Shown here: piece by piece, positions 1 to 64,000 of the stretch
How positions within the stretch are numbered: the stretch's first letter is position 1
Layout: the number at the start of each line of letters is the position of its first letter
Position numbers and translations under genes: made by a program
The notes under the pieces: model-generated
Databases searched by the model: none
The model's input: only the letters and a program-made list of their open reading frames with translations
Told to the model about the DNA's origin: nothing
From: Porphyridium purpureum
Lineage: Eukaryota
Assembly: GCA_008690995.1 (NCBI GenBank)
Contig: VRMN01000001.1
Location: forward strand, 620,001-684,000
Direction: 5' to 3'
Length of the DNA stretch: 64,000 bases

Positions 1-780
1 TCCCTAGTACCGCCGCGCTGTTCGTCCACTTCGTTCAACCCTACATCCACTGACACGAAACAGTGCCCTCTCCTTCTGCGGCGCAGCTGCGCGCTCCCCG
101 CTCCGTCCATTCACTTCGCAGTCGCAGTCAGCCACGACGTGCTTACACTGGTGCGGCTGTCCCACCTTCTGCTTCCGAGTCTGCGCGCACTCCGCCATTG
201 CACCTCATCCTCCCAAACCCCACCCACCTGCTCACAACATGACACGCAGCCACCACCACCACCACCGCCACTGCTGAACCAGCCAATCAGTGCGCGAAAC
301 CCCCTGTTCCCCAATGCGCGCACTCAACGTGGAAACATCCTCCGCCTCAGGAAAAAATAGCCCTCGGGGTCAACAATGACCAACTGTACCTCGTGTAAGC
401 GCGCACCCCTCAGCGCCGCCTGCCCAACACTGCGCAGCAATAACGGTTTATTGGTTATCGGTTCTCGGTTCATGTCGCCGTTGTGGACGGGTGGCCGTGT
501 GAGATGACAAAGAAATGGCAACGTTGTCGTGTCTGAAGCGCGGATCTCCGCTGTTCGCCCACGCCTCGAGAGGCAACTGCGAGGTATCTAATAAAATGAG
601 GTGGTTTTATAGGCGTGCGGGTTTTCCCCGGCTCGGTTGAAGGCGCCACATAGATCAGAGGAGGGCAAGGTTGGATGACTTGGCTGGGTTGACAAAGGCG
701 TGCGTGTGTGAGAAGGATCGTCGAGACGGAGAGAGGGGAGGAGAAGGGCGACGGCGCTGTTGTGCGGGAGCGGGAGCAGA

Positions 781-1269
781 ATGGTTGTGGTGTGCGCCAG
801 CAGAAAGAGCGGCCGCGCGGTCGTGCCGGCCATGGTGCCGGCGCTGCGCGTGGAGCTCGTCGTGTCAAAGCAGATGGTCATGGGCCTCGCCGCCTTGTTC
901 TTCCAGGTCCAGCGCACCGCGCTCATGGCAAAGCTGGAGCTGCCAAAGTTCTCCATGCCGTCCATGCCATCCATGCCAAAGCTCACGGTCCCCAAGCTTC
1001 AGATGCCAAAGTTGGGCGGCGGTGAGAAGAAGGACAAGGCCGCCAAGCCCTCGCCGTCGGCACCAAAGACTACCATCCGACCGTCCGGTGGTGTCAAGGT
1101 GCGCGCGGCCGTCGGGAACAAGTCGAACGTGGACGCGCCAAGCTTCAAGGGATCGAACATGGAGCTCGCAGACTCTGGTGCCGACTACAAAGCCTTCCCA
1201 AAGCGAAGGATGCCGGGTGCCAACATGCAGGGTTTCCTTGACATGGCAAAGGGCATGAAGCCAAAGTAA
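781..1269 (+). CDS. Small basic Pro/Lys/Met-rich protein of unknown function; start uncertain
   Basis: Open frame from ATG 781 to TAA 1269 with strong GC3 bias, PKFSMPSMPSMPKL-type repeats and a non-repetitive C-terminus. Confidence 0.6.
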   Translation: MVVVCASRKSGRAVVPAMVPALRVELVVSKQMVMGLAALFFQVQRTALMAKLELPKFSMPSMPSMPKLTVPKLQMPKLGGGEKKDKAAKPSPSAPKTTIRPSGGVKVRAAVGNKSNVDAPSFKGSNMELADSGADYKAFPKRRMPGANMQGFLDMAKGMKPK

Positions 1270-1452
1270 ATAGGCTGTACATCCATTCGGAAAAGTATCG
1301 GGTCGCAGTCGCTGTCATAATCTCGGTCATTAGCGTAGGCTGAATAAAATAGTCGAAAAGCATGCGGTGTGCTCACGTTCTCTGACCAAAGTGCGGCGGA
1401 AACAAGCCAGCAAACTCGGATTTGGCAAATTCTTCACGAGCGAGAACCTTGC

Positions 1453-2466
1453 TCAAGCGTCTGCCAGCTCGTTCAGATAATGCTCGACGTCGATCGCAGC
1501 CATGCATCCTGTGCCTGCGGCTGTAATAGCTTGTCGATACTTTTTGTCTTGGCAATCACCGGCCGCAAAGACGCCGCGGCGGCTGGTACTCGTAGTGCCC
1601 GGTTTCGTCACAATGTAGCCGGCTTCGTCCAGCGCGAGCTGCCCGCCAAGAAAATCTGTATTCGGCTTGTGGCCTATAGCAAAGAACATGCCGCCAGCGT
1701 CCATCACCTGCTCATTGCCGGTCTTGAGGTCTTTGACGGAAACATGAGTTACGACGTTTCCGTCACCAATCACGCTCGAGACTGCGGCCGAGTACAATAC
1801 ACGAATCTTCGGATGCTCGACTGCGCGCCGCTGCATGATTTTGCTCGCACGGAGCTCATCGCGACGGTGCACAATAAACACCATACTCGCGTATTTGGTC
1901 AGAAAGACGGCCTCCTCCATTGCGCTATCTCCTCCGCCGATAACGAACAGATTCTTGTCACGGAATAGGGGCGCTGCACCGTCGCAAACTGCGCAGGCAC
2001 TCACGCCGCGCTGCCAGTATTCACCTTGCGCTTCACCAGCGCCGGGAATATCGAGTCGCTTCGCAGTTGCGCCTGTCGCGATGATGAGCGCTTTGCATTT
2101 CCAAACTTGTCCCCACTCGGAGTGCACTACAAACGGGAAAACATCCAGTTCGACGCGGCTCACGGTTTCGGTGATGATGTGCGTGCCAAATCGTGCCGCT
2201 TGCGCACGAAACAAGTCGGTGATTTCCTGGCCGCCAACACCATTCGGAAAGCCCGGAAAGTTCTCGACGTCCGTTGTCGTCGTGAGCTGCCCGCCAGCTG
2301 CCACGCCGCCGGCGAGAAACCCTTCAAACATGACTGGATGCAGTTCGGCGCGTGCCGTGTAGATCGCAGCCGTATGACCGGCTGGTCCCGATCCAACAAT
2401 GATCACATCCTGCACCTGCGTGGCATCTGGTGCTCCATTCACATCGGCACTAGGTCCATCCGTCAT
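1453..2466 (-). CDS. trxB: NADPH-dependent thioredoxin reductase (low-MW NTR/TrxB type)
   Basis: [12 protein letters not shown] motif, [21 protein letters not shown] active site, GGGDSA, AGD...QAITAAGTG. First ATG is at 2466. Confidence 0.95.
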
Positions 2467-2953
2467 CTCACCAGAAACGTTTGGATCTTCTCTCTCACCG
2501 TTTCTCCAACGACCAAAGAGTTTTACTTCTCCAACCACGCTTCAGAACGCATGAAGAAGAATTTTCTTCTTCTTTTCTTTTAATACATCGACGCCTTTCC
2601 TGTTGGTACTGGCTGGTGTATGTGCTAGCTCGCGAGATGCATCCAAATAAAAGGTGCCACCAAAACTCTCGCATGTGCGGCTATTGTCCGGTTGATAGTT
2701 CTCGTGCGACCGTCGTACCCCAGTTTCACCCACGTACGCGCTGCAACCAAGCACAAGGCGCTCGCAGAAATCACCAATTTGGACAAGGGGATGAAAAAGT
2801 TCCACACTAGGCCTTCGTACTCCCATCCGTTCCAAAGCTTGTATATACGCCATACAGGACAGGCTTCGCCAAGGTAGACTTACGTCTTGCACGTGTTCAG
2901 GGGCACATTCCAGACAAGCGCACCACGTTAAACAAAAAAGTTCGTCGATGAAG

Positions 2954-4015
2954 CTACGCATGAGAAGCCAACGACGGTTGCTGCTGCAACTTGGGCTTGG
3001 CGTTACCTGCGCTCTTGTCCGCGAGAGAAGGTGCTCCTGAAACGATACTCTGGCGCCCGCTCGTTCGCTTGCTTATTCCTGGAAGTAGAGGCGTCTTTTC
3101 GCTCACTCCAGGATTCGCGGCGGAAACAGATGCAGATTCGCTGCGAACATCATCGCTGGCACAGTCCGCTTGCTCCTCGGCAGTCTCCTCCTCCTGAGCT
3201 TCTTCGCAATCGTCGTCTTCATCCTCCTCGTCATGATGACTCCTGCCTCGGGGTCCAAAACGAAGCACAGAGCAGACAACAAATGTACAGAACGCAGCTG
3301 GGTAATAAAGAGCGCCGCCGCACGCCACGCCGATCGCTGCAGAGATCCACACGCTCGCGGCAGTGGCCAGCCCAGACACCATGAATTCTCCGTTCTCCAT
3401 TTTCTCCTTGAAGATGAGCGCGGAGCCCAGAAAGCCTACGCCTGATGGAATGGCTGCGCTCACCCGGGATGCGTCCCAGGTGACGGCACCAGATTCGAAT
3501 GCGTAAATTGAACTGATGGTAAAACATGCGGCACCCAGTCCGGTCACGCTCATTGTCCGGATCCCGGCCGGGCGGTCCGCTTGCCTTCTCTCGTAGCCAA
3601 TCATTGCGGCCAGCGCCACCGCGCTGAACATGCGCCGTCCCATGTCCGTTTCCTCGGGCGTCAAGCCCAGCAGCTCCCGGTACCGCATCCTTCGGCACGG
3701 ACTGTCGTCAAAAAGCGGATTCTTGTACGGAAAGGTCTTCGGACGCGGCAAGTCACAGTGGTTGTGAAGCACCGGCTCCAACAGGCAAACCATCGAGAGC
3801 GTGGCGCCCACAAGAACGACGCACAGATAAATCCACGAGTCGCGTCCCGGGTTGTGGCGGAATTTCTTCTGGTATCGCGTCCACCGTGCCTTGACGAACG
3901 CACTGACAGCGTCCATGGCACCTCTGCTTCGTGCTCCCCACGCCAACCGCACCACCGTTTCTGCTCGAGAACCGAATCTTGCCTGCACGGACAGAATCGT
4001 AGACCAAACGGACAT
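2954..4015 (-). CDS. MgtC/SapB-family membrane protein, copy 1 (start 4015 or 3916)
   Basis: IGYERRQADRPAGIRT, DASRVSAAIPSGVGFLG and GLATAASVWISAAIG match the MgtC signature. Acidic C-terminal tail. Confidence 0.9.
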   Translation of the reverse strand: MSVWSTILSVQARFGSRAETVVRLAWGARSRGAMDAVSAFVKARWTRYQKKFRHNPGRDSWIYLCVVLVGATLSMVCLLEPVLHNHCDLPRPKTFPYKNPLFDDSPCRRMRYRELLGLTPEETDMGRRMFSAVALAAMIGYERRQADRPAGIRTMSVTGLGAACFTISSIYAFESGAVTWDASRVSAAIPSGVGFLGSALIFKEKMENGEFMVSGLATAASVWISAAIGVACGGALYYPAAFCTFVVCSVLRFGPRGRSHHDEEDEDDDCEEAQEEETAEEQADCASDDVRSESASVSAANPGVSEKTPLLPGISKRTSGRQSIVSGAPSLADKSAGNAKPKLQQQPSLASHA

Positions 4016-4138
4016 TTGGGAAGCTTGTGATGCGTTCAGGAGATGCCTTGAAGCTCCGGCACTAACCGCGCGCACCAGCCGTGAAAGTGAGCGAGGGCGC
4101 GTCCAGTGAATGGTCGCCTGGACGACCGGGAAGGGTCG

Positions 4139-5260
4139 ATGAAGAGGTTTGGGATATGGGCGGCGGCGGCGCAGACGGCCGCGTCTGCGTACAAGAATGC
4201 GTACTTCCCAAGCGATGAGTACCCGCGCTTAAATGCAATCTTGTATACAGCCATGCTGGTGGCTGTGCTGGTGGTCTCGCTGTCAAGCTTGCTTGCGCCG
4301 CTTCTCGTGCGTGACTGTGTAAAGACCTTACCGGAGAAGAGCAGCTGGAGTAACCCGCTGTATCCGGGCGACGCGTGTTTCTTTGAGAGGCGAAACGTTT
4401 TGCTCGGACAGAGTCTGCTAGAGGCCGACTTGATGCGTAGAATGGTGGCCTCCGTGCTGCTGGCCGTGCCTATCGGATACGAGCGAAGATCTCCAGATCG
4501 ATCCGCCGGAATCAAACTCATGATTCTAGTGAGTATTGGATCCTGCTCTTTCACCATATCCAGCATCTACTCGTTCGAGTCGAGCACATCAGGTTATGAT
4601 ACCGCTCGCGTCGCGGCAGCCATTGTCAGCGGCGTTGGTTTTCTGGCAAGCGCCATGATCTACAAGGGCGGCGACCAGGCAAGCCACGCGGTGTATGGGC
4701 TCACCACGGCGGCTTCGGTGTGGGTGGCCGCTGCCGTCGGAATTTCAAGCGGCGGTGAACTCTACTTTGCAGGCATGTACACGACTGTTCTAGTGGTGAT
4801 CATTCTCCGATTTATGCCTCGAGCCGTAGAGCATGCGCATGCTGACGAATCTGAAGCTCAAAAAGTCGTGGAATCGACTGAAGAGCTTGGGCAGGAAGAG
4901 GAAAAAGAATCGCCGAGAAATCAGCGCAGCCAGGAGGCCACAGTGAACATTTCATACCGGCAGCCACGAGCCGAGCCAGCAGCATTGGGACAGTTCCCAT
5001 TACCTTCAGAACACGCGGCCAGTGAACCTGCGCTTTCTAGTCTACCCACGCAGCAGCTTACGCAGGCCGAAATCGACCAGGATCTAGACGACTTTTTGGA
5101 GTTGCAAAAGTATACTCCACATACCACAGCTGTGAGTCCACGCTCGTCCCGTGCGACCAACGCGGGATCCGCACAGAGTTCAGTTGTCAACGTGGCCACA
5201 GGAAGCAGCATCTCGAACCCGAAAATTGAGAAGCGGCAACCGTCTATTGCATTCAGATAA
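4139..5260 (+). CDS. MgtC/SapB-family membrane protein, copy 2
   Basis: IGYERRSPDRSAGIK, DTARVAAAIVSGVGFL, GLTTAASVWVAAAVG. First ATG is at 4139. Confidence 0.9.
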   Translation: MKRFGIWAAAAQTAASAYKNAYFPSDEYPRLNAILYTAMLVAVLVVSLSSLLAPLLVRDCVKTLPEKSSWSNPLYPGDACFFERRNVLLGQSLLEADLMRRMVASVLLAVPIGYERRSPDRSAGIKLMILVSIGSCSFTISSIYSFESSTSGYDTARVAAAIVSGVGFLASAMIYKGGDQASHAVYGLTTAASVWVAAAVGISSGGELYFAGMYTTVLVVIILRFMPRAVEHAHADESEAQKVVESTEELGQEEEKESPRNQRSQEATVNISYRQPRAEPAALGQFPLPSEHAASEPALSSLPTQQLTQAEIDQDLDDFLELQKYTPHTTAVSPRSSRATNAGSAQSSVVNVATGSSISNPKIEKRQPSIAFR

Positions 5261-5272
5261 ATACCGCGTCTT

Positions 5273-6574
5273 CTAATCCTCAGGTGGCTCTTTTCGCGCT
5301 TCCGCTTCATTTGAACTTTCCTGTTCCTGAAAGATAGGCAGCTGCCGCCGGAGAGCGCGCTGCACTTGGTAGCTGGTCGTGTTGATAAAGTCAGTTGGAG
5401 ACTTGCCAGCGCCATCCAAAAGTCCGGCCCGGAAGAGAACCAATCTTTCCTGAGATGGAGGCACAAGGTCTGAGTCTCTTGGAGGATCTCCCTGTTTCTT
5501 GCGGGGGCGACCGCGCCCGCGTTTCTTCGTGCTGCTCCCTGACGGGTCTGCATCGGCTTGTACGGGTGTCTTGCCCTTGGCGGACGTGAGCGTACTGGCC
5601 TTTCTCCTCCTGTTTTTCCTGCGCAAGATACGCACACCGGACACGGCAGATACTTCTAAATCGTGATCTTCAAGCAGCCTAAAATCTACGGCGCCCGGCG
5701 CGCGCTCCTTGCGCAGTCGGCGAGGCCTTGTACAGCTTCTGCAAACGTCGTAAGAGCATCCCCAGCACACAGGACAGAAGAAAAGCTCTTCATCCGCTAA
5801 GAGATCGACAGCCTGCTGAGAGCTCGGCGCACGGCAAAGCAGTTTGATGAAAGACTTCTTTTGGGAGTTCTTCTTGAACCGCACCAGTCCGCACGACTCG
5901 CAATACGTGCACGGTACGACTCGCGTATCGTCGCAGGTCAGGCAGCGCGGCTTCCTCTTCTTTTCTGCAAACGGTTTGAGACCGGCGTAGCGCTTTGAAT
6001 CATTGCGCTCGGTCCGCAAGAGTCTTAGAGCCGTTTCGACTCGATCGTCCACTTCGTCGGGCCCGTACTTTGCCAAGTAAGGCAGTAGTCTAGGATCCAG
6101 CTTTGGGTGTACGTCATACGTGAGCTCTGCCAGCGGTGGCTTATCCCGAAGCGGAGCATCCACGATTATATTCTCGAACTGGGAAGTGTCTACTGTGTCC
6201 TTCATCATCGGCGCCTCCTCTTGTGCCGGAAGGGAGAGCAAATATGCCTCGAAATCAGCTTCGATTTCTTGCGCAATAGCCTTCATGCTAGCCAATTCAT
6301 CACGCCGGGCCTTCTCTGCGATCAAACGCAGCTCCTCCTCATCCATTCCGTCGCTTTCGGAATCATTATCTTGACACTGCAACCCGACAGTGCCTTTGGA
6401 ACTGCTCCACTCGGGCCCACGACACGCGCGGTCATTCAGACTTTTCTTGATCGCATACCGACGTACACGTCCAGAATTCACTCCACACGAGGGCCTCAAA
6501 GTCGAGTGCTGTTCCAGCGGCCACGATGACGCAACGTTCTGGCACACAAAGCATGATCGCGACGCCAGATGCAT
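5273..6574 (-). CDS. Protein with DnaJ-like CxxC zinc-finger repeats and an AT-hook; possibly organelle-targeted
   Basis: CLTC, CTYCESCG, CPVCWGC and CRSC motifs; KKRGRGRPRKK AT-hook; Ser/Arg-rich N-terminus. Confidence 0.7.
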   Translation of the reverse strand: MHLASRSCFVCQNVASSWPLEQHSTLRPSCGVNSGRVRRYAIKKSLNDRACRGPEWSSSKGTVGLQCQDNDSESDGMDEEELRLIAEKARRDELASMKAIAQEIEADFEAYLLSLPAQEEAPMMKDTVDTSQFENIIVDAPLRDKPPLAELTYDVHPKLDPRLLPYLAKYGPDEVDDRVETALRLLRTERNDSKRYAGLKPFAEKKRKPRCLTCDDTRVVPCTYCESCGLVRFKKNSQKKSFIKLLCRAPSSQQAVDLLADEELFFCPVCWGCSYDVCRSCTRPRRLRKERAPGAVDFRLLEDHDLEVSAVSGVRILRRKNRRRKASTLTSAKGKTPVQADADPSGSSTKKRGRGRPRKKQGDPPRDSDLVPPSQERLVLFRAGLLDGAGKSPTDFINTTSYQVQRALRRQLPIFQEQESSNEAEARKEPPED

Positions 6575-6793
6575 CCCACTCTAGTGTCCCGCCGCGTCAC
6601 TCAAAAACCAAACAGCGAGTCTGCTTCCTCGTCCAGCCGCAGCTGCGCCTTTTTCATCCACAAGCTGTACCTATACTGTACTCAAAGTTCCTGAACCGTT
6701 AACCGTTTAGGGTTTCATGGCAGGTGGGCGGCGCGATGGCGAGGCGTCGGCGGCGCGACTTTCGTGGTCGATGAAGAGGGCGAGGAAGCGACG

Positions 6794-7630
6794 ATGAAGT
6801 CTGGTTCGGTTGGAGCAGCAGTGGAGAAGCACGACGAGGCTGTCGTGGATCCTACAGGATTGGCATTCGTCGACTTGTCCAAGTATGAAAGGTCTGAGTC
6901 AAGTGCGTCCGATGGAGAGGATGGTGGGCCGGCGGGCCGGGTGAGAAAAGAGGCGCAACGCGCGGCTCGTGCCGCGTCAAATGGCAAAGATGCGGCTACT
7001 TCTTCCTTTGTCACCTTGCCGGCGACGAGAATGTTCTTGGAAGGACGTGGAGACGCTCTCATTTCAGAAAAGTTCAGAAAGAATCAAACTCAACCGTTAG
7101 CAAAAGAAACTGCCCCATTGGACAAATCCGCACCACGCGCTGCGCAGTACGACGTGGATTCCCCAGATCCGGATGAAGCCCTGATGAAGCGCAGTATTTT
7201 CAACCAGCCAAGTCGACAAAAGCAAGAGGCGTCCAACACAGCCGCCAAGAAGCAGAAAGCACGATGGTTTGATATTCCGGTCGCGACCCTGACGCCAGAG
7301 CTCGAGAAGGATATTCAATTGATCAGAAACCGGCAGCACTTGGACCCGCAGCGATTTTACAAATCAATGGGCGACTCCAAGTGGAACCCCAAAAATTTTT
7401 ACGTTGGCACGGTGATCGAAGGGCCTGGCGAGTTCCGCACAGGCAGAATTGTGAATCGCGAACGCAAGCAGCACCTCGTCGATGAGCTGCTGAGCGATTC
7501 ACAATTTCAGACGTTTGCAAAGCGCAAAGTGGCAGAAGTTCAGCAGTCAAAGGCCGCTACCTACAGACGACGGAGTGGCATGAAGGCTTTCAAGAAAAGC
7601 AGGTCGGGCCGTCTGGGTGCCCGCAAATAG
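6794..7630 (+). CDS. FCF2: rRNA-processing protein Fcf2 (DNTTIP2-like)
   Basis: WFDIP...LTPELEKDIQLIRNRQHLDPQRFYK...GTVIEGPGEF...LVDELLSD matches the Fcf2 domain. Confidence 0.9.
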   Translation: MKSGSVGAAVEKHDEAVVDPTGLAFVDLSKYERSESSASDGEDGGPAGRVRKEAQRAARAASNGKDAATSSFVTLPATRMFLEGRGDALISEKFRKNQTQPLAKETAPLDKSAPRAAQYDVDSPDPDEALMKRSIFNQPSRQKQEASNTAAKKQKARWFDIPVATLTPELEKDIQLIRNRQHLDPQRFYKSMGDSKWNPKNFYVGTVIEGPGEFRTGRIVNRERKQHLVDELLSDSQFQTFAKRKVAEVQQSKAATYRRRSGMKAFKKSRSGRLGARK

Positions 7631-7701
7631 GCGTTCGGTGGCTCATGTAAAGCAAACAAACAGACTATGTCTCCGTGCTTCTCCCTTTCAATTTCATATT
7701 G

Positions 7702-8880
7702 CTAGCAAAGTGGACAAGCAGCAGCATGTTCGCCTCGTGGCGTCAACAAAATAACGTACGAAGTCATGCGCGAGCGCTGGTCATCATGTGCGACATTGAG
7801 TTGGAAGCGGCCGTAGCTATTCAGAGCAGAGTATCCTAGCAGCTGAAAGGTAACCACAACATATAGAAAACGAATGACGAATAGCGCCTCTCCGTACATC
7901 AGCGAAGTGCACATGATAGAGAAAATTGAGAGGACCAGAAAGAATTCAAGTGGGCGGACACTGCGCATCCCCAGGCGACGTACTGACACAAGTCCAAAGA
8001 AATCAATTGCAATGTTGATGACGGAGAGCACCTCGCGCGCGTATCGATTGTGCTTGAATACAACGTTTTTGTACAAAAGCCAGGCAAACATGAGCATGTC
8101 CACAAGTAGAAGAATCACAAACAAAACCAGAAGCCCGCGGATTAACTTGTGCGCCTGATCAAAGATCATGGCTTGATAGTCTGACATGTCGACCAACCCC
8201 GTGTCGAGCCTGAAAAAGTATTCCTTCCAGCCTGTATCCGGCATTTCGACATCGTCGCACACATCTTCAACGCCGGCTCGGGCCTGCACCTTTGTCTGGA
8301 GCAATCGGAGTGTCTTGATGTCCTGATCTTGGTCCTTCAAGTCACTCTTGACTGTAGCGCCAGAAAGTCGCTGCGTGATGGTGGCCAAGGCGTCGGTCGA
8401 GTGCGCCACGACAACTTTCTTGCCGTCATTTTTATCGAATTCGTCTGCCAAGAGCCACGTTGATTCGGATATAGACTGAGCTCGGCTCTCGACAAAGATC
8501 TTGTCGTCATCAAACAGGCTCTTGTGCCTCACTGCACTGGTGCCGGTGCCCGTCGTTGACGCCGCTCTACGGTGACTACTTGGCGGCTTAGATTTGCGAA
8601 CGTCATCCTCGAAAAGGGCAGTCAGCGCGCTTCCAGAGCCGTGCACACTCGCATGACGACTCGGCAGGGGTGGTTTGCTCACCAAGCTCTGCGCGGACGA
8701 CAGCACATTGTGCACGGAGCGGTGAATGGATGCGGTTTTCTCCAGCAGAAGCGCGCTGCCACTATTTTCCGTTGCGGCCAAGCTACCTGGAGTTATGCCG
8801 CCATCGGCCGACGTGATGCTTCCGTGGCGCGACGCATTCTTCGAGTTAGGCAAGTGCCGTTCAGCTGGAAATGACGCCAT
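7702..8880 (-). CDS. Unknown membrane protein with Ser-rich N-terminal half and about 4 C-terminal TM helices
   Basis: Long ORF with hydrophobic C-terminal segments. First ATG is at MASFPAE. Confidence 0.7.
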   Translation of the reverse strand: MASFPAERHLPNSKNASRHGSITSADGGITPGSLAATENSGSALLLEKTASIHRSVHNVLSSAQSLVSKPPLPSRHASVHGSGSALTALFEDDVRKSKPPSSHRRAASTTGTGTSAVRHKSLFDDDKIFVESRAQSISESTWLLADEFDKNDGKKVVVAHSTDALATITQRLSGATVKSDLKDQDQDIKTLRLLQTKVQARAGVEDVCDDVEMPDTGWKEYFFRLDTGLVDMSDYQAMIFDQAHKLIRGLLVLFVILLLVDMLMFAWLLYKNVVFKHNRYAREVLSVINIAIDFFGLVSVRRLGMRSVRPLEFFLVLSIFSIMCTSLMYGEALFVIRFLYVVVTFQLLGYSALNSYGRFQLNVAHDDQRSRMTSYVILLTPRGEHAAACPLC

Positions 8881-9137
8881 TGTGCGCAACAGACGTCCAA
8901 TGCCAACGTCCAAGCGACGCAAGCACGTCGCCTTCGCACGCTGCGACTAGACTCAACGCCTCGCAGCCGTTAAAAAGGATGCGGGCAAGCAAGGACCACG
9001 CCAAAAAGGAAACGCGTACACTGAAGGTACACTTTGTCACTTTACTGCTTGAAGTCAATAACAAGGCGGTGGACATAACCATGAAGCTTTGGTGACTCGT
9101 ACGGCGGATAGATGCATCCGCCATTCGCCGGACAACG

Positions 9138-10451
9138 TTACTTCATGACAACTCTTTGCGTACCTTTCGACGCACGTTTCCTCAGCTCAGCCTTGCGCTT
9201 CTTGTCCTCGTACTTGATTTGCTCGTCACGGCTCATCTTGGCCACGCGCTCGTCCTCTAGACGCTTCTTCTCTCGCAGCTTCTCGTCCTTCTCTGCCTGC
9301 GAGTCCCGCGTTTTGACCTTTTCTTTGGTCTCGACCTCCTCGACCTTGCGCCGCAGCATGCGAGCACGCTCCAGACCTACAGCAGAGCGAGAGGAGCTCC
9401 ATTTAGGAATGCCGTCCGACAGGGTCACGAGAAGTTCAACAGAGCGCGCCATGATTTCTCCAACGGGCGTTTTGTTGATCGGGTGCAGATCGCACTCGAG
9501 AAACACAAGCTTCTTCTCCCCGAGCACTTGCGGCTCCGCGCCGCCGTCGCCCTGATCAGTGAGGTGAAGGCAGACCAAGAATTGCTTCATACTGAGCAAC
9601 AATGAAACCAAGCGCTCACTCTGAAACAGATTCGCTGCGTCGGGCGAATCTGACGCGAATACAAATTCGGCATCGTTGGGCAAGGTTCGCGCAAGCGCTC
9701 CCGGAAGTGGTTGCTTGTCGCAGTAAATATCAATGTCTGGGTGATGCGAACGATACAGCATGAGTTCTTCATTGCGGCAAATCAGAAGCACCAGCGGACT
9801 CAGCTTCGGGTCGAGCGGCATCACAAAGCGGAGCTTGTCATCCTCTGAATGAAACATCAGCGATTTCAATATGCCAAACAAGTCGTGTCTGGGGCGACAG
9901 TTCACGCGAAGCGTCAGCCCAGTCGGACAGTTCTTGCGCCCTGACGCGTAAGCGTACGCTTCATTCGAGGAGTTTTGGAACAAGATTTGCTCCGGGGTGC
10001 CCGGCGCGTGTACGCCGACATGCGCAAATCCGGCGGCGGTGAGCGCTGCCTTTGAAGCTGCGGCAATTGACCTTAAAAGCATCTCGTTCACTGTCCTCCC
10101 CGCCGCAAACACCAACGCGTAGATCAGCGCAAGTGCAAACGCCGCGATCTCTGCCTTGACCAGAATTCCATCATCGACACGACTTCGCGAGCCCACCATG
10201 GCGTCTACGTACTTCCCCACAAACGGGATCTTATTCACGTAACTTTGCGCCGCGAACGCCTTTTCCTGCGCAAAGCCAGGCGCGTGCGCCTCGCCGGACG
10301 CTTTCTCCGTGGACAACATGGGCGTCATATCCTGCACGTTGATTTCGTCGTCTTCCAAATCAGCGGCGGCACCCACGCGCACCATACCACACAACATTGT
10401 CGCCCCAAGCGCGACCACCACAGCTACGCGCCATTTCATGCTGCGACGCAT
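9138..10451 (-). CDS. CCDC47: PAT complex subunit CCDC47 (DUF1682)-like ER protein
   Basis: Signal peptide, single TM, YASGRKNC...RPRHDL motif, and a C-terminal coiled coil (KMSRDEQIKYEDKKRK). Confidence 0.85.
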   Translation of the reverse strand: MRRSMKWRVAVVVALGATMLCGMVRVGAAADLEDDEINVQDMTPMLSTEKASGEAHAPGFAQEKAFAAQSYVNKIPFVGKYVDAMVGSRSRVDDGILVKAEIAAFALALIYALVFAAGRTVNEMLLRSIAAASKAALTAAGFAHVGVHAPGTPEQILFQNSSNEAYAYASGRKNCPTGLTLRVNCRPRHDLFGILKSLMFHSEDDKLRFVMPLDPKLSPLVLLICRNEELMLYRSHHPDIDIYCDKQPLPGALARTLPNDAEFVFASDSPDAANLFQSERLVSLLLSMKQFLVCLHLTDQGDGGAEPQVLGEKKLVFLECDLHPINKTPVGEIMARSVELLVTLSDGIPKWSSSRSAVGLERARMLRRKVEEVETKEKVKTRDSQAEKDEKLREKKRLEDERVAKMSRDEQIKYEDKKRKAELRKRASKGTQRVVMK

Positions 10452-10679
10452 AATTAAAAGCCAGACCGGGCCAGACCAGATCCGATCCGATCCGATCGGC
10501 TCCGCTCCACTCTCGCTTCTCGACTTGCTTTCCCCCCTACTCGCGTCCGACAGGCGTCCCACACGAAACCAACATGCAATAACTGTACCTACAGCTGTAC
10601 ACCATACTGGTCAGGCCGGAAAACAAGAAAATGCGCAAACGAGCTGTTTTTAGAGTAAAAAAGTACAGTGCACTGTTTC

Positions 10680-12278
10680 TTAGACATGAAGGCGACTTGC
10701 TTGAGCGCGCGCCTTCTTGACCTGGACGGCTTTGCACACGGCAACACTTTCCTCGTCGTCAGGGATGCAGCGCTTGAGGATAAAGTACACAGTCACTGTT
10801 GAGATGATGAGGCACGCCAGCGTGCCAAACACAACCATGACAATGGCCACAATGTTCCAAAAGATGCTGTCCTCCTTGATTGCGAAATGCGTCGCTGCAA
10901 TCGACGCCGTCAGCATCGGAAAGACGTACGCCCACCACACGATGGTGAACTTGTTGGTCCAAAATTGAGGCAGCAGCCGGAGGAGCAGCATGTAAATAAA
11001 GACGTCCGTGTAGAAGAAAAAGTCCCCGAAAAAGTAAGAGCCACTGCTGCTCGGCTCCTCGCCATGCGAGATAACGATGGACCACGTCGCCACGGCCGCT
11101 GCGCCCGGGGGCGCGAGGAACAGAAACATCGTTGGGCCCACCAGCTGCGCGTGATGTATGTACCGCTCCGCCAGTCGCTGGAATAACGTAAAGAATACAA
11201 CGGCCAGGAATAGGAGTCCCACTGAGAAGCAAAACATAGCAGCCGAAAGCTCGCCAAGCCGCGAACCTAGCGTGGCAAGCACAAAGTAGCCAATGACAGC
11301 CATCTGGTATAACGGATGAACATGCGCAAACATATTCGTCGCGCCAAACAGCCACTCGCCATAGATGAACAGGGACAGCAAAGTCTGATACGTAACACAT
11401 AAATAGAACATGACTCTGAGCGCGGTCTTATCCGCATGCATGAACTGCGGCACTGTGAGCAGCAAGTTGGTTGTCGCGATGAGCGGTGCCGCAAAAAAAT
11501 TGACGCGCCTGTAGTCCTTCAGATCGCTCCGGAAGCCAGCTGGAAAAGTGACAATGCGCGCAATGTACATTGCGGAAAATCCAACAAGTAAAATGGCTGT
11601 GACAAACCACATCACCTCACTTATTTGCGCGGGAGGATTCAGCCACGCAAACCCCGTGCTGAGTGTTTTCCAAAGACTGGTGAGCGCGGACCACCCAAGT
11701 GCGGGTCCAAAGTGCCCCACGTGACTCTGAACGAGAAGTGTCTTGCAGGTGCCCAGCTGGACAGTACTAAGTTCTTCCGGTGAGAGGCCACGAGCAACAT
11801 CTTCTTGCGTATGTACATGTCCTGTTTCTTGGCGACCTTGTCTGCTCTTCTCCTCTTTGCATTCCGTCGCCTCGATCTTTGACCACTCATCCTCATACAA
11901 AACCCCGTTCCCTGTCGAAACTATTTGCTTGCATCCAGAGCAATGGAAGCACTCGCCGGACGCTTCAGCTTCCCCCAACCGAGACGTGCTAGCGCCGACA
12001 CAACACCGACTCCCCACGGCATTGACCAAGGCGTCATTCAATGCGCGAGCGCCTCGACTGCAATCCGCACACAGCATGGACATCTTCTTCCTACTGGTAG
12101 CAACATTCGGAACTTCTGCGATACTTTCAGAAGCTGGCGCGTCAGTATTCGGTTGCTCTTGGCCTTCGTACGGGCGACCGGCGTCGGCGGCATCGTTCAC
12201 ATGCTGCGCCGGAACGCCGGAAACCTCGCTCGCATTTGCTCGCAACTCAGCCAGCGTGGTGCCATTCAAGAAGGACAT
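10680..12278 (-). CDS. SLAC1/TDT-family anion channel
   Basis: About 10 TM helices, with RVNFFAAP, PTMFLFLAPP and FTIVWWAYVFP as in plant SLAC/SLAH. Confidence 0.9.
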   Translation of the reverse strand: MSFLNGTTLAELRANASEVSGVPAQHVNDAADAGRPYEGQEQPNTDAPASESIAEVPNVATSRKKMSMLCADCSRGARALNDALVNAVGSRCCVGASTSRLGEAEASGECFHCSGCKQIVSTGNGVLYEDEWSKIEATECKEEKSRQGRQETGHVHTQEDVARGLSPEELSTVQLGTCKTLLVQSHVGHFGPALGWSALTSLWKTLSTGFAWLNPPAQISEVMWFVTAILLVGFSAMYIARIVTFPAGFRSDLKDYRRVNFFAAPLIATTNLLLTVPQFMHADKTALRVMFYLCVTYQTLLSLFIYGEWLFGATNMFAHVHPLYQMAVIGYFVLATLGSRLGELSAAMFCFSVGLLFLAVVFFTLFQRLAERYIHHAQLVGPTMFLFLAPPGAAAVATWSIVISHGEEPSSSGSYFFGDFFFYTDVFIYMLLLRLLPQFWTNKFTIVWWAYVFPMLTASIAATHFAIKEDSIFWNIVAIVMVVFGTLACLIISTVTVYFILKRCIPDDEESVAVCKAVQVKKARAQASRLHV

Positions 12279-12553
12279 TTTTGCCGGGCCACGAGACCGG
12301 CGCCGTCCGAGCTGCAGGGCATGAGCTTCTGTTCTTGCCAAACAGGTGGCGCCGGTCTGGCGCAGCGCTGGCTGGCTGCTGCGTGGAGCTACTTTCCGTG
12401 CGCACGATGTTTCTGCTTCTCTTGTAAAACAAGCTGGTTTTCTATATTAACTTGTGGAGAAATGGTTGGTGAGGGAGAAAAACGTGACCCCACGAGCGCT
12501 GGCCAGGTTTGGAATTCGATGTGGATGGCCCCTTGCAGCGCAGCAAGATCGAC

Positions 12554-12832
12554 ATGCGGTGGAGTTTGGTGGCGCGCATGCCGCGACCGGTATGGAAAGG
12601 CCCCTTTGCGGATCCTCTGGTCGGGAATCCCGAGAAGGGTACGCGACGGAGCATGATTTTGCCAGAGTGGATCGGCAAGACCATTCTCGTGCACAGCGGC
12701 AAAGATTGGCAGCCTGTGGTAGTGAACAATAAGATGGTGGGACACAGGCTCGGCGAGTTCGTACTGACAAAGAAGGCGGTTGTGCACCAAGGCAAGCTCG
12801 CCGACGCCCAAAAGGGCTCGAAAAAGAAGTAA
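12554..12832 (+). CDS. rps19: Nucleus-encoded organellar (probably mitochondrial) ribosomal protein S19
   Basis: RPVWKGPF, RRSMILPEWIG, HSGK, MVGHRLGEFVLTKK; short MRWSLVAR presequence. Confidence 0.9.
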   Translation: MRWSLVARMPRPVWKGPFADPLVGNPEKGTRRSMILPEWIGKTILVHSGKDWQPVVVNNKMVGHRLGEFVLTKKAVVHQGKLADAQKGSKKK

Positions 12833-13571
12833 GGAGACGCTGCGGAGGGCGGTCTTCACGAAGGGCGGACGCTGTGACTTTCTCGCGTTTGTGAAAGCAC
12901 CCAGTCATCTGATGCTGAAGCGAAGTGGTTGCCGACAAGACATGGTGGGCGAGAAATGATTCGGTAAGGCCTGCGAATCTCGGCCTGCTTCACTAGGAGA
13001 TCCAGACAGCTTGAATCCGAGTTGACATTCTTGACTCGCGAACCTACTGCGATAGGGCTCGCCCCTATGGATTCTGTGAAAAGTTTTACAAGTTACTTGA
13101 TCTCGGGATCGAAGGCTTATTTCGTGCTTCAGGAAAAAAAAATCGCTTCCCCGCGTTAAAGCGCACATGTCGGCGTAGCCTCGAATACGTTTCGCAAACA
13201 CCGTACGCAGCAGTCTTGCCACAGCTGCTGGTCGCTTTCTTCATCTATGTGTATCAAGACCGAAAATGCGAATGGCGTGATTGTAACAAAAATACCCGTT
13301 GGGGTAGCGGGTAACTTCGTCTCTGTGCGAGCGTAGATGAGCGAACGCGGTTCGGCCAGGCTCAACTGCGAATCCTGCGTTCGCGGACGAATCGCACGCC
13401 TCAAACCCAACGCGATACGGCATTCGTTTCACGGTAGGTCTAAAATCGCATGATCCCGCCTTGACCCAGTGCCCAAATGAACCGCTCTTACCACAGCTGC
13501 ATTTCACGTACACTGAATATCTTTTCCATTTCTGCCATTTCCGTACTTTTCCCGCGCCGCTCGCTGAAGTC

Positions 13572-15254
13572 CTATTCCAAAGTATCCTGAAGATCAACCA
13601 GCAGCTCCTTGGCCATGTGCTGAACGGCACGCTGGCCCGGCGAGTTGATCCATCCTTCCACCGGGTGTCTTGCCATAGCAACAATTCGGTTGTGCGCGAT
13701 GGGAAGCGGCACAGGAAAGTCCACACAAACCGTACGCCAGCCTACGGCACGCAAACGGGCTGCCATGAATTCTTCCAAGCTTACCGGAATGCCAGTCATG
13801 GGTTTCGGGGATGTTGCTGCTAAGTTGAGACGATCACGTAGGTTCGTCTCTATACCTTTCTCATCTACCTCCGTCGCTGCTCCTGTCACTATATCTGCAG
13901 TTGCAATGCTGCCGTCCACTCTCCGCACGGCCTTGGACATTCGCTTCACCAGCACTTCCGCAGGCTCTGGTCGAATGCGGAAACTGGCGACGTGCCTGTC
14001 AGGGATTACGAGCGCTCGTGAAGACACGTCCATCTCTACATTCGTCAAGTATGGTAGCTCTTCACTGCTCACCTCATGTTCGTACCAGATGCGGCATCCG
14101 TCGACGTGCCGATCTTCAATGATGGTCGCGTTGCGAGGAGGCACGAACTCAGGCTGTACACGGAGCTGCTGCAAATGTGGCTGAAGCGTTGCGGTCCCGA
14201 AAGGAACCATGAAGTCATTAGCCGTATTCGCATACAGCACGCGCCGTTTGAAGGCACGCAGAGACGTGAGAAAAGGAAGCGTGGTATCCCGGCACATTTC
14301 CGCGAGCAACGGTTCACCTTGATCATTGGCCTTGTCCAGGAGCACCATTTGCTGCCCTGTCAAGCCAAACAGCAAGCGAACAATCCACAGCAACGGGGTC
14401 GGGCAAAAGCGCAACCAGCCAAAGCTGCGAACGCCCAAATGCGGTGACGCAACGGCCATAATGATATTTGGTTGCAGCCCGGCAACAGTGTTCGTTTCGT
14501 GGTCGTACAGCAGCGCGACGGCGTACCGGGCGTACAAACCGCCGAGTGAGAAACCTACGACCGAAATGCGCTGGAGCGACCTCGCGACTGGCAGCGCAGT
14601 GATGCGCCGAATATCATCCGCCACGCGCCGCGCGCCTGCCGCTACGCCGTCCGTAGTTTTCCGTTCGTTGACTCGCGTGGCGTGCACCATAATCCCGCGC
14701 TGAGAGCGTACTTCATCGTCTTCAATGATCTTTTGAAAGAATCCCAGATCTTCTGGCGTGCCCTTGAGGCCATGCACTAAGACCAGCAAGTGGGTTTTCG
14801 ATGCCATGTGTTCAGTTGCAGCATCCAGCCCAATCGGCATGTCCATTGCAGCGCGTTTGTGCTGGCTCGGCCCGTTGCTCAGACTTCTACGCACCTGCAG
14901 ACGTGAATATAGGCGATAGCCCTGCACTGAAGCACGTAGTGTGCTCTGTCCAACTGCGCACTGGCCCCGCTTCGGCTGTGGCGCCGCCGGCCTGTCCTTG
15001 TCCGCACAAACCGGACACGCCCCCTTTGCAACACTGGCGGATGTTATCACGGGCTTACAAACGAGAACAAACAAAGGCCCGTACCACTCGAGAGAAATTC
15101 GGGAGCTGTTCGTAGCGTCAAGCGCGCCACTCTGTAAATTGCTGATCGATCCAGTCCGACCAATTCGGCGCGAAAGTTGAAGGAGCTCGTTCGTTGACCC
15201 GGGACAATGGAATACCACACGCGCCGAACACCGCGACAGCCGCGAATCCCACAT
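13572..15254 (-). CDS. DUF676 putative lipase/serine esterase (start 15254 or 14846)
   Basis: HLLVLVHGLKG, GFSLGG nucleophile elbow, ASPHLG, YAN..ND.MVP. Confidence 0.85.
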   Translation of the reverse strand: MWDSRLSRCSARVVFHCPGSTNELLQLSRRIGRTGSISNLQSGALDATNSSRISLEWYGPLFVLVCKPVITSASVAKGACPVCADKDRPAAPQPKRGQCAVGQSTLRASVQGYRLYSRLQVRRSLSNGPSQHKRAAMDMPIGLDAATEHMASKTHLLVLVHGLKGTPEDLGFFQKIIEDDEVRSQRGIMVHATRVNERKTTDGVAAGARRVADDIRRITALPVARSLQRISVVGFSLGGLYARYAVALLYDHETNTVAGLQPNIIMAVASPHLGVRSFGWLRFCPTPLLWIVRLLFGLTGQQMVLLDKANDQGEPLLAEMCRDTTLPFLTSLRAFKRRVLYANTANDFMVPFGTATLQPHLQQLRVQPEFVPPRNATIIEDRHVDGCRIWYEHEVSSEELPYLTNVEMDVSSRALVIPDRHVASFRIRPEPAEVLVKRMSKAVRRVDGSIATADIVTGAATEVDEKGIETNLRDRLNLAATSPKPMTGIPVSLEEFMAARLRAVGWRTVCVDFPVPLPIAHNRIVAMARHPVEGWINSPGQRAVQHMAKELLVDLQDTLE

Positions 15255-15448
15255 GCGCAAGGGAGAATGCCCCGTACTCCCTGGGCAGCTGCGGCCACGT
15301 GATCGACCCGTGATGTATGTCGAAGCGGCACAACGTGGCGGCCGCGTTGTTCATTCGCTTGTCAGCTGACCAACTCAAACAAATTAGGGTTTTGAATTTA
15401 GGAGAGGGCGGGCAGATGGGGTTGGTCAGCGTGCGGCTGCTACTACAG

Positions 15449-16225
15449 CTACTGGTCGAGGAAGAGCGCTTTGCACTCTCGGATTGTGTCTTCGTACGTC
15501 TTGACACTGTGCCCGACAGTGCGCTCGCTCTCATAGATCTCATGGTCGTTTCCGCCGGCAAACGTCTTGTCGCCAAAGAAATGGATCGTTTTGAAGTCGT
15601 CCAAGAAGCGCAGGCAGTACGTCTTGTCCCACCCGCGCGGAAACACGTCAAAGCTAATCTGCCCGCCAATTGAGTACACCAGGTCCATCTCCGCAAACTC
15701 CTTCTTGAGCGCCTCGACCATGCTCTTGCGAATGCCGTGCTCCAAGTCGTACCTTTCGTACTCGTCACGCTCTGCCTGCGAGCAGTTGCGCCCAATGGGG
15801 CTCACATTCAGCATTCCCTTGCGGAACTCGATGAACGTGCCGCGCTTGACCGGCAGCGTGAGCTCGGAAAAGTACTTCAAAATGTAGTTGATGAGCTTCT
15901 GCAGCTTTTCCTCGCCCAGAAAATCGGCCATAGACGTTTCGTTGATGAGTTCCCGCTCCTTGAAGCCGACCAAACCGTTCTCGGAAAAGGTGTAATCGAA
16001 CAGATCCAGCACATTCTCGCCGAGCTGCTCAAGCTGCTTGGACAGGTCCGATCCGCCCACCATGCCGACATACACCTTTTCACGAAGCAACGCGAGCGTC
16101 TCGAGCATATCTTGCGTAACCTTGTTCCTGGGCTTTGTGAGAGTGCCGTCCACATCAAACAACACGATCACGTCCTTACTCCTCATCTCAGTGGCGGCGC
16201 GCTTCTGCCCCGCGTGCTCCCCCAT
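15449..16225 (-). CDS. PMM: Phosphomannomutase (HAD family)
   Basis: [51 protein letters not shown]. Confidence 0.97.
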
Positions 16226-17009
16226 CGCGACCGCGCACCTCCTCGTGCTGCCTCTCCTCACCACACACTGTTTCGCACCCGTGTCCACGACAAATCGCAC
16301 GTGTCTGCTCCCCACTGCGCACGCACAACACCGCACGCCACGTTCACGCTTCTCCACACCACGCACACATCCACCACCAACCCACCCCAACCCAAACCCC
16401 AATCCCATGCCGGCCTTCCTGTCCTTCTCCCTCACCCACTTTCGGTTTCCCGGTCCTTTCACCCACGCCACCTTCTAGGTCCATCATCAACACACAAACA
16501 CACACACAAAGTCCGACAAAAACACTGTACCCTATGAAAACGAAGTCAATTTATCACAAACCATTCACTGTACATCGGCACGCACACACACACACGTTGA
16601 CGAATCGACCGCACTACTGTACCCCATTTAAATTGAGGCCAGATTATCACAAACCGGTCACTGTACACCCACCCCCACCGCCACAATCTCCGTCGCGTTT
16701 GTGTGTTCTGCGGCTCCTGCGACGACTTGAAGACGCGCGCTTACTAGTACTAATCATCATACCACCTCGGTTTCCTCAGAGCTGCTTGGTTAAGGGTACG
16801 ACTGGTAGAAAATACCCTGATGTGTGCGCCCGCGGGGGTTTGAGCCGGATGGTTTGTATATGAAAATGGACGGTTTTGATAGGCGGGTGTGCGGTTCATG
16901 ATTGGGGCGATGCCGGTGGGTGAGGGGATTTGAGGGGTGAGAGAACAGAGGGAGGGAGGAAGCGAGAGAGTGGGAGAGCGGGAGGTAGAGACTCAGGGAG
17001 ACAGGGGGA

Positions 17010-18734
17010 ATGGAGGCGTTTGTGGGGTACGCTGGGGTTAGTCATGCGGCTTATTTATGCGAGCGCGCGAAGCGTGCTGCGGTGCCGGTGCAGCGATGGA
17101 CCCGATCGCCGGCGCCGCGCTGCGTGGTGTGTGAGCGGCGATGGCTGGCGCCGAGACGGCACCGCGCTCGCGCGACGCCCCGCCTGAAAGGTCCGCTGGG
17201 CGCGTCGTTGTCGTCGTCTTCCTCCGCGTCCTCGTCGTCCTCGTCGGATGGGTCAAGTAGTAATCGGGAGGAGACGGACCACACAAAGCTCGCGCCCGTC
17301 CAGAGAACGGGCGAGATTTTGGCGGGTGACATGGACGCGGGTAAGCAGTGTTCAAGTGAGGATGAAAATATCGAATTGCCAGAAGAGACATTTCGAGAGT
17401 ACTTGGTGACCGCTTTCAAGCGAAATCCAATAGACCGGGATATTTTGAGGCTTGCTCTCCCCGCGGTCGGCGCGCTTGCGCTGGACCCGCTGGTCGCGTT
17501 GGCCGATACCGCTCTCATTGGGCGTCTGGGCTCAATCGCGTTGGGAGGCGTCGGCATTTCGAATAATGTGTTCAACCTCTCCTTTACAGTTTTCAACTTT
17601 CTCGGTATGGCGACGACACCGACCATTGCGCAGCACTACGGGAGAGGAGACCTGGCGAAGGCCTCGCGGACTATTGCACGCGGCCTGTGGATCTCGGCCA
17701 CCGTCGGACTGGTAGCCATGGCCTTGCTCAGCGTAGCAAGTCGGCAAGTCGTAGCCTTTTTCGGCGCAAATGAGCTCGTCGCGCCGCAAGCAGTTAGGTA
17801 CTTGCGAATGCGGCTGATCGCGGCGCCGTTTTTCCTGGGTGGTATGGTCTGCCAAGGAGCATTCCGGGGCTTCCAGGACACACAGACGCCCTTCTTGATG
17901 GCAATTCTGGCCAACACGGTCAACCTCTCGCTGTTCCCCTTGCTCATCTTTGGCGCCGGCATGGGCGTGCAAGGAGCTGGACTCGCGACGGCTTTGTCTC
18001 AAATCACACTCACAAGCGGGCTCTTCATTCTATTGGTGAAGAAAAAGATGCTGAACCTCACCGATCTTTTCCGAGTCCCGGAATTTGCCAAGTTGATTCC
18101 CATGCTACGGACGGGCGCGATTTTGTCCGTGCGCACATTTTCAATCCTTTCGACAGTTTCACTCGCCACGGCAACCGCAGCGCGCATGGGAAACGTGGAG
18201 AGTGCTGCCTTTGAGGTGACTCGACAAGTATGGGCGCTCTTTGCTCGCCTCCTTGACGCGGTCTCGGTCGCCGCACAGTCGCTCATCCCTGTTGAACTAG
18301 GCAAAAAGAAGTATGTACGGGCACGGCAAGTTTCTCGCCGGCTCCTACAAGTAGGATTCTTGCTTGGTCTGCTGTTCTGCGGTATTTTGCAAGGGCTGGG
18401 TGCCAAAATGGCGAGTATTTTCTCCCGGGATCCGGCGGTGGTAGCCATGATTGCGGCCTGCTTCCCCTTGATGGCCTTCTTTGAACCATTGAACGGCCTC
18501 GTGTTCGTGCTCGATGGCTGTTTCACCGCCGGTCGACAATTTGTCTACCTCGCAGGTGCAATCTTCACCGCGTCGGTTTGTGCCTGGTCGGCGCTTTACG
18601 TCACTCGCGCTCTGAATCTCGGGCTGCTCGCTGTTTGGGCGAGTTTGAACCTGATGATGGTGCTTCGGTGCATTTTGCTGGGCGTCCGGTACTATTCAAA
18701 AGCATCGCCTGTACCAAAGCGAAAGGATGGCTAG
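17010..18734 (+). CDS. MATE/DinF-like efflux protein with a plastid transit peptide
   Basis: MEAFV transit peptide; LALDPL..LADTA.IGRLG, GAFRGFQDTQTP and a 12-TM pattern. Confidence 0.92.
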   Translation: MEAFVGYAGVSHAAYLCERAKRAAVPVQRWTRSPAPRCVVCERRWLAPRRHRARATPRLKGPLGASLSSSSSASSSSSSDGSSSNREETDHTKLAPVQRTGEILAGDMDAGKQCSSEDENIELPEETFREYLVTAFKRNPIDRDILRLALPAVGALALDPLVALADTALIGRLGSIALGGVGISNNVFNLSFTVFNFLGMATTPTIAQHYGRGDLAKASRTIARGLWISATVGLVAMALLSVASRQVVAFFGANELVAPQAVRYLRMRLIAAPFFLGGMVCQGAFRGFQDTQTPFLMAILANTVNLSLFPLLIFGAGMGVQGAGLATALSQITLTSGLFILLVKKKMLNLTDLFRVPEFAKLIPMLRTGAILSVRTFSILSTVSLATATAARMGNVESAAFEVTRQVWALFARLLDAVSVAAQSLIPVELGKKKYVRARQVSRRLLQVGFLLGLLFCGILQGLGAKMASIFSRDPAVVAMIAACFPLMAFFEPLNGLVFVLDGCFTAGRQFVYLAGAIFTASVCAWSALYVTRALNLGLLAVWASLNLMMVLRCILLGVRYYSKASPVPKRKDG

Positions 18735-19029
18735 TTGGGGCTCGACTCGGCCAATCCTGTATGGGACGTGCGCGCCAACACAGTGGTCATGGTGCCATTT
18801 GACACGATCCCGAATGTGCTGCATTCAGCACACTATGTAAGTTGATAGGAACGGAGAAAAGGGTTAAAATAGGAAATGTCACAGCGCGCAAGCGTTCGAT
18901 TGCGGACGACATGCACATTCTCTGGCGCACCCCTTGGAACTGCTTGAGAAACGAACATCGCATACTCGCGCCGCCCGGGATGGTGGTCTTCCAGTCCTCC
19001 CCCATTCGCCTTGGTAAGGAGTGCCGCCC

Positions 19030-21882
19030 TTAAAAGCCATAATTGAGCATGTCATGCGAGTTGAATTCAAACGAGACGCGTTCCTCCTCTATCTTTTGCA
19101 AGATGCGGCGATGAATGCACTGCAGAAACTCCATATAGCTCCATGTTCCTGTCGACGTGATACGATCCTCAATCAAATTCGGGTGGACAAATTGAGCAAC
19201 CTTGGCGCGTTCGCCCTTCTGGACAACCACACATCGACGAATATATGGACTCAAGGCAAACAGGCGCTCAAAGATTGATGTGATGCGCTGCGCTCGCGCT
19301 GCGTCATGCACACCGCTTTCACTCATTCCATCATACATACCGCGCGGTAAAACGCGGCCGTCTTGCGTGGTGACGAAACAGTCTTGCAAGAGCTCCGCGC
19401 TTACATTGCCCCCTATGTAGACAGTGAAATCCAACGCGGTAAACATCACCAACAAGGCGTTCTCGTCAGTCAGGAGCTGGCTACTGCACTTTTGTGATCG
19501 TGGCCAGGCTACGGGCTCTTCGAAAGGTGCGCTTACGCCTCCAGCATTTTGAGCGGCTAGCGATCCGACCACCGGATACGGATTTGGCGGGTACGGCAAG
19601 CCGGCCCAGTCAGGGAGCTCGTCCAGCAGAAAGATACGCGGATGCGCCATCTCCAATAAAAAGGCAGGCTGGAAAGACGCAAGGGCATGCAGAATGGCCA
19701 ACTGCCCTGCCGCGTCAACATTCGTGGCTTCGCGAAACGCCGAGCTTTTCATGAGACCCAGCACGAACAACGGGAGAACTTTGAGCGAGTCTGGCAAGAT
19801 GAGCTGGCCAGCACTCGACTTTGAATCTTGAACACAGTGTTTTCGGTAGCCGTGCAAAATGTCGACAACGCGGTCGATGAGAGAACGTCGCGCCTGAGCA
19901 ACAGAGAGCGACTTTCGGACAACGGCCGCCGCTAATTGCTTGGCGGAAATCGAAAGTATGGCATCGACATCGGCGGTTTTGAAGAGGTCGTTCGGCAGCG
20001 CTGTGACCGAGGGCAGAATTGTATGCACTCGCACCCTTCGCTGGCCCGTTTGGATGTCAGTGTAGAGAACTGCGAGCTGAATTGCGGCCTCTTTGACTGC
20101 ATCTTTACGGTCCGCGACACTGAAGGTAACATCCAGGGCCATGTCAGCGTCGGCGACTGGCATGTAGCCTTCGAGTTCTGAAGACACAGGGAAGTAGCAG
20201 TGGCCATACACGTGAGAGACTTTGATTCCACGAGATGTTCTCACGCGCAGCACTGCATCAAACCCGCGGATAGCTGAGAGCGAGCGCAGCCAAGCTCGGC
20301 CCAGCAAGTCACCAGATTCTTGAAACTGAAACGATGGAAAGTAGAAAACCTTTCCTCCCGATCGTTCGACGCACAACGCAGTAGAAGCACAGTCAAAAGG
20401 GCGCCCGTGCTCTGCGGCCACGAAAAAGTCAACAGCCATGTACTGAAGCGCAAGCGTTTCCCCAAGGCGCTCAAAGAATGCCGAGCTTTCGACAGAGAGA
20501 GCATCTGCGCTGGACTGTGAAGTGACAGGTATCGATGATACGGAGGAGCCTAAGCCGCAGCTAGGCGTGGAAGATACGAGGCAGAATATTTTCCCGCCCA
20601 CCGACTTGACCGTACGTTGCACGAGGGCTAGGGCTGAGCCTAGGCATGACTTGATGGGGAGTACGCTTGGAGTATCAACGCACCAGCGATCAAAAATGCT
20701 GGAAATCACATCGTACGCAATGTCGCGCGAAAGAAAGCATTGCTGTGTCTGAACAGCTGGGAACGGGTCATCATCGACATCCGGTACGATGTACTCAGTT
20801 ATGCGCGAGTTTTCAAATCCGTAAAAGCAAACGGAAGCGTCAAAAGAAACGATGGCAATGCGACACCGATCCAAATAGCTCCAAGTACTGAGAGCATGGC
20901 GCGTAGCACTTAGCGCCACTGCCAGTGCACCCGAAGAAACGGTGCGCGTGGTGACTTCTAAAACAAACACCAAATGACACACTCCATTTGTTTTCTCATC
21001 GGACTCCAAGGCATCGCGGGTCGCTGGACGACCACTATCGCGCTCTTCGTCGCGGACCGCCGCGTACGAAGGGTCGCTGACAACGTAATCGACGGTCCCG
21101 CACCACAGCTCCGGCCTCACGTCGAAGTCCGCGCGCTGACCTGTAGCCGGATTCAAAACGCATTGATGCTCGTCCGGCGTGCGCACGCTGGTTCCACAAA
21201 AATTGCAGTCAAACGCGTACCCCGCGCTATGAAAACGGAAATTCGCATTTGCATAGGCGCCACAGGCTGAGCACCGAAGCGGCTCGTTGCACTGGACGTT
21301 TGGTACAGCAGCTTCACCAGGCGCACCATCTGCAAAGGGTGAAAACACAATGCCGAGCGGAATCCTTGTCTTCTGGAGGGTAAGCCTGTTGCTCGGCCAG
21401 CTAAAGACCGAACTCCTGGCGAACCGGACCGAGGCCGACCCGTCATCTACACCAATAAAATCGGCAGTCGAAAGCGGTGCCCTATCTATTAGGCGCCCAC
21501 CCTTTTGACGATTTCTTGAATAAAACTGTCGCGGCTCGACCTCTGACTCCGGAGTTTCCGAACCAAATTCTGCCGTCGCCTGATCACCTCCCGGATGCGC
21601 CGCAGGCTCTTGTATTCTGAATCCCTGTCCTGAAGACTCAGACCCGTCTGCGCTGCCTACGAGCTGCTTCAGCCTTCGCCCACTGTCCGTCGCCGCGCTC
21701 GGCAACTCGTTTGCACGAGCATCGAACTCCTGGGTGGCGGCGGGCCGCGAGCCTTCCGGCGCACTTGCTCGTAGTACTCCCGCCGGCCTCACATACATAT
21801 TCGCGTGGCCTAGTTGCTGAGCTCCAGCTGTTGCTGATTGAGATGGTTGATACAAATGCGATGCCACATGCGGTCGCTGCAT
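19030..21882 (-). CDS. SEC24: COPII coat protein Sec24
   Basis: RCSACGAYAN...CNFC zinc finger, RPEL..GTVDY, RVRTSRG, GQRRVRVHT, GQLILPDSLKVLP. Confidence 0.93.
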   Translation of the reverse strand: MQRPHVASHLYQPSQSATAGAQQLGHANMYVRPAGVLRASAPEGSRPAATQEFDARANELPSAATDSGRRLKQLVGSADGSESSGQGFRIQEPAAHPGGDQATAEFGSETPESEVEPRQFYSRNRQKGGRLIDRAPLSTADFIGVDDGSASVRFARSSVFSWPSNRLTLQKTRIPLGIVFSPFADGAPGEAAVPNVQCNEPLRCSACGAYANANFRFHSAGYAFDCNFCGTSVRTPDEHQCVLNPATGQRADFDVRPELWCGTVDYVVSDPSYAAVRDEERDSGRPATRDALESDEKTNGVCHLVFVLEVTTRTVSSGALAVALSATRHALSTWSYLDRCRIAIVSFDASVCFYGFENSRITEYIVPDVDDDPFPAVQTQQCFLSRDIAYDVISSIFDRWCVDTPSVLPIKSCLGSALALVQRTVKSVGGKIFCLVSSTPSCGLGSSVSSIPVTSQSSADALSVESSAFFERLGETLALQYMAVDFFVAAEHGRPFDCASTALCVERSGGKVFYFPSFQFQESGDLLGRAWLRSLSAIRGFDAVLRVRTSRGIKVSHVYGHCYFPVSSELEGYMPVADADMALDVTFSVADRKDAVKEAAIQLAVLYTDIQTGQRRVRVHTILPSVTALPNDLFKTADVDAILSISAKQLAAAVVRKSLSVAQARRSLIDRVVDILHGYRKHCVQDSKSSAGQLILPDSLKVLPLFVLGLMKSSAFREATNVDAAGQLAILHALASFQPAFLLEMAHPRIFLLDELPDWAGLPYPPNPYPVVGSLAAQNAGGVSAPFEEPVAWPRSQKCSSQLLTDENALLVMFTALDFTVYIGGNVSAELLQDCFVTTQDGRVLPRGMYDGMSESGVHDAARAQRITSIFERLFALSPYIRRCVVVQKGERAKVAQFVHPNLIEDRITSTGTWSYMEFLQCIHRRILQKIEEERVSFEFNSHDMLNYGF

Positions 21883-22182
21883 CTTTCACTCCCCGCCTCG
21901 CTTCTTGTTCTCCCATCATCTCAACGCCACTGATCTTTTCGAGCCTCTTCGAAATCGCTTAAAGGAAACTCGGTTTAACGAATCAAGTGATCGGTCCGAG
22001 AAAAAAGAAACCGGTTCAAGTTTTGATGTACATTTTACTGTACCTAATTCTTGTGGCGGTTTTTCAATTTCTTGTTCTTTTTCGTGCGAAGCGCAGCACA
22101 AGTGGTTGAGCTTGGTGAAAGGAGAGACAAGGAGAGGCTGACCGTGCGCGTGCGGAACGCGCCAGAGCGTGCGACAGGCGCC

Positions 22183-24582
22183 ATGACAAGTGCGACTGCA
22201 TACGCTTACAAGCCGCCATTTGAGTCGGTGACTTCCAGTGCATCGACGTCGTCGAGGGGAGGGTCTGATGAAATGGTCGCGACCAACGGGATGCCCAGTG
22301 CGCGCAGTTCGACGGCGGCAGCCGCGAACGCCCCTGGGGCAACAGGCATTTTGATGCATGCGCGTCGCTCGCCAGACCGGAGGATGTGGCTTCAGCGGTT
22401 GATGAGCAATGTCCTGCACGCGTGTCGCATGCCCTCACGCTTGCTGGGCTCCATTCGCCTCATCTTGTTTCTTGTGCTGCTTGGTGTCATTCCGGCATCG
22501 CTCATTTTCGTGATCGACATTTCCGTGCATTCGCTGCAGGATTTGCGCGAGGAGATCTCTATCGTTAGAACGGGAGGTGGTCTCATAGGCGGCGTGGTGT
22601 ATCTCATCACAGGCGTCGGACTTTGTCTGTTGTCGACCATGTACTGTTACCTCTGGTCCGTGGAAGCGGAAGGATCGGGGATCCCTCAGATGAAATGCAT
22701 CATGTCCGGCTTTTATGATAAGCTCAAGGCGTCGCTGAGTATCTGGACGCTCGCCGCAAAGAGCTTGGGCCTGTTGTGTGCGATCGGCGGCGGACTGCCG
22801 GTAGGCTGGGAAGGCCCCAACGTGCACATCAGCTGTATTATTGCACACCACCTGGCGCGAATACCTTACTTCCGGCTCTTGCGCAAGGATAAGTCGCTTA
22901 GGCTCCAGCTCATGGTCTGCGCATGCTCCGTTGGACTGGCGTCGTCTTTCGGAACACCCATAGGTGGTGTCATGTATGCACTTGAAACAACAGGGACCTT
23001 TTATTTGGTGCCCACCTACTGGAAGAGCTACTTGGCTACTCTTACAGGCGCCTTTCTGTATGATTTGCTGTACAAGACGCCGCTGGTCGAGGCTTTTGAG
23101 AACACCAAGTTTGGGACACAGGCATACTCGGTTTCACAGCTTTTAGCCTTCGTTGTGCTGGGAATATTGATGGGAGGCGCTGGTGCCTTTTTTGTGAAAT
23201 GTGTGCATTCGATGTACTTGTTCCGGCGGCGGCGGCTTGCAGCTACAAATCGCTTTGTGCTGGTCGGGATCGTGGCTGCCGTTGCCGCAATCATTCAGTA
23301 CCCTGTGCGTCTGTTCCGCCTGGATCCGAGATACGCGATCAACGAAATGTTCTCAGCGGACGAACTGACGATGTTATCGTGGAAGGATGTGGTTATGCTT
23401 TTGCTGGTCAAATTTCCACTCGTAGCGGTCTCGATCGGCCTCCCGATCCCGGCGGGGCTTTTCATCCCTTGCTTTCTGATTGGCTCGTGTTTTGGAAGGC
23501 TGTACGGCGAAATTCTGGGCGTTCTTTTTGGACACTCGATCCTGCCAGGTAGCTACGCGGTAGTTGGCGCAGCCGCTTTCACTGCCGGAGTCACGCGCGC
23601 ACTGTCATGCGCAGTGATCATTTTCGAAGTGACTGGTGAACTCTCTCACATGGTCCCAACCTTGTTCGCCGTGCTGCTGGCTGTCATTGTCGGAAATTAC
23701 TTTAATTTGGCAATCTATGACACGCTGGTCGCCATGAAAAATTTACCGTACATGCCGCAGATGCGCGCAGACTGCCATCCGAACATGCGTGCACGGGATG
23801 TGATGGAAAAGGATGTGGTTGCGTTGCCAGAAAGGTGTTCTTTGGCAGAGCTCTTCGAGGTTATGGAGCAGCACCGTGCGTTTGAGTCTTTCCCCGTCGT
23901 CAATGAAGCCGGCATATACCTGGGTGTCGTGAAGAGCACCGAGCTTGAGGCCATCCTGGACAATTACTCTATACCGCAGAATGGCAGCAGCAAAGGGATT
24001 GGCCAAGGTCGGCAAGTAGACGGGAGAGAAGAGCATGGGCTGACGGAAGCAAGTCCTACGGCGACCGAAAGCGACGCTGGGACTCCGGCAAATGCCGATC
24101 AGCCATCGCCCTATCCTTGGGGTCAGGGTCCAAGCCGCTTGGTACGATCGTTGATCGTGAAACCGAGTATAAATCAGGGACATCATGACAGCGATGACGA
24201 CGATGAAGACGACGATGACGAGCAAGCTCGCGACGAACGAGACCAGGCTCGGCAGCTTGGCCAAGTTCAGTACTTTGCTTCGCCAGATGCGGAGGAAGTT
24301 CAGCTGATCGAGAGTGTCGGGCAAGGCAATGGTGGCTCCCGGCACGGTCGCACCGAGTCCTGGGCATCTGACTCGGTCATGCTTGAGGAATCTTTGGGCA
24401 GTGACCAGCTTATCGCGCTTAAGCCAGAATCAAGCATCCACACGGTCGGGTCCAGTGCGTACCTGAGTCGCGTCCATATGATGTTTGTGATGCTCATGCC
24501 GACTCACATTTTCGTCACTGAACGCGGTGTGCTTGTCGGCATTATCCGAAGGATGAGCATCGTCGGGGGTGGCACACCCTGA
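22183..24582 (+). CDS. CLC: CLC Cl-/H+ transporter with CBS domains (CmCLC-like)
   Basis: GSGIP, GWEGP, GLFIP and central Tyr (AIYD); C-terminal CBS pair with an acidic insert. Confidence 0.95.
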   Translation: MTSATAYAYKPPFESVTSSASTSSRGGSDEMVATNGMPSARSSTAAAANAPGATGILMHARRSPDRRMWLQRLMSNVLHACRMPSRLLGSIRLILFLVLLGVIPASLIFVIDISVHSLQDLREEISIVRTGGGLIGGVVYLITGVGLCLLSTMYCYLWSVEAEGSGIPQMKCIMSGFYDKLKASLSIWTLAAKSLGLLCAIGGGLPVGWEGPNVHISCIIAHHLARIPYFRLLRKDKSLRLQLMVCACSVGLASSFGTPIGGVMYALETTGTFYLVPTYWKSYLATLTGAFLYDLLYKTPLVEAFENTKFGTQAYSVSQLLAFVVLGILMGGAGAFFVKCVHSMYLFRRRRLAATNRFVLVGIVAAVAAIIQYPVRLFRLDPRYAINEMFSADELTMLSWKDVVMLLLVKFPLVAVSIGLPIPAGLFIPCFLIGSCFGRLYGEILGVLFGHSILPGSYAVVGAAAFTAGVTRALSCAVIIFEVTGELSHMVPTLFAVLLAVIVGNYFNLAIYDTLVAMKNLPYMPQMRADCHPNMRARDVMEKDVVALPERCSLAELFEVMEQHRAFESFPVVNEAGIYLGVVKSTELEAILDNYSIPQNGSSKGIGQGRQVDGREEHGLTEASPTATESDAGTPANADQPSPYPWGQGPSRLVRSLIVKPSINQGHHDSDDDDEDDDDEQARDERDQARQLGQVQYFASPDAEEVQLIESVGQGNGGSRHGRTESWASDSVMLEESLGSDQLIALKPESSIHTVGSSAYLSRVHMMFVMLMPTHIFVTERGVLVGIIRRMSIVGGGTP

Positions 24583-24602
24583 GTCCTTCTGGGGCGCCAG
24601 GG

Positions 24603-25895
24603 TTATTCCCGATTCTTTTGGACTACGCACTCGCGAACGATCTCTGGATAACAGCGCTGCAGTGCCTTGCAGACCTGCGCGCACACACTGAACACATGAG
24701 GACGGCTTCGATTCACCATGCTCATGCCGGGCCCTGAATCTGCATTCTTTGTTATTCTTTCTGAATTTAGTCCACGCCAGATCAGGCTAACCAGCACGAC
24801 GACGTACGCAATTAGAGACACATCGCTCGCGCGCATGAATGACGTACGAGCCGATTCAGAGAGAACGATTTTCCTTTCAAGCAAAGCTTCAGAGTAAAAA
24901 CTCAGGTACGCAGTGCGAAACTCGTCCCACCTAGACATGAGGGAGCAATCTAAACCTGTAGCAAGCACATACTCAACGTCCTGCGAACAACTTCCCTGTC
25001 CTGACCATTGAAAATCAATCCACGTACACGCTGATTCTGACGGGTTCAAAAACATGTTCCATGTCTTGGCATCGCCGTGGATGAACGTGGAAAATGGGCC
25101 GTCCAGCTGCGCTTGCTGTTCCGCATCAACGTGCATGGCTACACGCAGAAGCGCCTCTCCGAGCCAGTAGAATTCATAGAGTTCAGGGAAGTTCTCTACC
25201 ATCTCACGCCAAGACGTATCGACACCTTTCCATTCATCTTGCGGACGTTTCTCGAGCACGGGGCTCCAGAACGAGCCTCGCCGCGGCCACGTGCTTGTCA
25301 GTTGTGATTTGTGCATGGAGGCGTGAAACTGCGCAAGCGATTTCAACACACAAAGCGCCGTCGTCTCGCCAAGCATCTGGACCTGGTGCCAAGTGTCGCC
25401 TAAATCCTCCAAATACAAGACAAACGCCGGATAGATTGCCTGCGCGTCGGCCGAATCGGGTCCTACCTGCGCCGCATACCAGCAGCGTGGCGTGAGAGCG
25501 AGCCGAGAATCAAGCTGCGGCAGAATGAGAGCATAAAAGCTTGCCTCATTTTTATACGACAATATGTCTGCCTGCATCTTGGCGTCTGTGCGCGGCGAAC
25601 GACTGTTCAGCTCGTTTGCGTCGCAGCGTTTGAGCACGAGCGCGTTTCGGCCATTGAGCGCGTAGATACACAACTCGCATTCGACGAGGAGACGCGCAAC
25701 TGATGCGTGGCGGGTTTCAAGCATCAACCCGTCATCCACACACACCTTTGCCCCGCCGTTTCCGCCGGCCGTCGTGTCGGGGTGCAGCTTTTCGCACAGA
25801 CAACGAGTTTCAAGCTCTTTAAGCGCTGGAAGCTCGGAGAGCAGATACCGCCGATGCGCGTTGCTTGGCGATACCCACCCCTCGCGTACGGCCAT
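24603..25895 (-). CDS. Choline/ecdysteroid kinase-like (EcKL/APH) phosphotransferase
   Basis: NEASFY, LEDL, LAQFHA, HGDAKTWNMF, IDFQW. Confidence 0.85.
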   Translation of the reverse strand: MAVREGWVSPSNAHRRYLLSELPALKELETRCLCEKLHPDTTAGGNGGAKVCVDDGLMLETRHASVARLLVECELCIYALNGRNALVLKRCDANELNSRSPRTDAKMQADILSYKNEASFYALILPQLDSRLALTPRCWYAAQVGPDSADAQAIYPAFVLYLEDLGDTWHQVQMLGETTALCVLKSLAQFHASMHKSQLTSTWPRRGSFWSPVLEKRPQDEWKGVDTSWREMVENFPELYEFYWLGEALLRVAMHVDAEQQAQLDGPFSTFIHGDAKTWNMFLNPSESACTWIDFQWSGQGSCSQDVEYVLATGLDCSLMSRWDEFRTAYLSFYSEALLERKIVLSESARTSFMRASDVSLIAYVVVLVSLIWRGLNSERITKNADSGPGMSMVNRSRPHVFSVCAQVCKALQRCYPEIVRECVVQKNRE

Positions 25896-26054
25896 CTTGC
25901 GTGCAAAGAGCCACTTATGTATCACTCACTCAATCTCTCGCTTTTCTCGTTGTCTGTCTGTCTGTTTATGTTTCGATCAAAATTATAGGCAACGAAGAGA
26001 AAACCACTCTCATGTCGATCTCGCCGGTGCCTGACGACGGACGAGCGTCGCCCT

Positions 26055-27899
26055 CTAGTTACCCGAGAAAAGTGACTGCTTCTTGTACTGCTTCTGCAAC
26101 CGGTCAATTTCGCCCTGCGCATTGTTGATTTCCGGTGTGCTAAAGTTTCTGGCCTCACGCACCTTGTTCTGGCGAAGCTCTTCGATCCTGCGCTCCGACT
26201 CGCCAATTTTCTTGTGTGCGTTTGACAGTCGGGCTTCTAGGTTTTCGATCTGTGACTCCTTCTGTGCGACTGTGGCCTTGAGTTCTTCCAAATCCTTTGC
26301 CGCCTGTTGGTTGGCAAGCTCCAGCGACTGCTCGTACGCACTGAGCTTGCTCTTCCCGGTCGCTTTCGCGCCCTTCTTCTGCGCTGATACCGATTCTGCA
26401 CGGCTGGTCTTTGGGTCCCGACCCACCAACGTGTCGTCCGGTCGCCCCAAGGGCGACAATGCGGTGCTTGGGGATCCGAACTCTTCCATTAAGCCTGCGG
26501 TCAAACTGGTATTATCCTCTTCAATGCGTTGCATCTCATACTCCTCCTCTGCGCCTCGCTTCTTGAAAATGACATTGGCCAAGTTGCGTAAACGCACCGT
26601 CTTCATTGTGAGCGACTTGAGCTGGCTCGAATTCTGGCTGGCTTGCAATTCGCGAAGCTCGCCTAATACGCTTTCTTGCACCTCGTACAGCTCTCGAATC
26701 TTACTTTGCATCACACTCTGCTGCTCCGCGCTGAGTGTCTTGACTTCCACGAACTCAATCTTAAGATTTTCGAATTTCTCCTTGACCTCTTTAACCTCCA
26801 TGCCCGCATTGACGCTTCGGTGGTGCTCCTCAACAAGCTCTGCGCGCAGGTCCTTAACGGTCATCTCCAGACGTTTCTTCGTGCCTTCAGTCTGTGTGTA
26901 CAGCCTGCGATATTCGTGCGCGTTGCGCTGCTCCACTTCGTACTGCTTTGTCAGCTTTTCGTTCTCCAGTCGGAGCGCTTTCACTTCGACCAGTAGCTCC
27001 TCGTACTTCTTTACAAATAGATCATTCTGATTTGAAGATCGCACGTCCAGCGTGTCTTTTTCGTGCTCCAGCGCGCGAACACGCTCACGAGCGGTTTCCA
27101 AGCGCTCCAACGTTTCTTCCAGTTCCACCTTGCTCGTTTCCGTCACACTCAGCGCATTCTCCAGCTGCTCCTTCAGGACGTCGTTCTCTGTCATCACGTC
27201 GCGCCGAGCTTTCCGATATCGCATCAGGTCATGCTTCAGCCTCTTATTTTGTGCCTGAAAGTCAAGGATGATCTTGGCATCCACTTCCTCCTTTCGTTTG
27301 CGGATATACTCCGACTCTTTGACGGCATTCTTCACTTTGCGCAGCTCCTCCGTACGAACAGACAATCTCCGCTCCAACGCGCGCATTTCAGCCTCGTTCT
27401 CAAAGGGGCTGACTTTCTTCAGCTGCTTGATCAAGAGCCGCAGCTCATGCCGCACCACCTCCTTACCCACCTGGCCTCCAGACAACATCGCAGGCGACGA
27501 GCCGCCGCTCTCATCTTCTTGACTCGCCGATTCTCGCAGTCTTTCAAAGCCAACGAGCCGCCGCATCTCCTCGAACAGTTCCTCGAGTTCGCCTTGGAGG
27601 TCACGCGCAGAGTTAGAACGAGCCATGTTGCGCTCCGAGACGGCTCTTGTGCCTGACGTATCGTTCAATTGGCCTGCCGACATGGAGACGCTGTGTGAGT
27701 CGGTTGAGGTGACGCGAAACTTACCGCGGTCCTTTGGGTCGTCAGAGACCTCCAAGCTGCGCCCAAGTTCCTCCAGAAAGTTCATGGGCTTCCCAGAAGT
27801 TCCGCCATCTGTAAAGTGTGTTTTTTCCTCAGAGGACATTTGCCGCAGAAGGTGGTCCAGCGACTTTCGCTGCATCAACTCGACGTTCTGTTCCGACAT
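26055..27899 (-). CDS. Long coiled-coil protein of unknown function
   Basis: E/K/L/Q-rich heptads over more than 400 aa. ATG at 27899. Confidence 0.8.
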   Translation of the reverse strand: MSEQNVELMQRKSLDHLLRQMSSEEKTHFTDGGTSGKPMNFLEELGRSLEVSDDPKDRGKFRVTSTDSHSVSMSAGQLNDTSGTRAVSERNMARSNSARDLQGELEELFEEMRRLVGFERLRESASQEDESGGSSPAMLSGGQVGKEVVRHELRLLIKQLKKVSPFENEAEMRALERRLSVRTEELRKVKNAVKESEYIRKRKEEVDAKIILDFQAQNKRLKHDLMRYRKARRDVMTENDVLKEQLENALSVTETSKVELEETLERLETARERVRALEHEKDTLDVRSSNQNDLFVKKYEELLVEVKALRLENEKLTKQYEVEQRNAHEYRRLYTQTEGTKKRLEMTVKDLRAELVEEHHRSVNAGMEVKEVKEKFENLKIEFVEVKTLSAEQQSVMQSKIRELYEVQESVLGELRELQASQNSSQLKSLTMKTVRLRNLANVIFKKRGAEEEYEMQRIEEDNTSLTAGLMEEFGSPSTALSPLGRPDDTLVGRDPKTSRAESVSAQKKGAKATGKSKLSAYEQSLELANQQAAKDLEELKATVAQKESQIENLEARLSNAHKKIGESERRIEELRQNKVREARNFSTPEINNAQGEIDRLQKQYKKQSLFSGN

Positions 27900-28578
27900 T
27901 GTCAGAGACGTCGTCGCGTTGCGCACCGTTTGCACTTGTTCGCACCGACGCCGTACTCGCACCAACTGTCAGGCAAGTATAGATGCCCAGGCACGCCGAC
28001 ACAAGGTCGCGCACTCGGCGGCTGTGATCTGCCGGTGCGCAACGGCTGCGCGTGTCCCGCTCTGCGCCCACCGACACGCACGTCCACGCCGTCCCCAATC
28101 TCCAACCTGCCCAACGGCGCAACCACCCATACACGATCCACGCCACACACACCTCCGCAGCGTTCTGCCCTGCTGCAGCCTTGCCCCTCCCCCTGCTTCC
28201 CTGCGTGCACCGCGCAGCGACCCGCCTGTTCTGCAACGCTGTGTTCTCCGTCCCACAACCTCCCCCTGCTCCCTGCTCCCTGCTCTCTCCTCTGTCCCAC
28301 CACACGCACCACACACACCCGTCACACCCGCCGCACACGTTCTGCACCACGCCGCCTCTCCACCCTCCCTCCCATCAACCACGCACCAGCATCACACACC
28401 CCACCCACACACCCTTACCTCTCTCTCTCTCCCTCACTCCCACTCAAACCATCCACCACTCTTTACTCTCACACACACCACTTTCATTTCCACCCGCACT
28501 CGCCCCTCTCGTTTCCCTCGTCTCTCCGCTTGTGCTTCTTGTCCCCACTCCATCATCACCATGATCACCAGCACTATA

Positions 28579-28610
28579 CTACTACTACTACTACTAGTAT
28601 GTAGTAGTAA
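28579..28610. repeat. (CTA)n microsatellite followed by inverted (GTA)n, inside a CA-rich low-complexity intergenic region
   Basis: ctactactactactactagtatgtagtagtaa. Confidence 0.7.
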
Positions 28611-29326
28611 TACGACTCCAAGTCCCAATTGTGTACTAGACGCTTTCCGCCACACCGCTTGTGCTGAGTGTGTAAATTACACAAACCCACCAACCCTCAT
28701 CAGTATACTAGCCCATACATGAATAACGCCACACAAACAACACATAGCAACCAGCGACAACACGTTCAGCGTCTCGCATCACGGCACGAACACGCGCGCA
28801 CAAACATGAGCGCACGCACGAGCAACACGCAAAACGCCCATCGCTCCATCGCTTCGTTTGTCTGTCGGTCTGGTTCATATCAAAAATAGTGCGCTGTGTG
28901 AGCAGCGTGTCTCGCTGTACTTGCGGTACACTTGGGACTGGCGCATCGGTGGAAATTCTGCCACTGTACCGAAACGGTACGCGAAGTGTACATCTGCTGT
29001 ACCTCGCTCTGCGCGTGCGCGCGAAAACGCAGAGAAACCGGAAAGTTGGCGCGAGATGGAAGAAGCGGAAGGGGGAGAGGGTGTGGGTGATGGAGGGGTG
29101 GGCGTCGGTGGGAGATGGATGGTGAGTGAGGATCATGTGTGTGCGCGGTGGTGTTGGGTGGGTAGGAAGTGGCGCCGCGCAGGAGCGACTTGGGCTGAGT
29201 AGCGTGGTGTGGGTGGGCCGGTGTGGACGGTTGCTGGTGTGTGCGCGTCGTCGCGCGCAGTCGCCGCCGAGCTGGCCGACTGGTGCAGGTGGGGTGCGGG
29301 GGAGTGCGCAAAGGAGAGGGTTGGGC

Positions 29327-30184
29327 ATGGCGTCGCAAAAGAGAATCACGGCGTTCTTCAAGCGCAAGCTTCCGGACGACGACGAGCCCGCCGCCGGTAA
29401 GGGCGCGCCGGTCTCTCAGGACAACGCCAGGGTCGTCAAGCGCGCCATGAAGAGCGCGGCGCGTCTCGAATCGTCAGACAAGCTGCCCGATCACGCGCTG
29501 GTGCGGCTCGTGCCCGAAACATGGGCCCCAGTGCTGGCTCCGCATATGTGCTCGCCGAGCTTTGTTGCGCTGTTGGCGTTTTTGGATCGAGAGTCGGCGC
29601 AGGGCAAAACCATCTACCCTCCCGCGCCTCTGGTGTTTTCTGCCTTGAGCGTCGTGCCGCTCTCAAATTGCAAGGTCGTTATTCTAGGCCAGGACCCGTA
29701 CCACCAGCCCCGCCAGGCGCACGGAATGAGCTTCAGCGTCCCGCCGGGCGTGCCACCGCCACCGTCACTCATGAATATTACAAAGGAGCTGCATGATGAC
29801 ATGGGATATGCAGAGCATGAGCGCGCTCGACATGGCTCGCTGGTGAAATGGGCCAGCCAGGGCGTGCTCTTGCTGAACGCCGTCTTGACTGTCGAGGCCA
29901 GTAAGCCGAACAGCCACACCGGAAAAGGCTGGGAGGAGTTTACCGATGCAATCATAGACGCCGTGAACGTGCATTCTGATCATGTGGTCTTTTTGCTCTG
30001 GGGTGCGTACGCAAAGAAGAAGGGTTCTCGCATTGACCGCTCAAAGCACACGGTACTTGAATCGGCGCATCCGTCGCCGCTCAGCGCGAACCGCGGCGGT
30101 TGGTTTGGATGCAAACACTTCAGCAAGACCAACGACGCTCTTCGTGCGCATGGCATGCAGGAGATTAATTGGCGGCTCACATAG
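29327..30184 (+). CDS. UNG: Uracil-DNA glycosylase, family 1
   Basis: GQDPYH, GVLLLNAVLTV, HPSPLS; N-terminal PIP box QKRITAFF. Confidence 0.97.
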   Translation: MASQKRITAFFKRKLPDDDEPAAGKGAPVSQDNARVVKRAMKSAARLESSDKLPDHALVRLVPETWAPVLAPHMCSPSFVALLAFLDRESAQGKTIYPPAPLVFSALSVVPLSNCKVVILGQDPYHQPRQAHGMSFSVPPGVPPPPSLMNITKELHDDMGYAEHERARHGSLVKWASQGVLLLNAVLTVEASKPNSHTGKGWEEFTDAIIDAVNVHSDHVVFLLWGAYAKKKGSRIDRSKHTVLESAHPSPLSANRGGWFGCKHFSKTNDALRAHGMQEINWRLT

Positions 30185-30517
30185 AGCCGCGAAAAGTACT
30201 TGATTTTCCCTGTTTGTAGGTTCTGATTCGGTCGGCCTCGTCTGCCAGCCAAGCCAAAGGCCGCGGCCACCATTGCGGGCTGCGGGCTGCGAATCTAGAG
30301 ATGTCATCGAGAGGCCAGGCCGGCCCGCAATCGTCCCTACATACGTTTACCCTAAATTTTATGAAGTACAAACTTTTTCGAGTGGAATATTGGAGTTGCC
30401 GCGAACCGGTCGAATCGACGGGCGACCGCGGCAGGCTACCACCGTGGATCACCGTCTGCCTACCCCCTGCTTGCTCGCACACTTGGCGTCGCGTGCGTAT
30501 GCGAATGCGCGAGCGCC

Positions 30518-31370
30518 ATGTTCGCTTTGGTGATTCCTGGACGCCCAGTGATTGCCCAGTTCGCGCAAGTATGTACGCGTCGCTCTCTCGTTTATCCTTT
30601 TCGTTGCTGGGATTATACAAGCCCTGACGCGTGCGCACGTCGCTGAGCCGTCACTAATCGAACTGCGCTCATTCTCTTGTTGTTCTGGGGCTCCTCTGCA
30701 TTATTGCATTCGTCTCGCTCGTGATGGTGTCTGCGACATACCGGTCTAGATAAGCCCAGATCGCCTGCTAGCAGAGGTGGCGGACGCAGATCGCATACAT
30801 GAAGTGTGTTTCTGTCTGCTGCCTGGAAATGTCCTGCCGGAGGGCATGATGAGCTCACTGTATATTAGGTACGTTGTGGCTTTCAAGAACGTTGAAACTT
30901 ATGGGCAGGTGGTGAACCATTCGGCTCGTTGGGCTGTATCTAACAAAGACGTGCTTCCGACTCGTTGATTGAATTGTCATGAACTTGCCGCATCACATTC
31001 GAGCAGTCTGCCGCCATACTCTGACTGGATGCGCATCGGAAGTATTAGTAACTATTCGCCGAGCCTCATGGCGATGGTAAAGTGGAAAACGTTGCCTGGG
31101 GTGGGCAGCCCCGCACAATTTGGAATAAGCGCGGAAACCGCGAACAGCACCTGGATGGGCCCAGTAAGTGCCACGAGCGACTCTATGTTTTCATTGGAGG
31201 AACGGCGCGAGTTTTCGAAAGCGATCGCCACCGACCTCCTGCGCTACCTGAGCTCCTTTGGGCATGTGGGCGACCAGGGTGTCCAGATGCTTGACACATG
31301 GTTCACAAAGTTCTCGCGCAAGATGGACATGGACCCAGACTACTGGAAGCGCGTGCTTTTGAAGGATTAG
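30518..31370 (+). CDS. HIKESHI: Hikeshi/OPI10 (DUF775) homolog, 3 exons: 30518-30568, 30750-30868, 31007-31370 (177 aa)
   Basis: Introns are GTATGT...TAG and GTACGT...CAG with CTAAT/CTAAC branch-like sites. The spliced ORF reads MFALVIPGRPV...W.RIGSISNYSPS...GISAE...DLLRYLSSF...WFTKFSRKMDMDPDYW. Confidence 0.88.
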
Positions 31371-31450
31371 TGCAGCCACGGTACGATATATTGTACAGAC
31401 TGGAACACAAGGCCAGTTCTCTCTGAACACCGTTTCTGCGATCGAAATAA

Positions 31451-31474
31451 TGTGGTGCGTAAATACACCGTTTT
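31451..31474 (-). other. Putative histone 3' stem-loop element of H2A
   Basis: AAAACGGTGTATTTACGCACCACA, identical to the element downstream of H2B. Confidence 0.7.
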
Positions 31475-31628
31475 TCGTTCCTCCGAAGCGGCCATGCCGC
31501 GTCCGAATCGTCTTCTCTTTGTGGTTTTTCATTTTTAAGATATTTCTTCGTCCGCCTTGTCTTCCTTGTCGTGCGTCCCTCATTCAATTACCGAGACAAC
31601 AGGAGACCATCGTTTTGGGTCAGGCGAC

Positions 31629-32009
31629 TTACAACTCCTGCGACGCGTCCTTGCCCTTCTTCTTTGGCATGAGGACGGCGTGAATGTTCGGCAGCACACC
31701 ACCGGCGGCGATGGTCACACCAGACAGAAGCTTGTTGAGCTCCTCATCATTGCGCACCGCCAGCTGCACATGGCGCGGAATAATGCGAGTCTTCTTGTTA
31801 TCACGCGCGGCGTTGCCCGCCAACTCCAGCACCTCAGCCGTCAAGTACTCCATCACGGCCGCCATGTACACTGGCGCGCCTGCTCCAACGCGGTCTGCGT
31901 ACCCACCCTTCTTCAGATGACGATGGATCCTGCCCACTGGGAACTGCAACCCGGCCTTCTTGGTTCGGCTCATTGCCGCCTTGCGCTCTTTTGCATCCTT
32001 TGGCGCCAT
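31629..32009 (-). CDS. H2A: Histone H2A with C-terminal SQEL (H2A.X-type)
   Basis: [36 protein letters not shown] terminus. Confidence 0.98.
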
Positions 32010-32465
32010 CTTGATGTCTGATTATTCCTTTCCAATAACCACGTCCTCACTGATACCCCCAAAATGTTCTGCTTCTTCGCCTGCACCAAGCACTTGTTAC
32101 CTTCTTCCGCCCCTGCCCCAACCGAGTCGCTTCGTTTTTATACCCCAACCGCGTCGCACCCAGTTTCGCGCGGCGTCTTCTGATTGGATAAAAATCACTC
32201 TCCAAAAATGAACGTGTTTGTATACACAAAACGACACTTACTAATAAAATGCGTTCATTTTATGATTTTGTGCGCATGAAGTACAGTTGAAAACCGACGC
32301 GCAACGCGCGGGTATAAAACTGGCGCGAGTGCTGCGGCTGGGAGTGTGGGAGAGACGGCTGGGAGTGTGGGAGAGAAGGCGGGGATCACGGAGACCAAGG
32401 AAGAGCAGAGAAGAATAGGAGAAGAAGGAGAGAAGGCCGGTAAGTGAAGCGTTTGGACAATTAGG
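32010..32465. promoter_or_regulatory. Bidirectional H2A/H2B promoter
   Basis: Opposed GGGTATAAAA boxes near 32135-32144 (-) and 32310-32319 (+), ATTGG near 32183, GTACAGT at 32281, and a 21-bp tandem duplication at 32335-32376. Confidence 0.7.
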
Positions 32466-32840
32466 ATGGCGCCAAAGGGAACTAAGAGCCTGCCGGTGGC
32501 TGAAAAAAAGCCAAAGCAGGTGATCAAGAAGGATGATGACAAGAAGAGCAAGAAGAAGAAGCGCACCGAGTCGTACAGCATCTACATCTACAAGGTGCTC
32601 AAGCAGGTGCACCCCGACACCGGGATTTCGTCCAACGCCATGTCCATCATGAACTCGTTCGTGACGGATTTGTTCGAGCGTATTGCGGCCGAAGCAGCCA
32701 AGTTGTCGTCGTATTCCAAGACGAAGACCCTCACGTCGCGCGAAATTCAGACTGCCGTCAGGCTGTTGCTTCCGGGTGAGCTGGCGAAGCACGCCGTCTC
32801 GGAGGGAACCAAGGCCGTGACCAAGTACTCGAGCTCCTAA
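32466..32840 (+). CDS. H2B: Histone H2B
   Basis: [51 protein letters not shown]. Confidence 0.98.
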
Positions 32841-32989
32841 GCCATTCGCCGGTGACATTCCACAAGTGCAAGGTGCGAGTGAACAAGGTACCGAAGAGGC
32901 GAATGTGGAGAACGGAACCAAAACAAAAATTCGAAAAGACCATAAAAGAGAAGTCGGAGACGAAACACATTTGCTGTTTCGAATACAAC

Positions 32990-33013
32990 AAAACGGTGTA
33001 TTTACGCACCACA
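32990..33013 (+). other. Putative histone 3' stem-loop element of H2B
   Basis: AAAACGGTGTATTTACGCACCACA, about 150 nt after the stop codon. Confidence 0.7.
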
Positions 33014-33409
33014 ATACGTTGCAAAGAAACGAAATCAGTTGTCACCATATGTGACAATTTGACGCAAGCTAAGACTACTTGAAGAGTCTAGCTCAAACAT
33101 TACTCAACGCCTTCCCGTCGCGGCTCGCTCGTGCCCATCCGCGGCTGTTATCGCTGTGTGTCTCAATCTGATTGTTGGCAAGTGACCAGACCATTCAGTT
33201 CGCAGACAGGATTGTTCAACAACAGGACGCAGCTTCCAACAGGGGCATGGTGGGAGCAGCGCGTTCCGAAGACCACAGGGCGGAGCCGTACGACCAATGC
33301 GCTTTGTTCCAAGTCTGATGGAGTGGCATTGGTGCTATCCCTTTGTTAATTCTTTCCACTAAGTCTACAGGAAAAGCCACACACACGTCATCAGGCGCCA
33401 CGCCTTCCA

Positions 33410-36400
33410 CTAAATCTTTCCTACCTCATCGAGCGGACACACCTCAATCTCGCCGCCTTGGCTTCTAATGACCGCTTGAATACCACCTGTCGCATCGTCC
33501 TTATCGATCGCGATCATCTCACCCTCAAACCCTTGTTTGCTTCCGACCAAGACACGAACCTGGTCACCTTTCGAGGGTGAAACAAGCGTCAGCGAGGCAA
33601 CCCGTGTGTCCTCTAGCGCATCCTTTGCAAGCTTGACAGACGCGATACTTCCAGAAACGCTCAGTACTTGCCCCTCCTTTCTAGTTCCTCCGGCAAATAA
33701 CGACACTGCGAGACCCACAAGAAGGCCACTCGCGAGTCGCGACAGATCCACGCCACCCGCTCCGCGCCCTGAACCATTCGGCTCTGTGGCGGCGGAGACC
33801 GGAACAGGAACAGCTGCTGCTGCACCAACGTACGAATAATCAAGGTCCCGATCAAAGCCTGGCGTCTCTGGCCTAGCCGAGTGGGACGGCGTGGCCGCTC
33901 CGGCGTACATTGGCGTTCTCGATCCCGGCGCCGAGTAGAGGTCCGTCTCGTATGATGCCCCTGCCCCTATCGAACGACCGGATGAAACGTTCAATGTACT
34001 GGCAGCGGGCGGGCGAAACGCACTTCTTGATGAAAATTGAGAGCCACCTGTGCCCGCGTGCGAGAATGCATTGGCACCATTAAAGAGTTTTGGGTTATTA
34101 TTACCCGCCTGTACAAGTGAAGCATTCGCGTCCACTGGTGCCACCATGTCACGCGGTAGGTTCAGCTTCTTACTCTTACTGTCCAGCTCAATCGTAACCT
34201 TGTTACCTGACGCTCCCACCACCCGTCCGCGATGGCCTTTGTAGTCACCCTTCTTGATACGGACAAATTTCTCCAAGAGTTCGTCCTTCACCATACCTGG
34301 ACGCGAGCCCGGCCCAAATGCGCCTCCTCCACTCATTGGTGGTTTGTTGCCTGACGAGCCAAAGCCGCCAAAGCCTCCGCCTGTTCCCAACCCCACTCCT
34401 CCATTCGAGACGCCACGTGAAAAGCCACCCGTGCCTTCAAAACCACCTGTCCCACCACCAGCACGGAACCCGGCGGTATGGCCGCCTGCCCCTGATGCAC
34501 TGAAGCGAGAGCGGAAACTAGCACCGCCACCGGCGCCCGTCTGCAGTGCGGCGCTGCTTCGTCCGACACCTTCTAGCGCGACATCATTTGAGCTCACCGC
34601 CAGCACGCCCGCATTCTCGACCTCATCCTTTGCTTGGAAAAATACCGTCGCGTTCATCATTTGCTTTACAAAGCCCGAACGTCCAACGTGCGGACCTTCA
34701 ACTACACGAACGGAATCGCCTTCTTTCAATTGAACTTGATTTCTGTCAAAGCACGTCCGTTTCACCTGAAATGATTGAATTTTGTCCACAGCATCCAGTT
34801 CGTAAGAGCGGACTTTCCCCTTCTCATTCATGATTCGCACACTGTCCGATGAAACCTTGACAACAATGCCACCGAGACTCCGATTCTGCTGGGGACTGAC
34901 GAGGTCGAACAGAGCAAACTCAGTGTGAGCTTGATTCACGGACGCTCCGTTCGCGCCGCCAGATGCGGCGGCATCGGCCGCGCGGCGTCGGGCGCCTGAT
35001 GCAATGAACTCTGAGCTTTCGACAAGCGCGTTCGCCTTCACCGTCACGTCTTCCTTTGAGCTGTCAGCAAAAATCGTCACCAAGTCACCGTCCACATTGA
35101 CCACCATGCCTGTCTTTCCTTCGTGTTCTCCGTGCAGTACCTTGACATGCGTGCCCTCAGAAAAGTGCTTGGACAAGTCCCATGTCTTCCAGTCGTAAAT
35201 ATCCAGCAAACCTAGCGATCGGTCGACAAGCCGGATCATACAATTCTCGTTCGAAACAGAAATTAATTTGGCCACCAGACCTTTAAATTCATTTTTCGGG
35301 ATCACCGCCATATCACCAGGGTAAAACGTGGCGATCGACTGGATCCCTGACTGCTTGAGGCCGAGGTCGCGCTCCCGGTCGTCGTAGTCATTGAGCGTGT
35401 CCTCATCTTCGTCCTCATTCTTCCGCTGCCTTTCCTTCATGAGCTGCTCAGCACTTTCGAAAAGAGCAAGTTCCTCCGCTTTGGGAATGACGCCGCTCCC
35501 ATGAACAATCATACGACGGGTCAAGTGCTTGTACACAAGTGAGTGCTTGAAGAGTTGTTTGTCGAATTCATCAAATACCTCGCCCGTATATCTGTGGTCC
35601 CGATGTACTCCCACACTCTGGCCCAACTCTCGTTCCACCTCTTCCTTGATAAAAAGCTTCTGTGGCATTCTGCGTTTGACCAATTCTTTCGCCCTGCTTC
35701 GCTCCACAGATGCGACCTCGTCCTCGTCCTCCTCGTCTTCGGCGTTTCTCTGCACCAATTCCCTGGCCCTCATGGTCTGAAAATCAAGACGTGGAATGAG
35801 TCGAACCGTCACACAGCGCTCCGCGGGACCTCCCGGTCGAACTTCGAACACCTGCGCCAGATCGCCATTGTACTCGTTGCGCGCTTGGCGGATGCGCACC
35901 CAGTCGCCCTTTTTAATGTCCTCCTGCTTCATGGGCACGGCCAACACATCTTTCATTTCTCCCAGTGGCACAACTTTGATTTGATTTTCGTACGCGCTCA
36001 AGAGCTGCATGCCCTTGCACGCAATTTCCACCGCGTCCTTCTTGGCGGCTTCCACGTAGATAAAGCCCTTGAGGTGCTCTGGAGCCACCGCTGAGGTGAT
36101 CGTGAGTGGCATATTTCGCTTGATCATGTTAAAATGCTTTTGCAGCAGACATATGACCGCCTCTCGCTCACGGCCAGGCTTGCACGGCACTTTGTACAAC
36201 TTGGGATCGTCTGGCGTCGGTTCTGGGCCTTCTTGGAATGGAATTGCTTCATCTTCGTCAAGACTCCATTCGTCTTCCATCTGGTCAAACCTATCGTACC
36301 GCTCTTTGAGCGCGCGTTCCAATTCCTCCGGATCGCCAACCTCATTGGCCAGCTCGCGGCGCATGCGCTGCGCCCGAGCCACGTGCTCGGATGCGGCCTC

Positions 36401-36805
36401 AAAGTCGACGCCCTCATCTTCCTCAATCATACCTCCTAGTCCTTCCTCCTCGTCCTCGTCCTCATCATCGTCCTCCACTTCTGCCTCCAGATCCAGCAGC
36501 GACGTCTGCGCCGTCTTTTGCCGCTTCTTCCTGGACGCAGCACTTGCCGCCGCGCCCTTCTTCTTCCCGCCTGCCCTCCCCGCACGGCCGTCGCTTTCCT
36601 CCACCTCATCATCTTCCTCGGTGTCTTCCTCCTCCTCGTCGTCGTCGTCACTCGGCATCCCGCGCGACTTGCCCTTGGCCTTCCGTGCAGTTGTTTGCTC
36701 TTCGTCGTCATCGTCATCCTCTGAGTCCAGCCGCCCCAGAACCTGCGTAATATCCTCATCATCCTCCTCCTCATCCGAGCCGCTACGCGGCGGCCGCTTC
36801 GACAT
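33410..36805 (-). CDS. SPT5: Transcription elongation factor SPT5
   Basis: Acidic N-terminus, NGN domain (DPKLYKVPCKPGRERE, LKGFIYVEA), multiple KOW motifs, GSRTPMY. Confidence 0.95.
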   Translation of the reverse strand: MSKRPPRSGSDEEEDDEDITQVLGRLDSEDDDDDEEQTTARKAKGKSRGMPSDDDDEEEEDTEEDDEVEESDGRAGRAGGKKKGAAASAASRKKRQKTAQTSLLDLEAEVEDDDEDEDEEEGLGGMIEEDEGVDFEAASEHVARAQRMRRELANEVGDPEELERALKERYDRFDQMEDEWSLDEDEAIPFQEGPEPTPDDPKLYKVPCKPGREREAVICLLQKHFNMIKRNMPLTITSAVAPEHLKGFIYVEAAKKDAVEIACKGMQLLSAYENQIKVVPLGEMKDVLAVPMKQEDIKKGDWVRIRQARNEYNGDLAQVFEVRPGGPAERCVTVRLIPRLDFQTMRARELVQRNAEDEEDEDEVASVERSRAKELVKRRMPQKLFIKEEVERELGQSVGVHRDHRYTGEVFDEFDKQLFKHSLVYKHLTRRMIVHGSGVIPKAEELALFESAEQLMKERQRKNEDEDEDTLNDYDDRERDLGLKQSGIQSIATFYPGDMAVIPKNEFKGLVAKLISVSNENCMIRLVDRSLGLLDIYDWKTWDLSKHFSEGTHVKVLHGEHEGKTGMVVNVDGDLVTIFADSSKEDVTVKANALVESSEFIASGARRRAADAAASGGANGASVNQAHTEFALFDLVSPQQNRSLGGIVVKVSSDSVRIMNEKGKVRSYELDAVDKIQSFQVKRTCFDRNQVQLKEGDSVRVVEGPHVGRSGFVKQMMNATVFFQAKDEVENAGVLAVSSNDVALEGVGRSSAALQTGAGGGASFRSRFSASGAGGHTAGFRAGGGTGGFEGTGGFSRGVSNGGVGLGTGGGFGGFGSSGNKPPMSGGGAFGPGSRPGMVKDELLEKFVRIKKGDYKGHRGRVVGASGNKVTIELDSKSKKLNLPRDMVAPVDANASLVQAGNNNPKLFNGANAFSHAGTGGSQFSSRSAFRPPAASTLNVSSGRSIGAGASYETDLYSAPGSRTPMYAGAATPSHSARPETPGFDRDLDYSYVGAAAAVPVPVSAATEPNGSGRGAGGVDLSRLASGLLVGLAVSLFAGGTRKEGQVLSVSGSIASVKLAKDALEDTRVASLTLVSPSKGDQVRVLVGSKQGFEGEMIAIDKDDATGGIQAVIRSQGGEIEVCPLDEVGKI

Positions 36806-37163
36806 GCTTACCTCTCCCTCCCCCTCTTACTCCTCTTGCTCCTCTCACCCACCGTTCCTTCTTCACCGCGCTCTTCTTCTCCGCATCTCTCTCTCTCTCT
36901 CTCTCTCTCTTTCCGCTCTTCACGCCTTCCCTTCCTTCCCTCAACTTTCCCTCAACATCCGGCTTATCGGTTTAAACCAATACGCCGTCTTCTTCTCAAC
37001 AATATACCAAAACCCCCCTTTTTTCATACATTCCAATAAAACATCTATTAAAATACTCCCGTTTTATTATAAAGAGGACTAGGGTTTCTGAAATCTAGAT
37101 GAAGGCGGCGAAAGGGGAGAGGGGGAAGAGAGGGAGAGAGAGCATGGAAGAGAAAGGAGGACG

Positions 37164-39410
37164 ATGGTGTGTGAAGGTGCGGGAATGGCGTCTGCGATTG
37201 GGATCGAGGTGCTGCGGTATGGGGTGGAGCAGGCGGCGCGCAGTTTTTTGCATGAGGGCGCGGTGTTTTTGGCGGAGCAGTTGGTCGCGATAGACGGATG
37301 CGATGAGCATCGATGCGTGCTTGCAGAACAGTTGGTGGCTACTCGGAGTGAGCGCCGCGCGCTGTTTGTGCTGCAGCCGTGCTCAGACACGTCCCAGCGC
37401 GCGTCGTATCTGAAGGCTCTGTGTCATGTGCGCTGCGCAGAGTGGACACTGGCAGAGCGCGTGTTGAAGCCGACCGCGCTGCAACATGCGGCGGCGCTCG
37501 CGCGCGGCGCCCGTACAGGTCTTCCCACAGACATGGATGATGAGGATCAGAGTCCGGACGGTGTTCCGCATGGCGCGGAAGGATTGTATTTGTTGGGGCA
37601 GGTGTATGAGCATTTTCATCGCGATGAAATGGCAGTTCGCTGCTACGAGCGCGCAGTCGAGCTAAACCCGACAATGTGGAGCGCCATCAAGGCCTTGTCA
37701 CGTCTCCGCCAAGCTGCTCACGCCTTGGACGTTCTGCAAGAAAAATGGGCAGATGATGAACAGGTGCTTAAAACGCTCAAGGCAGCGGGTCTTGTCACAC
37801 TGAGCGCAGTTGCTTCATCACCGCAAAATGGGTCCGACAGCTCCGTGCACAGCGCTCCGGTAACCTCCTTTCAAGACTTGAGTCATTCTGCTATGAAAAC
37901 GCCTCTCCACTCGAGGCAAATCCCGCCGCCAGCGATGCGTGAGTTCACGCCCACGCCATCCTCGCAGCCAACGAACGGCTTCTTGTCATCATTCGAAGAC
38001 ATGACTCCGGCTAATCGACCAGGCCTGGGCGTTGCATCTGCTGATGACGCAGACTTTGCGACACCCTCTCCCATGATCAGCACACCGGCTGTCAGGGGAG
38101 CTTTACCAGTGCAAGGCACTGCAGTCGGGCGTGATGCTCCGTTTCGACCTCCCCCGGCCCCGCCGCGCAAATCGCTTCGAGCAGTGGCAGACGCAAGCGA
38201 CACTTCGCGAAGTGCGAAGTCGTCGCACATGTCAAGACTGACGTTCCAGACAGATGCATTTCCAAAAGAAGAAGGCCGCAGGTCGGCCGAGCGACAGATA
38301 GAAACCGCGGATATGTTTGCGTCGCCTTCCGGATTGATCAGCAAGACCAGCGCGGTTCCAAATGTACAGCCCGATGAGGCTGTAGTACCAGCCGTGCGGG
38401 ACCACGGGCGCAGCGCAGGGGGTGTCATGCGTCTTCTTTTGAGCATGTACCGAGCTTACAGCTTGACGTGTGCGCTCGAGTGCAGGGAGGCGATACAGGA
38501 GTTGTCGCTTTTGCCGAACGAGCATTACCAGACGCCGTGGACACACGCAGCGTTGGGAAGGTGTTATCTGGAACTGAATGAGTACAGTCTGTCCGAGGCT
38601 GCTTTTGATCGAGCCATGAAGCTCGATCCTTACCGTGTGGACGAAACCGTTGAATACTATTCCACTGTTTTGTGGCACCTGAAGCAGGAAATCGCACTGG
38701 CTGATTTAGCGCAGCGTGTGGTAGCGTGTGCGCCAGCAAGCGCTTCTAGCTGGTGTGTCGTGGGCAACCTCATGTCGCTTCGACGCGAGCCCGATGAGGC
38801 CCTGCGATTCTTCAAGCGAGCTTGCAGCCTAGATCCGATGTGCGTCTACGCGTACACGCTTACAGGTCACGAGTACGCGATGCGGGAAGACTTTGAATCC
38901 GCATTGAAGGCGTACTACAAGGCGCTTGCGATTGACCCGCGCCACTATAATGCCTTGTACGGGATTGGCCACGTGATGCAGCGCAAAGAACAATACCGTT
39001 CGAGCCAGCACAAGCTGCATTTGGCCCTCGCGTTAAACCCGCGCTCCTCGACACTTCATTTCCACTTGGCGTGCGCCTATGCGCAGGGTGAGCCTGAGGA
39101 AATTGATTTAAACAGCGCGCTTCAGCACCTGGAGACTTCGATCGCTTTGGATGCAGACAATCCGCTAGCGCGATTTGAGCGAGCAAAGGTGTTAATTCTG
39201 CTGGCACGACTTGATGAGGCCGAGGCTGCGTTGCTGGAGCTGCGCTCTGTGCACGCAAAGGAGGCTGCCATTTACTATGAACTTGGTCGAATCTCACAGC
39301 AAAGAGGTGACGTACAAGCAGCAGCACGCTTCTACTCTTCGGCACTCGATTTGGACCCGCGCGATCGCCTGTATCGTTCAGCAGTAGACCGCATCAGCGC
39401 GCATGACTGA
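37164..39410 (+). CDS. CDC27: Anaphase-promoting complex subunit CDC27/APC3
   Basis: AVFLAEQL; TPRs with EYYSTVLWHLK, AYTLTGHEY and DPRHYNALYGIG. Confidence 0.92.
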   Translation: MVCEGAGMASAIGIEVLRYGVEQAARSFLHEGAVFLAEQLVAIDGCDEHRCVLAEQLVATRSERRALFVLQPCSDTSQRASYLKALCHVRCAEWTLAERVLKPTALQHAAALARGARTGLPTDMDDEDQSPDGVPHGAEGLYLLGQVYEHFHRDEMAVRCYERAVELNPTMWSAIKALSRLRQAAHALDVLQEKWADDEQVLKTLKAAGLVTLSAVASSPQNGSDSSVHSAPVTSFQDLSHSAMKTPLHSRQIPPPAMREFTPTPSSQPTNGFLSSFEDMTPANRPGLGVASADDADFATPSPMISTPAVRGALPVQGTAVGRDAPFRPPPAPPRKSLRAVADASDTSRSAKSSHMSRLTFQTDAFPKEEGRRSAERQIETADMFASPSGLISKTSAVPNVQPDEAVVPAVRDHGRSAGGVMRLLLSMYRAYSLTCALECREAIQELSLLPNEHYQTPWTHAALGRCYLELNEYSLSEAAFDRAMKLDPYRVDETVEYYSTVLWHLKQEIALADLAQRVVACAPASASSWCVVGNLMSLRREPDEALRFFKRACSLDPMCVYAYTLTGHEYAMREDFESALKAYYKALAIDPRHYNALYGIGHVMQRKEQYRSSQHKLHLALALNPRSSTLHFHLACAYAQGEPEEIDLNSALQHLETSIALDADNPLARFERAKVLILLARLDEAEAALLELRSVHAKEAAIYYELGRISQQRGDVQAAARFYSSALDLDPRDRLYRSAVDRISAHD

Positions 39411-39469
39411 TTTGGAGAAGAAGATCAATGTGCAGGTGATGTTCTTCTGTGGCACCTCCATTATTAACT

Positions 39470-41359
39470 TTAATTGCGTCGAAACGGGAGGAGATGCGCA
39501 TTGCGGTAGATGCGGTACTTGGCGAGCGTCCAGTACTGATGCTCCCATCCAGGTACGTAGAAGGCCCGGAAAAAAGGCCGGGACTTTTCGGACCAGAGAA
39601 AGTCTTCTTCCCAGATCGCCGCCCGCGCCTCTGGAGGAATCGGGTTGGTGGGCGTCGTGCCACTGACTGACTCCTCCAGATCAAGCTCCACAAAGTAATG
39701 GCATGCAAGCGTGTCGTTGAAGTACTGGGCGGGATCTTCCTCGTTGTACATATTCATACCCGGGGGCGTGCGTTGAGTACCGCGTCCAGACTCGGCAAAT
39801 TCTTTCGGCAGCAGGCCCGAGAATTCTGATTTGATAAACCGAAGCCGGAACTGGCTGCTTGGCAAGAAAAAATTGCTCGGGAAGCGGTACCACTCCTTGC
39901 CGACACAAATGTTGTACACGTCCTGCGGCAGCGCCTTGCTACGCGGGCCCTCGCCGTACTGCAGCTCGAGCGTCGACAGGTGCGTGTAAATCTTCATCGG
40001 AGCGCTGTAGCCCTTGATGACCGCTAGCATTCTAGACGCGCCCAGTGCAAAGGCCACGCACACCACGGCGAGGCAAAACAGATTCTTCACAATCACTCGA
40101 TATTTTCGAGATGATTCCGAAAGGTTTCGGGAGAGACCGAACACGATGCGAAGCACGTCATCCAGCGATACTGCGCTTACCAGTGCGACAAGAGGGTAGA
40201 CTGGCGCCAAAAACCGCTCCTCCTTGTGGGGCTGGTTGAACATGACAAACAGCCAAATGAACGCTGGGCTCAAGAAGATGAGTCGGGTGAGTGCATCCTG
40301 CCGTGTGGGCCACGCGTCCGCGACGAGCCCGTCCCAAATCCAGAGGAGCGGATACAAGACGAGCAAAAGTGCTGACACGTTCAGATTGAGCACCATGTTA
40401 AAAACATAGTACTTCCAGTCTTCAACCCCAAAAGCCGTAGGGCCGGCGCCCTGCGCTGGAAGCACATTGTAGATCACCAAGTTTGCCGGCGCAAGTGTAA
40501 ACCGGCCGTAAAAGCGCGTGTCAACAATGAAACAAGTGAAAGCCAGGACAAGTCCATCCGAGAACATCCATTGCATAAACTGGAGGATACCCTTCCTGTA
40601 CGTGATATGGAATGACATTGGAAGGCCTAACACCGCGGCAAATGGCCAGCCCATCACTGCCGCTACCGCGATCCCAAGCACTGCCAACTGAAATTCACCG
40701 ACGAGCCACGCGGCCGTCGCAGCGCACACACCAATCATCGCGAAGGAGGAAGGCAGCAGTTCGACGGATGCGCGGAACAAGCCGGGCGCGGCCATCAAGA
40801 GGGCGAGAAGCAAGCGCGCAGCTGGCTTCCCAAACCGCCAAATGACAGAATCGTAGAGGTAAGTCTCTGCGGCAGCGCACGCAAACGCCTGCGCGAATCG
40901 TACGGCAAGGAAGGCATTGTACTTGATCTCTGCTGGTCCCTTGGATCCGAGCGACACCATGGACCCGATCTTTGCCACCACTGAGTACGGAAGCAGGAAT
41001 ACGTATGAGCGTAGCGCAAACTGTGGACTATACTCCCAGGTCTGAAACCCGTACCCAAACACCAAATAGTGCAGCGGTTCCCAGTAATTGAATGTCTCGT
41101 CGCAGTCCTCGATCCCGGACACCATGGCCGACCCCAGTCTTAGAAACAACAGAAAGAGAAAAGCGGTCACAACGTTTGGTGCCCATCCTGGCACTGCGCG
41201 GTGCCTCGAGAAAATCGCGCTCAGCGCTGTGCGCATCCGTCGCTGCGACCCGGCCGTCCCTCCGGGCTTTCTATCTACCACGCCATCACGCGTCTCTCTC
41301 TCTCGTCCACTGCTGCTACCGCCACCTCGTGGCCCTGGACCTGAGCGTCGCCGCCTCAT
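39470..41359 (-). CDS. ALG9: Alpha-1,2-mannosyltransferase ALG9 (GT22)
   Basis: DCDETFNYWEPLHYL, QTWEYSPQFALRSY, QPHKEERFLAPVYP, CVGKEWYRFPS. Confidence 0.95.
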   Translation of the reverse strand: MRRRRSGPGPRGGGSSSGRERETRDGVVDRKPGGTAGSQRRMRTALSAIFSRHRAVPGWAPNVVTAFLFLLFLRLGSAMVSGIEDCDETFNYWEPLHYLVFGYGFQTWEYSPQFALRSYVFLLPYSVVAKIGSMVSLGSKGPAEIKYNAFLAVRFAQAFACAAAETYLYDSVIWRFGKPAARLLLALLMAAPGLFRASVELLPSSFAMIGVCAATAAWLVGEFQLAVLGIAVAAVMGWPFAAVLGLPMSFHITYRKGILQFMQWMFSDGLVLAFTCFIVDTRFYGRFTLAPANLVIYNVLPAQGAGPTAFGVEDWKYYVFNMVLNLNVSALLLVLYPLLWIWDGLVADAWPTRQDALTRLIFLSPAFIWLFVMFNQPHKEERFLAPVYPLVALVSAVSLDDVLRIVFGLSRNLSESSRKYRVIVKNLFCLAVVCVAFALGASRMLAVIKGYSAPMKIYTHLSTLELQYGEGPRSKALPQDVYNICVGKEWYRFPSNFFLPSSQFRLRFIKSEFSGLLPKEFAESGRGTQRTPPGMNMYNEEDPAQYFNDTLACHYFVELDLEESVSGTTPTNPIPPEARAAIWEEDFLWSEKSRPFFRAFYVPGWEHQYWTLAKYRIYRNAHLLPFRRN

Positions 41360-43704
41360 GTGTCAGCCAATCCACTGCACGATCCAAACCAGTCCGATCC
41401 CTCTCCTTTGCCCTCACAAACACCAGTACGCGCACAATCGAGACCACAGAGTAAAACAGCAGTGTCAGACAGACTATCTTCGTCCATCCTTCCCAGACTT
41501 CAAGATTCTGGAGTGGCTGAAGAGCGAAGGTGGGACATCGCGGCCTGTGGTCTCCCGCGCAACAGCATATCTCTTCCCTCTCCTTCAAGAGCTCGAAGAC
41601 GAACCCAATGTTTTCGCCTTCATCATCGCGTTCAAGCTGCAAGGAACAGACCACGGAGTTGCACCGCGGGATGACCGAGACTTGGCAGTTCCGCAAGGTT
41701 CAATTGGCGCCGGTGCATCGAAGGCGGTAGACGCGGATGTATGTGTCATTGATCGGCACCGGCTGGGGTGCCCAGCTGGTGCGCCTTGAATGCGGACCGT
41801 TTTTGAAAGCGTGAGCGGCTCGCGCACGCCGTCTGCTGCGCAGCCCTGGACCAGATTCTGTGGTCTCGGTATCTTATCGTGTTGGACACGCCAATGAAGT
41901 GCAGCATAATGGCGTCGTATTGGCGCTCGAGGGACGCAGCCTGCCGCTTGTGAACGTTTTGTACCAGCATGTGCACGAGCTTGCACGCAGCTCTGACCCA
42001 GTCGAATAGCGTTCGGAAGGTGTGCGCACCTGAGCCGAGCGGCACAATTTATATACTCGCGGAAATGAAGCCATGGTTCTCGGCCTGGTGTGCACGTGGC
42101 GGATGCCACCCCAGCTGCAGCGCTGGAGCGTCAAAGTGACGAGAGCCCTGCATCTGGACGGACGGCCATATCCTGGGGATCAGATAATTCGCCCCCGTGC
42201 CGCTGTGAACGCTTGCCAAGGTGACAGCTCAATGCCGTGCGAATGAGTATCAAGAAGAGCCGGCTGGATGGATAAATGTTATCTGTTCTGACACCCACGG
42301 CCTTTTCTGGAGCAAATAATGTCGCGTGACGGCGCCGAGAAGTTGACATGCCGAAGAAGCTTGTATCGTTTGGTGATGCCCGGATGATTCAAGGCCAATT
42401 ATCGCGGCAATACATTTTGCCGCGACTGAACGAGTCGATCGATATTTTAATGTTCTCTCCCATTTGGGCGCGTACCACCCCGGCATCGATGTTCCAAATC
42501 CTGGATGATGTGCTGCACTCGATCCTGATCATGGGAATGCAGGCTCTGGTATTGCCACCGATCTGCTCGCGCCGGACGCCAGGGAGACGTGCGTTTGCGC
42601 GGCATCCACAAAAAGATTCGTTTCATTCTCAGAGCATAGCAGATTGGGCAACACAGGCGCCCCCCAGGCCTCAGAGATGAGCACGAATGCAAACTCGGTG
42701 AGGTGCAAAAGGCGTCGAGCCACGGGTACCGGGCTTTCCAGTTGGCATTTTAGTGACACTGGGTCAGCAGGTCAATATACCGCTGACACACCGACGAATC
42801 GTTTATTTCGATGGACTTGGAGAACTTTGATGACTCCAACCCGCACGCGGCCCTAGCGGTCGCTTCCTTGGGCGCGTGCGGAATCTTGAGCAACTACGCG
42901 CGACGACTTTGCCCTCTGTGCGGCCAGACGAAATGCCGTTGACGTGCCATCCGCCGCCAAGTACACCATCACAGCTAGTCCTTCGCCCGGCAACGGAGCC
43001 CATGCAGCGACTGGTACAGCCAGCAGCGCCTGGTCGAACCGTGCACACATTCCCGTGGCCACGGGGGGAGGCCCTCTTCACATGTCTCCGTTTATTCAAT
43101 TATTTTTCGTGCACCGGTTCAAGTCGTGAGGTTGTGATGGCGAGCCTGGGCTCTGCGTCTGCCGACTGGCATCGCGTGCCCCCGATTCTGATTGTACGCC
43201 ATGTCTGTTTCGCACCATCATCACCACCACCATGCGCGCCACACCGGTCGGTTCGAACCCTTTCGCGGTGGCGGGTTTCTCGTTCGAGATCTTTCAGCGT
43301 GGTGCTGCGATCCGCGCGGTTTGTGATGAGTTGGCCTCGTTTACATAGAACGCGCATCCCGTTAACTTTTCCGGTGCGGTGTGGACGCGCAGGCGAGCGC
43401 GTGACGGTGGCGGTGGCGCGACACGCGAGGCCGAAGGACAACGCAGACCGGCGGCGTGGAGTGGACGGCGTGCGCGTCGCTTGTATAAATTAGAGAGGCA
43501 TTGACGTTCACAGCACTTGTTGGCGTCTGGGTGGCAGACTCCGCGCTGAAACAGGACTCGAGGTGTTGGAGTAAAAGTGCGTCCGTTGGAGAAGCAGAGC
43601 TCAGGGTGTGGGGCACACCACAACGCACAGCGTACGAACTGCGTTAGGCGATGAAAAGGAAAGGAAGAACGTCGGGGCGAGTGGATCGGATGGAACTCGC
43701 GGAA

Positions 43705-45657
43705 ATGGCGTTTGTGACGAGCGCGCCGGCAGCCGCACCTGCAGCTCATGGGTGCGTCGGATCGGGGTTATTGTCGAGGATAGCGCCTTCTCCGAGTAGG
43801 AGCGGGACTGTGCCGGCACGTCCCGGCAGCGGCGCACGGACTCGTGCGGGTGCCGCGCAGGCGATGGTCATGATGGCTGATCCCAAGCCGCATGAGCTGC
43901 CGCTCTGGCGCACGCTGCAAGCGCACGCCGGCCAGGGGCGTCCGCACTTGAAGGACATGCTCAGTGACGTGCCGCGGTGCATAAATATGTTCCGTGAGGT
44001 AGATGGCGTGGTGCTCGACTTTTCGCGCCAGCTAATGACACAGGAGACGCAGCGGTTGCTCATGGAGCTCGCTCATCAGAGCCAGCTCGAAAAGAAAATC
44101 GAGGCTATGTTCCAAGGTGACAGAATCAACATCAGCGAGAATCGCGCGGTGCTGCACACGGCGTTGCGGATGGCAAAAGATCAGAGCCTAGTCGTGGACG
44201 GGCAAGATGTTGTAAAGGACGTGCACGCAGTGCTGGATCAGGTCAAGATGTTTTCGGAGAAAATCCGTTCCGGTGAATTGCGTGGTGCCACGGGCAAGAA
44301 GCTGACCCAGGTCGTGGCCATCGGAATCGGAGGCAGTTTCCTCGGCCCGGCGTTTGTGCACACTGCGCTCGAAACCGAGCGTTCTGCTCAACAGGCTGCC
44401 GCAGGTCGCACACTCCGATTTTTGGCAAATGTGGACCCGGAAGACGTTTCGCGCGCCCTCTCCGGGCTGAATGCGGAAACGACGCTGTTTGTTGTGATTT
44501 CTAAGACGTTCACCACCGCCGAAACCATGCTCAACGCGCGCACGACGCGCGCATGGCTGAAAATCCAGCTTGGCGACGCCCCAGAGGTGATCAGCAAGCA
44601 CATGGTCGCGGTGTCCACATCTCTCGAAAAGGTTTCGGCGTTCGGTATCGCACAGGAAAACACATTCGGCTTCTGGGACTGGGTTGGCGGGCGCTACTCT
44701 GTAGCATCGGCTGTGGGTGTTCTTCCCCTAGCCCTTCAGTATGGTTATGATATGGTGGAGTCATTCCTTACCGGCATGCGTTCTATCGATGAGCATTTCC
44801 GTTCTGCGCCGCTGCACAACAATCTTCCGGTCCTTATGGGACTCATCTCAGTTTGGAACCACACCTTTCTGGGTCATCATGTGAACGCGATTCTGCCGTA
44901 CGATCAGGCACTGTCCAAGTTTCCGGCGCACATCCAGCAAGTCAGCATGGAGTCAAACGGAAAGGGAGTCTTCCTGGATGGAAGCCCGGTGCCCTTTTCA
45001 ACGGGCGAGATAATTTTCGGAGAGCCGGGAACAAATGGTCAGCATTCTTTTTACCAGTTGATCCACCAAGGCAGAGTGGTGCCGGTTGACTTTATCGGTG
45101 TATGTGTTGGTCAGCAGCCCATCTACCTTCCCGGAGAGCCTGTGTCGAACCACGACGAGCTAATGAGCAACTTCTTTGCCCAAGCGGACGCGCTCGCATA
45201 CGGCAAAACACCACAGGAAGTGCTGGCATCAGAGCCAGGCCTGCCAGCAGAGCTCGTGAACCACAAAGTGTTTTCCGGTAACCGGCCGTCTCTGTCAATT
45301 CTGCTGCCTCGCCTTGAGGCGTACCAAGTCGGTCAGCTTCTCGCTCTATATGAGCACCGCGTGGCTGTGCAGGGCTTTATTTGGGGGATTGATTCATTTG
45401 ATCAATGGGGCGTCGAGTTGGGCAAGCAGCTCGCGACCAAAATGCGACGTGAAATTTCAGACATCCGACGCGACGGGCGGGACGTTTCTGCCATGGGCAA
45501 GGACTCGTTCAATTACAGTACGACACGCTTGCTTCGGTCGTACCTTGCGTCAATCACAGAAAGCAAGGCGCTTCTTTACAAGGACGTGTTTACTTCGCCT
45601 TTCGAATATTTCCAGGCATGCGTTCAAGAGTCGTGCGAGTTACCAGAAGACGAATGA
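43705..45657 (+). CDS. PGI: Glucose-6-phosphate isomerase with a plastid transit peptide (start 43705 or 43690)
   Basis: [53 protein letters not shown] transit peptide. Confidence 0.96.
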
Positions 45658-46265
45658 GCAGGCTCGGTGGTCGCCCTCCTTAATTGTCCGACAAAAGTCG
45701 GTGTTTATTCAATGTCTCTTCTTTAGAAATATGTAGCGGGTAGAATCATATCAGTCAGTGATGACCGGCTGTATCTCTCCCAGTTCTGTTGTCTGCCTTC
45801 TCTGGTTCGCGCGAAAAGGGACTCGCAAGTTGAGACCTTGTGTGCTTATTTTTTATTTGCTCGCGTTTGGCGCCTCTGCTATAAAATGCGTTCTTCTGCA
45901 TCCACACAGACACCCTGTATAGCCACAGACTTCTGGATCAGAACTAAAGCACCGCAACATAATGATCAAGGCCGAGGCGACGGGTGCCGACCATTTCCTG
46001 TTCGTGCATTTGTCATCAAAGTTTCTTAATCAGCATCTGGCAAGGGGGTTCAGGGGCAGATGTATTTCTCCATGTCTCGCTCGTGAGCCAATGAAGCGCG
46101 TCCATGAGCTCAGGCGCACGCTGCTGCTGCGTAATACCACGCACTACACCGTGGACAAAGCTTGCGTGCATCCCGCGTGCCATGTGGCCACAGCTCGAAT
46201 CGTTCCAGCTGAACTTGATGAAGTACAGCGATTGGTACAGTCTCAACAGACCATCCACTTGAAAT

Positions 46266-46315
46266 AACCCGACACGCCGATAACCCGATAACCCGATTAG
46301 CCGATTAGCCGATAG
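46266..46315 (+). repeat. Short tandem CCGATAAC/CCGATTAG array upstream of the karyopherin-like gene
   Basis: ccgataacccgataacccgattagccgattagccgatagg. Confidence 0.7.
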
Positions 46316-46354
46316 GATACTTGACCGGCGCCAAATGCTTTGCAAGGCAGCGCC

Positions 46355-49300
46355 ATGTCTTTGTGGCAGCACACGGCTGGATGGGTGGGGGATGCGGCGC
46401 TCCTCGCAAAGATGGAACTCGCCACGGCGCTACACACGCTGTACGCTGGCGAAGTCCGCAGTGCAAACGACTATGAGCTCGCAAACCAGGTGCTGCTTGA
46501 GTACAAGCAGCGGTGCTCACTTCAGGACGCAATAGCGCTGTGGTATGAGAGCCTTCCTCGCGCATGCTCCGGTGCTTATGACGCGCTGGGCGCTTCCATG
46601 TTGGCGCTTCAGGTCTTTCGCGACCACCTGACGAGCGGATCCGGATGTTCACCTGATGGCGCGGCGCAGCTTGTGCTGCAAACCATTCAGGCCTTTGTTC
46701 ATGAAGTAACAGTGCTGGCTCAAACCGAGCGCGTGGTCGTGGCAAGCGTGTGCCTGCTGGCGGAGAAGATCTCAGATTGTGCCTCTGTAGCTGCGCTGCG
46801 ATACTGGACCGAAGTATGGACTCTGTGCCTGGCGCCGCTGTGGGAGTCTCAGCGCAGTGAATTACATGACGAAGGACTGACCTTTTGCGTGCTGGCATCC
46901 TTTTTCAATGAGCTCTGCCTTGCACTCTCAGGGAATTCGAGAGCAGTTCCCGCCATTGTGCCGGCTAGGAGAAGAGAATTAATTCACAGCACGTTTGAGG
47001 TGTTCAGATCGGTTCTGTTTGAGCGCGTGCTCGAAGCCATTTCAAGTTCATCGGAACGAATGTCAGAAAGCTTTCGCAGAGCGGGTTGCATCGCTTGCTA
47101 CGAGGCCGTCGCCACGCTCCTGCGCATTGCCAGCGCACCCTTTGAACTCGTGCTTCGGAATTATCAGACCCTGCTACGACCGCTGTGGCCGTCCACTCGA
47201 GGGGTCGGTTTTGGAACTGTCTTCACGGACTTGAATCGCGCTGTGCTTCGTTGTGCGACGGAGCTTGTGCATTGCTCATCATCTGCTCGCCCTACATCGG
47301 AATGCGACGAATGGTTGCGCCAGATGATCGTATTTTTGATAGGGAGAATGGATCGAAAAACATTCTTCGTCGCTTTGAGGAGAATGGAGGCAGGTGATGA
47401 AAGCGTTCAAGACGGGGAAGAACTTCTACTCATGGCAGGGTTAATTTGCGACATGGCGCGCCTCCACCTCTTTCGCTGCTTCCTGACGCCTCAAGAAGCG
47501 CTGCGCATCATGGACACTGAAACGCTGCGCCTTGTTGTGCGGCTCTGTGAGCTGATGCTTGACTTTGTGGTGATTCCGGAAGTCGCAGAGCTCGCTCTCC
47601 CTTTCTGGCTCCTCTTTTTTAGACAGGTAGCAGATGATCACGATGAAGGATGTCCGACTCTCTCTGACCCAACTCCTCAGCACGGAGAATGGCGGGCATA
47701 TCGGTCAAAGCTTTCCGAAAAGCTCGCCCTAGGATTCCTGCATGCCGGATTTCATGCATTATGTCGTGCGTGGGAAGAGAAAGCGCACAATCGCGGAATG
47801 AAGCTAGAAGGTGCAAGCTCACTTGATGAAGAGGACAGCACGTGGGACGAAATACTGAGAGAAGTACGATGCGTTTCTATACCCAATCAGATAACCCATG
47901 TCGTGACCCTGGCTTCGCGTATCTGTGGGGCAGAACCATTTAATCGTGAGGCAACGCCGAACCGTATGGCGGCTCTTTTGGCCGGTGCTGTGTTTGGATA
48001 CTTTGTTGCGTTTGTGCATGTCTGTGAATCTGAACCTAGCAGCATCACGGGCATCAGTACCATGCAGCGGCTTTGTGCTACCGTGAATGGGCTAATGACA
48101 CAAGGCTGTCTGGCGTGTTGCGATCTCACGGGTCAAAGCGCCTGGCCGGAGAACGAGTGCATACAAAAGAGTTCGGTTTTTAAAGCCATTGTAACTCTTT
48201 GCAGTGCGCTTTACCCAGCAACTGCTGTCGTTCATGGAAAAGAAAAGGAAACTCGTTGTGCATCAGAAACGGTTCAATGTCCGCACAAATACATGAATGA
48301 TATGACATCCGCGTTTCTTGATGCAAATACTGATCTGGTGCTTGCTGCGGGCACCGAGGGCTTACGATCTTTGATTTCCAATGCCAAGGTACGAGAAACA
48401 TTGAGCGCAGAGACGCGAGTACAGGCACTTGCCTCGTATGCATGGTTGCTCAAAGCGGTGCCCACATTGGTGCCCGCTGTTTTAGAAACGGTCATTCAAT
48501 CATGCGCACATGTTGGTACTCGAGCAGAGGACGTGCGGGTCAGAAACGAAGCATGCAAGGCACTATACAAACTTGCACAGAAGATTCCGACTGATTTGCT
48601 TCGCCCATACCTGGAGTCCGTATGTGCTACAATTTTGTCCATGTTAAGTGGTCTGGAGCTGAGTTTCGAAGAAGCGAGTGCATCATTTCTTTATGACGCC
48701 CTTGGCCTGATCTCCAACGCAATTCCCGACCAAGCACGTCGAGATAGTTTTACGGCCGGAATTTTGCGACCTTGCGCGATCCAGCTTAAACAGATAACCG
48801 AACTGACATGCAAGGCGCCGTCGTGCTTGAGTCAAGTGCTCTCCACCACCGGCGCCAACGACAAGCACCTTCGCGCGTTGCTGTACTATGTGCGCGTCGT
48901 CGCTCACATTCTGCGGGGCCTCAATGGCGGCGAACTGCCAAGCGCGGGGCCAACGAGCGAGACCTATCCTCTATTGATTGCTGTGGCCGAATCCGTGCTC
49001 GTTGTAAGCCGTGAAGTGCAGAAGCTATCCCTGAGTGCTGGTGCGGGTTGTGATCTGATGAAACCTTCGCTGGAAGAATGGCTGGGCTGTGGGATGATCT
49101 CACTGGAGGAGGCGGGAGACACGCCAGAGGAACAGGTACGTTATTTGGAGAGCACACAGCTTTTGCCGACGTTCACGGTTTCTGCCTGGAGGGATCCGGC
49201 TTTTAGGGCGGGACAGTTGAGGTGTAGAGAGCTGCTGAACAATACTCTGAGTACGCTGGGCAAAATTCTGGACCTCGGCGTACCAGAGGTACCAGTCCAC

Positions 49301-50221
49301 GTTCTAAACACAATGCTGCTTGCGGCGGACGGTACCCCGACGTGGCTACTGGCCAAGTATTTTGGCGTGGTGGTGCGCCATTTGATGTCGATTCCCAACT
49401 TTTGGGAGTTGGATGTCGAATGCCGCTCCCGAGCTGGACAGATGGTACGCGTGCTTGAACAGGGTCTGGTCTATTCCGAGCAGCACAAGGCAGGTCCGGA
49501 ACAAGAAATGGACACGGCGTCAAAGCGAGAGAACGTGGCGCCAAAGATTGCAGACATCGAAGCTGCGCTTGCGGAGCGGTCTGCGCACAACTTGATGCAA
49601 GAAATGGCACTTTCGCTTTCCAGCGGTGTGCTCGTTGGCGGAACGTCTTCGAGGGCATTCAGCTCGTCGCTTACACTGTTGCTACTTCGAGATGCATCGC
49701 GCATTGCGCTTGTGAACTTGTTGTGCAGCCTGATCCGCGGCAAGGTTCCTAAAGCGATCAAGTCAAGCAGCCTGCTTCTGCGCAGAATTCTCGAGTACGC
49801 GAATGCTGACCAGACCAGGCATGAGGTCGGCACAGTGTGCGCCGAAGTGAACGCGCGAGTCCAATCCGCATGCAGCATGGACGCTGACGCATGCCTGAAT
49901 GACCTGCGTGCCTTCTCAAACACACTCGCTGCCGTAGTACTACCATCCGCCTTTGTATGTCTGGTGTCAGAGAATGAGCGCGCACGCGACGGCATTCACG
50001 ACCAAATGGTCGGCCTTATCAAAAGCGTACTGACGCTCTGCTCCGTGGACGTCTGTGCGGGCGTGGTCAGCGCCTTGTTCCCGGACCAGCTCTACTCTGT
50101 GCGCGACGCGCGAAGCCGCGCATTCATCGAGTCATTCCAGGCGCTGACAGACAGTAAGAGTCGTAAACTGCTCGCGCGCGAATTGGCTCTCGCCGTGCGG
50201 AGCTCAGACACCCAACACTGA
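46355..50221 (+). CDS. Large HEAT/ARM-repeat protein, probably a divergent importin-beta-family exportin (exportin-5-like)
   Basis: About 1290 aa and all-helical Leu-rich. N-terminal ALHTLY...ANQVLLEYK resembles IBN_N; RRRELI and VRNEACKAL resemble exportin-5 segments. Confidence 0.55.
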   Translation: MSLWQHTAGWVGDAALLAKMELATALHTLYAGEVRSANDYELANQVLLEYKQRCSLQDAIALWYESLPRACSGAYDALGASMLALQVFRDHLTSGSGCSPDGAAQLVLQTIQAFVHEVTVLAQTERVVVASVCLLAEKISDCASVAALRYWTEVWTLCLAPLWESQRSELHDEGLTFCVLASFFNELCLALSGNSRAVPAIVPARRRELIHSTFEVFRSVLFERVLEAISSSSERMSESFRRAGCIACYEAVATLLRIASAPFELVLRNYQTLLRPLWPSTRGVGFGTVFTDLNRAVLRCATELVHCSSSARPTSECDEWLRQMIVFLIGRMDRKTFFVALRRMEAGDESVQDGEELLLMAGLICDMARLHLFRCFLTPQEALRIMDTETLRLVVRLCELMLDFVVIPEVAELALPFWLLFFRQVADDHDEGCPTLSDPTPQHGEWRAYRSKLSEKLALGFLHAGFHALCRAWEEKAHNRGMKLEGASSLDEEDSTWDEILREVRCVSIPNQITHVVTLASRICGAEPFNREATPNRMAALLAGAVFGYFVAFVHVCESEPSSITGISTMQRLCATVNGLMTQGCLACCDLTGQSAWPENECIQKSSVFKAIVTLCSALYPATAVVHGKEKETRCASETVQCPHKYMNDMTSAFLDANTDLVLAAGTEGLRSLISNAKVRETLSAETRVQALASYAWLLKAVPTLVPAVLETVIQSCAHVGTRAEDVRVRNEACKALYKLAQKIPTDLLRPYLESVCATILSMLSGLELSFEEASASFLYDALGLISNAIPDQARRDSFTAGILRPCAIQLKQITELTCKAPSCLSQVLSTTGANDKHLRALLYYVRVVAHILRGLNGGELPSAGPTSETYPLLIAVAESVLVVSREVQKLSLSAGAGCDLMKPSLEEWLGCGMISLEEAGDTPEEQVRYLESTQLLPTFTVSAWRDPAFRAGQLRCRELLNNTLSTLGKILDLGVPEVPVHVLNTMLLAADGTPTWLLAKYFGVVVRHLMSIPNFWELDVECRSRAGQMVRVLEQGLVYSEQHKAGPEQEMDTASKRENVAPKIADIEAALAERSAHNLMQEMALSLSSGVLVGGTSSRAFSSSLTLLLLRDASRIALVNLLCSLIRGKVPKAIKSSSLLLRRILEYANADQTRHEVGTVCAEVNARVQSACSMDADACLNDLRAFSNTLAAVVLPSAFVCLVSENERARDGIHDQMVGLIKSVLTLCSVDVCAGVVSALFPDQLYSVRDARSRAFIESFQALTDSKSRKLLARELALAVRSSDTQH

Positions 50222-50435
50222 TGCTGTTTTTGGCAACGGAATTTTGGTCCGATTCTTTGCGAATCATTTATTGTTCATAGTAAAACGCTTTGGTTTCATA
50301 GGAAATCTCCACGCCTTGTCAGTACCAGGGGAGACGTCCCGATTTCAAGGGAAGGAGAAGGTAGACGAAGACAGAGAGACGGAGAGAGAAGGAGGAGGGG
50401 AGAGGAAGGGTGACAGAGCATTTAATCTAGAAAGG

Positions 50436-51779
50436 ATGGCCGGGAATGAGGGTGCGCTTATGCGCATGAACACAATGCAGAGGCAGGTGACGCACGACGC
50501 GGTGGTAGGCAGTCTCAAGGCGGAGTTGATGCAGCAGAAACTTCAGATCGAGGCCAAACTGGAGATGCTTGCCAAGCTGGAGGGCAAAACGGAGCAGCAG
50601 CAGCTGAATCTCCTCTTCAGTTTGTGGGATCTGGACGGTGACGGGCTGCTCTCGGTGGCTGAGTTGGCTCTGGGCATTAAGCGCGCGCTGACCACGCTTG
50701 AGCCGTCGCTGGATGAGATGACCGAGAAGAACGAGTTGCTCGAGTTCGCAATGGACGCCGCGTCGATCGCCATGATTAATTTTGGACAAGGTGACGAGGA
50801 GCCGCGCATCAAGAAGGAAGACTTTGCCACCGTGATCAAGGCGCTGTGCTCGAAGATCAACGTGCCATTCATGATCATTTCGGAGGCGTTGGTGCTTTCT
50901 TATGTAGGAGCATCGGCTGAAGAGCAGATCACAGAGGCAGTGGAGTTCCTGGCCCTCAAGCTGGTTGAAGGTGAAGCCGAGCAAGAGATCGCAGTCGAGA
51001 AGAAATTTCGCGATATCCTTGAAAATGAAACGATGCAGCACTTGTTCAAGAAGTTTGACAGGGATCAGGACATGTCTATTTCCTTCAAGGAGCTGGCATT
51101 GGGCCTTGACAAGCTGCGCGCTGGCGAAATGACGTTTGGTGACAGTATTGAGGCTGCCCTGAATGCTCTTCTTCTGTTCGACGAAGGAAACACGCGTACG
51201 CTTAACTACGTTCAGTTTGCCCGATTCATTCTTACGTTTTGCGCTGCGGCCGGCGCACCCTTCGCGGCAGTCGGGCCGAAGCTGCTCGAAATGGAGATTG
51301 GTGCGCCGGAGGAGCCCGAAGAACTCAGGAAGCTCAAGAGCGCGTTGCTGACTGACATCACAAGGGACATGAACCACTTGGACAAGGTCGTCAACACGGT
51401 ACAGGACGTGCGGTGCGAGCTGCTATTCCAGATGTTTGACACGGATGGATCTGGTGACGTGAGTTTCCAGGAGCTTGCAATTGGCTTGCGCTCGTTCAAT
51501 CCGTCCAGCTCTCTGAGCGATTCCGCCGCCGTCGCTGCCTCGATGATGCTCGCCTTTGACGCTGATGAGAACAATACGTTGAACCGCATGGAGTTCGCCG
51601 ACTTTTTGAACTCGTTTTGCGAAACGATCGGTGCTGATTTTGATGAGCTGGCTGACTATCTCGTCGTCGCACGCGCCGTCCAGGATTCCAGCTCGGAGCG
51701 CGATATTGCGCTTCTGGAGTCGATCCAGCCGGCAATTCTGGCGGATATCCATAAGACACGTGCCCAGCTGGAGGGGTAA
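50436..51779 (+). CDS. EF-hand protein built of three repeated EF-pair modules
   Basis: DLDGDGLLSVAE, DRDQDMSISFKE, DTDGSGDVSFQE and DADENNTLNRME loops. Confidence 0.88.
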   Translation: MAGNEGALMRMNTMQRQVTHDAVVGSLKAELMQQKLQIEAKLEMLAKLEGKTEQQQLNLLFSLWDLDGDGLLSVAELALGIKRALTTLEPSLDEMTEKNELLEFAMDAASIAMINFGQGDEEPRIKKEDFATVIKALCSKINVPFMIISEALVLSYVGASAEEQITEAVEFLALKLVEGEAEQEIAVEKKFRDILENETMQHLFKKFDRDQDMSISFKELALGLDKLRAGEMTFGDSIEAALNALLLFDEGNTRTLNYVQFARFILTFCAAAGAPFAAVGPKLLEMEIGAPEEPEELRKLKSALLTDITRDMNHLDKVVNTVQDVRCELLFQMFDTDGSGDVSFQELAIGLRSFNPSSSLSDSAAVAASMMLAFDADENNTLNRMEFADFLNSFCETIGADFDELADYLVVARAVQDSSSERDIALLESIQPAILADIHKTRAQLEG

Positions 51780-51917
51780 AGAGATGTCGATCAAACGTAG
51801 CCGGTCGATGGAATCTTTGCATTGATGTGCCCTCTTTTAGTAAAAGCGAGGATCTCTCAGAGCCTGCGGATGCCCACGAGCTGGCGTTGCCTGCAGAGCG
51901 TTTATCAGGTCACAGTC

Positions 51918-53507
51918 TCACAACTCGTCGTTTACCGAATTTGGGATTGGTTCCTTGTGGGCTTTAAGAAAGTGCTCGAGGTCGCGAACGCGTTTAGAGA
52001 GATACTTGTTGATGAATTCGGTCTCGTGAATGTCCTGGAGGCGCAGGTAGGCCAGCTCCGGGTCTGCGGCCTTTTCAAAGTGCTTCAGAGCTATCTTGAA
52101 GCCAGATGCGAGAGCTTCCGGTAAGACTGGCAGATTTGTCATTTCGAGTCCAAAGCGCACCATGTGGACACCCCCAAAGACACCGCTACTGTCAGGGGGA
52201 ACTTCAGCCAGAACTTCGAGAATGGGCTCCAGCAGCGGGGCGTATTCCGCTGCTTCGCATATGGACCTCAAAACCTGTGCCACGCGTGTCTTGACGTTCC
52301 ACCCAAGCAGCGCCTGCATCTCGGGTCGCCGTGGAGTGAAGACCCGCAGATCCGGCATTACGTCCGCCGTGACGCGGAGCACCGAGTCCAACAGCCTCGC
52401 CCACGTCAAGTGCGGGTCAGACTTACGGATGGCTTGCTCCAGGACTTTACGAGAAGAGTCGCGAGATCGAGCGTCCGGAAAGTGCGACGCGCGCCTCAAA
52501 TGTGGCGTGCTAGCTTCATCATCATCACTGGCTGAGGCTTCATTATCCCCCGTGTCAAAGTACGTTTCAAAATCCTGCCCCAGAGGCATCATGATGTCTT
52601 CTAGCATTTGCGTGAGTGCGTCGACAACCATTGATTCATACACGTGCACTGAGATATCCACAAAGATACCAAACGTTCGACGTGTTGTGGCTCTGACGCC
52701 CCAGCCACGTGGCACATACACGACATCGCCCTCCTTCAAAGTCACAGTGAGAAAGGGTGGCTCATCTTCTCCGGTGGCGGGACGGACTGGGACTTCAAGA
52801 TGCCGACTTGGAAGTTCAATCACGGGCTTGTAGAGGTCCAGTTGGAATCTTCCATCGAAAGCGACCAGAAACCGATCGGCTGCACTACTCAGAATGGGCG
52901 TTGCATAGTCAAGAGGCAGAAAAGATATTTCGGCGCTCACAGGCACGCCAAACAACTTTTCCAGTTGTACGCACAGTTCGGCCAACTCTGCAGATCGATA
53001 CTCTGCTCGGAAAACTTGCAGCTCGTACTTGCCTTGTCTGAAAGCGCTTTGTATGGCCTCAAGTGGAACTTGCAGCTCAGCCGACGCTTCCTGCTCAGCG
53101 CCTGCTCCAGTGAGGTAATTTTCGTCTGCTATGACCACCATGCGATCGAGGCCTTCCCACATGGACAGCTGCACATCTTGTCGGTACTTGATTGGCGCGT
53201 GCCGCTCAAAGGCCGACCTATTTTTGCCCAGTACCTGCTGCAGGTTATCGCCTGGAACAAAGCGCCGGTACTTCTTCATCCATCTCACCCGCTCTTCGCC
53301 AGACCTTGAGCCCAGTTGCACCACCAGCGGATGGGTCTGGAAATCTTCTTCCCACCACTGCCGGCGCAGCTCGTTCGCGGCGCCTGATGTCGCGTCGCCA
53401 ATTCCCAGAAGATGCTGGATCACTCGGTCTTCTTGCGCCCAAACAGGAGCATGAACCGTGAGCGACGCGAGTGCGACGCACACCACCAGGATGAAACAGA
53501 TCGCCAT
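51918..53507 (-). CDS. Secretory JmjC/cupin-like (ROX/NO66-related) protein with C-terminal NDEL
   Basis: Signal peptide; LEKLFGVPVSAEISFLP, LKEGDVVYVPRGW; ends in NDEL. Confidence 0.72.
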   Translation of the reverse strand: MAICFILVVCVALASLTVHAPVWAQEDRVIQHLLGIGDATSGAANELRRQWWEEDFQTHPLVVQLGSRSGEERVRWMKKYRRFVPGDNLQQVLGKNRSAFERHAPIKYRQDVQLSMWEGLDRMVVIADENYLTGAGAEQEASAELQVPLEAIQSAFRQGKYELQVFRAEYRSAELAELCVQLEKLFGVPVSAEISFLPLDYATPILSSAADRFLVAFDGRFQLDLYKPVIELPSRHLEVPVRPATGEDEPPFLTVTLKEGDVVYVPRGWGVRATTRRTFGIFVDISVHVYESMVVDALTQMLEDIMMPLGQDFETYFDTGDNEASASDDDEASTPHLRRASHFPDARSRDSSRKVLEQAIRKSDPHLTWARLLDSVLRVTADVMPDLRVFTPRRPEMQALLGWNVKTRVAQVLRSICEAAEYAPLLEPILEVLAEVPPDSSGVFGGVHMVRFGLEMTNLPVLPEALASGFKIALKHFEKAADPELAYLRLQDIHETEFINKYLSKRVRDLEHFLKAHKEPIPNSVNDEL

Positions 53508-53807
53508 TTGTCTGGGGTGTTCGGTATTCGACTTGAGAGTCGATATTGATCAAGTGGCGTACCGCCCGCGTCGCGTGTGATGTAGGAAGAGCACAGGCGT
53601 GAGACTTTGATACTCTTGCGTTCTACAGCGCTAACTCGTGGCGTGTTTTTCTTCCCGCGCCACTTTCGGCTTCAGAGATTTTCGTTTTCGAGACGGGAAG
53701 GAGTCGGAGACGACAAAGGCCCGCGCGGCGTCGAAGGCAACGAGGGTGCTGATTGGCAACGTCTTTCAGTCGGCCTTTGTTGGTTGGGTATACCTGGATA
53801 CACCTCG

Positions 53808-54296
53808 ATGAACGCCGGGTTTCGAAACGGACCGCATGCGCGCGTGACGACGCAAGGCGAGGATGCGACGGAACTGCGGTTCGGCCCCGAGTTCGACGCG
53901 CCTTCGGCTTCCTACCGTGCGCTGGCCTACCACGAGGTCGCAGAGGTGTTAAGGATGCGTGAGGAAATCGTGCGGAAGGAGGGCGTCCCCCCTGAGAAGC
54001 TATATCCTCCCGTGGACAGGGAGAATCAGAGGTTCCACACCGCCAGGAAGCACGCCCACCGATTCGACAATATCAAGAAGAGCGAGGCATGCGCGGCGAT
54101 TCGAAGAACAATTACTACCGAGACGGATGCGCGGGGCGAACCACGCTTCCATCCGTTTGAGGTTGCCCAGATCATGAATTTAATGCCAGAAGACGCTGAG
54201 GAGGCGCGAGGACTCATCCCCTCGCTCCAGAAGAAAGTTGATTTAGACGACGATGTCCTCAATCACTTGCTGAGCGCGATTCGTGCGTTGGTTTAG
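53808..54296 (+). CDS. RPB4: RNA polymerase II subunit RPB4
   Basis: EDATELRFGPEF, FEVAQIMNLMPEDAEEARGLIPSL. Confidence 0.9.
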   Translation: MNAGFRNGPHARVTTQGEDATELRFGPEFDAPSASYRALAYHEVAEVLRMREEIVRKEGVPPEKLYPPVDRENQRFHTARKHAHRFDNIKKSEACAAIRRTITTETDARGEPRFHPFEVAQIMNLMPEDAEEARGLIPSLQKKVDLDDDVLNHLLSAIRALV

Positions 54297-54607
54297 CCGC
54301 GCTGACTTCAAGCGTGACGAAAATAAGCGCGCGTCCGCATGAGGGAAGGCGTTACGGCTGTGAACGCGAAAATGGAGGTTGAAGGCACGACTTCATGCCG
54401 GTCTTGGCATTCTAGCGCATTTCGCCACAATCCGCGCAGGATTTGGCTATGAAGAAGCGACATTTGTTGCGCTGCTGTCCCAAGTCCAAGGTAAAATGCA
54501 GAGATGGTTGGAGGAACCCTTGGCGCACGACAAAAGGGGCTAGAAAAGTAACCAGTAAGCTCGAGCGGCCTTACGGCGTATAATTTTTGTACTCAGATAA
54601 TTCAAAC

Positions 54608-55765
54608 CTAACCCATTCCGTTCCCCTCCTTCTTGGAGCGTAAACTTCTTGCAAATCGCATGAGCGGCGTCTCCGTCTTTGACAGCTTGACGTTCTCGGA
54701 CTTGGCACGTCCCATGGATGTGGTGTGAGAATTCACAAGCGCAGCCCGGAGCTTCAGTATTTGCTGCAGCGCCTGATCCGCAGTTGGGCGTTTGGACGCG
54801 TCCTTGGCCAGCATTTTTACCACCATCTTTTTGAACGGCTCGCCGAGCAAAGCCCATTGCGGTGAAGCAAAACTTGGTTCATCCTGTCGGATCATTTCAG
54901 ACAGTTTAGCATCGTCCGGGTCTTCGAATGGGTAGACCTTTTCCACTGCGGTGTAAAGCATGATACCAGTGCACCAAATGTCTACTTTTTCAGGATTGTA
55001 CGGAACCCTGCGCAGTATTTCTGGCGCCTCATACGCGCGTGTCCCTGGCCAGTCTTCGTCCAAGAGCTTTGTTTCCTTGGGCTTGCGTCGATGCGCCATG
55101 CCAAAATCGATGAGTTTGATTACCTCGTCGCTGTTCGTGGAGTGCAGCATGAAGTTCTCTAGCTTGAGGTCACGGTGCGTGATGCCCTGCTTGTGGATGA
55201 ATGCCAAAATGGAAAGCACCTTTTCGGCAAAGTACATGGTCTGGGTCTCCGTAAATGCGCCCTTTGTTATTCTGTCCAACAAGTCGCCGCCGTTCAAAAA
55301 CTCGGTCACGACGTACATCGCGTTCCTGTCTTCAATGACCTCGTACAACCTCACAATGTTTGGGTGGTCCAGCTCCTGCAGAAACTGCACCTCATTCAAG
55401 AGCTCCTCACGGTGCTTGTCGCTTGCAATGCGCATGAACTTGATTGCGACAAAGTTGCCTAGCGCGCTGGAATCCTCCAACGTGCCGCCAGACTTACTCC
55501 CTGACCTTGACGGGCGCGGCCGATCGCGCTCACTTCCCGCATCGGACTTTTGCTCGCTCCGAGACGGCGTCTGCTGGCCTCCTGAGCGTCTGGTCGCCTT
55601 GAAAACCTCGCCCTGCCCGCCGGACGCCAAACTGGACAGCACCATGTACCCATTCTCCAAGAGCACCGGCTTCTGCAGCGACACGCCGACCTCGCTCGCA
55701 CGCGGCGTGCCACGAAAGCTCCCTAACCGCGCGGCCGACTGTCGTATCGACGCAATCCGCGACAT
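54608..55765 (-). CDS. Ser/Thr protein kinase, CAMK/CDPK-like
   Basis: GGQGEV, VAIK, HPNIVRLYE, HRDLKLEN, DFG, APE. Confidence 0.93.
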   Translation of the reverse strand: MSRIASIRQSAARLGSFRGTPRASEVGVSLQKPVLLENGYMVLSSLASGGQGEVFKATRRSGGQQTPSRSEQKSDAGSERDRPRPSRSGSKSGGTLEDSSALGNFVAIKFMRIASDKHREELLNEVQFLQELDHPNIVRLYEVIEDRNAMYVVTEFLNGGDLLDRITKGAFTETQTMYFAEKVLSILAFIHKQGITHRDLKLENFMLHSTNSDEVIKLIDFGMAHRRKPKETKLLDEDWPGTRAYEAPEILRRVPYNPEKVDIWCTGIMLYTAVEKVYPFEDPDDAKLSEMIRQDEPSFASPQWALLGEPFKKMVVKMLAKDASKRPTADQALQQILKLRAALVNSHTTSMGRAKSENVKLSKTETPLMRFARSLRSKKEGNGMG

Positions 55766-56733
55766 CGTCGTACAATCCGCCACACCCACTCTTCCGTTCC
55801 CTTCTCTTCAACCCGTTTACTTTCTCTCCCGTTCTCTTGTTTCCCCCTCTAGCACAACTCCACTCACTTTCCGCACCATCAACTCCGGTTCCATCTTTAC
55901 TTTTTTTTTGAACCGTTTTGGAGCACTGTACACTACACCAAACGCCGTTCCGTGTACTGTACCCTACTCGTTTTGTGGATGAAATCAGTGGGCTAGCGGC
56001 AATTCGCCAGAATCATTTCATACGCGCGGTGGCGTTTTTCAAAACAACGCACGCCCATATGAAAAAAACGCACGTTTCTATATGAGGCGATATTGGGGAC
56101 AACACTTCTGTTTTCACTGTACCTCTGGTTTGACTTTGGTGGTGGTGTGTGACGAACACGCAAGCCGGGCTGTGACGCACGTCGCATGTGGTGTGGCCGC
56201 GAGTGTGGGACACGCAAGCGGTCGGAGAGGCAGAGGCAGAGGCATGGACAGTGGCGTGGACGTTGGGTTCCTGCAGCTGCGGCTCAACTGGCGTGCATCA
56301 TGCTCGGCTGGATCAACGAGGTGACGCGATTTCGTGACACGAAGATCTCGTGCCGCGGGTGGTTCCGCGCGCATTCGTGGTCAACCGAGCCGTCGCTGAG
56401 CATTTCGCATCACACGCCTGGACAGAAGCGGGTAGCAGCAAAGCAGCAGCAGAAACCGAGAACGCCGACAACAAGGCATTTTCCAGGAACGGCTGGGACT
56501 AGATGGAAAAACTGGAAGGTCGAGAAAGGATGGATAGAGCGAGAGAGAGAGAGAGACTGTATAAAGTTGCTCAACGACAGCGGCGTCGACAAGCAGGCAA
56601 GCAAGCGGCTGCGGCTCGTGCCGGGCGAGTTGCGGCTCAGGTCACAGCCCGAATGATGGCGCATTGAAAAGGCCGAAATCGCGTCTTTAAAATGTGTTCT
56701 TGAATACAAGGCGTTGCGCCAAGAGAACCAGGG

Positions 56734-57538
56734 CATGGATTAAAAGTGTTCCGGTCCGAGAGACGCCCTGGGTGTACACCTAGAGGTACGGCGTCTCGGA
56801 ATTCTTTGAGGTACAGGGGCTTTTTCGCCCGCGTGGTTTTTTACCCTGTACCTCTGGTTTGTGCATTGTTGTCTTTCGCCCCGAGGAGCCGAAGTCGCGT
56901 GTCCGAGGGAAGCAGGAGCCGCTTGGCGGCCGGCCAGCACCCATTGAGCCGCTTGCTGACGTGGCTGGCTGTGGCTTCGTTCGTGGAACGAACGGAGGAA
57001 AGCCCAGCCTTTGGGAGAAATAATTTCTCCCTTCCGCGTCAAGGACAGCAAGGACGGCGGGGTATATAATGGGCGCGGGCCCGTGCGGTTCCCCGGATTT
57101 CTAGAGAGAAGAAGAAGAAGAGGCAAGGGAGTACGACACAGAGAATAAAGGAAGAGTTGTTCTTTGGTGTCGGGTGCCTGGGCGTGGTCGTCGGAAGGCG
57201 TGGGGCCTTTTGCTGAGCCTGTGTAGCAGAGCCAGCAGCACATCGTGTCTGGGGGGTTTCGGTGCTCTTGGAGCACTGAAGGCAGACGGCGGCTTTGTCC
57301 GTTACGACACCCTGCCCCTGTCGAGACCGGTGCTGTCTGTGCCGACGCGAAAGGCAATAGTAGAGGCCCTATACGTTGGATTTTCCACGCCCCGGGTATT
57401 CGTCGTCTGTGTTGTGTGCGTCGTGTGGTTGTGTTCTCTGTGCTGTGTGCGTCGTGTTGCTGGGGTTCGGTCATCTGAGAAGGGTTGTGTCATCCGGGTT
57501 CGTGCGCTTGTCATCATCAAGCGTGCGAGAATTTAAAG
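56734..57538 (+). repeat. 5' LTR (805 bp)
   Basis: Direct repeat of 61924-62729; TATATAA near 57063. Confidence 0.95.
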
Positions 57539-57550
57539 TGGTATCATCGC
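57539..57550 (+). other. Primer-binding site (tRNA-iMet-like)
   Basis: TGGTATCA(TCGC) directly after the 5' LTR. The canonical iMet PBS is TGGTATCAGAGC. Confidence 0.8.
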
Positions 57551-57560
57551 ATCGGCGAAG

Positions 57561-58517
57561 ATGGATTCTGAGGGAATGGACGTGCAGGGCCTGCAGGGCG
57601 GCGCGTCGTGGATTGAAGCTTTCAACCAGCTTCATGCTCGTATCGGAGGACAAGAAATGATGATTGTGCAGCTGCAGGAGGGAAATCGCCTCTTGCAGGA
57701 GATGCTGCAGAATGTGATGCATCAGGCATCTGTGTCAGCTGGTCCCGGCGAAACGGAAAGGACCGTTGCATCGCTGATTGGACGCAGCTTGAGGAAATAC
57801 GACGGACAGCGCGACAAACTCGTTGTGAACGAGTGGTTGTCGAGGATGAAGCAAGACTTGGACATGTGCATGCCAGCTGGAGCGCTGGAGTCTCAGAAGG
57901 TGATCGTAGCGTCGCGCTTCTTTGAGAAGGATGCCGCGCTGTTGTGGGCAGCTCGCCCTGAGGAACAGAGGATGGCACTGGCCGAGTCCGGTTGGAATGC
58001 GTTCGCGAACTTCGTGCGGACGGCATTTGAGCCGCCGCAGGCATACCTGACTGCTCGAACGAACTTGTATCAGCTGAAGCAGGGCAAGATGACTGTTGCT
58101 GAGTTTGAGCAGCGCCTGAGGATGGTGGCCCTGTCAGTGGATAGTGTGACGGATGCCGAGCTCAACACCATCTTCACTCTCGGCCTGAAGGAGAAGCTTC
58201 GCCTTGAGGTGGCGCGTCAGGACACGAAGACGCTGGAAGAGTCGCTGAGGGCGGCGTTGGCTGCGGAGCAGGTTGGTAGGTTTGGAGGAGACATGAGGGA
58301 GGCTTTTCATGGCGCCTCTAGTCCAAACTACCGGAACAGCTCGTCGTATGCCGGGACGGCGCCAATGGATTTGGGCGTCGTGGAGAAACGCCAGCCGGAG
58401 AAGCGCAAGCATGCGGACATGGGCAAAGTCAGATGCTACCATTGCGGGCAGCGCGGCCACATCAAACCCAATTGCCCAAAGCGGAATGGGCACTTGGCGG
58501 GAGGCCCGGGAAACTAA
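57561..58517 (+). CDS. gag: Gag (retrotransposon capsid plus CCHC zinc knuckle)
   Basis: LKQGKMTVAEFEQR, APMDLG, CYHCGQRGHIKPNC. Confidence 0.92.
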   Translation: MDSEGMDVQGLQGGASWIEAFNQLHARIGGQEMMIVQLQEGNRLLQEMLQNVMHQASVSAGPGETERTVASLIGRSLRKYDGQRDKLVVNEWLSRMKQDLDMCMPAGALESQKVIVASRFFEKDAALLWAARPEEQRMALAESGWNAFANFVRTAFEPPQAYLTARTNLYQLKQGKMTVAEFEQRLRMVALSVDSVTDAELNTIFTLGLKEKLRLEVARQDTKTLEESLRAALAAEQVGRFGGDMREAFHGASSPNYRNSSSYAGTAPMDLGVVEKRQPEKRKHADMGKVRCYHCGQRGHIKPNCPKRNGHLAGGPGN

Positions 58518-58569
58518 AACCTCGAGGGAGAAGTTGGGAGGTGCACTCGAGGGGAACGGAACCTCCCGG
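58508..58569 (+). other. -1 programmed ribosomal frameshift signal (slippery heptamer plus H-type pseudoknot)
   Basis: G GGA AAC lies just before the gag TAA. Stem 1 is CCTCGAG/CTCGAGG and stem 2 is GGGAGGT/ACCTCCC. Confidence 0.85.
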
Positions 58570-61500
58570 GATGGGCTTTGTAGGTGAGGTCTGGCGCGCT
58601 GATGCGGCGTCGAGGTTGCTCTACAAGCGTGGAACTTTAGATGGCGAGTCTGTCCAATTTCTGGTGGACAGCGGAGCATCGCACAATTTTCTTGGATCTC
58701 GCTTTGTCGGCAGATTTGAAGGGCCCGAGAACGGAATGGTCAAGCTTGCGGGTGGGCAAAGTGTCTCAGTGCATGGCCCGGTGTTGAAGCATGTTGATCT
58801 TGGGTTCTGGAAAGGGCCGGTCAAGTTTTATGTCGGGCCTCTGCAAATGGATTCAATTCTCGGGTGGGACTGGCTGAGTCGCGTGAACCCGAGGATTGAT
58901 TGGCAGAGGGGTTCGATGGACTTGGAACTTGAAAATGTGGAAGATTGTGCGATGGTAAATGTCGTGGACGCTCTTTCCGAGTCAAGCGGAAATCAAGCGT
59001 ACGATGGAGAAGAGGAGAGTGCCAGTGAAGAGGTCGAAGGAAAGATGGCCGGGATGGAACATGCGTTGACTCACATGCCGATGCGGGATGATTGTGAGAC
59101 GTGTGTTGTGGCCAAGATCAAGAGCCGACCAGCAAGAAGGCTGGAGAAGGACTTGTCCACTTTGTCGTTCAATGACGAAGTTGGGATCGACCTGGTGGAG
59201 CCCGGACGTAACGTGGAAGCCATCGATGGAGCGAAGTACATACTGACGCACATCGATAGAGCGACGAGGTGGGCCACACTGGCAGGATTGAGAGCCAAAA
59301 CGCATACGGCGGTTGCTGAAGCTTGGACAAGCGTGCAAGCCGGGCGAGGATGGCCAAAGGTACTGAGGACAGATGATGGAAACGAGTTCAGGGGAAATGT
59401 GAGCAATTTGGTACGGGAGAATCTCGTGAAGCATGAGATTGGGGTCCCACATAGACCGAATAGCCACGCTGAACAGGAACGTTTCCATCATACTTTGAAT
59501 CAGGGGGTACGAGCAAATCTCCTGCAGTCTGGGCTGGGAAAGCGGTGGTTTTTGCATGCCGCTCAGCATTTCGTCTTCATGTTCAATCGGCTGCACCCAG
59601 ACAAGAGGTCTGGGAAGTCTCCGTATGAAATGAGGTACGGTGAGAGATGGAAGCGGGGGAAGGTAGCAGTACCATTTGGGTGCAAGGTGGTTTTCAAGAA
59701 TGATCAACCTGAGAACAAGTATGCACCCAGAGGAAAGATTGGAGTCCTTGTTGGAGTTGCGGAGCATCCGCTGGCAATCTGGGTCCTTCCTCAGGAGGAG
59801 TGGACGAGTGCGGCACCGAGGCTGACTCGCACTCAGGACTTCAAGGCGTTCCCTGAAGTGTTTCCAATGCGGACTTTGGAAACAAGGGATGACGAGGAGG
59901 TCTCGGCACGTGAGGGTGAAATCGACTTTCACTCTAGGCAGGAAGAACCGGATAGTCAAGAGACTATGGTGTTGCCTACGAATACGGCCGAGGCGCGTGT
60001 GTCCGGGAACTTGGAGGAGGACGTTCCCCTACCTATTGGAAGAAGGGGGAAACGAAAACCCAGTGTAGCTTGGAGCCGGGAAGAGGATCAGGCCATCATG
60101 GATGGCTTACGGCTCTTTGGCTGGGGGAAGTGGGAAAGAACTCTGCAAGAATACAAGGCAGTGTTTCGCAATTCAAGAAACGGAAAGGATGTGCGAGCCC
60201 GGGCCCATAATATGGGCCTCTCGGAGGAAAATTGGAAGCAACGCACAGGAGTTGCTCCAGAAACACCGCAATTGAACTTGACAACTTTGTTGCAGACGAG
60301 CCAAGCTCTAGCTTCTTCGGCTGGAAGAGAAGCCATGCAAAAAGAAGTGGACTTGATGATCCGATTCAAGGTATGGGATGAGCAACCTATTTCAAGGGAA
60401 GAAGCTCTCAAGGTCCCAGGCGCACGATTTGTGCGGACACACTTTATATTCGGATTGAAGTTCGCTGAGCTTCCGGAGGAGTTTCGCAAGGTCAAGTGTC
60501 GGCTTGTTGCTGGTGGAAATAGGATTTGGGATGCCTCAGGGAAGGTCACTCAGGATGTGTTTGACTATGAGGTGCCCGCGGGCCTGTCTGCAATCAGAAT
60601 GCTGATAGCTTTGGCCGCGATCCTGGGATTGAAAATCGTGTCGTTCGATGTGACGTCGGCGTACTTACACGCTGACTTGTCAGGACCACCGACGTTTGCC
60701 ATGTTGCCCCGTCACGTTCCAGGAGGAGGTGATGGACTTGTCGTTCGCTTAAGGAGGGCGCTTTATGGCTTACCAAGAAGCGGGTCTGACTTTTCCATCG
60801 ATGCCCGCAGAAGACTTCAAAAGTTCGGGTGGGATTTGATTCACGGCGAGAAGAACGTATACGTGAAAAAGATGGCGGGAAGTGCATCTGTTGCACTCTT
60901 GGCCTTGTATGTCGACGATGACCTGCTCGCGTGTGCCGAGAAGGATCGGGGTGAGATATTTCGAGAGTTGAGGTCAGAGTTCCTCATTGAGAAGGAGCCA
61001 GAAGTCCTCTCGGAAGGAGCCCCGTTAAGGTTCCTAGGTCTCATGATCTCGGAGTCGGCGACACGGTTTTCGTTGGATCATGATCACTACCAAACCTTGG
61101 TGGTGAAGGAATTTGAAGAAGAGCTTGGGCAGGTGCTGCGAGCAGTGAAGTCACCAGGCGAGAAGATGAATGCTGACGCTGTATTGGATGTTCAAGTCGA
61201 ACATGGGCATCTGAAAATACGCGAGCATGTTGGGAGGCTGCTGTGGTTGGCCAGGACGGTCAGACCGGATATCTCCTACGCAGTTGGAGTGGTGGCTCGG
61301 TATGTGGATAGCTGGAACGTCGCAGCTGAGAGACTCCTGGTTCGCGTCATGCAATACTTGAAGGTTCCTCGTGAGCCACTTGAGTATTTGCGGATGACGT
61401 CATTGAAGGTCGGTGACGTAAGCGTCTTGGGCTATGCTGATGCCGACTTTGCTGGATGCCCGGAAACGCGCAAGTCAACGTCTGGAAGAGTGACGTACTT

Positions 61501-61933
61501 GGTCGCGGGTGGAAACAAGTATCTGGTCGATTGGAGCTCCAGAAGGCAACGCTTTGTTAGCTCTTCGACCTCTGAGTCTGAGATGGCCGCTCTGGAAGAA
61601 ACGGTGCAGTTATCTTTGTTTCCGGCATTGTCGTTTCTTCGAAGCGTGCAGGAGGGGGATTATGCGTTGACCCTGCTTTGTGATAGTCAAGTTGTTCTCC
61701 GTGCGGTCGAGATGGGATATTCGCCAAAGTTGCATCACATGGCAGTAACCAGAGCCACGGACTTGGCGTGGATACACCAAATTTGCGAGAAGCAGAAGTT
61801 GGTGACATTGGAGTATGTGAGGACGGGAGAAAACGTGTCCGACTTGATGACAAAGCCTTTGTTTCCGGAAGGTCACATCAGGTGTTGGAACATGTTACGC
61901 GTCCCTCAGATCGGAAGGAGGAGCATGGATTAA
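58514..61933 (+). CDS. pol: Pol polyprotein PR-IN-Myb-RT-RNaseH, in the -1 frame relative to gag
   Basis: LVDSGAS; HALTH...CETC; IDL/TDDGNEF/QER DDE triad; FDVTSAYL, LYGLPRSG, YVDD; YADADFAG..ETRKSTSG. Confidence 0.95.
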   Translation, partial: LKPRGRSWEVHSRGTEPPGMGFVGEVWRADAASRLLYKRGTLDGESVQFLVDSGASHNFLGSRFVGRFEGPENGMVKLAGGQSVSVHGPVLKHVDLGFWKGPVKFYVGPLQMDSILGWDWLSRVNPRIDWQRGSMDLELENVEDCAMVNVVDALSESSGNQAYDGEEESASEEVEGKMAGMEHALTHMPMRDDCETCVVAKIKSRPARRLEKDLSTLSFNDEVGIDLVEPGRNVEAIDGAKYILTHIDRATRWATLAGLRAKTHTAVAEAWTSVQAGRGWPKVLRTDDGNEFRGNVSNLVRENLVKHEIGVPHRPNSHAEQERFHHTLNQGVRANLLQSGLGKRWFLHAAQHFVFMFNRLHPDKRSGKSPYEMRYGERWKRGKVAVPFGCKVVFKNDQPENKYAPRGKIGVLVGVAEHPLAIWVLPQEEWTSAAPRLTRTQDFKAFPEVFPMRTLETRDDEEVSAREGEIDFHSRQEEPDSQETMVLPTNTAEARVSGNLEEDVPLPIGRRGKRKPSVAWSREEDQAIMDGLRLFGWGKWERTLQEYKAVFRNSRNGKDVRARAHNMGLSEENWKQRTGVAPETPQLNLTTLLQTSQALASSAGREAMQKEVDLMIRFKVWDEQPISREEALKVPGARFVRTHFIFGLKFAELPEEFRKVKCRLVAGGNRIWDASGKVTQDVFDYEVPAGLSAIRMLIALAAILGLKIVSFDVTSAYLHADLSGPPTFAMLPRHVPGGGDGLVVRLRRALYGLPRSGSDFSIDARRRLQKFGWDLIHGEKNVYVKKMAGSASVALLALYVDDDLLACAEKDRGEIFRELRSEFLIEKEPEVLSEGAPLRFLGLMISESATRFSLDHDHYQTLVVKEFEEELGQVLRAVKSPGEKMNADAVLDVQVEHGHLKIREHVGRLLWLARTVRPDISYAVGVVARYVDSWNVAAERLLVRVMQYLKVPREPLEYLRMTSLKVGDVSVLGYADADFAGCPETRKSTSGRVTYLVAGGNKYLVDWSSRRQRFVSSSTSESEMAALEETVQLSLFPALSFLRSVQEGDYALTLLCDSQVVLRAVEMGYSPKLHHMAVTRATDLAWIHQICEKQKLVTLEYVRTGENVSDLMTKPLFPEGHIRCWNMLRVPQIGRRSMD
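61913..61923 (+). other. Polypurine tract
   Basis: GGAAGGAGGAG immediately before the 3' LTR. Confidence 0.8.
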
Positions 61934-62729
61934 AAGTGTTCCGGTCCGAGAGACGCCCTGGGTGTACACCTAGAGGTACGGCGTCTCGGAATTCTTTGAG
62001 GTACAGGGGCTTTTTCGCCCGCGTGGTTTTTTACCCTGTACCTCTGGTTTGTGCATTGTTGTCTTTCGCCCCGAGGAGCCGAAGTCGCGTGTCCGAGGGA
62101 AGCAGGAGCCGCTTGGCGGCCGGCCAGCACCCATTGAGCCGCTTGCTGACGTGGCTGGCTGTGGCTTCGTTCTGTGGAACGAACGGAGGAAAGCCCAGCC
62201 TTTGGGAGAAATAATTTCTCCCTTCCGCGTCAAGGACAGCAAGGACGGCGGGGTATATAATGGGCGCGGGCCCGTGCGGTTCCCCGGATTTCTAGAGAGA
62301 AGAAGAAGAAGAGGCAAGGGAGTACGACACAGAGAATAAAGGAAGAGTTGTTCTTTGGTGTCGGGTGCCTGGGCGTGGTCGTCGGAAGGCGTGGGGCCTT
62401 TTGCTGAGCCTGTGTAGCAGAGCCAGCAGCACATCGTGTCTGGGGGGTTTCGGTGCTCTTGGAGCACTGAAGGCAGACGGCGGCTTTGTCCGTTACGACA
62501 CCCTGCCCCTGTCGAGACCGGTGCTGTCTGTGCCGACGCGAAGGGCAATAGTAGAGGCCCTATACGTTGGATTTTCCACGCCCCGGGTATTCGTCGTCTG
62601 TGTTGTGTGCGTCGTGTGGTTGTGTTCTCTGTGCTGTGTGCGTCGTGTTGCTGGGGTTCGGTCATCTGAGAAGGGTTGTGTCATCCGGGTTCGTGCGCTT
62701 GTCATCATCAAGCGTGCGAGAATTTAAAG
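61924..62729 (+). repeat. 3' LTR (806 bp)
   Basis: By eye it differs from the 5' LTR only by a 1-nt indel and one A/G substitution. Confidence 0.95.
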
Positions 62730-62877
62730 CAGGGTTTAAACTGTACCTCCACTGTTGGGTGTTCTGTATTTTCACCAGCAGGGCAACGCGGCTGAGAAGT
62801 TGGCGATGGATGGAGGGATAGGGCAGGGGAAGAAGGGCGAGAAGGGTGAGTGTTGTGAATCGTTGGTCGGAGTCAAG

Positions 62878-63543
62878 ATGAGCGCGGAGCTCATGGAGCT
62901 GGCCAGCATGGACTGGACAAACACAGAGCACATGATGGGAACGACGATCATGGCGACGGCGTTCGACGGCGGTGTGGTGATGGGTGCGGACTCCCGGACA
63001 ACAACTGGCTCGTACATTGCGAATCGCGTCAGCGATAAAATCACCCCGATCACAGACAAGGTGTGGTGCTGCCGTTCCGGATCAGCAGCCGATACCCAGG
63101 CGATCTCGGATTACGTGCGGCTCTACACCGCCCAGCACGCCATCGAGCTGGGCCAGGAGCCGCGCGTCAAGACGGTGGCAAATTTATTCAGAGAAATCTG
63201 CTACTCAAATAAGGCGAATCTGATGGCCGGGATCATCTGCGCCGGCTGGGACCAGTTCAGCGGCGGCCAGGTCTACAACATTACGCTCGGGGGTAGCTGC
63301 GTGCAGCAGCCATTCTCGATTGGCGGCTCTGGTTCGACCTACATCTACGGGTACTGCGACTCGAACTTTCGCGAGAATATGACGCGCGACGAGTGCGTCG
63401 AGTTTGTTAAGCACGCTCTCGCGCTCGCTATGGCGCGCGATGGCTCAAGCGGCGGTGTGATCCGCATGGTGATCATTGACTCGTCCGGTGTGCAAAAAGT
63501 GTTTATTCCAGGAGACAAGCTCCCGATGGCATGGCAGGGATAA
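62878..63543 (+). CDS. PSMB6: 20S proteasome subunit beta1 (PSMB6/PRE3)
   Basis: G|TTIMA propeptide cleavage site, [46 protein letters not shown]. Confidence 0.96.
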
Positions 63544-63796
63544 GATGCGGCTCGTATTTAGAGCTCAGAAGTGTCACGTAAAGAAGCAACTCGGTTTTTC
63601 TGACGAATTCAGGCGCAGGAAATGATACTCTGTGCGTCATGACTTGTTTTCGGAAGCACCACCGCTACTGATCAAGAACTGGACCACGGTCGAGATGTCC
63701 ATCCTCACTGAAGGGACAACGAGACACGCACGGCGGAAGCGGATCAAGCCTGTACCTTCTTGAAATGATGATTCGGTTGAGCAAAGCGGCCTGGCA

Positions 63797-64000
63797 TTAA
63801 AAACATTCGCGCGGTCGGATGGGCATGCACAAGTTGTAAAACGAATTAGGTACAAAAAGGTCTGCTGTCTTCCAGCCGCACCAGCCCTTCTCAAGGATCA
63901 CTTTCTCATCCTCCTGCCCGATGTAATGCGGATCCAAGATCAGAAATTGTGTCTTTCCCGTCGTGTGGTCAAAGCTGACACCAAGAAGCGTGTACGCAAG
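63797..64000 (-). CDS. UFSP2: C-terminal end of Ufm1-specific protease (partial; runs off the window)
   Basis: Manual translation gives [67 protein letters not shown], containing the DPHY catalytic motif. Confidence 0.88.

Follow-up and report, generated by a model that had tools for sequence, protein, structure and literature searches.

How does a red alga end its histone messages? The question is raised by a divergent pair of histone genes, H2A and H2B, in a stretch of 64,000 nucleotides from Porphyridium purpureum, referred to here as the window, in which the same 24-mer stands behind both genes. The ancestry of tail-less histone mRNAs, and of U7, in plants and algae is under active revision. 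Direct RNA data on tail-less histone mRNA cover one green alga, one moss, one fern and one cycad; the atlas, in the part of it available here, is without a red alga (PMC13130582). The original prediction, made from the DNA letters, held that the element is a histone stem-loop followed by a purine-rich element of the HDE kind, and that it ends the messages independently of poly(A). Judged by its sequence, the element is a histone 3' stem-loop with an HDE, homologous to the algal and plant type and of putative function. The best explanation, to which we give a probability of about 0.55, is a stem-loop ending that depends on SLBP, with polyadenylated escapees.

The H2A-H2B locus and its repeated 24-mer

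The genes of the locus, with the region between them and the neighbour that faces H2A, are as follows.

31008..31560, plus strand: convergent Hikeshi-like gene (PF21057), its last exon together with its 3' UTR; 55 reads are spliced, and read depth reaches to about 31560
31629..32009, minus strand: histone H2A coding sequence, 126 aa, a single ORF (PF00125, PF16211)
32135..32319, no strand assigned: shared promoter region, with TATA-like boxes for both genes and CGCG-rich boxes, read from the sequence
32466..32840, plus strand: coding sequence of histone H2B (124 aa), which diverges from H2A (Pfam; 90% cluster with a Rhodophyta protein)

The H2B protein falls in the same 90% cluster as a protein of the rhodophyte Madagascaria erythrocladioides, and the neighbouring SPT5 has its best named relatives in Timspurckia, Galdieria, Chondrus, Agarophyton and Rhodosorus. 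Both support the red alga that had been proposed as the source, closest to Porphyridiales. The H2A reads start near 32080-32097. The promoter region has one E2F-like site, at 32164-32171; its CGCG-rich and E2F-like boxes fit genes linked to replication. The words CGACGCG and GGGTATAAAA are common to the H2A and H2B promoters (32135-32345), and a short direct repeat of at least 18 nt lies upstream of H2B. Further along the window, at 56600-62700, direct repeats of about 900 bp surround overlapping gag-like (57561-58517) and pol-like (58433-61933) ORFs, by their sequence probably an LTR retrotransposon.

The 24-mer AAAAC-GGTGTA-TTTA-CGCACC-ACA is present in two exact copies, one behind each histone gene, precisely where it had been predicted.

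31451..31474, minus strand: H2A copy, with A-rich 5' flank, 16-nt hairpin (31469-31454) and ACA
32990..33013, plus strand: H2B copy, with A-rich 5' flank, 16-nt hairpin (32995-33010) and ACA

Its start lies 154 nt 3' of the H2A stop and 149 nt 3' of the H2B stop, close to the 150 nt first estimated, which places the first G of the hairpin 159 and 154 nt past the stops, respectively. The two UTRs are otherwise unrelated, as had been claimed: the next-longest word common to the 600-nt 3' flanks is 9 nt, and a weak, A-rich likeness is seen upstream of the 24-mer. Within the 64 kb no further copy was found with up to three mismatches allowed, an exact search of the metagenome contigs gave 0 matches, and the pair is the sole inverted repeat of at least 18 nt in the window. 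The histone classes followed by the 24-mer are H2A and H2B; H3, H4 and H1 are not represented among the matches in the window. Locally there are 12 variants at about 50%, none inside the 24-mer; at this density a variant-free 24-mer is expected more than half the time, and it is therefore not counted as evidence.

A chance match has a negligible probability, given that 0 of 100 shuffled windows held any match and that the copies stand at nearly equal distances past histone stops. It is also very improbable that the element acts at the level of DNA, as the terminal inverted repeats of some mobile element enclosing H2A-H2B or as the site of a DNA-binding terminator. The copies do form an inverted repeat, 1.5 kb apart, but this orientation follows simply from the divergence of the genes, and models of RNA stem-loops with covarying pairs match them. 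A transposon terminal repeat was rejected, the target-site duplication being absent.

Hairpin and purine word compared with known systems

The hairpin folds into five pairs, four Watson-Crick and a U-G wobble at pair 5, with a 6-nt loop. Over 34 nt the folding energy is -6.5 kcal/mol, with a z of about -2. Its 16-nt core reaches -5.0 kcal/mol, against -5.1 to -10.1 in Cycas hairpins in the part of the source available (PMC13130582). At the top of the stem, above the wobble, stands an A-C mismatch. The replacement of the top U-A pair by A-C had been recognised correctly in the original prediction, which missed the wobble. The histone stem-loop family RF00032 has a 6-bp stem and a 4-nt loop, whereas the window hairpin has five pairs and then the mismatch.

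The reference panel for these comparisons came from H2B searches, with 79 metagenome loci (from the best 80 of 506), 57 genome-bin loci and 12 loci of a viral collection. It comprises 258 distinct histone 3' regions of at least 80 nt, both window regions included. A hairpin was found by score in 221 regions (8.8% in shuffles), and 37 regions were without. The 219 foreign hairpins belong to 93 loci and lie at a median of 33 nt from the stop, with only 8 of them at 100 nt or more. The 57 genome-bin loci (L080-L136) stand in GTDB prokaryotic genome records with H2B relatives; many are in eukaryote-type histone clusters with animal-type stem-loops, and they are likely contaminating contigs. A degenerate-pattern match at another locus, L150, lies inside a phage ORF and was taken as chance.

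Most parts of the window hairpin are ordinary in this panel. The flank AAAAC recurs in 44 of the 219 foreign hairpins, the loop UUUA in 29 and the flank ACA in 46; both flanks agree with the panel consensus and are of the expected A/C-rich kind. The window hairpin has a G-C pair in stem position 2, together with the U at loop position 3, which reach 100% and 99% in a panel of 187 sequences and are named as diagnostic in the accessible part of bioRxiv 10.64898/2026.10.14.759114. The stem base GGUG/CACC is found in 15/219 hairpins, some of them from loci with an H2B that falls into clusters with Ostreococcus and Micromonas; the green-algal hairpins vary in loop length and keep GGUG/CACC. An open top pair recurs in only 1/219, and that case looks spurious; the A-C mismatch therefore truly sets the window hairpin apart. 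At 154-159 nt, the window copies stand further from the stop than all 15 GGUG-type hairpins (37-134, median 76) and outside the animal range of about 25-60 nt.

Two models were built from the panel. By sequence alone, a weight matrix made from 187 hairpins of six pairs puts the window copies in third and fourth place among all window positions; among positions with at least 5 pairs they come first and second. A covariance model of 58 foreign hairpins, picked for diversity from 85 candidates, places the copies as the top two in 64 kb, one at 16.9 bits (E 0.027) and the other at 13.4 bits (E 0.37); genuine hairpins of the algal type that did not enter the model reach 10-23 bits. With Rfam RF00032 itself the alignment is full-length, at 14.4 bits against a cut-off of 34 (E 0.13, in an 81-nt search), and a scan of 28000-36000 gave no Histone3 match at E <=10 and three chance matches. 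The GGUG-type hairpins of L022, L025 and L037 likewise fall below the RF00032 cut-off, with one match in seven loci. By its score, its top pair and its distance, the hairpin thus falls outside RF00032 in the strict sense.

The original comparison was with metazoan histone genes, but the closest models are of the algal and plant GGUG...CACC type, rather than the animal GGCYCU type. In this type, known from Chlamydomonas, Physcomitrium, Cycas debaoensis and the Mamiellales loci L037 and L044, the GGUG/CACC stem base is followed by AC, as in the window, and the two also have in common the U-rich loop, the A-rich 5' flank, the AC 3' flank and a CAAAG or CAGAA word 12-16 nt downstream. The departures are the open A-C top pair, the U-G at pair 5, the distance from the stop and the host, a member of Rhodophyta. 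The window hairpin equals one Cycas hairpin, with 97% poly(A)-less reads, at 13/16 positions, differing at 6, 11 and 12, and 23 of the 24 rows listed for Cycas debaoensis are GGUG-starting hairpins with 65-98% poly(A)-less reads (available part of PMC13130582, Table S9). With RF00032, the window hairpin has in common AAAAC, the G-C at stem position 2, U1 and U3 of the loop, ACA, and a purine-rich stretch at about +12 to +20, in the full-length alignment. It differs in the stem (GGUGU/GCACC versus GGYYYU/ARRRCC), in the missing top U-A pair, in the low score and in standing about five times further from the stop than the panel median.

The second part of the element is the purine-rich stretch past each stem.

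31431..31438, minus strand: HDE-like element after H2A, with CAGAA at +16 from the stem, containing the 7-mer AGAAACG (read from the sequence)
33022..33031, plus strand: HDE-like element after H2B, with CAAAG at +12 from the stem, then the 7-mer (read from the sequence)

AGAAACG stands 13 nt (H2A) and 11 nt (H2B) downstream of the 24-mer, within the 11-13 nt of the original prediction, which overlooked that the H2A 7-mer overlaps a 9-nt repeat of the 24-mer's own 5' half. Among control pairs, 0.7-0.9% have a 7-mer in common at that register, and AGAAACG was picked out only afterwards; alone it is therefore modest evidence. The CAAAG/CAGAA word at its conserved spacing supports an HDE-like element better, on sequence grounds. 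The pattern [CG]A[AG]A[AG] lies 7-18 nt past the stem in 31 of 36 foreign hairpins of the GGUG or GGA type, and in both window copies; defined on these same 36 hairpins, it averages 5.8 in 2000 shuffles, with a maximum of 15. Both window copies thus have a purine-rich stretch at the position expected for an HDE, about 10-20 nt past the stem. A search of the window for a U7 candidate gave 25 complements of the 7-mer, none of which has an Sm-like site behind it. Together, the panel, the Cycas match, the covariance model and the spacing of the word support the predicted homologue of the histone stem-loop with an HDE-like element.

Across the panel, histone hairpins of the forms GGATTT...AAATCC and GGTG...CACC have the CAAAG/CAGAA word in common, mostly at +9 to +12 (L010, L011, L018, L019, L023, L032, L056 and L077, and further L022, L025, L037, L046, L049, L061 and L069). 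The word is a candidate, from these sequences, for a conserved U7-pairing core outside animals. We take the GGA-type loci to be diatom-like, although they are without a named cluster member.

The purine element also bears on whether the pair is a decaying relic without present function, its two copies still identical because one gene was recently copied or converted from its neighbour. A relic would fit the A-C mismatch and the wobble, the long distance from the stop, the absence from Bangiales and Cyanidioschyzon described below, and the weak A-rich likeness of the UTRs upstream. However, the identity ends at the known functional limits, 5 nt ahead of the stem and 3 nt behind it, and is not seen again until the HDE position, past spacers that differ in length and sequence. 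Gene conversion is disfavoured, because a conversion tract would not respect such limits, and we hold a relic to be improbable.

RNA reads and the route to the 3' end

Raw reads were taken from one entry (X24), with four runs pooled, about 20% read, on the H2A side; their selection is given only as cDNA. The reads are stranded, the depth of the opposite strand being zero over the H2A coding region. H2A-strand reads cover the coding region to a depth of 55-85. The depth is 62-63 at the hairpin, 85-87 directly past it and 79-87 over the stretch that follows; past about 31280 it is 50-65, within the intron of the Hikeshi-like gene it is still 42, and it extends to at least 30950. No pile-up of read ends was seen at the hairpin or at any single place on the H2A side. 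Assembled contigs of runs X1, X3 and X6 confirm a continuous sequence; RNA ends are not resolvable in contigs.

31324, minus strand: poly(A) addition site of the read-through H2A-strand RNA (4 reads with an untemplated tail; the genome is without a T-run there)

This site lies 127 nt past the H2A 24-mer. Polyadenylated read-through H2A RNA exists, and the reads weigh against a strict poly(A)-independent model. They are not decisive, since tail-less RNA escapes oligo-dT libraries, the read filter may itself cause dips in depth, and H2A does not exceed its neighbour in depth. The poly(A)-independent ending of the original prediction is so far a conjecture: H2A reads cross the hairpin and are tailed downstream, while a poly(A)-selected library would hide tail-less ends. 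The original prediction had named polyadenylation well away from the 24-mer as evidence against it; four H2A reads now provide this in part, from cDNA of unspecified selection. The depth of H2A only equals that of the Hikeshi-like gene; had every mRNA of this histone a tail, we would infer that it should be higher.

The RNA of the Hikeshi-like gene covers the H2A hairpin in antisense, up to about 31560. The H2A read-through RNA and the Hikeshi-like transcript overlap, sense against antisense, over at least 550 nt (30950-31560), an overlap that takes in the hairpin and the last intron of the Hikeshi-like gene.

In the explanation that we prefer, the 24-mer would serve as an algal and plant type 3' stem-loop for histone messages, followed by an HDE-like purine element. 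SLBP would bind the hairpin through the second G-C pair, the uridines of the loop and the A-rich flank, rules of recognition that are in part those of bioRxiv 10.64898/2026.10.14.759114. The red-algal SLBP would need to accept a stem of five pairs and a loop of 6 nt, and that it binds this hairpin is quite probable. The purine word would place a cut of the CPSF73 type just past ACA, perhaps through a U7-like RNA. Cleavage a few bases past the stem would release tail-less H2A and H2B mRNAs, and transcripts escaping it would run on and be polyadenylated further down. We lean slightly towards cleavage after the ACA flank as a main route; that the purine element pairs with a U7-like RNA we hold to be somewhat less likely than not. 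Since the hairpin and downstream signal are the same as in histone genes of green algae and cycads, part of the histone messages is likely tail-less.

The same reads would suit another role, in which the hairpin binds SLBP as an internal element of the UTR, cleavage and polyadenylation of most mRNAs take place downstream of it, and SLBP steers translation or decay. Every H2A RNA seen passes the hairpin to a poly(A) site 127 nt beyond, the distance from the stop is unusually long, and the top of the stem is weakened. SLBP with polyadenylation and without U7 has been proposed for early-diverging fungi as an 'intermediate state', in the part of bioRxiv 10.64898/2026.10.14.759114 available. Yet both copies carry an HDE-like element at conserved spacing, which has no obvious use without cleavage, the read-through is without a single dominant end, and tail-less ends would be invisible if the libraries were poly(A)-selected. 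We consider this role unlikely, although less so than a relic.

A stem-loop ending with escapees has parallels. In the accessible parts of the sources, some histone genes of Physcomitrium give tailed and tail-less forms (PMC13130582), and stem-loop-bearing histone mRNAs of Physarum have poly(A)+ forms, with both signals together (PMC8600027). Like these dual-signal mRNAs and those of early-diverging fungi, the window H2A combines a stem-loop and downstream polyadenylation in one gene. It differs from them, and from Cycas with its measured poly(A)-less reads, in being seen as the polyadenylated read-through form only.

Distribution and meaning of the hairpin

Two other red-algal loci were compared, one from Bangiales (L001) and one that carries the H2B of Cyanidioschyzon merolae (L002). 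Their H2A/H2B pairs have no common motif or matching hairpin within 700 nt, and no match to the covariance model at E <=10. In this sample of three H2A/H2B pairs, the hairpin is patchy in Rhodophyta. SLBP, LSM10 and LSM11 have been reported in red algae, with the species unnamed in the text (bioRxiv 10.64898/2026.10.14.759114). The portion of that text available describes no red-algal hairpin; 'Porphyridium' and 'Rhodophyta' have 0 occurrences in its main text, and its supplements may list the two window loci. Searches with the SLBP family PF15247 matched 0 of 5, 0 of 3 and 0 of 1 genomes or records; the controls of the family gave no match either, so nothing follows about absence. A literature search, over sources available in part, found no paper describing a red-algal histone stem-loop. 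What is new here is the hairpin variant in a red alga; what was already reported is the presence of SLBP and LSM10/11.

While relatives were being sought, the viral collection was searched with the pattern GGTGTT-NTTN-AACACC-ACC, which matched 8 stretches: five small CRESS-type contigs, one with two copies, and a giant-virus-like locus represented twice. With that locus counted once there are seven matches, and six of them stand 9-31 nt past a stop codon on the sense strand. An arm-swapped pattern, two animal-type patterns and a GGTGTC variant each gave 0 matches in this control. The CRESS-DNA contigs (L151, L153, L154, L155 and L156; 2.0-3.5 kb) carry a perfect algal-type stem-loop with an A-rich 5' flank and an ACC 3' flank. 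Viral_Rep (PF02407) is confirmed in all of them except L153, which has a Rep-like ORF and a hairpin 86 nt from the contig end, so that the gene upstream of it is out of view.

472-497 and 2156-2181 of L151: hairpin copies, after both the Rep and the putative capsid genes

The hairpin follows the Rep stop in L151, L155 and L156 and the putative capsid gene in L151 and L154; the capsid-side copy of L151 scores 36 bits with the histone covariance model. In the giant-virus-like locus (L152, and L157 at 1499-1524; 44 kb contigs), a hairpin lies 29 nt past the stop of a 142-aa ORF without a Pfam match, upstream of a glycosyltransferase; an SLBP search of one record gave no match. The sequences of the CRESS contigs suggest that ssDNA viruses of algae or protists may end their mRNAs like the histone mRNAs of their hosts, which, if true, would tie viral expression to S phase. 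No paper on histone-type hairpins in such viruses was found in the literature, as far as it was available, and this lead may matter more than the histone finding.

For the alga itself, we rate the gain as moderate, since red algae had already been reported to have SLBP and LSM10/11 and the function here is putative. A further reaching possibility, which we regard as doubtful, is that Porphyridiales keep a complete, working SLBP/U7 pathway, with an SLBP co-evolved for a hairpin of five pairs and a 6-nt loop 150 nt from the stop, and an undescribed U7 RNA whose 5' end pairs with (A)AGAAACG, the pathway having been lost independently in Bangiales and Cyanidioschyzon. If this were true, the CAAAG/CAGAA core, which green-algal hairpins and others outside animals have too, would mark where an ancestral U7-HDE duplex formed, and it would provide a concrete query for non-animal U7 RNAs. 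The open top pair offers a test of how fixed the recognition by SLBP is. In a red alga that can be cultured and has a gene-compact genome, one identical hairpin and a sharp 7-nt word open two questions to testing: do Rhodophyta still produce tail-less histone mRNA, and what form does U7 take outside animals?

Follow-up and report, generated by a model that had tools for sequence, protein, structure and literature searches.

A window of 64,000 nucleotides of the Porphyridium purpureum genome (contig VRMN01000001.1, positions 620,001 to 684,000 of the forward strand) contains a complete, recently transposed LTR retrotransposon at 56734-62729, in which a Gag and a protease assigned to the Ty3/gypsy type by their sequences are joined to a reverse transcriptase (RT) and an RNase H assigned to the Ty1/copia type (Table 1). 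Quite probably, the gag-protease block of a copia ancestor was replaced by that of a gypsy element. Copia and gypsy elements are classified by their RT and are regarded as lineages between which core genes are not exchanged. A family that is young, polymorphic, and present in multiple copies, and that combines gypsy capsid and protease with copia enzymes, would mean that the particle, the protease, and the enzymes of replication can be exchanged as modules. It would also offer a live system for studying the adaptation of a protease to cleavage sites foreign to it and the recognition of foreign RNA by a capsid.

Table 1. Features of the element and its flanks, in positions of the window.
Feature	Position	Strand	Remarks
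5' target-site duplication CAGGG	56729..56733	+	empty-site joint 56728->62730, 5 letters fit both sides, run X1
5' LTR, 805 bp	56734..57538	+	starts CAT, ends AAG; ends fixed by empty site and second insertion
Primer-binding site TGGTATCATCGC	57539..57550	+	immediately 3' of 5' LTR
gag, 318 aa	57561..58517	+	Ty3/gypsy-type capsid ~57774-58274, PMDLG motif, one CCHC knuckle 58434-58475
Slippery heptamer G GGA AAC	58508..58514	+	just upstream of gag stop; likely -1 frameshift into pol
Aspartic protease, Ty3/gypsy type	58610..58933	+	Pfam, profiles, trees
Acidic linker, likely gypsy/copia junction	~58934..59059	+	between last gypsy-type and first copia-type motif
Integrase, copia-leaning	59060..59890	+	short H-X3-H-X6-C-X2-C finger, D..D-35-E core, SH3-like C-terminal part
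Myb/SANT-like domain	60068..60214	+	Pfam Myb_DNA-binding; best solved match human TRF1
Reverse transcriptase, Ty1/copia type	60281..61300	+	boundaries approximate; RVT_2, trees, AU test
RNase H, Ty1/copia type	61400..61933	+	motifs, profiles
Polypurine tract GGAAGGAGGAG	61913..61923	+	adjoins 3' LTR
3' LTR, 806 bp	61924..62729	+	1 mismatch and 1 indel vs 5' LTR
3' target-site duplication CAGGG	62730..62734	+	matches 5' copy
Host motif CTGTAC, candidate target landmark	62741..62746	+	6 bp past duplication, upstream of proteasome-subunit gene

Everything that defines an LTR retrotransposon is present, namely two LTRs (identical at 804 of 805 positions), a primer site, a polypurine tract, gag and pol, and a target duplication. 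A second insertion, with the duplication TGCAC and loose ends at 61924 and 57540, helps to fix the LTR ends, and at both insertion sites the element ends in CA...AG instead of TG...CA, which is the usual but not universal form in copia elements. The 5' LTR carries a TATA-like TATATAA at 57063 and AATAAA at 57144, and the pol stop falls inside the first 10 bp of the 3' LTR. The primer-binding site is likely to be one for initiator tRNA-Met, and it agrees at 9 of 12 letters with the tRNA-Met site that PMC3587641 gives for GalEa. Its complement was also sought in the LTR, and since no match of at least 6 letters was found, there is no sign of self-priming. The 20-base LTR end gave two bacterial matches, neither extending past 25 bases, which were taken as chance. 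The first-pass annotation, made from the letters of the window alone, had described a single feature at 57561..61933; its motifs lie within that interval, but the whole element is larger and its gag and pol occupy two frames, not one.

The insertion site is empty in sequencing runs X1, X3, and X5 and filled in X8 and X14, a presence/absence polymorphism. The family of the element has multiple copies, and its closest relatives with a name come from P. purpureum. According to cluster lists and sequencing runs, from which copy number and insertion sites were taken, two families share the same layout (protein clusters of 17 and 16 members), and Gag, protease, and integrase stand in one gene model in 13 of the 15 listed cluster members of the family. 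The idea that a one-off nested insertion, a deletion product, or an assembly joint has been mistaken for a transposing family draws on the nested and fused gene models that occur among the matches (P0091, P0007) and on the practice of the reference database REXdb, whose authors discarded chimeric-looking elements as likely mispredictions (PMC6317226). It can practically be dismissed, and is refuted, by the single pair of near-identical LTRs with a 5-bp duplication and open frames, by the polymorphic site and the two families, and by contigs of two studies that bridge the protease-integrase junction, one from run X1 (57512-60169, 11 letters differ) and one from the RNA run X19 (57509-59222). 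This copy itself may be impaired, because it reads YVDDD where YVDDG stands in 12 of the 13 RT-bearing proteins listed for the family; all four runs compared have 60921 A>G.

The gypsy character of the first part of the element, proposed in the first-pass annotation from motifs in Gag (LKQGKMTVAEF at 58074, APMDLG at 58359, CCHC at 58434) and protease (FLVDSGASHNF, with DSGAS at 58667, and ILGWDWL..NPRIDW at 58856), all of which are in place, is borne out by curated models. Pfam assigns Gag to Retrotrans_gag (1.2e-10) and Ty3_capsid (2.3e-8), and the protease to Asp_protease_2 (2.1e-7), gag-asp_proteas (4.2e-7), and RVP_2 (2.9e-5), while the copia-type Gag (PF14223), the copia-type protease (PF22936), and Pol_BBD have no match at E<=1. 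A grouping of Gag and protease with copia profiles, which the annotation had named as the finding that would speak against it, was looked for, and both side with gypsy (Gag 100.5 vs. 0.5 bits, protease 74.2 vs. 16.4 bits), although these gypsy scores are inflated, since the gypsy references were chosen by their likeness to the query. In leave-one-out runs, the same profiles assigned the references correctly in 53/53 cases for protease, 39/41 for Gag, 40/40 for integrase, and 38/38 for RNase H.

A search of 1.84 billion proteins with a Gag-protease profile returned 1877 matches, of which the best 150 were listed, 148 of them outside the family. Among 30 long matches that were scanned, RVT_1 lies downstream in 19 and RVT_2 in none. 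On the 148, our own profiles find a gypsy RT in 31 and a copia RT in two, one of which has its RT upstream of its Gag, the other being a 12-bit cross-match. The motif PM[DE][LIV] occurs in 74 of the 148 and in none of the 76 Pol-search proteins. For the protease taken by itself, tree support is modest: it is nested within gypsy in free trees, including a quick tree, and a copia-like (RT-like) placement is rejected (p 0.043-0.048, ~0.045), but on ~105 columns a placement on the gypsy-copia stem is not rejected (p 0.305; p 0.763 with a quick search, which did not recover its own best tree). The predicted capsid fold does not discriminate between the superfamilies. Foldseek ranks dArc1, Ty3, and PEG10 first and the Copia capsid 27th, for a model built from gypsy-side homologues, and VIA-align gives the same Z of 10.9 for the Copia capsid 8vvw (rmsd 5.5, 151 aligned) and the dArc1 capsid (rmsd 3.7, 160 aligned).

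The second part of the element points the other way. Its order of domains, PR-IN-RT-RH, is that of copia and not the gypsy order PR-RT-RH-IN, and the copia motifs noted earlier behind the integrase were found again (DVTSAY at 60647, LYGL at 60761, YVDD at 60908, DADFAG at 61439). The RT matches RVT_2 at 4.2e-16, and among 81 matches of the Pol search, RVT_2 is present in 78, RVT_1 in one, and neither in two. Rows lacking the needed motif were left out (4 from the RT set, 14 from the integrase set, and 16 from the RNase H set). In trees, the RT is nested within copia as sister to the copia element P0013 (SH-aLRT 98), whose protease is of copia type (27.8 bits copia vs. 12.2 gypsy), and AU tests reject both a position of the RT inside gypsy (p 7e-65) and one on the part of the stem toward gypsy (p 0.016). 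RNase H scores 93.7 bits on the copia profile vs. -0.6 on the gypsy one. The integrase leans toward copia, with 95.9 vs. 61.9 bits and copia proteins as its best matches outside the family; its core lies on the stem of the tree, outside both sampled groups (copia support 77), and SH3_retrovirus is weak here and reaches 3.9e-7 in the sister P0007. By profiles, Pfam, and trees together, the two halves receive opposite superfamily assignments, the pattern that the first-pass annotation had named as supporting chimerism.

The gag frame and the pol frame (open 58322-61933) differ, and the heptamer G GGA AAC together with this arrangement makes a -1 frameshift from gag into pol likely. The site reads G GAA AAC in the four runs compared (58510 G>A). 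Downstream of it, a stimulatory RNA structure was sought, and the fold is no better than that of shuffles (z 0.83, in a test of structures other than pseudoknots). GC3 is 0.70 in gag vs. 0.50-0.61 in the parts of pol, and the protease groups with pol, so that composition marks no junction.

Recombination is likely the best explanation of the opposite assignment of the two halves, as the first-pass annotation had suggested. Its proposed junction, an acidic linker, does lie between the last gypsy-type and the first copia-type motif and is the likely point of joining, but it extends over ~58934-59059 and not ~58920-59050; in the sister family (P0008) its conservation is poor. Because a protease has to cleave the Gag it belongs with, Gag, slip site, and protease would move as a single block. 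Such a swap would be old, because no gypsy relative exceeds ~40% identity, and would predate the split of at least two Porphyridium families. As for the donor, none was identified: the best match is P0087, a gypsy element also from P. purpureum, but the tree does not join it to the family, and P0087 is not supported as a same-genome donor. In searches bounded by word sharing, length, and rank, the same mixed layout was found outside Porphyridium in none of the 81 Pol matches, 6 protease-integrase matches, and 148 best-listed Gag-protease matches, and in none of 36 metagenomic frames scanned from 31 of 55 loci, and viral contigs gave no matches. At one metagenome locus, L017, a copia-type protease stands with a weak match to Retrotrans_gag (E 0.0067).

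In such an element, one RNA starting in the 5' LTR would be translated into Gag, and a minority of ribosomes would slip by -1 at the heptamer to produce Gag-Pol. The RNA would be packaged by the gypsy-type capsid and the polyprotein cut by the gypsy-type protease. The copia RT, for which initiator tRNA-Met and the polypurine tract are the likely primers, would then make cDNA with flush ends, which the copia-leaning integrase would insert with a 5-bp duplication despite the CA...AG ends.

Two other origins have to be weighed against the swap. An old copia branch could have kept an ancestral gypsy-like Gag and protease, with the other copia lineages changing theirs, and both the stem placement of the protease, whose tree alone is compatible with a basal position, and that of the integrase core fit this course of events, as does the single fold common to all capsids (in this comparison and in PMC12440569). 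It is nevertheless distinctly unlikely, as the RT is nested in copia and not basal, all 34 copia proteases taken from RT relatives, that of the sister P0013 among them, favor the copia profile, and free protease trees put the element among the gypsy rows. That fast evolution or convergence made a copia Gag and protease look gypsy-like would agree with the long branches of the family in every tree and its 25-41% identity to outside relatives, but in divergent copia proteases the copia score falls and the gypsy score does not rise (the top gypsy score of a copia row is 18.4 bits vs. 74-75 here). Moreover, the two domains agree with each other, with the PMDLG motif, and with the layout in two frames, and Pfam models, curated independently of our choices, give the same answer, which makes this reading very unlikely and already largely refuted.

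Among known systems, the element is nearest to Ty1/copia (Pseudoviridae), in a little-described branch with P0013, with which it shares the short HHCC integrase finger, and L001, and more loosely Symbiodinium RE1 (P0077). It has the copia domain order, RVT_2-type RT, RNase H, SH3-like integrase tail, and 5-bp duplication, and is unlike copia in its Gag and protease, CA...AG ends, Myb domain, and separate gag and pol frames linked by a -1 slip site. Splicing is the means used by plant and fly copia, and Ty5 has one frame (PMC5580714). On the Ty3/gypsy side (Metaviridae), its kin are chromovirus-like elements including P0087, and the capsids of Ty3, PEG10, and dArc, with which it shares Retrotrans_gag/Ty3_capsid, PMDLG, one CCHC, and a protease ending in ILG..WL...NP.IDW. 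The slip site GGGAAAC also occurs in PEG10. Unlike gypsy elements, it is without RVT_1, gypsy RNase H, H2C2 finger, and chromodomain, and its integrase precedes the RT.

Mixed elements of other kinds are on record. A red-algal copia element described in 2008 (cited in PMC5445492) reportedly has a gypsy-like integrase; judged by description, it is set apart from the present one, in which Gag and protease are the gypsy-like part. It has been filed near GalEa (PMC3587641). Mixed traits are also shared with Gmr1, a group of gypsy elements whose domains stand in the copia order, and with CoDi-A, which are copia elements with a chromodomain on the integrase and for which the passages of PMC2774666 consulted report no gypsy Gag or protease. 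Gmr1 is defined by a gypsy RT with the integrase ahead of it, whereas the RT here is copia, and CoDi-A has a captured chromatin-reading chromodomain where the Myb domain sits here. Ends other than TG...CA are known from Troyka, which differs in its CG...CG ends, 3-bp duplications, and gypsy domain order (PMC12440569). A description of the present family was found nowhere in the literature searched, paper supplements and Repbase entries being places that could hold one.

The Myb-like domain (Pfam 1.5e-6, 28.7 bits, over the cut-off of 24.4; TRF1 at E 9e-4) is located between integrase and RT, where copia integrases carry targeting signals, and is present in 12 of 15 listed family proteins and in the distant P0009, vs. 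0 of 15 in the sister family. A fold search gave no match at E<=0.001, from a poor single-sequence model (pLDDT 63). As a putative DNA-binding domain, it may help to choose the insertion site, possibly steering insertion toward promoters, which is a lead only. Eight insertion flanks were compared, and three have CTGTA at one offset, a candidate sign of targeted integration. Targeting of telo-boxes was rejected: the site reads CAGGGTTT, yet GGGTTT occurs in only two of eight right flanks, and the P. purpureum telomere repeat was not found by the probes used in PMC3622300. A rather unlikely but far-reaching reading is an active mosaic of three parts: capsid and protease from gypsy, enzymes from copia, and a TRF-like Myb domain captured by an integrase that uses non-TG/CA ends. 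This integrase would insert at a fixed distance from the host promoter motif CTGTAC and re-use its sites, with tandem stacks of copies as the result. If true, position-specific integration would have a new route, and it would be proven that capsid-protease blocks swap between superfamilies without losing activity. The two frames with their slip site, the TRF-like Myb domain, the CA...AG ends, and the CTGTA flanks go beyond the first-pass annotation; domain, odd ends, and flank motif together give a lead, open to testing, on how integration may be targeted in an algal genome dense with genes.

The stretch singled out in the first-pass annotation holds the coding sequence of a complete, 5996-bp LTR retrotransposon (table), a real and recently mobile element. 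Its LTRs, 805 and 806 bp long, are identical except for one mismatch and one indel. A 5-bp duplication, CAGGG, lies on both sides of the element; its limits are given by the empty site of sequencing run X1, in which 56728 is joined to 62730 with five letters compatible with either side. The insertion site is polymorphic, being empty in runs X1, X3 and X5 and filled in X8 and X14. A slip heptamer, which we take to be a PEG10-type signal, precedes the gag stop; a stimulatory fold 3' of it was searched for by folding, and none was found. The element ends in CA...AG, without an inverted repeat, and these ends were confirmed at a second insertion site with the duplication TGCAC, whereas most LTR elements end in TG...CA (excerpt of PMC12440569). 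The family is active now or was so very recently. Contigs from two RNA runs span much of the element, a coverage that alone is no proof of transcription. The window copy itself may be impaired, given that its RT reads YVDDD (D at 60921); of the 13 RT-bearing proteins listed for the family, 12 have YVDDG.

Features of the element and its surroundings (window positions)
Feature	Position	Remark
Complete element	56734-62729	
LTR ends	56734-56736; 62727-62729	CAT; AAG
Primer site		directly after 5' LTR, flush
gag	57561-58517	
Slip heptamer		G GGA AAC, just before gag stop
pol	58322-61933	open; -1 frame relative to gag
Linker	58934-59059	putative right-hand joint
Myb domain	60068-60214	between integrase and RT
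Polypurine tract		abuts 3' LTR, flush
CTGTAC beside window copy	62741-62746	
CTGTAC in LTR	56846	
CTGTAC clusters	6665-6676; 10583-10595; 16525-16661; 28915-28997; 55926-56117	intergenic, ahead of several host frames
Protein-kinase gene	54608-55807	
Proteasome-subunit gene	62740-63543	

The initial reading of Gag and protease as gypsy-type is borne out by Pfam families, neighboring RTs and profile scores, the protease tree alone being modest. With each domain scanned alone, Gag matches Retrotrans_gag and Ty3_capsid, and the protease matches three gypsy/retroviral protease families, all above the Pfam cut-offs; no copia Gag or protease model was matched in the Pfam scan of the element. Atlas agrees on both (0.94 and 0.95). 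A Gag-protease profile run against 1.84 billion proteins gave 1877 matches, and 148 of the best 150 lie outside the family. Among 30 long matches scanned from these 150, the gypsy-type RT model RVT_1 follows Gag-protease in 19 and its copia counterpart RVT_2 in none. Our own RT profiles found a gypsy RT in 31 of the 148 and a copia RT in 2, namely a 12-bit cross-match and protein P0091, a fused gene model with the copia RT upstream of Gag-protease. Leave-one-out profiles classed 53/53 reference proteases and 39/41 Gags correctly, and the element scores 74.2 (gypsy) versus 16.4 (copia) for protease and 100.5 versus 0.5 for Gag. The gypsy references for these profiles were selected for resembling the query, which makes the neighbor count across the library and the Pfam result the less biased evidence. 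Free protease trees, on an alignment of about 105 columns, nest the element among gypsy rows; on the same alignment, a position beside the unnamed copia P0013 is rejected, but only at p 0.043-0.048, and one between the gypsy and copia groups is not rejected (p 0.305 and p 0.763 in two analyses). Foldseek ranks the capsid model (pLDDT 95) with dArc1, Ty3 and PEG10, Copia coming 27th, but VIA-align puts Copia (8vvw) level with the dArc1 capsid, both at Z 10.9.

The closest named relatives of the element are Porphyridium purpureum proteins, up to 96% identical, and its family is a cluster of 17 proteins. A sister family forms clusters of 16 (Pol) and 4 (Gag) at 61-71% identity, and a third, distant Porphyridium family is represented by P0009. 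The Pol search gave 81 matches, with RVT_2 in 78, RVT_1 in 1 and neither in 2, and a 47-row tree makes the RT of the three families sister to P0013 (SH-aLRT 98). In a 23-row tree, placement of the RT inside gypsy is rejected (p 7e-65), as is placement on the gypsy side of the stem (p 0.016). Of the copia-type integrase, RT and RNase H proposed at first, the RT stands by its tree and the RNase H by its profile (93.7 copia versus -0.6 gypsy). The integrase assignment is less clear: its profile leans to copia (95.9 versus 61.9), its best matches outside the family are copia, it carries a copia-type SH3-like tail, and its short zinc finger resembles that of P0013, but its tree leaves it on the stem, separate from the gypsy rows (99) and without firm placement in copia (77).

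The element is therefore a copia by its RT and yet no ordinary member, because its Gag and protease do not pass as copia-type. Since the RT is nested in copia, where all 34 proteases extracted are copia-type, gag-protease replacement is the simplest account; the recombination between superfamilies already suspected is supported, and gag-protease was likely swapped between them. The gag-protease block of a copia ancestor would have been replaced through template switching or through nested insertion and deletion; its right-hand joint probably lies in the linker. Gag, slip site and protease would travel as a natural block, because a protease has to process the Gag it comes with and slipping fixes the proportion of Gag to Pol; in known plant and fly copia elements, by contrast with the slip site predicted here, splicing sets this proportion (parts of PMC5580714). 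The best-scoring gypsy match, P0087, comes from the same species, but a Gag-protease tree of 72 rows leaves it apart from the element's family and so gives no support to it as the donor.

A feature unreported in the first-pass annotation is a Myb domain over Pfam's cut-off, whose best solved match is TRF1. It is present in 12 of the 15 listed proteins of the element's family and in P0009, and is absent from all 15 of the sister family, where a coiled-coil-like stretch takes its place. A chromodomain occupies this position in CoDi-A copia and in chromoviruses, as far as the sections compared describe them. In the literature covered, with most subscription papers and Repbase outside it, no description was found of gypsy Gag and protease in a copia element, nor of a Myb domain on an LTR integrase. 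Peddigari et al. (2008) reportedly described a red-algal copia with a gypsy-like integrase. Sections of other reports treat Gmr1 and CoDi-A (PMC2774666), GalEa-like elements in Porphyridium cruentum and Porphyra (PMC3587641), and recombination within copia, chimeric-looking elements being removed (PMC6317226); parts of PMC5445492, PMC3622300, PMC2806351 and PMC11541908 were also compared. The P. purpureum genome paper gives a recent LTR expansion with Copia and Gypsy totals, and no description of individual elements was found in its passage and table rows (PMC6811547).

Targeted integration is a lead. Among the matches listed, CTGTA stands exactly 6 bp past the duplication in 3 of 8 single-contig right flanks (runs X1, X3, X19 and X20), a fourth has CTGGAC, the remaining four have nothing, and none of 3 left flanks carries CTGTA. 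Two merged X5 rows, a shifted end in X4 and an X5 junction inside the LTR were left out, the last carrying the motif at the same offset. A 5-mer shared thrice at one offset in eight random stretches arose in 0.14-0.42% of draws, for a pattern spotted after the fact in a small sample. From its clusters, CTGTAC may be a host promoter element. In run X4 (window 56680-57600) an LTR end is joined to an LTR start through five bases, and several family gene models bear consecutive accession numbers, together hinting at insertion hot spots, as expected with site re-use. Myb as its sole cause is weakened, because the Myb-less family takes part too.

The flanking protein-kinase and proteasome-subunit genes point away from each other with the element between them, a position that may alter their expression. 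Elsewhere in the window, an intronless frame (50148-51779) shows several EF-hand-like motifs, read by eye. Among the metagenome copia elements, L017:2600-6100 has a weak Retrotrans_gag match (E 0.0067), yet its protease and integrase are copia-type. In five others (L016, L021, L026, L034 and L041), the long frame resumes in the same frame past a single stop codon, which suggests readthrough or another genetic code.

Follow-up and report, generated by a model that had tools for sequence, protein, structure and literature searches.

A Myb-family domain at the putative C-terminal end of the integrase of a Porphyridium purpureum LTR retrotransposon and its possible role in target-site choice

Introduction

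Most LTR retrotransposons known to be targeted depend on borrowed host proteins or on the reading of histone marks to choose where they insert. Integration by Tf1, Ty5, and Ty1 is position-specific and tethered, and through short motifs these elements and Ty3 engage host proteins that act as tethers, such as TFIIIB, which recruits the Ty3 integrase, and Sap1, which does so for Tf1. To our knowledge, none of these four elements carries a Myb domain of its own. Ty3 inserts at specific positions beside promoter elements (bioRxiv 10.1101/2021.07.27.453949), and this is the likeness that it shares with the element proposed here to be targeted. The diatom Ty1/copia element CoDi-A and the Ty3/gypsy chromoviruses are similar to the present element in another way, in that a host-type module is found at the C-terminus of the integrase, and a part in directing integration has been either proposed or demonstrated for it (PMC2774666, PMC12477314), and the putative chromodomain at the copia integrase C-terminus of CoDi-A is a precedent for a captured host domain (PMC2774666). 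In these elements, however, the module is a chromodomain that reads histone marks, while the element described here has a Myb domain and favors sites with a DNA word at a set distance, and no chromo family is present among the Pfam matches of its Pol up to an E value of 1.

Two further systems bear on what a Myb domain might do in a retroelement. The non-LTR element R2 also has its own Myb-like motif, which is described as helping to recognize sequence near the insertion (PMC12203849), but R2 inserts at a single rDNA site by target-primed reverse transcription with an RLE endonuclease and its Myb is N-terminal, whereas the present element has a DDE integrase, a C-terminal Myb, and many dispersed sites. 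That one Myb is able to direct a retroelement enzyme is shown by an engineered fusion of the TRF1 Myb to the TRAS1 endonuclease (PMC2868851). The closest solved relatives by sequence are the single Myb repeats of TRF1, TRF2, and Tbf1, from which the element differs in that the telobox residues K-D-x-x-R are not kept, there is no TRFH dimerization domain, and the Myb is embedded in the Pol polyprotein. Red algal copia elements have been described before, namely the GalEa-like CoPorcru1/2 of Porphyridium cruentum, which is of the same genus, and PyRE10G of Porphyra (PMC3587641). Compared by description rather than by sequence, they differ from the present element in its Ty3-type gag and protease. 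The word 'myb' does not occur in the available text of that report or of PMC2806351, and no Myb in an LTR integrase was found in the openly accessible literature that was searched.

Results

Structure and Age of the Element

The window is a 64-kb stretch of P. purpureum DNA, and it contains an intact copia-order LTR retrotransposon at positions 56734-62729 on the plus strand. The 5′ LTR (805 bp, 56734-57538) and the 3′ LTR (806 bp, 61924-62729) are identical except for a single substitution and a 1-bp indel, and the element is flanked by a 5-bp target-site duplication, CAGGG (56729-56733 and 62730-62734). A contig of run X1 contains the empty site, joining 56728 to 62730 such that the five letters fit both sides, and the empty insertion site is also present in contigs of run X3. 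Because the LTRs are nearly identical and empty-site contigs exist in X1 and X3, this copy inserted recently and the insertion is polymorphic between strains. It lies between two genes and upstream of both, at a distance of 72 bp from the first ATG of a proteasome subunit gene and of 964 bp from a kinase gene on the opposite strand.

Several features place the element with Ty1/copia, including the PR-IN-RT-RH order, an RVT_2-type reverse transcriptase (RT), LTRs, a primer-binding site (PBS), a polypurine tract (PPT), and the 5-bp target duplication. The LTR termini are CA...AG rather than TG...CA. The empty site fixes them, as does another X1 insertion (duplication TGCAC) that likewise has CA...AG ends, and other copies have their junctions at these same bases. 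In a survey of non-canonical LTR termini in plants the first T is reported as invariant (bioRxiv 10.1101/137141), so the CA...AG ends fall outside the surveyed types and motif-based LTR finders would likely miss this element family. The putative PBS, TGGTATCA (57539-57546), lies directly 3′ of the LTR and presumably matches initiator tRNA-Met, and the PPT is at 61913-61923. The LTR starts immediately after the PPT and stops immediately before the PBS, which suggests that the element ends are unprocessed.

The coding region has a mixed character. The gag gene (57561-58517) is of the Ty3/gypsy type, with Pfam matches to Retrotrans_gag (E 1e-10) and Ty3_capsid (E 2e-8) and a CCHC knuckle (E 8e-5), and the copia-type families Retrotran_gag_2 and Pol_BBD are absent, their place being taken by Retrotrans_gag, Ty3_capsid, and gag-asp_protease. 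The pol ORF (58322-61933, 1203 codons) is in the −1 frame relative to gag. A G GGA AAC heptamer followed by one or more stems (58508-58567) is predicted to be a −1 frameshift signal; one stem (58520-58526/58546-58552) is in the minimum free energy fold, and complementary arms at 58536-58542/58561-58567 could form a second and thus a possible pseudoknot, although the region folds no better than shuffled sequence (z only −0.76). The heptamer position 58510 differs in other copies. The Ty3/PEG10-type gag, protease, and predicted frameshift (57561-58900) are thus fused to a copia-type IN-RT-RNase H, and relatives in the same RT clade have a copia-type gag instead of the Ty3-type. The N-terminal part of Pol (58574-60049) contains a gypsy-type aspartyl protease (DSGAS), a short-spaced HHCC motif, the integrase core (D204, D268, and the E303 region, numbered on the 1119-residue translation), an SH3_retrovirus domain, and an acidic linker. 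After the Myb domain come the RT (RVT_2, YVDD) and RNase H in copia order (60260-61933), open until a stop within the 3′ LTR, so that the Pfam order in Pol is PR, rve, SH3_retrovirus, Myb, RVT_2, and then RNase H. The RT motif near 60919-60921 reads YVDDD in the window copy and YVDDG in other copies.

Contigs of the RNA-labeled run X19 span the internal region, although this is no proof that it is transcribed. Each LTR contains the word CTGTACC twice in opposite orientations (in the 5′ LTR at 56810-56816, minus, and 56846-56852, plus). Contigs of X1 and X19 exit the LTR at 56826 and 62016 (LTR position 93), at a distance of 11 bases from the minus-strand CTGTACC, and continue into one and the same unrelated sequence; another element may be nested there. 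A 15-mer, CTGTACCTCTGGTTT, occurs in upstream intergenic DNA (56117-56131) and again within the LTR (56846-56860).

The Myb Domain

The preliminary description of this locus had proposed that a TRF-like Myb follows the integrase, and the 55 residues that it quoted are an exact translation of 60050-60214 on the plus strand, in frame within the pol ORF. A search with a 64-residue stretch matches PF00249 (Myb_DNA-binding) with 28.7 bits (E 1.4e-6) against a cutoff of 24.4, bearing out the assignment to the Myb/SANT class, and the same profile gives 28.3 bits in a separate scan of family representatives and 22.4 bits, under the cutoff, on the whole 1203-residue ORF. Among PDB sequences searched by phmmer, Myb chains of TRF1 take the first four places (E 6e-4 to 1e-3). 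In the ESM Atlas the top match (0.91) is a Myb cluster, and the ten best matches that bear a family are in the same family or clan. AlphaFold models of the domain are of low confidence (mean pLDDT 48 and 60), and with them Foldseek returned no match at E ≤ 0.001, its weak hits including a SANT domain and the TRF2 Myb, while the best VIA matches were mostly homeodomain-like (Z up to 3.4). With low-confidence models and indecisive fold searches, the three-helix fold therefore rests on sequence profiles, and by these the segment at 60050-60214, which has a basic N-terminal arm and a single repeat, is a Myb-family domain.

The K-D-x-x-R residues of telobox helix 3 are the base-contacting positions in TRF1. 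The best single-stretch PDB match of the family profile is 8ynu/6k5u (33 bits), labeled telomeric DNA-binding factor trf1, which we take to be fission-yeast Tbf1. Its R-N-Q-V-Q-L-K-D-K-A-R-N-M aligns with R-N-G-K-D-V-R-A-R-A-H-N-M of the element, and in both the third Trp is replaced by Ala. The alignment confirms the earlier reading that the telobox helix has diverged to V-R-A-R-A-H-N. The helix-3 signature L-K-D-K/R-W/A-R is not kept, V-R-A-R-A-H lying in register with L-K-D-K-A-R of 8ynu; the K-D-x-x-R positions are occupied by R-A-x-x-H and are different again in the other Myb families. Judged by the sequence of helix 3, the domain falls outside the telobox class, and a TRF/Tbf1-like ancestry is plausible. 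In TRF-class domains helix 3 is described as entering the major groove (PMC8402208). The core of the window Myb has a net charge of +3 in addition to its basic arm, and two of the other Myb families are acidic in the core (net −4).

A conserved hydrophobic-Thr motif is found just before the RT, about 20 residues downstream of the Myb, and is likely to be the IN/RT boundary, from which we infer that the Myb is on the integrase. The proposed placement in the C-terminal slot of the integrase thus stands, between SH3 and RT in a copia-order Pol, given this putative boundary.

Distribution of the Myb Domain Among Element Families

The element family is a P. purpureum cluster of 17 proteins, at least 15 of which are listed as named records, and one of these, P0014, is identical to the window Pol over all 1119 residues. 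The Myb is whole in 12 of the 15 annotated pol-bearing copies, with three variable sites in 55, and is broken in its first half in the other three (P0011/P0018, P0012, P0186), possibly by frameshifts or as an artifact of the gene models. Among 40 of 156 variant entries there are 29 coding variants (20 synonymous, 9 not, and 0 within the Myb), a tally that carries no information on the Myb itself.

In a search of 1.84 billion proteins, the Myb is present in eight of the best 150 representatives, which are the window family and seven others (P0019, P0021, P0024, P0030, P0032, P0038, P0057) with the Myb in the same slot. All eight are from P. purpureum; the source species was determined for 20 of the 150, and 15 of these 20 are P. 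purpureum. Seven of the eight family representatives match PF00249 on their own at E ≤ 0.1, and leave-one-out profiles recover the Myb families with 20-54 bits, while other representatives reach at most 8.1 bits; P0024 is recovered only marginally (9.4 bits). The Myb core of the window family is 29-48% identical to those of the seven others, compared with mostly 32-37% for RT-RNase H where full-length members could be aligned, and among all families the pairwise core identity is 18-69% with the Trp/helix pattern kept. The linker to the left of the Myb aligns between families at or near the level of shuffled sequence. Neutral decay of the segment in related elements, which the preliminary description had named as a refutation of its proposal, is therefore not what is seen, since the Myb core is conserved in seven other families while the linkers are unalignable. 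Its presence in relatives is mixed in that these seven families keep the Myb but the closest sister family is without it. A search for Myb-bearing elements outside P. purpureum and for a host donor gave nine matches among 7993 candidates, all P. purpureum elements, and this is weak evidence of absence. A search with the RT region gave four matches among 7992 candidates, a metagenome scan gave three short loci in which no Myb was seen and too little sequence precedes the RT for a verdict, and none of 28 candidates in viral contigs was confirmed.

The slot between integrase and RT has other occupants. In the sister family P0017/P0187 (71% identical, a cluster of 16), which has spread without a Myb, a coiled-coil-like segment is located exactly where the Myb sits. 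Of the 150 representatives, 23 have a Cys/His module of the form C-x2-C...C-x2-C...H...C...C-x-C in this slot, and its carriers include P0020, P0022, P0024-P0029, P0031, and P0036. It has no Pfam match in the 30 proteins scanned and matches only unnamed ESM Atlas clusters (≤0.83). P0024 carries both modules, P0030 has the first half of the Cys module and then a Myb, and the Cys/His module is likely the older occupant. By these sequences, the slot is swappable between Myb, coiled coil, and Cys/His module. The Myb families are not one clade on a tree of RT-RNase H (21 rows; AU p 8e-39; at least four changes in an unrooted count), which was computed as a careful run under LG+G4 without a mixture model; a 50-row tree was a quick one from which P0044 and P0057 were dropped as too short. 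The Myb is also found behind both Ty3-type and copia-type gag-protease regions, P0174 and P0176 being Myb-bearing proteins with copia-type gag and protease. This patchy distribution reflects either an early gain with several losses or transfer of the module by recombination. In the sister family, the IN-RT-RNase H block is repeated two or three times in tandem within the gene models of P0167 and P0017, which may point to tandem arrays or to artifacts of assembly, and P0033, a distant copia-type Pol, has an AAA_28 NTPase domain after RNase H.

Target-Site Bias

Among 24 of 196 loose contig ends, five lie at the right end of the LTR and represent four distinct flanks, which together with that of the window give five right flanks (n = 5, one from this insertion and four from others), where +1 is the first flank base. 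They were selected by read support, some are perhaps solo LTRs, and one is from a metatranscriptome. The word CTG(T/G)A occurs at +12 to +16 in four of the five (CTGTA three times, CTGGA once), and the fifth has CTG at +11. In 200,000 simulated draws of five random 30-mers, with any word and offset allowed, three identical 5-mers at one offset were obtained in 73 draws from the whole window and 88 from intergenic DNA, and the same plus a fourth within one mismatch in only 5 and 2, respectively. Neither of the left flanks seen (n = 2) has the word at the mirrored position, so that the bias looks one-sided. At the window insertion the candidate targeting word is CTGTACC (62741-62747, plus strand), at +12 from the LTR end and upstream of the proteasome subunit gene (62806-63543).

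CTGTACC is observed 21 times in the window versus 3.2 expected, with four of the 21 within the LTRs. By ORF-based gene calls its density is 0.94/kb between genes versus 0.07/kb in genes, about 13-fold, and when the 7-mers of the intergenic DNA of the window are ranked with microsatellites set aside, both ACTGTAC and CTGTACC come out among the highest. The shorter CTGTAC has a density of 2.3/kb in divergent gaps versus 0.6/kb in convergent gaps. Whatever the gene direction, the intergenic words of this one 64-kb window are strand-biased (12 plus versus 2 minus for CTGTACC, p 0.013; 19 versus 5 for CTGTAC, p 0.007), and CTGTACC could be a polar chromosomal motif. The flanks are best read as oriented targeting at a fixed distance from a promoter-type motif, which it would likely be the Myb that recognizes. 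Of the earlier proposal of an integration-targeting module, the targeting part thus gains from the bias in four of five flanks, but the word is CTG(T/G)A and the flanks are not telomeric.

Discussion

The reading that we favor, to which we give somewhat less than an even chance, is that the conserved Myb at the presumed end of the integrase binds a CTGTAC-type intergenic word, leading to oriented insertion about one helical turn away. Cleavage at the conserved boundary that follows the Myb would leave the domain attached to the mature integrase, and the Myb would fold as a three-helix domain, bind DNA, and be the part that reads the word; once bound it would hold the complex about one turn from the site of strand transfer and in one orientation. 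In a genome dense with genes, landing beside a promoter-type word would spare coding sequence from insertions. This agrees with the PF00249 and TRF1 matches, the conservation in seven other families, the basic core, the word at +12 in four of five flanks, and the enrichment of CTGTACC between genes, and Myb domains are described as reading target DNA in R2 elements (PMC12203849). Against it, there are only five sites, including possible solo LTRs and the one offset at +11, the sister family P0017/P0187 has multiplied although it lacks a Myb, and the domain is broken in three of the 15 annotated copies. The helix-3 positions expected from TRF1 to read bases also vary among families, and the two acidic cores would suit a SANT-like role in protein binding. 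A single Myb is reported to bind DNA only weakly unless dimerized (PMC4839565), and here the integrase multimer could supply the dimerization.

A host tether is the strongest rival; it accounts for the observations almost as well, and we hold it only somewhat less probable. A factor bound at CTGTAC(C) would recruit the integrase, as TFIIIB and Sap1 do for Ty3 and Tf1, and the Myb would be a SANT-like adaptor, a non-specific DNA clamp, or uninvolved in the choice of site. CTGTACC is indeed an abundant host intergenic word, CTGTAC is densest in divergent gaps, and the presence of CTGTACC in the LTR is what would be expected of the site of a host promoter factor; the variable helix 3, with two acidic families, and the ability of a coiled coil or Cys/His module to replace the Myb fit as well. 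The Myb of the window family is basic, however, and keeps the helix 3 register of the Tbf1/TRF class.

It is improbable that the Myb is instead directed at the element itself, binding the two CTGTACC words near the left end of its own LTR for assembly of the complex on CA...AG ends or for control of transcription, with the flank bias as a side effect. The paired words of opposite orientation in each LTR and the non-canonical termini accord with this, but on its own it leaves the fixed +12 offset in genomic flanks unexplained. There is likewise little probability that the Myb is a captured fragment spread among families by recombination with no role in transposition. Such a passenger would account for Myb families that do not form one clade, for a sister family that manages without the domain, and for the finding of all Myb-bearing representatives in one species. 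Recent passive spread is expected to give nearly identical domains, and the observed identity of 18-69%, with the Trp/helix pattern kept while linkers diverged beyond alignment, therefore counts against it.

Telomere or telobox targeting, suggested by the likeness to TRF1, by best PDB matches of the TRF1 and Tbf1 class, and by GGGTTT within the first eight bases of two of the five right flanks, is very improbable, and a telobox specificity is not borne out, because the helix signature is altered (R-A-x-x-H for K-D-x-x-R), the bias word is CTG(T/G)A, none of the five flanks is a tandem repeat or telomeric array, the window copy lies between two genes, and AAACCCT occurs 7 times in the window versus 4.6 expected. 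The telomere repeat of P. purpureum is left unresolved in the available text of PMC3622300, and Tbf1 is described as acting at promoters and subtelomeres rather than at telomeres (PMC4839565, PMC7952879).

Put more broadly, and more tentatively than the Myb-reader mechanism itself, the element may represent a DDE integrase with its own sequence-specific Myb reader that inserts in one orientation 11 bp from a 6-bp promoter word, the reader occupying a plug-in slot swapped among the families of one genome, each maybe with an address of its own. If true, such an integrase, steered by a DNA-reading domain that it carries itself, would be nature's equivalent of engineered fusions of integrases to DNA-binding domains. 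P. purpureum has sister families with and without the Myb in one public assembly, which makes the role of the integrase C-terminal module directly testable, and a young, strain-polymorphic element of this kind may be of use in this alga for tagging genes or providing landing sites.
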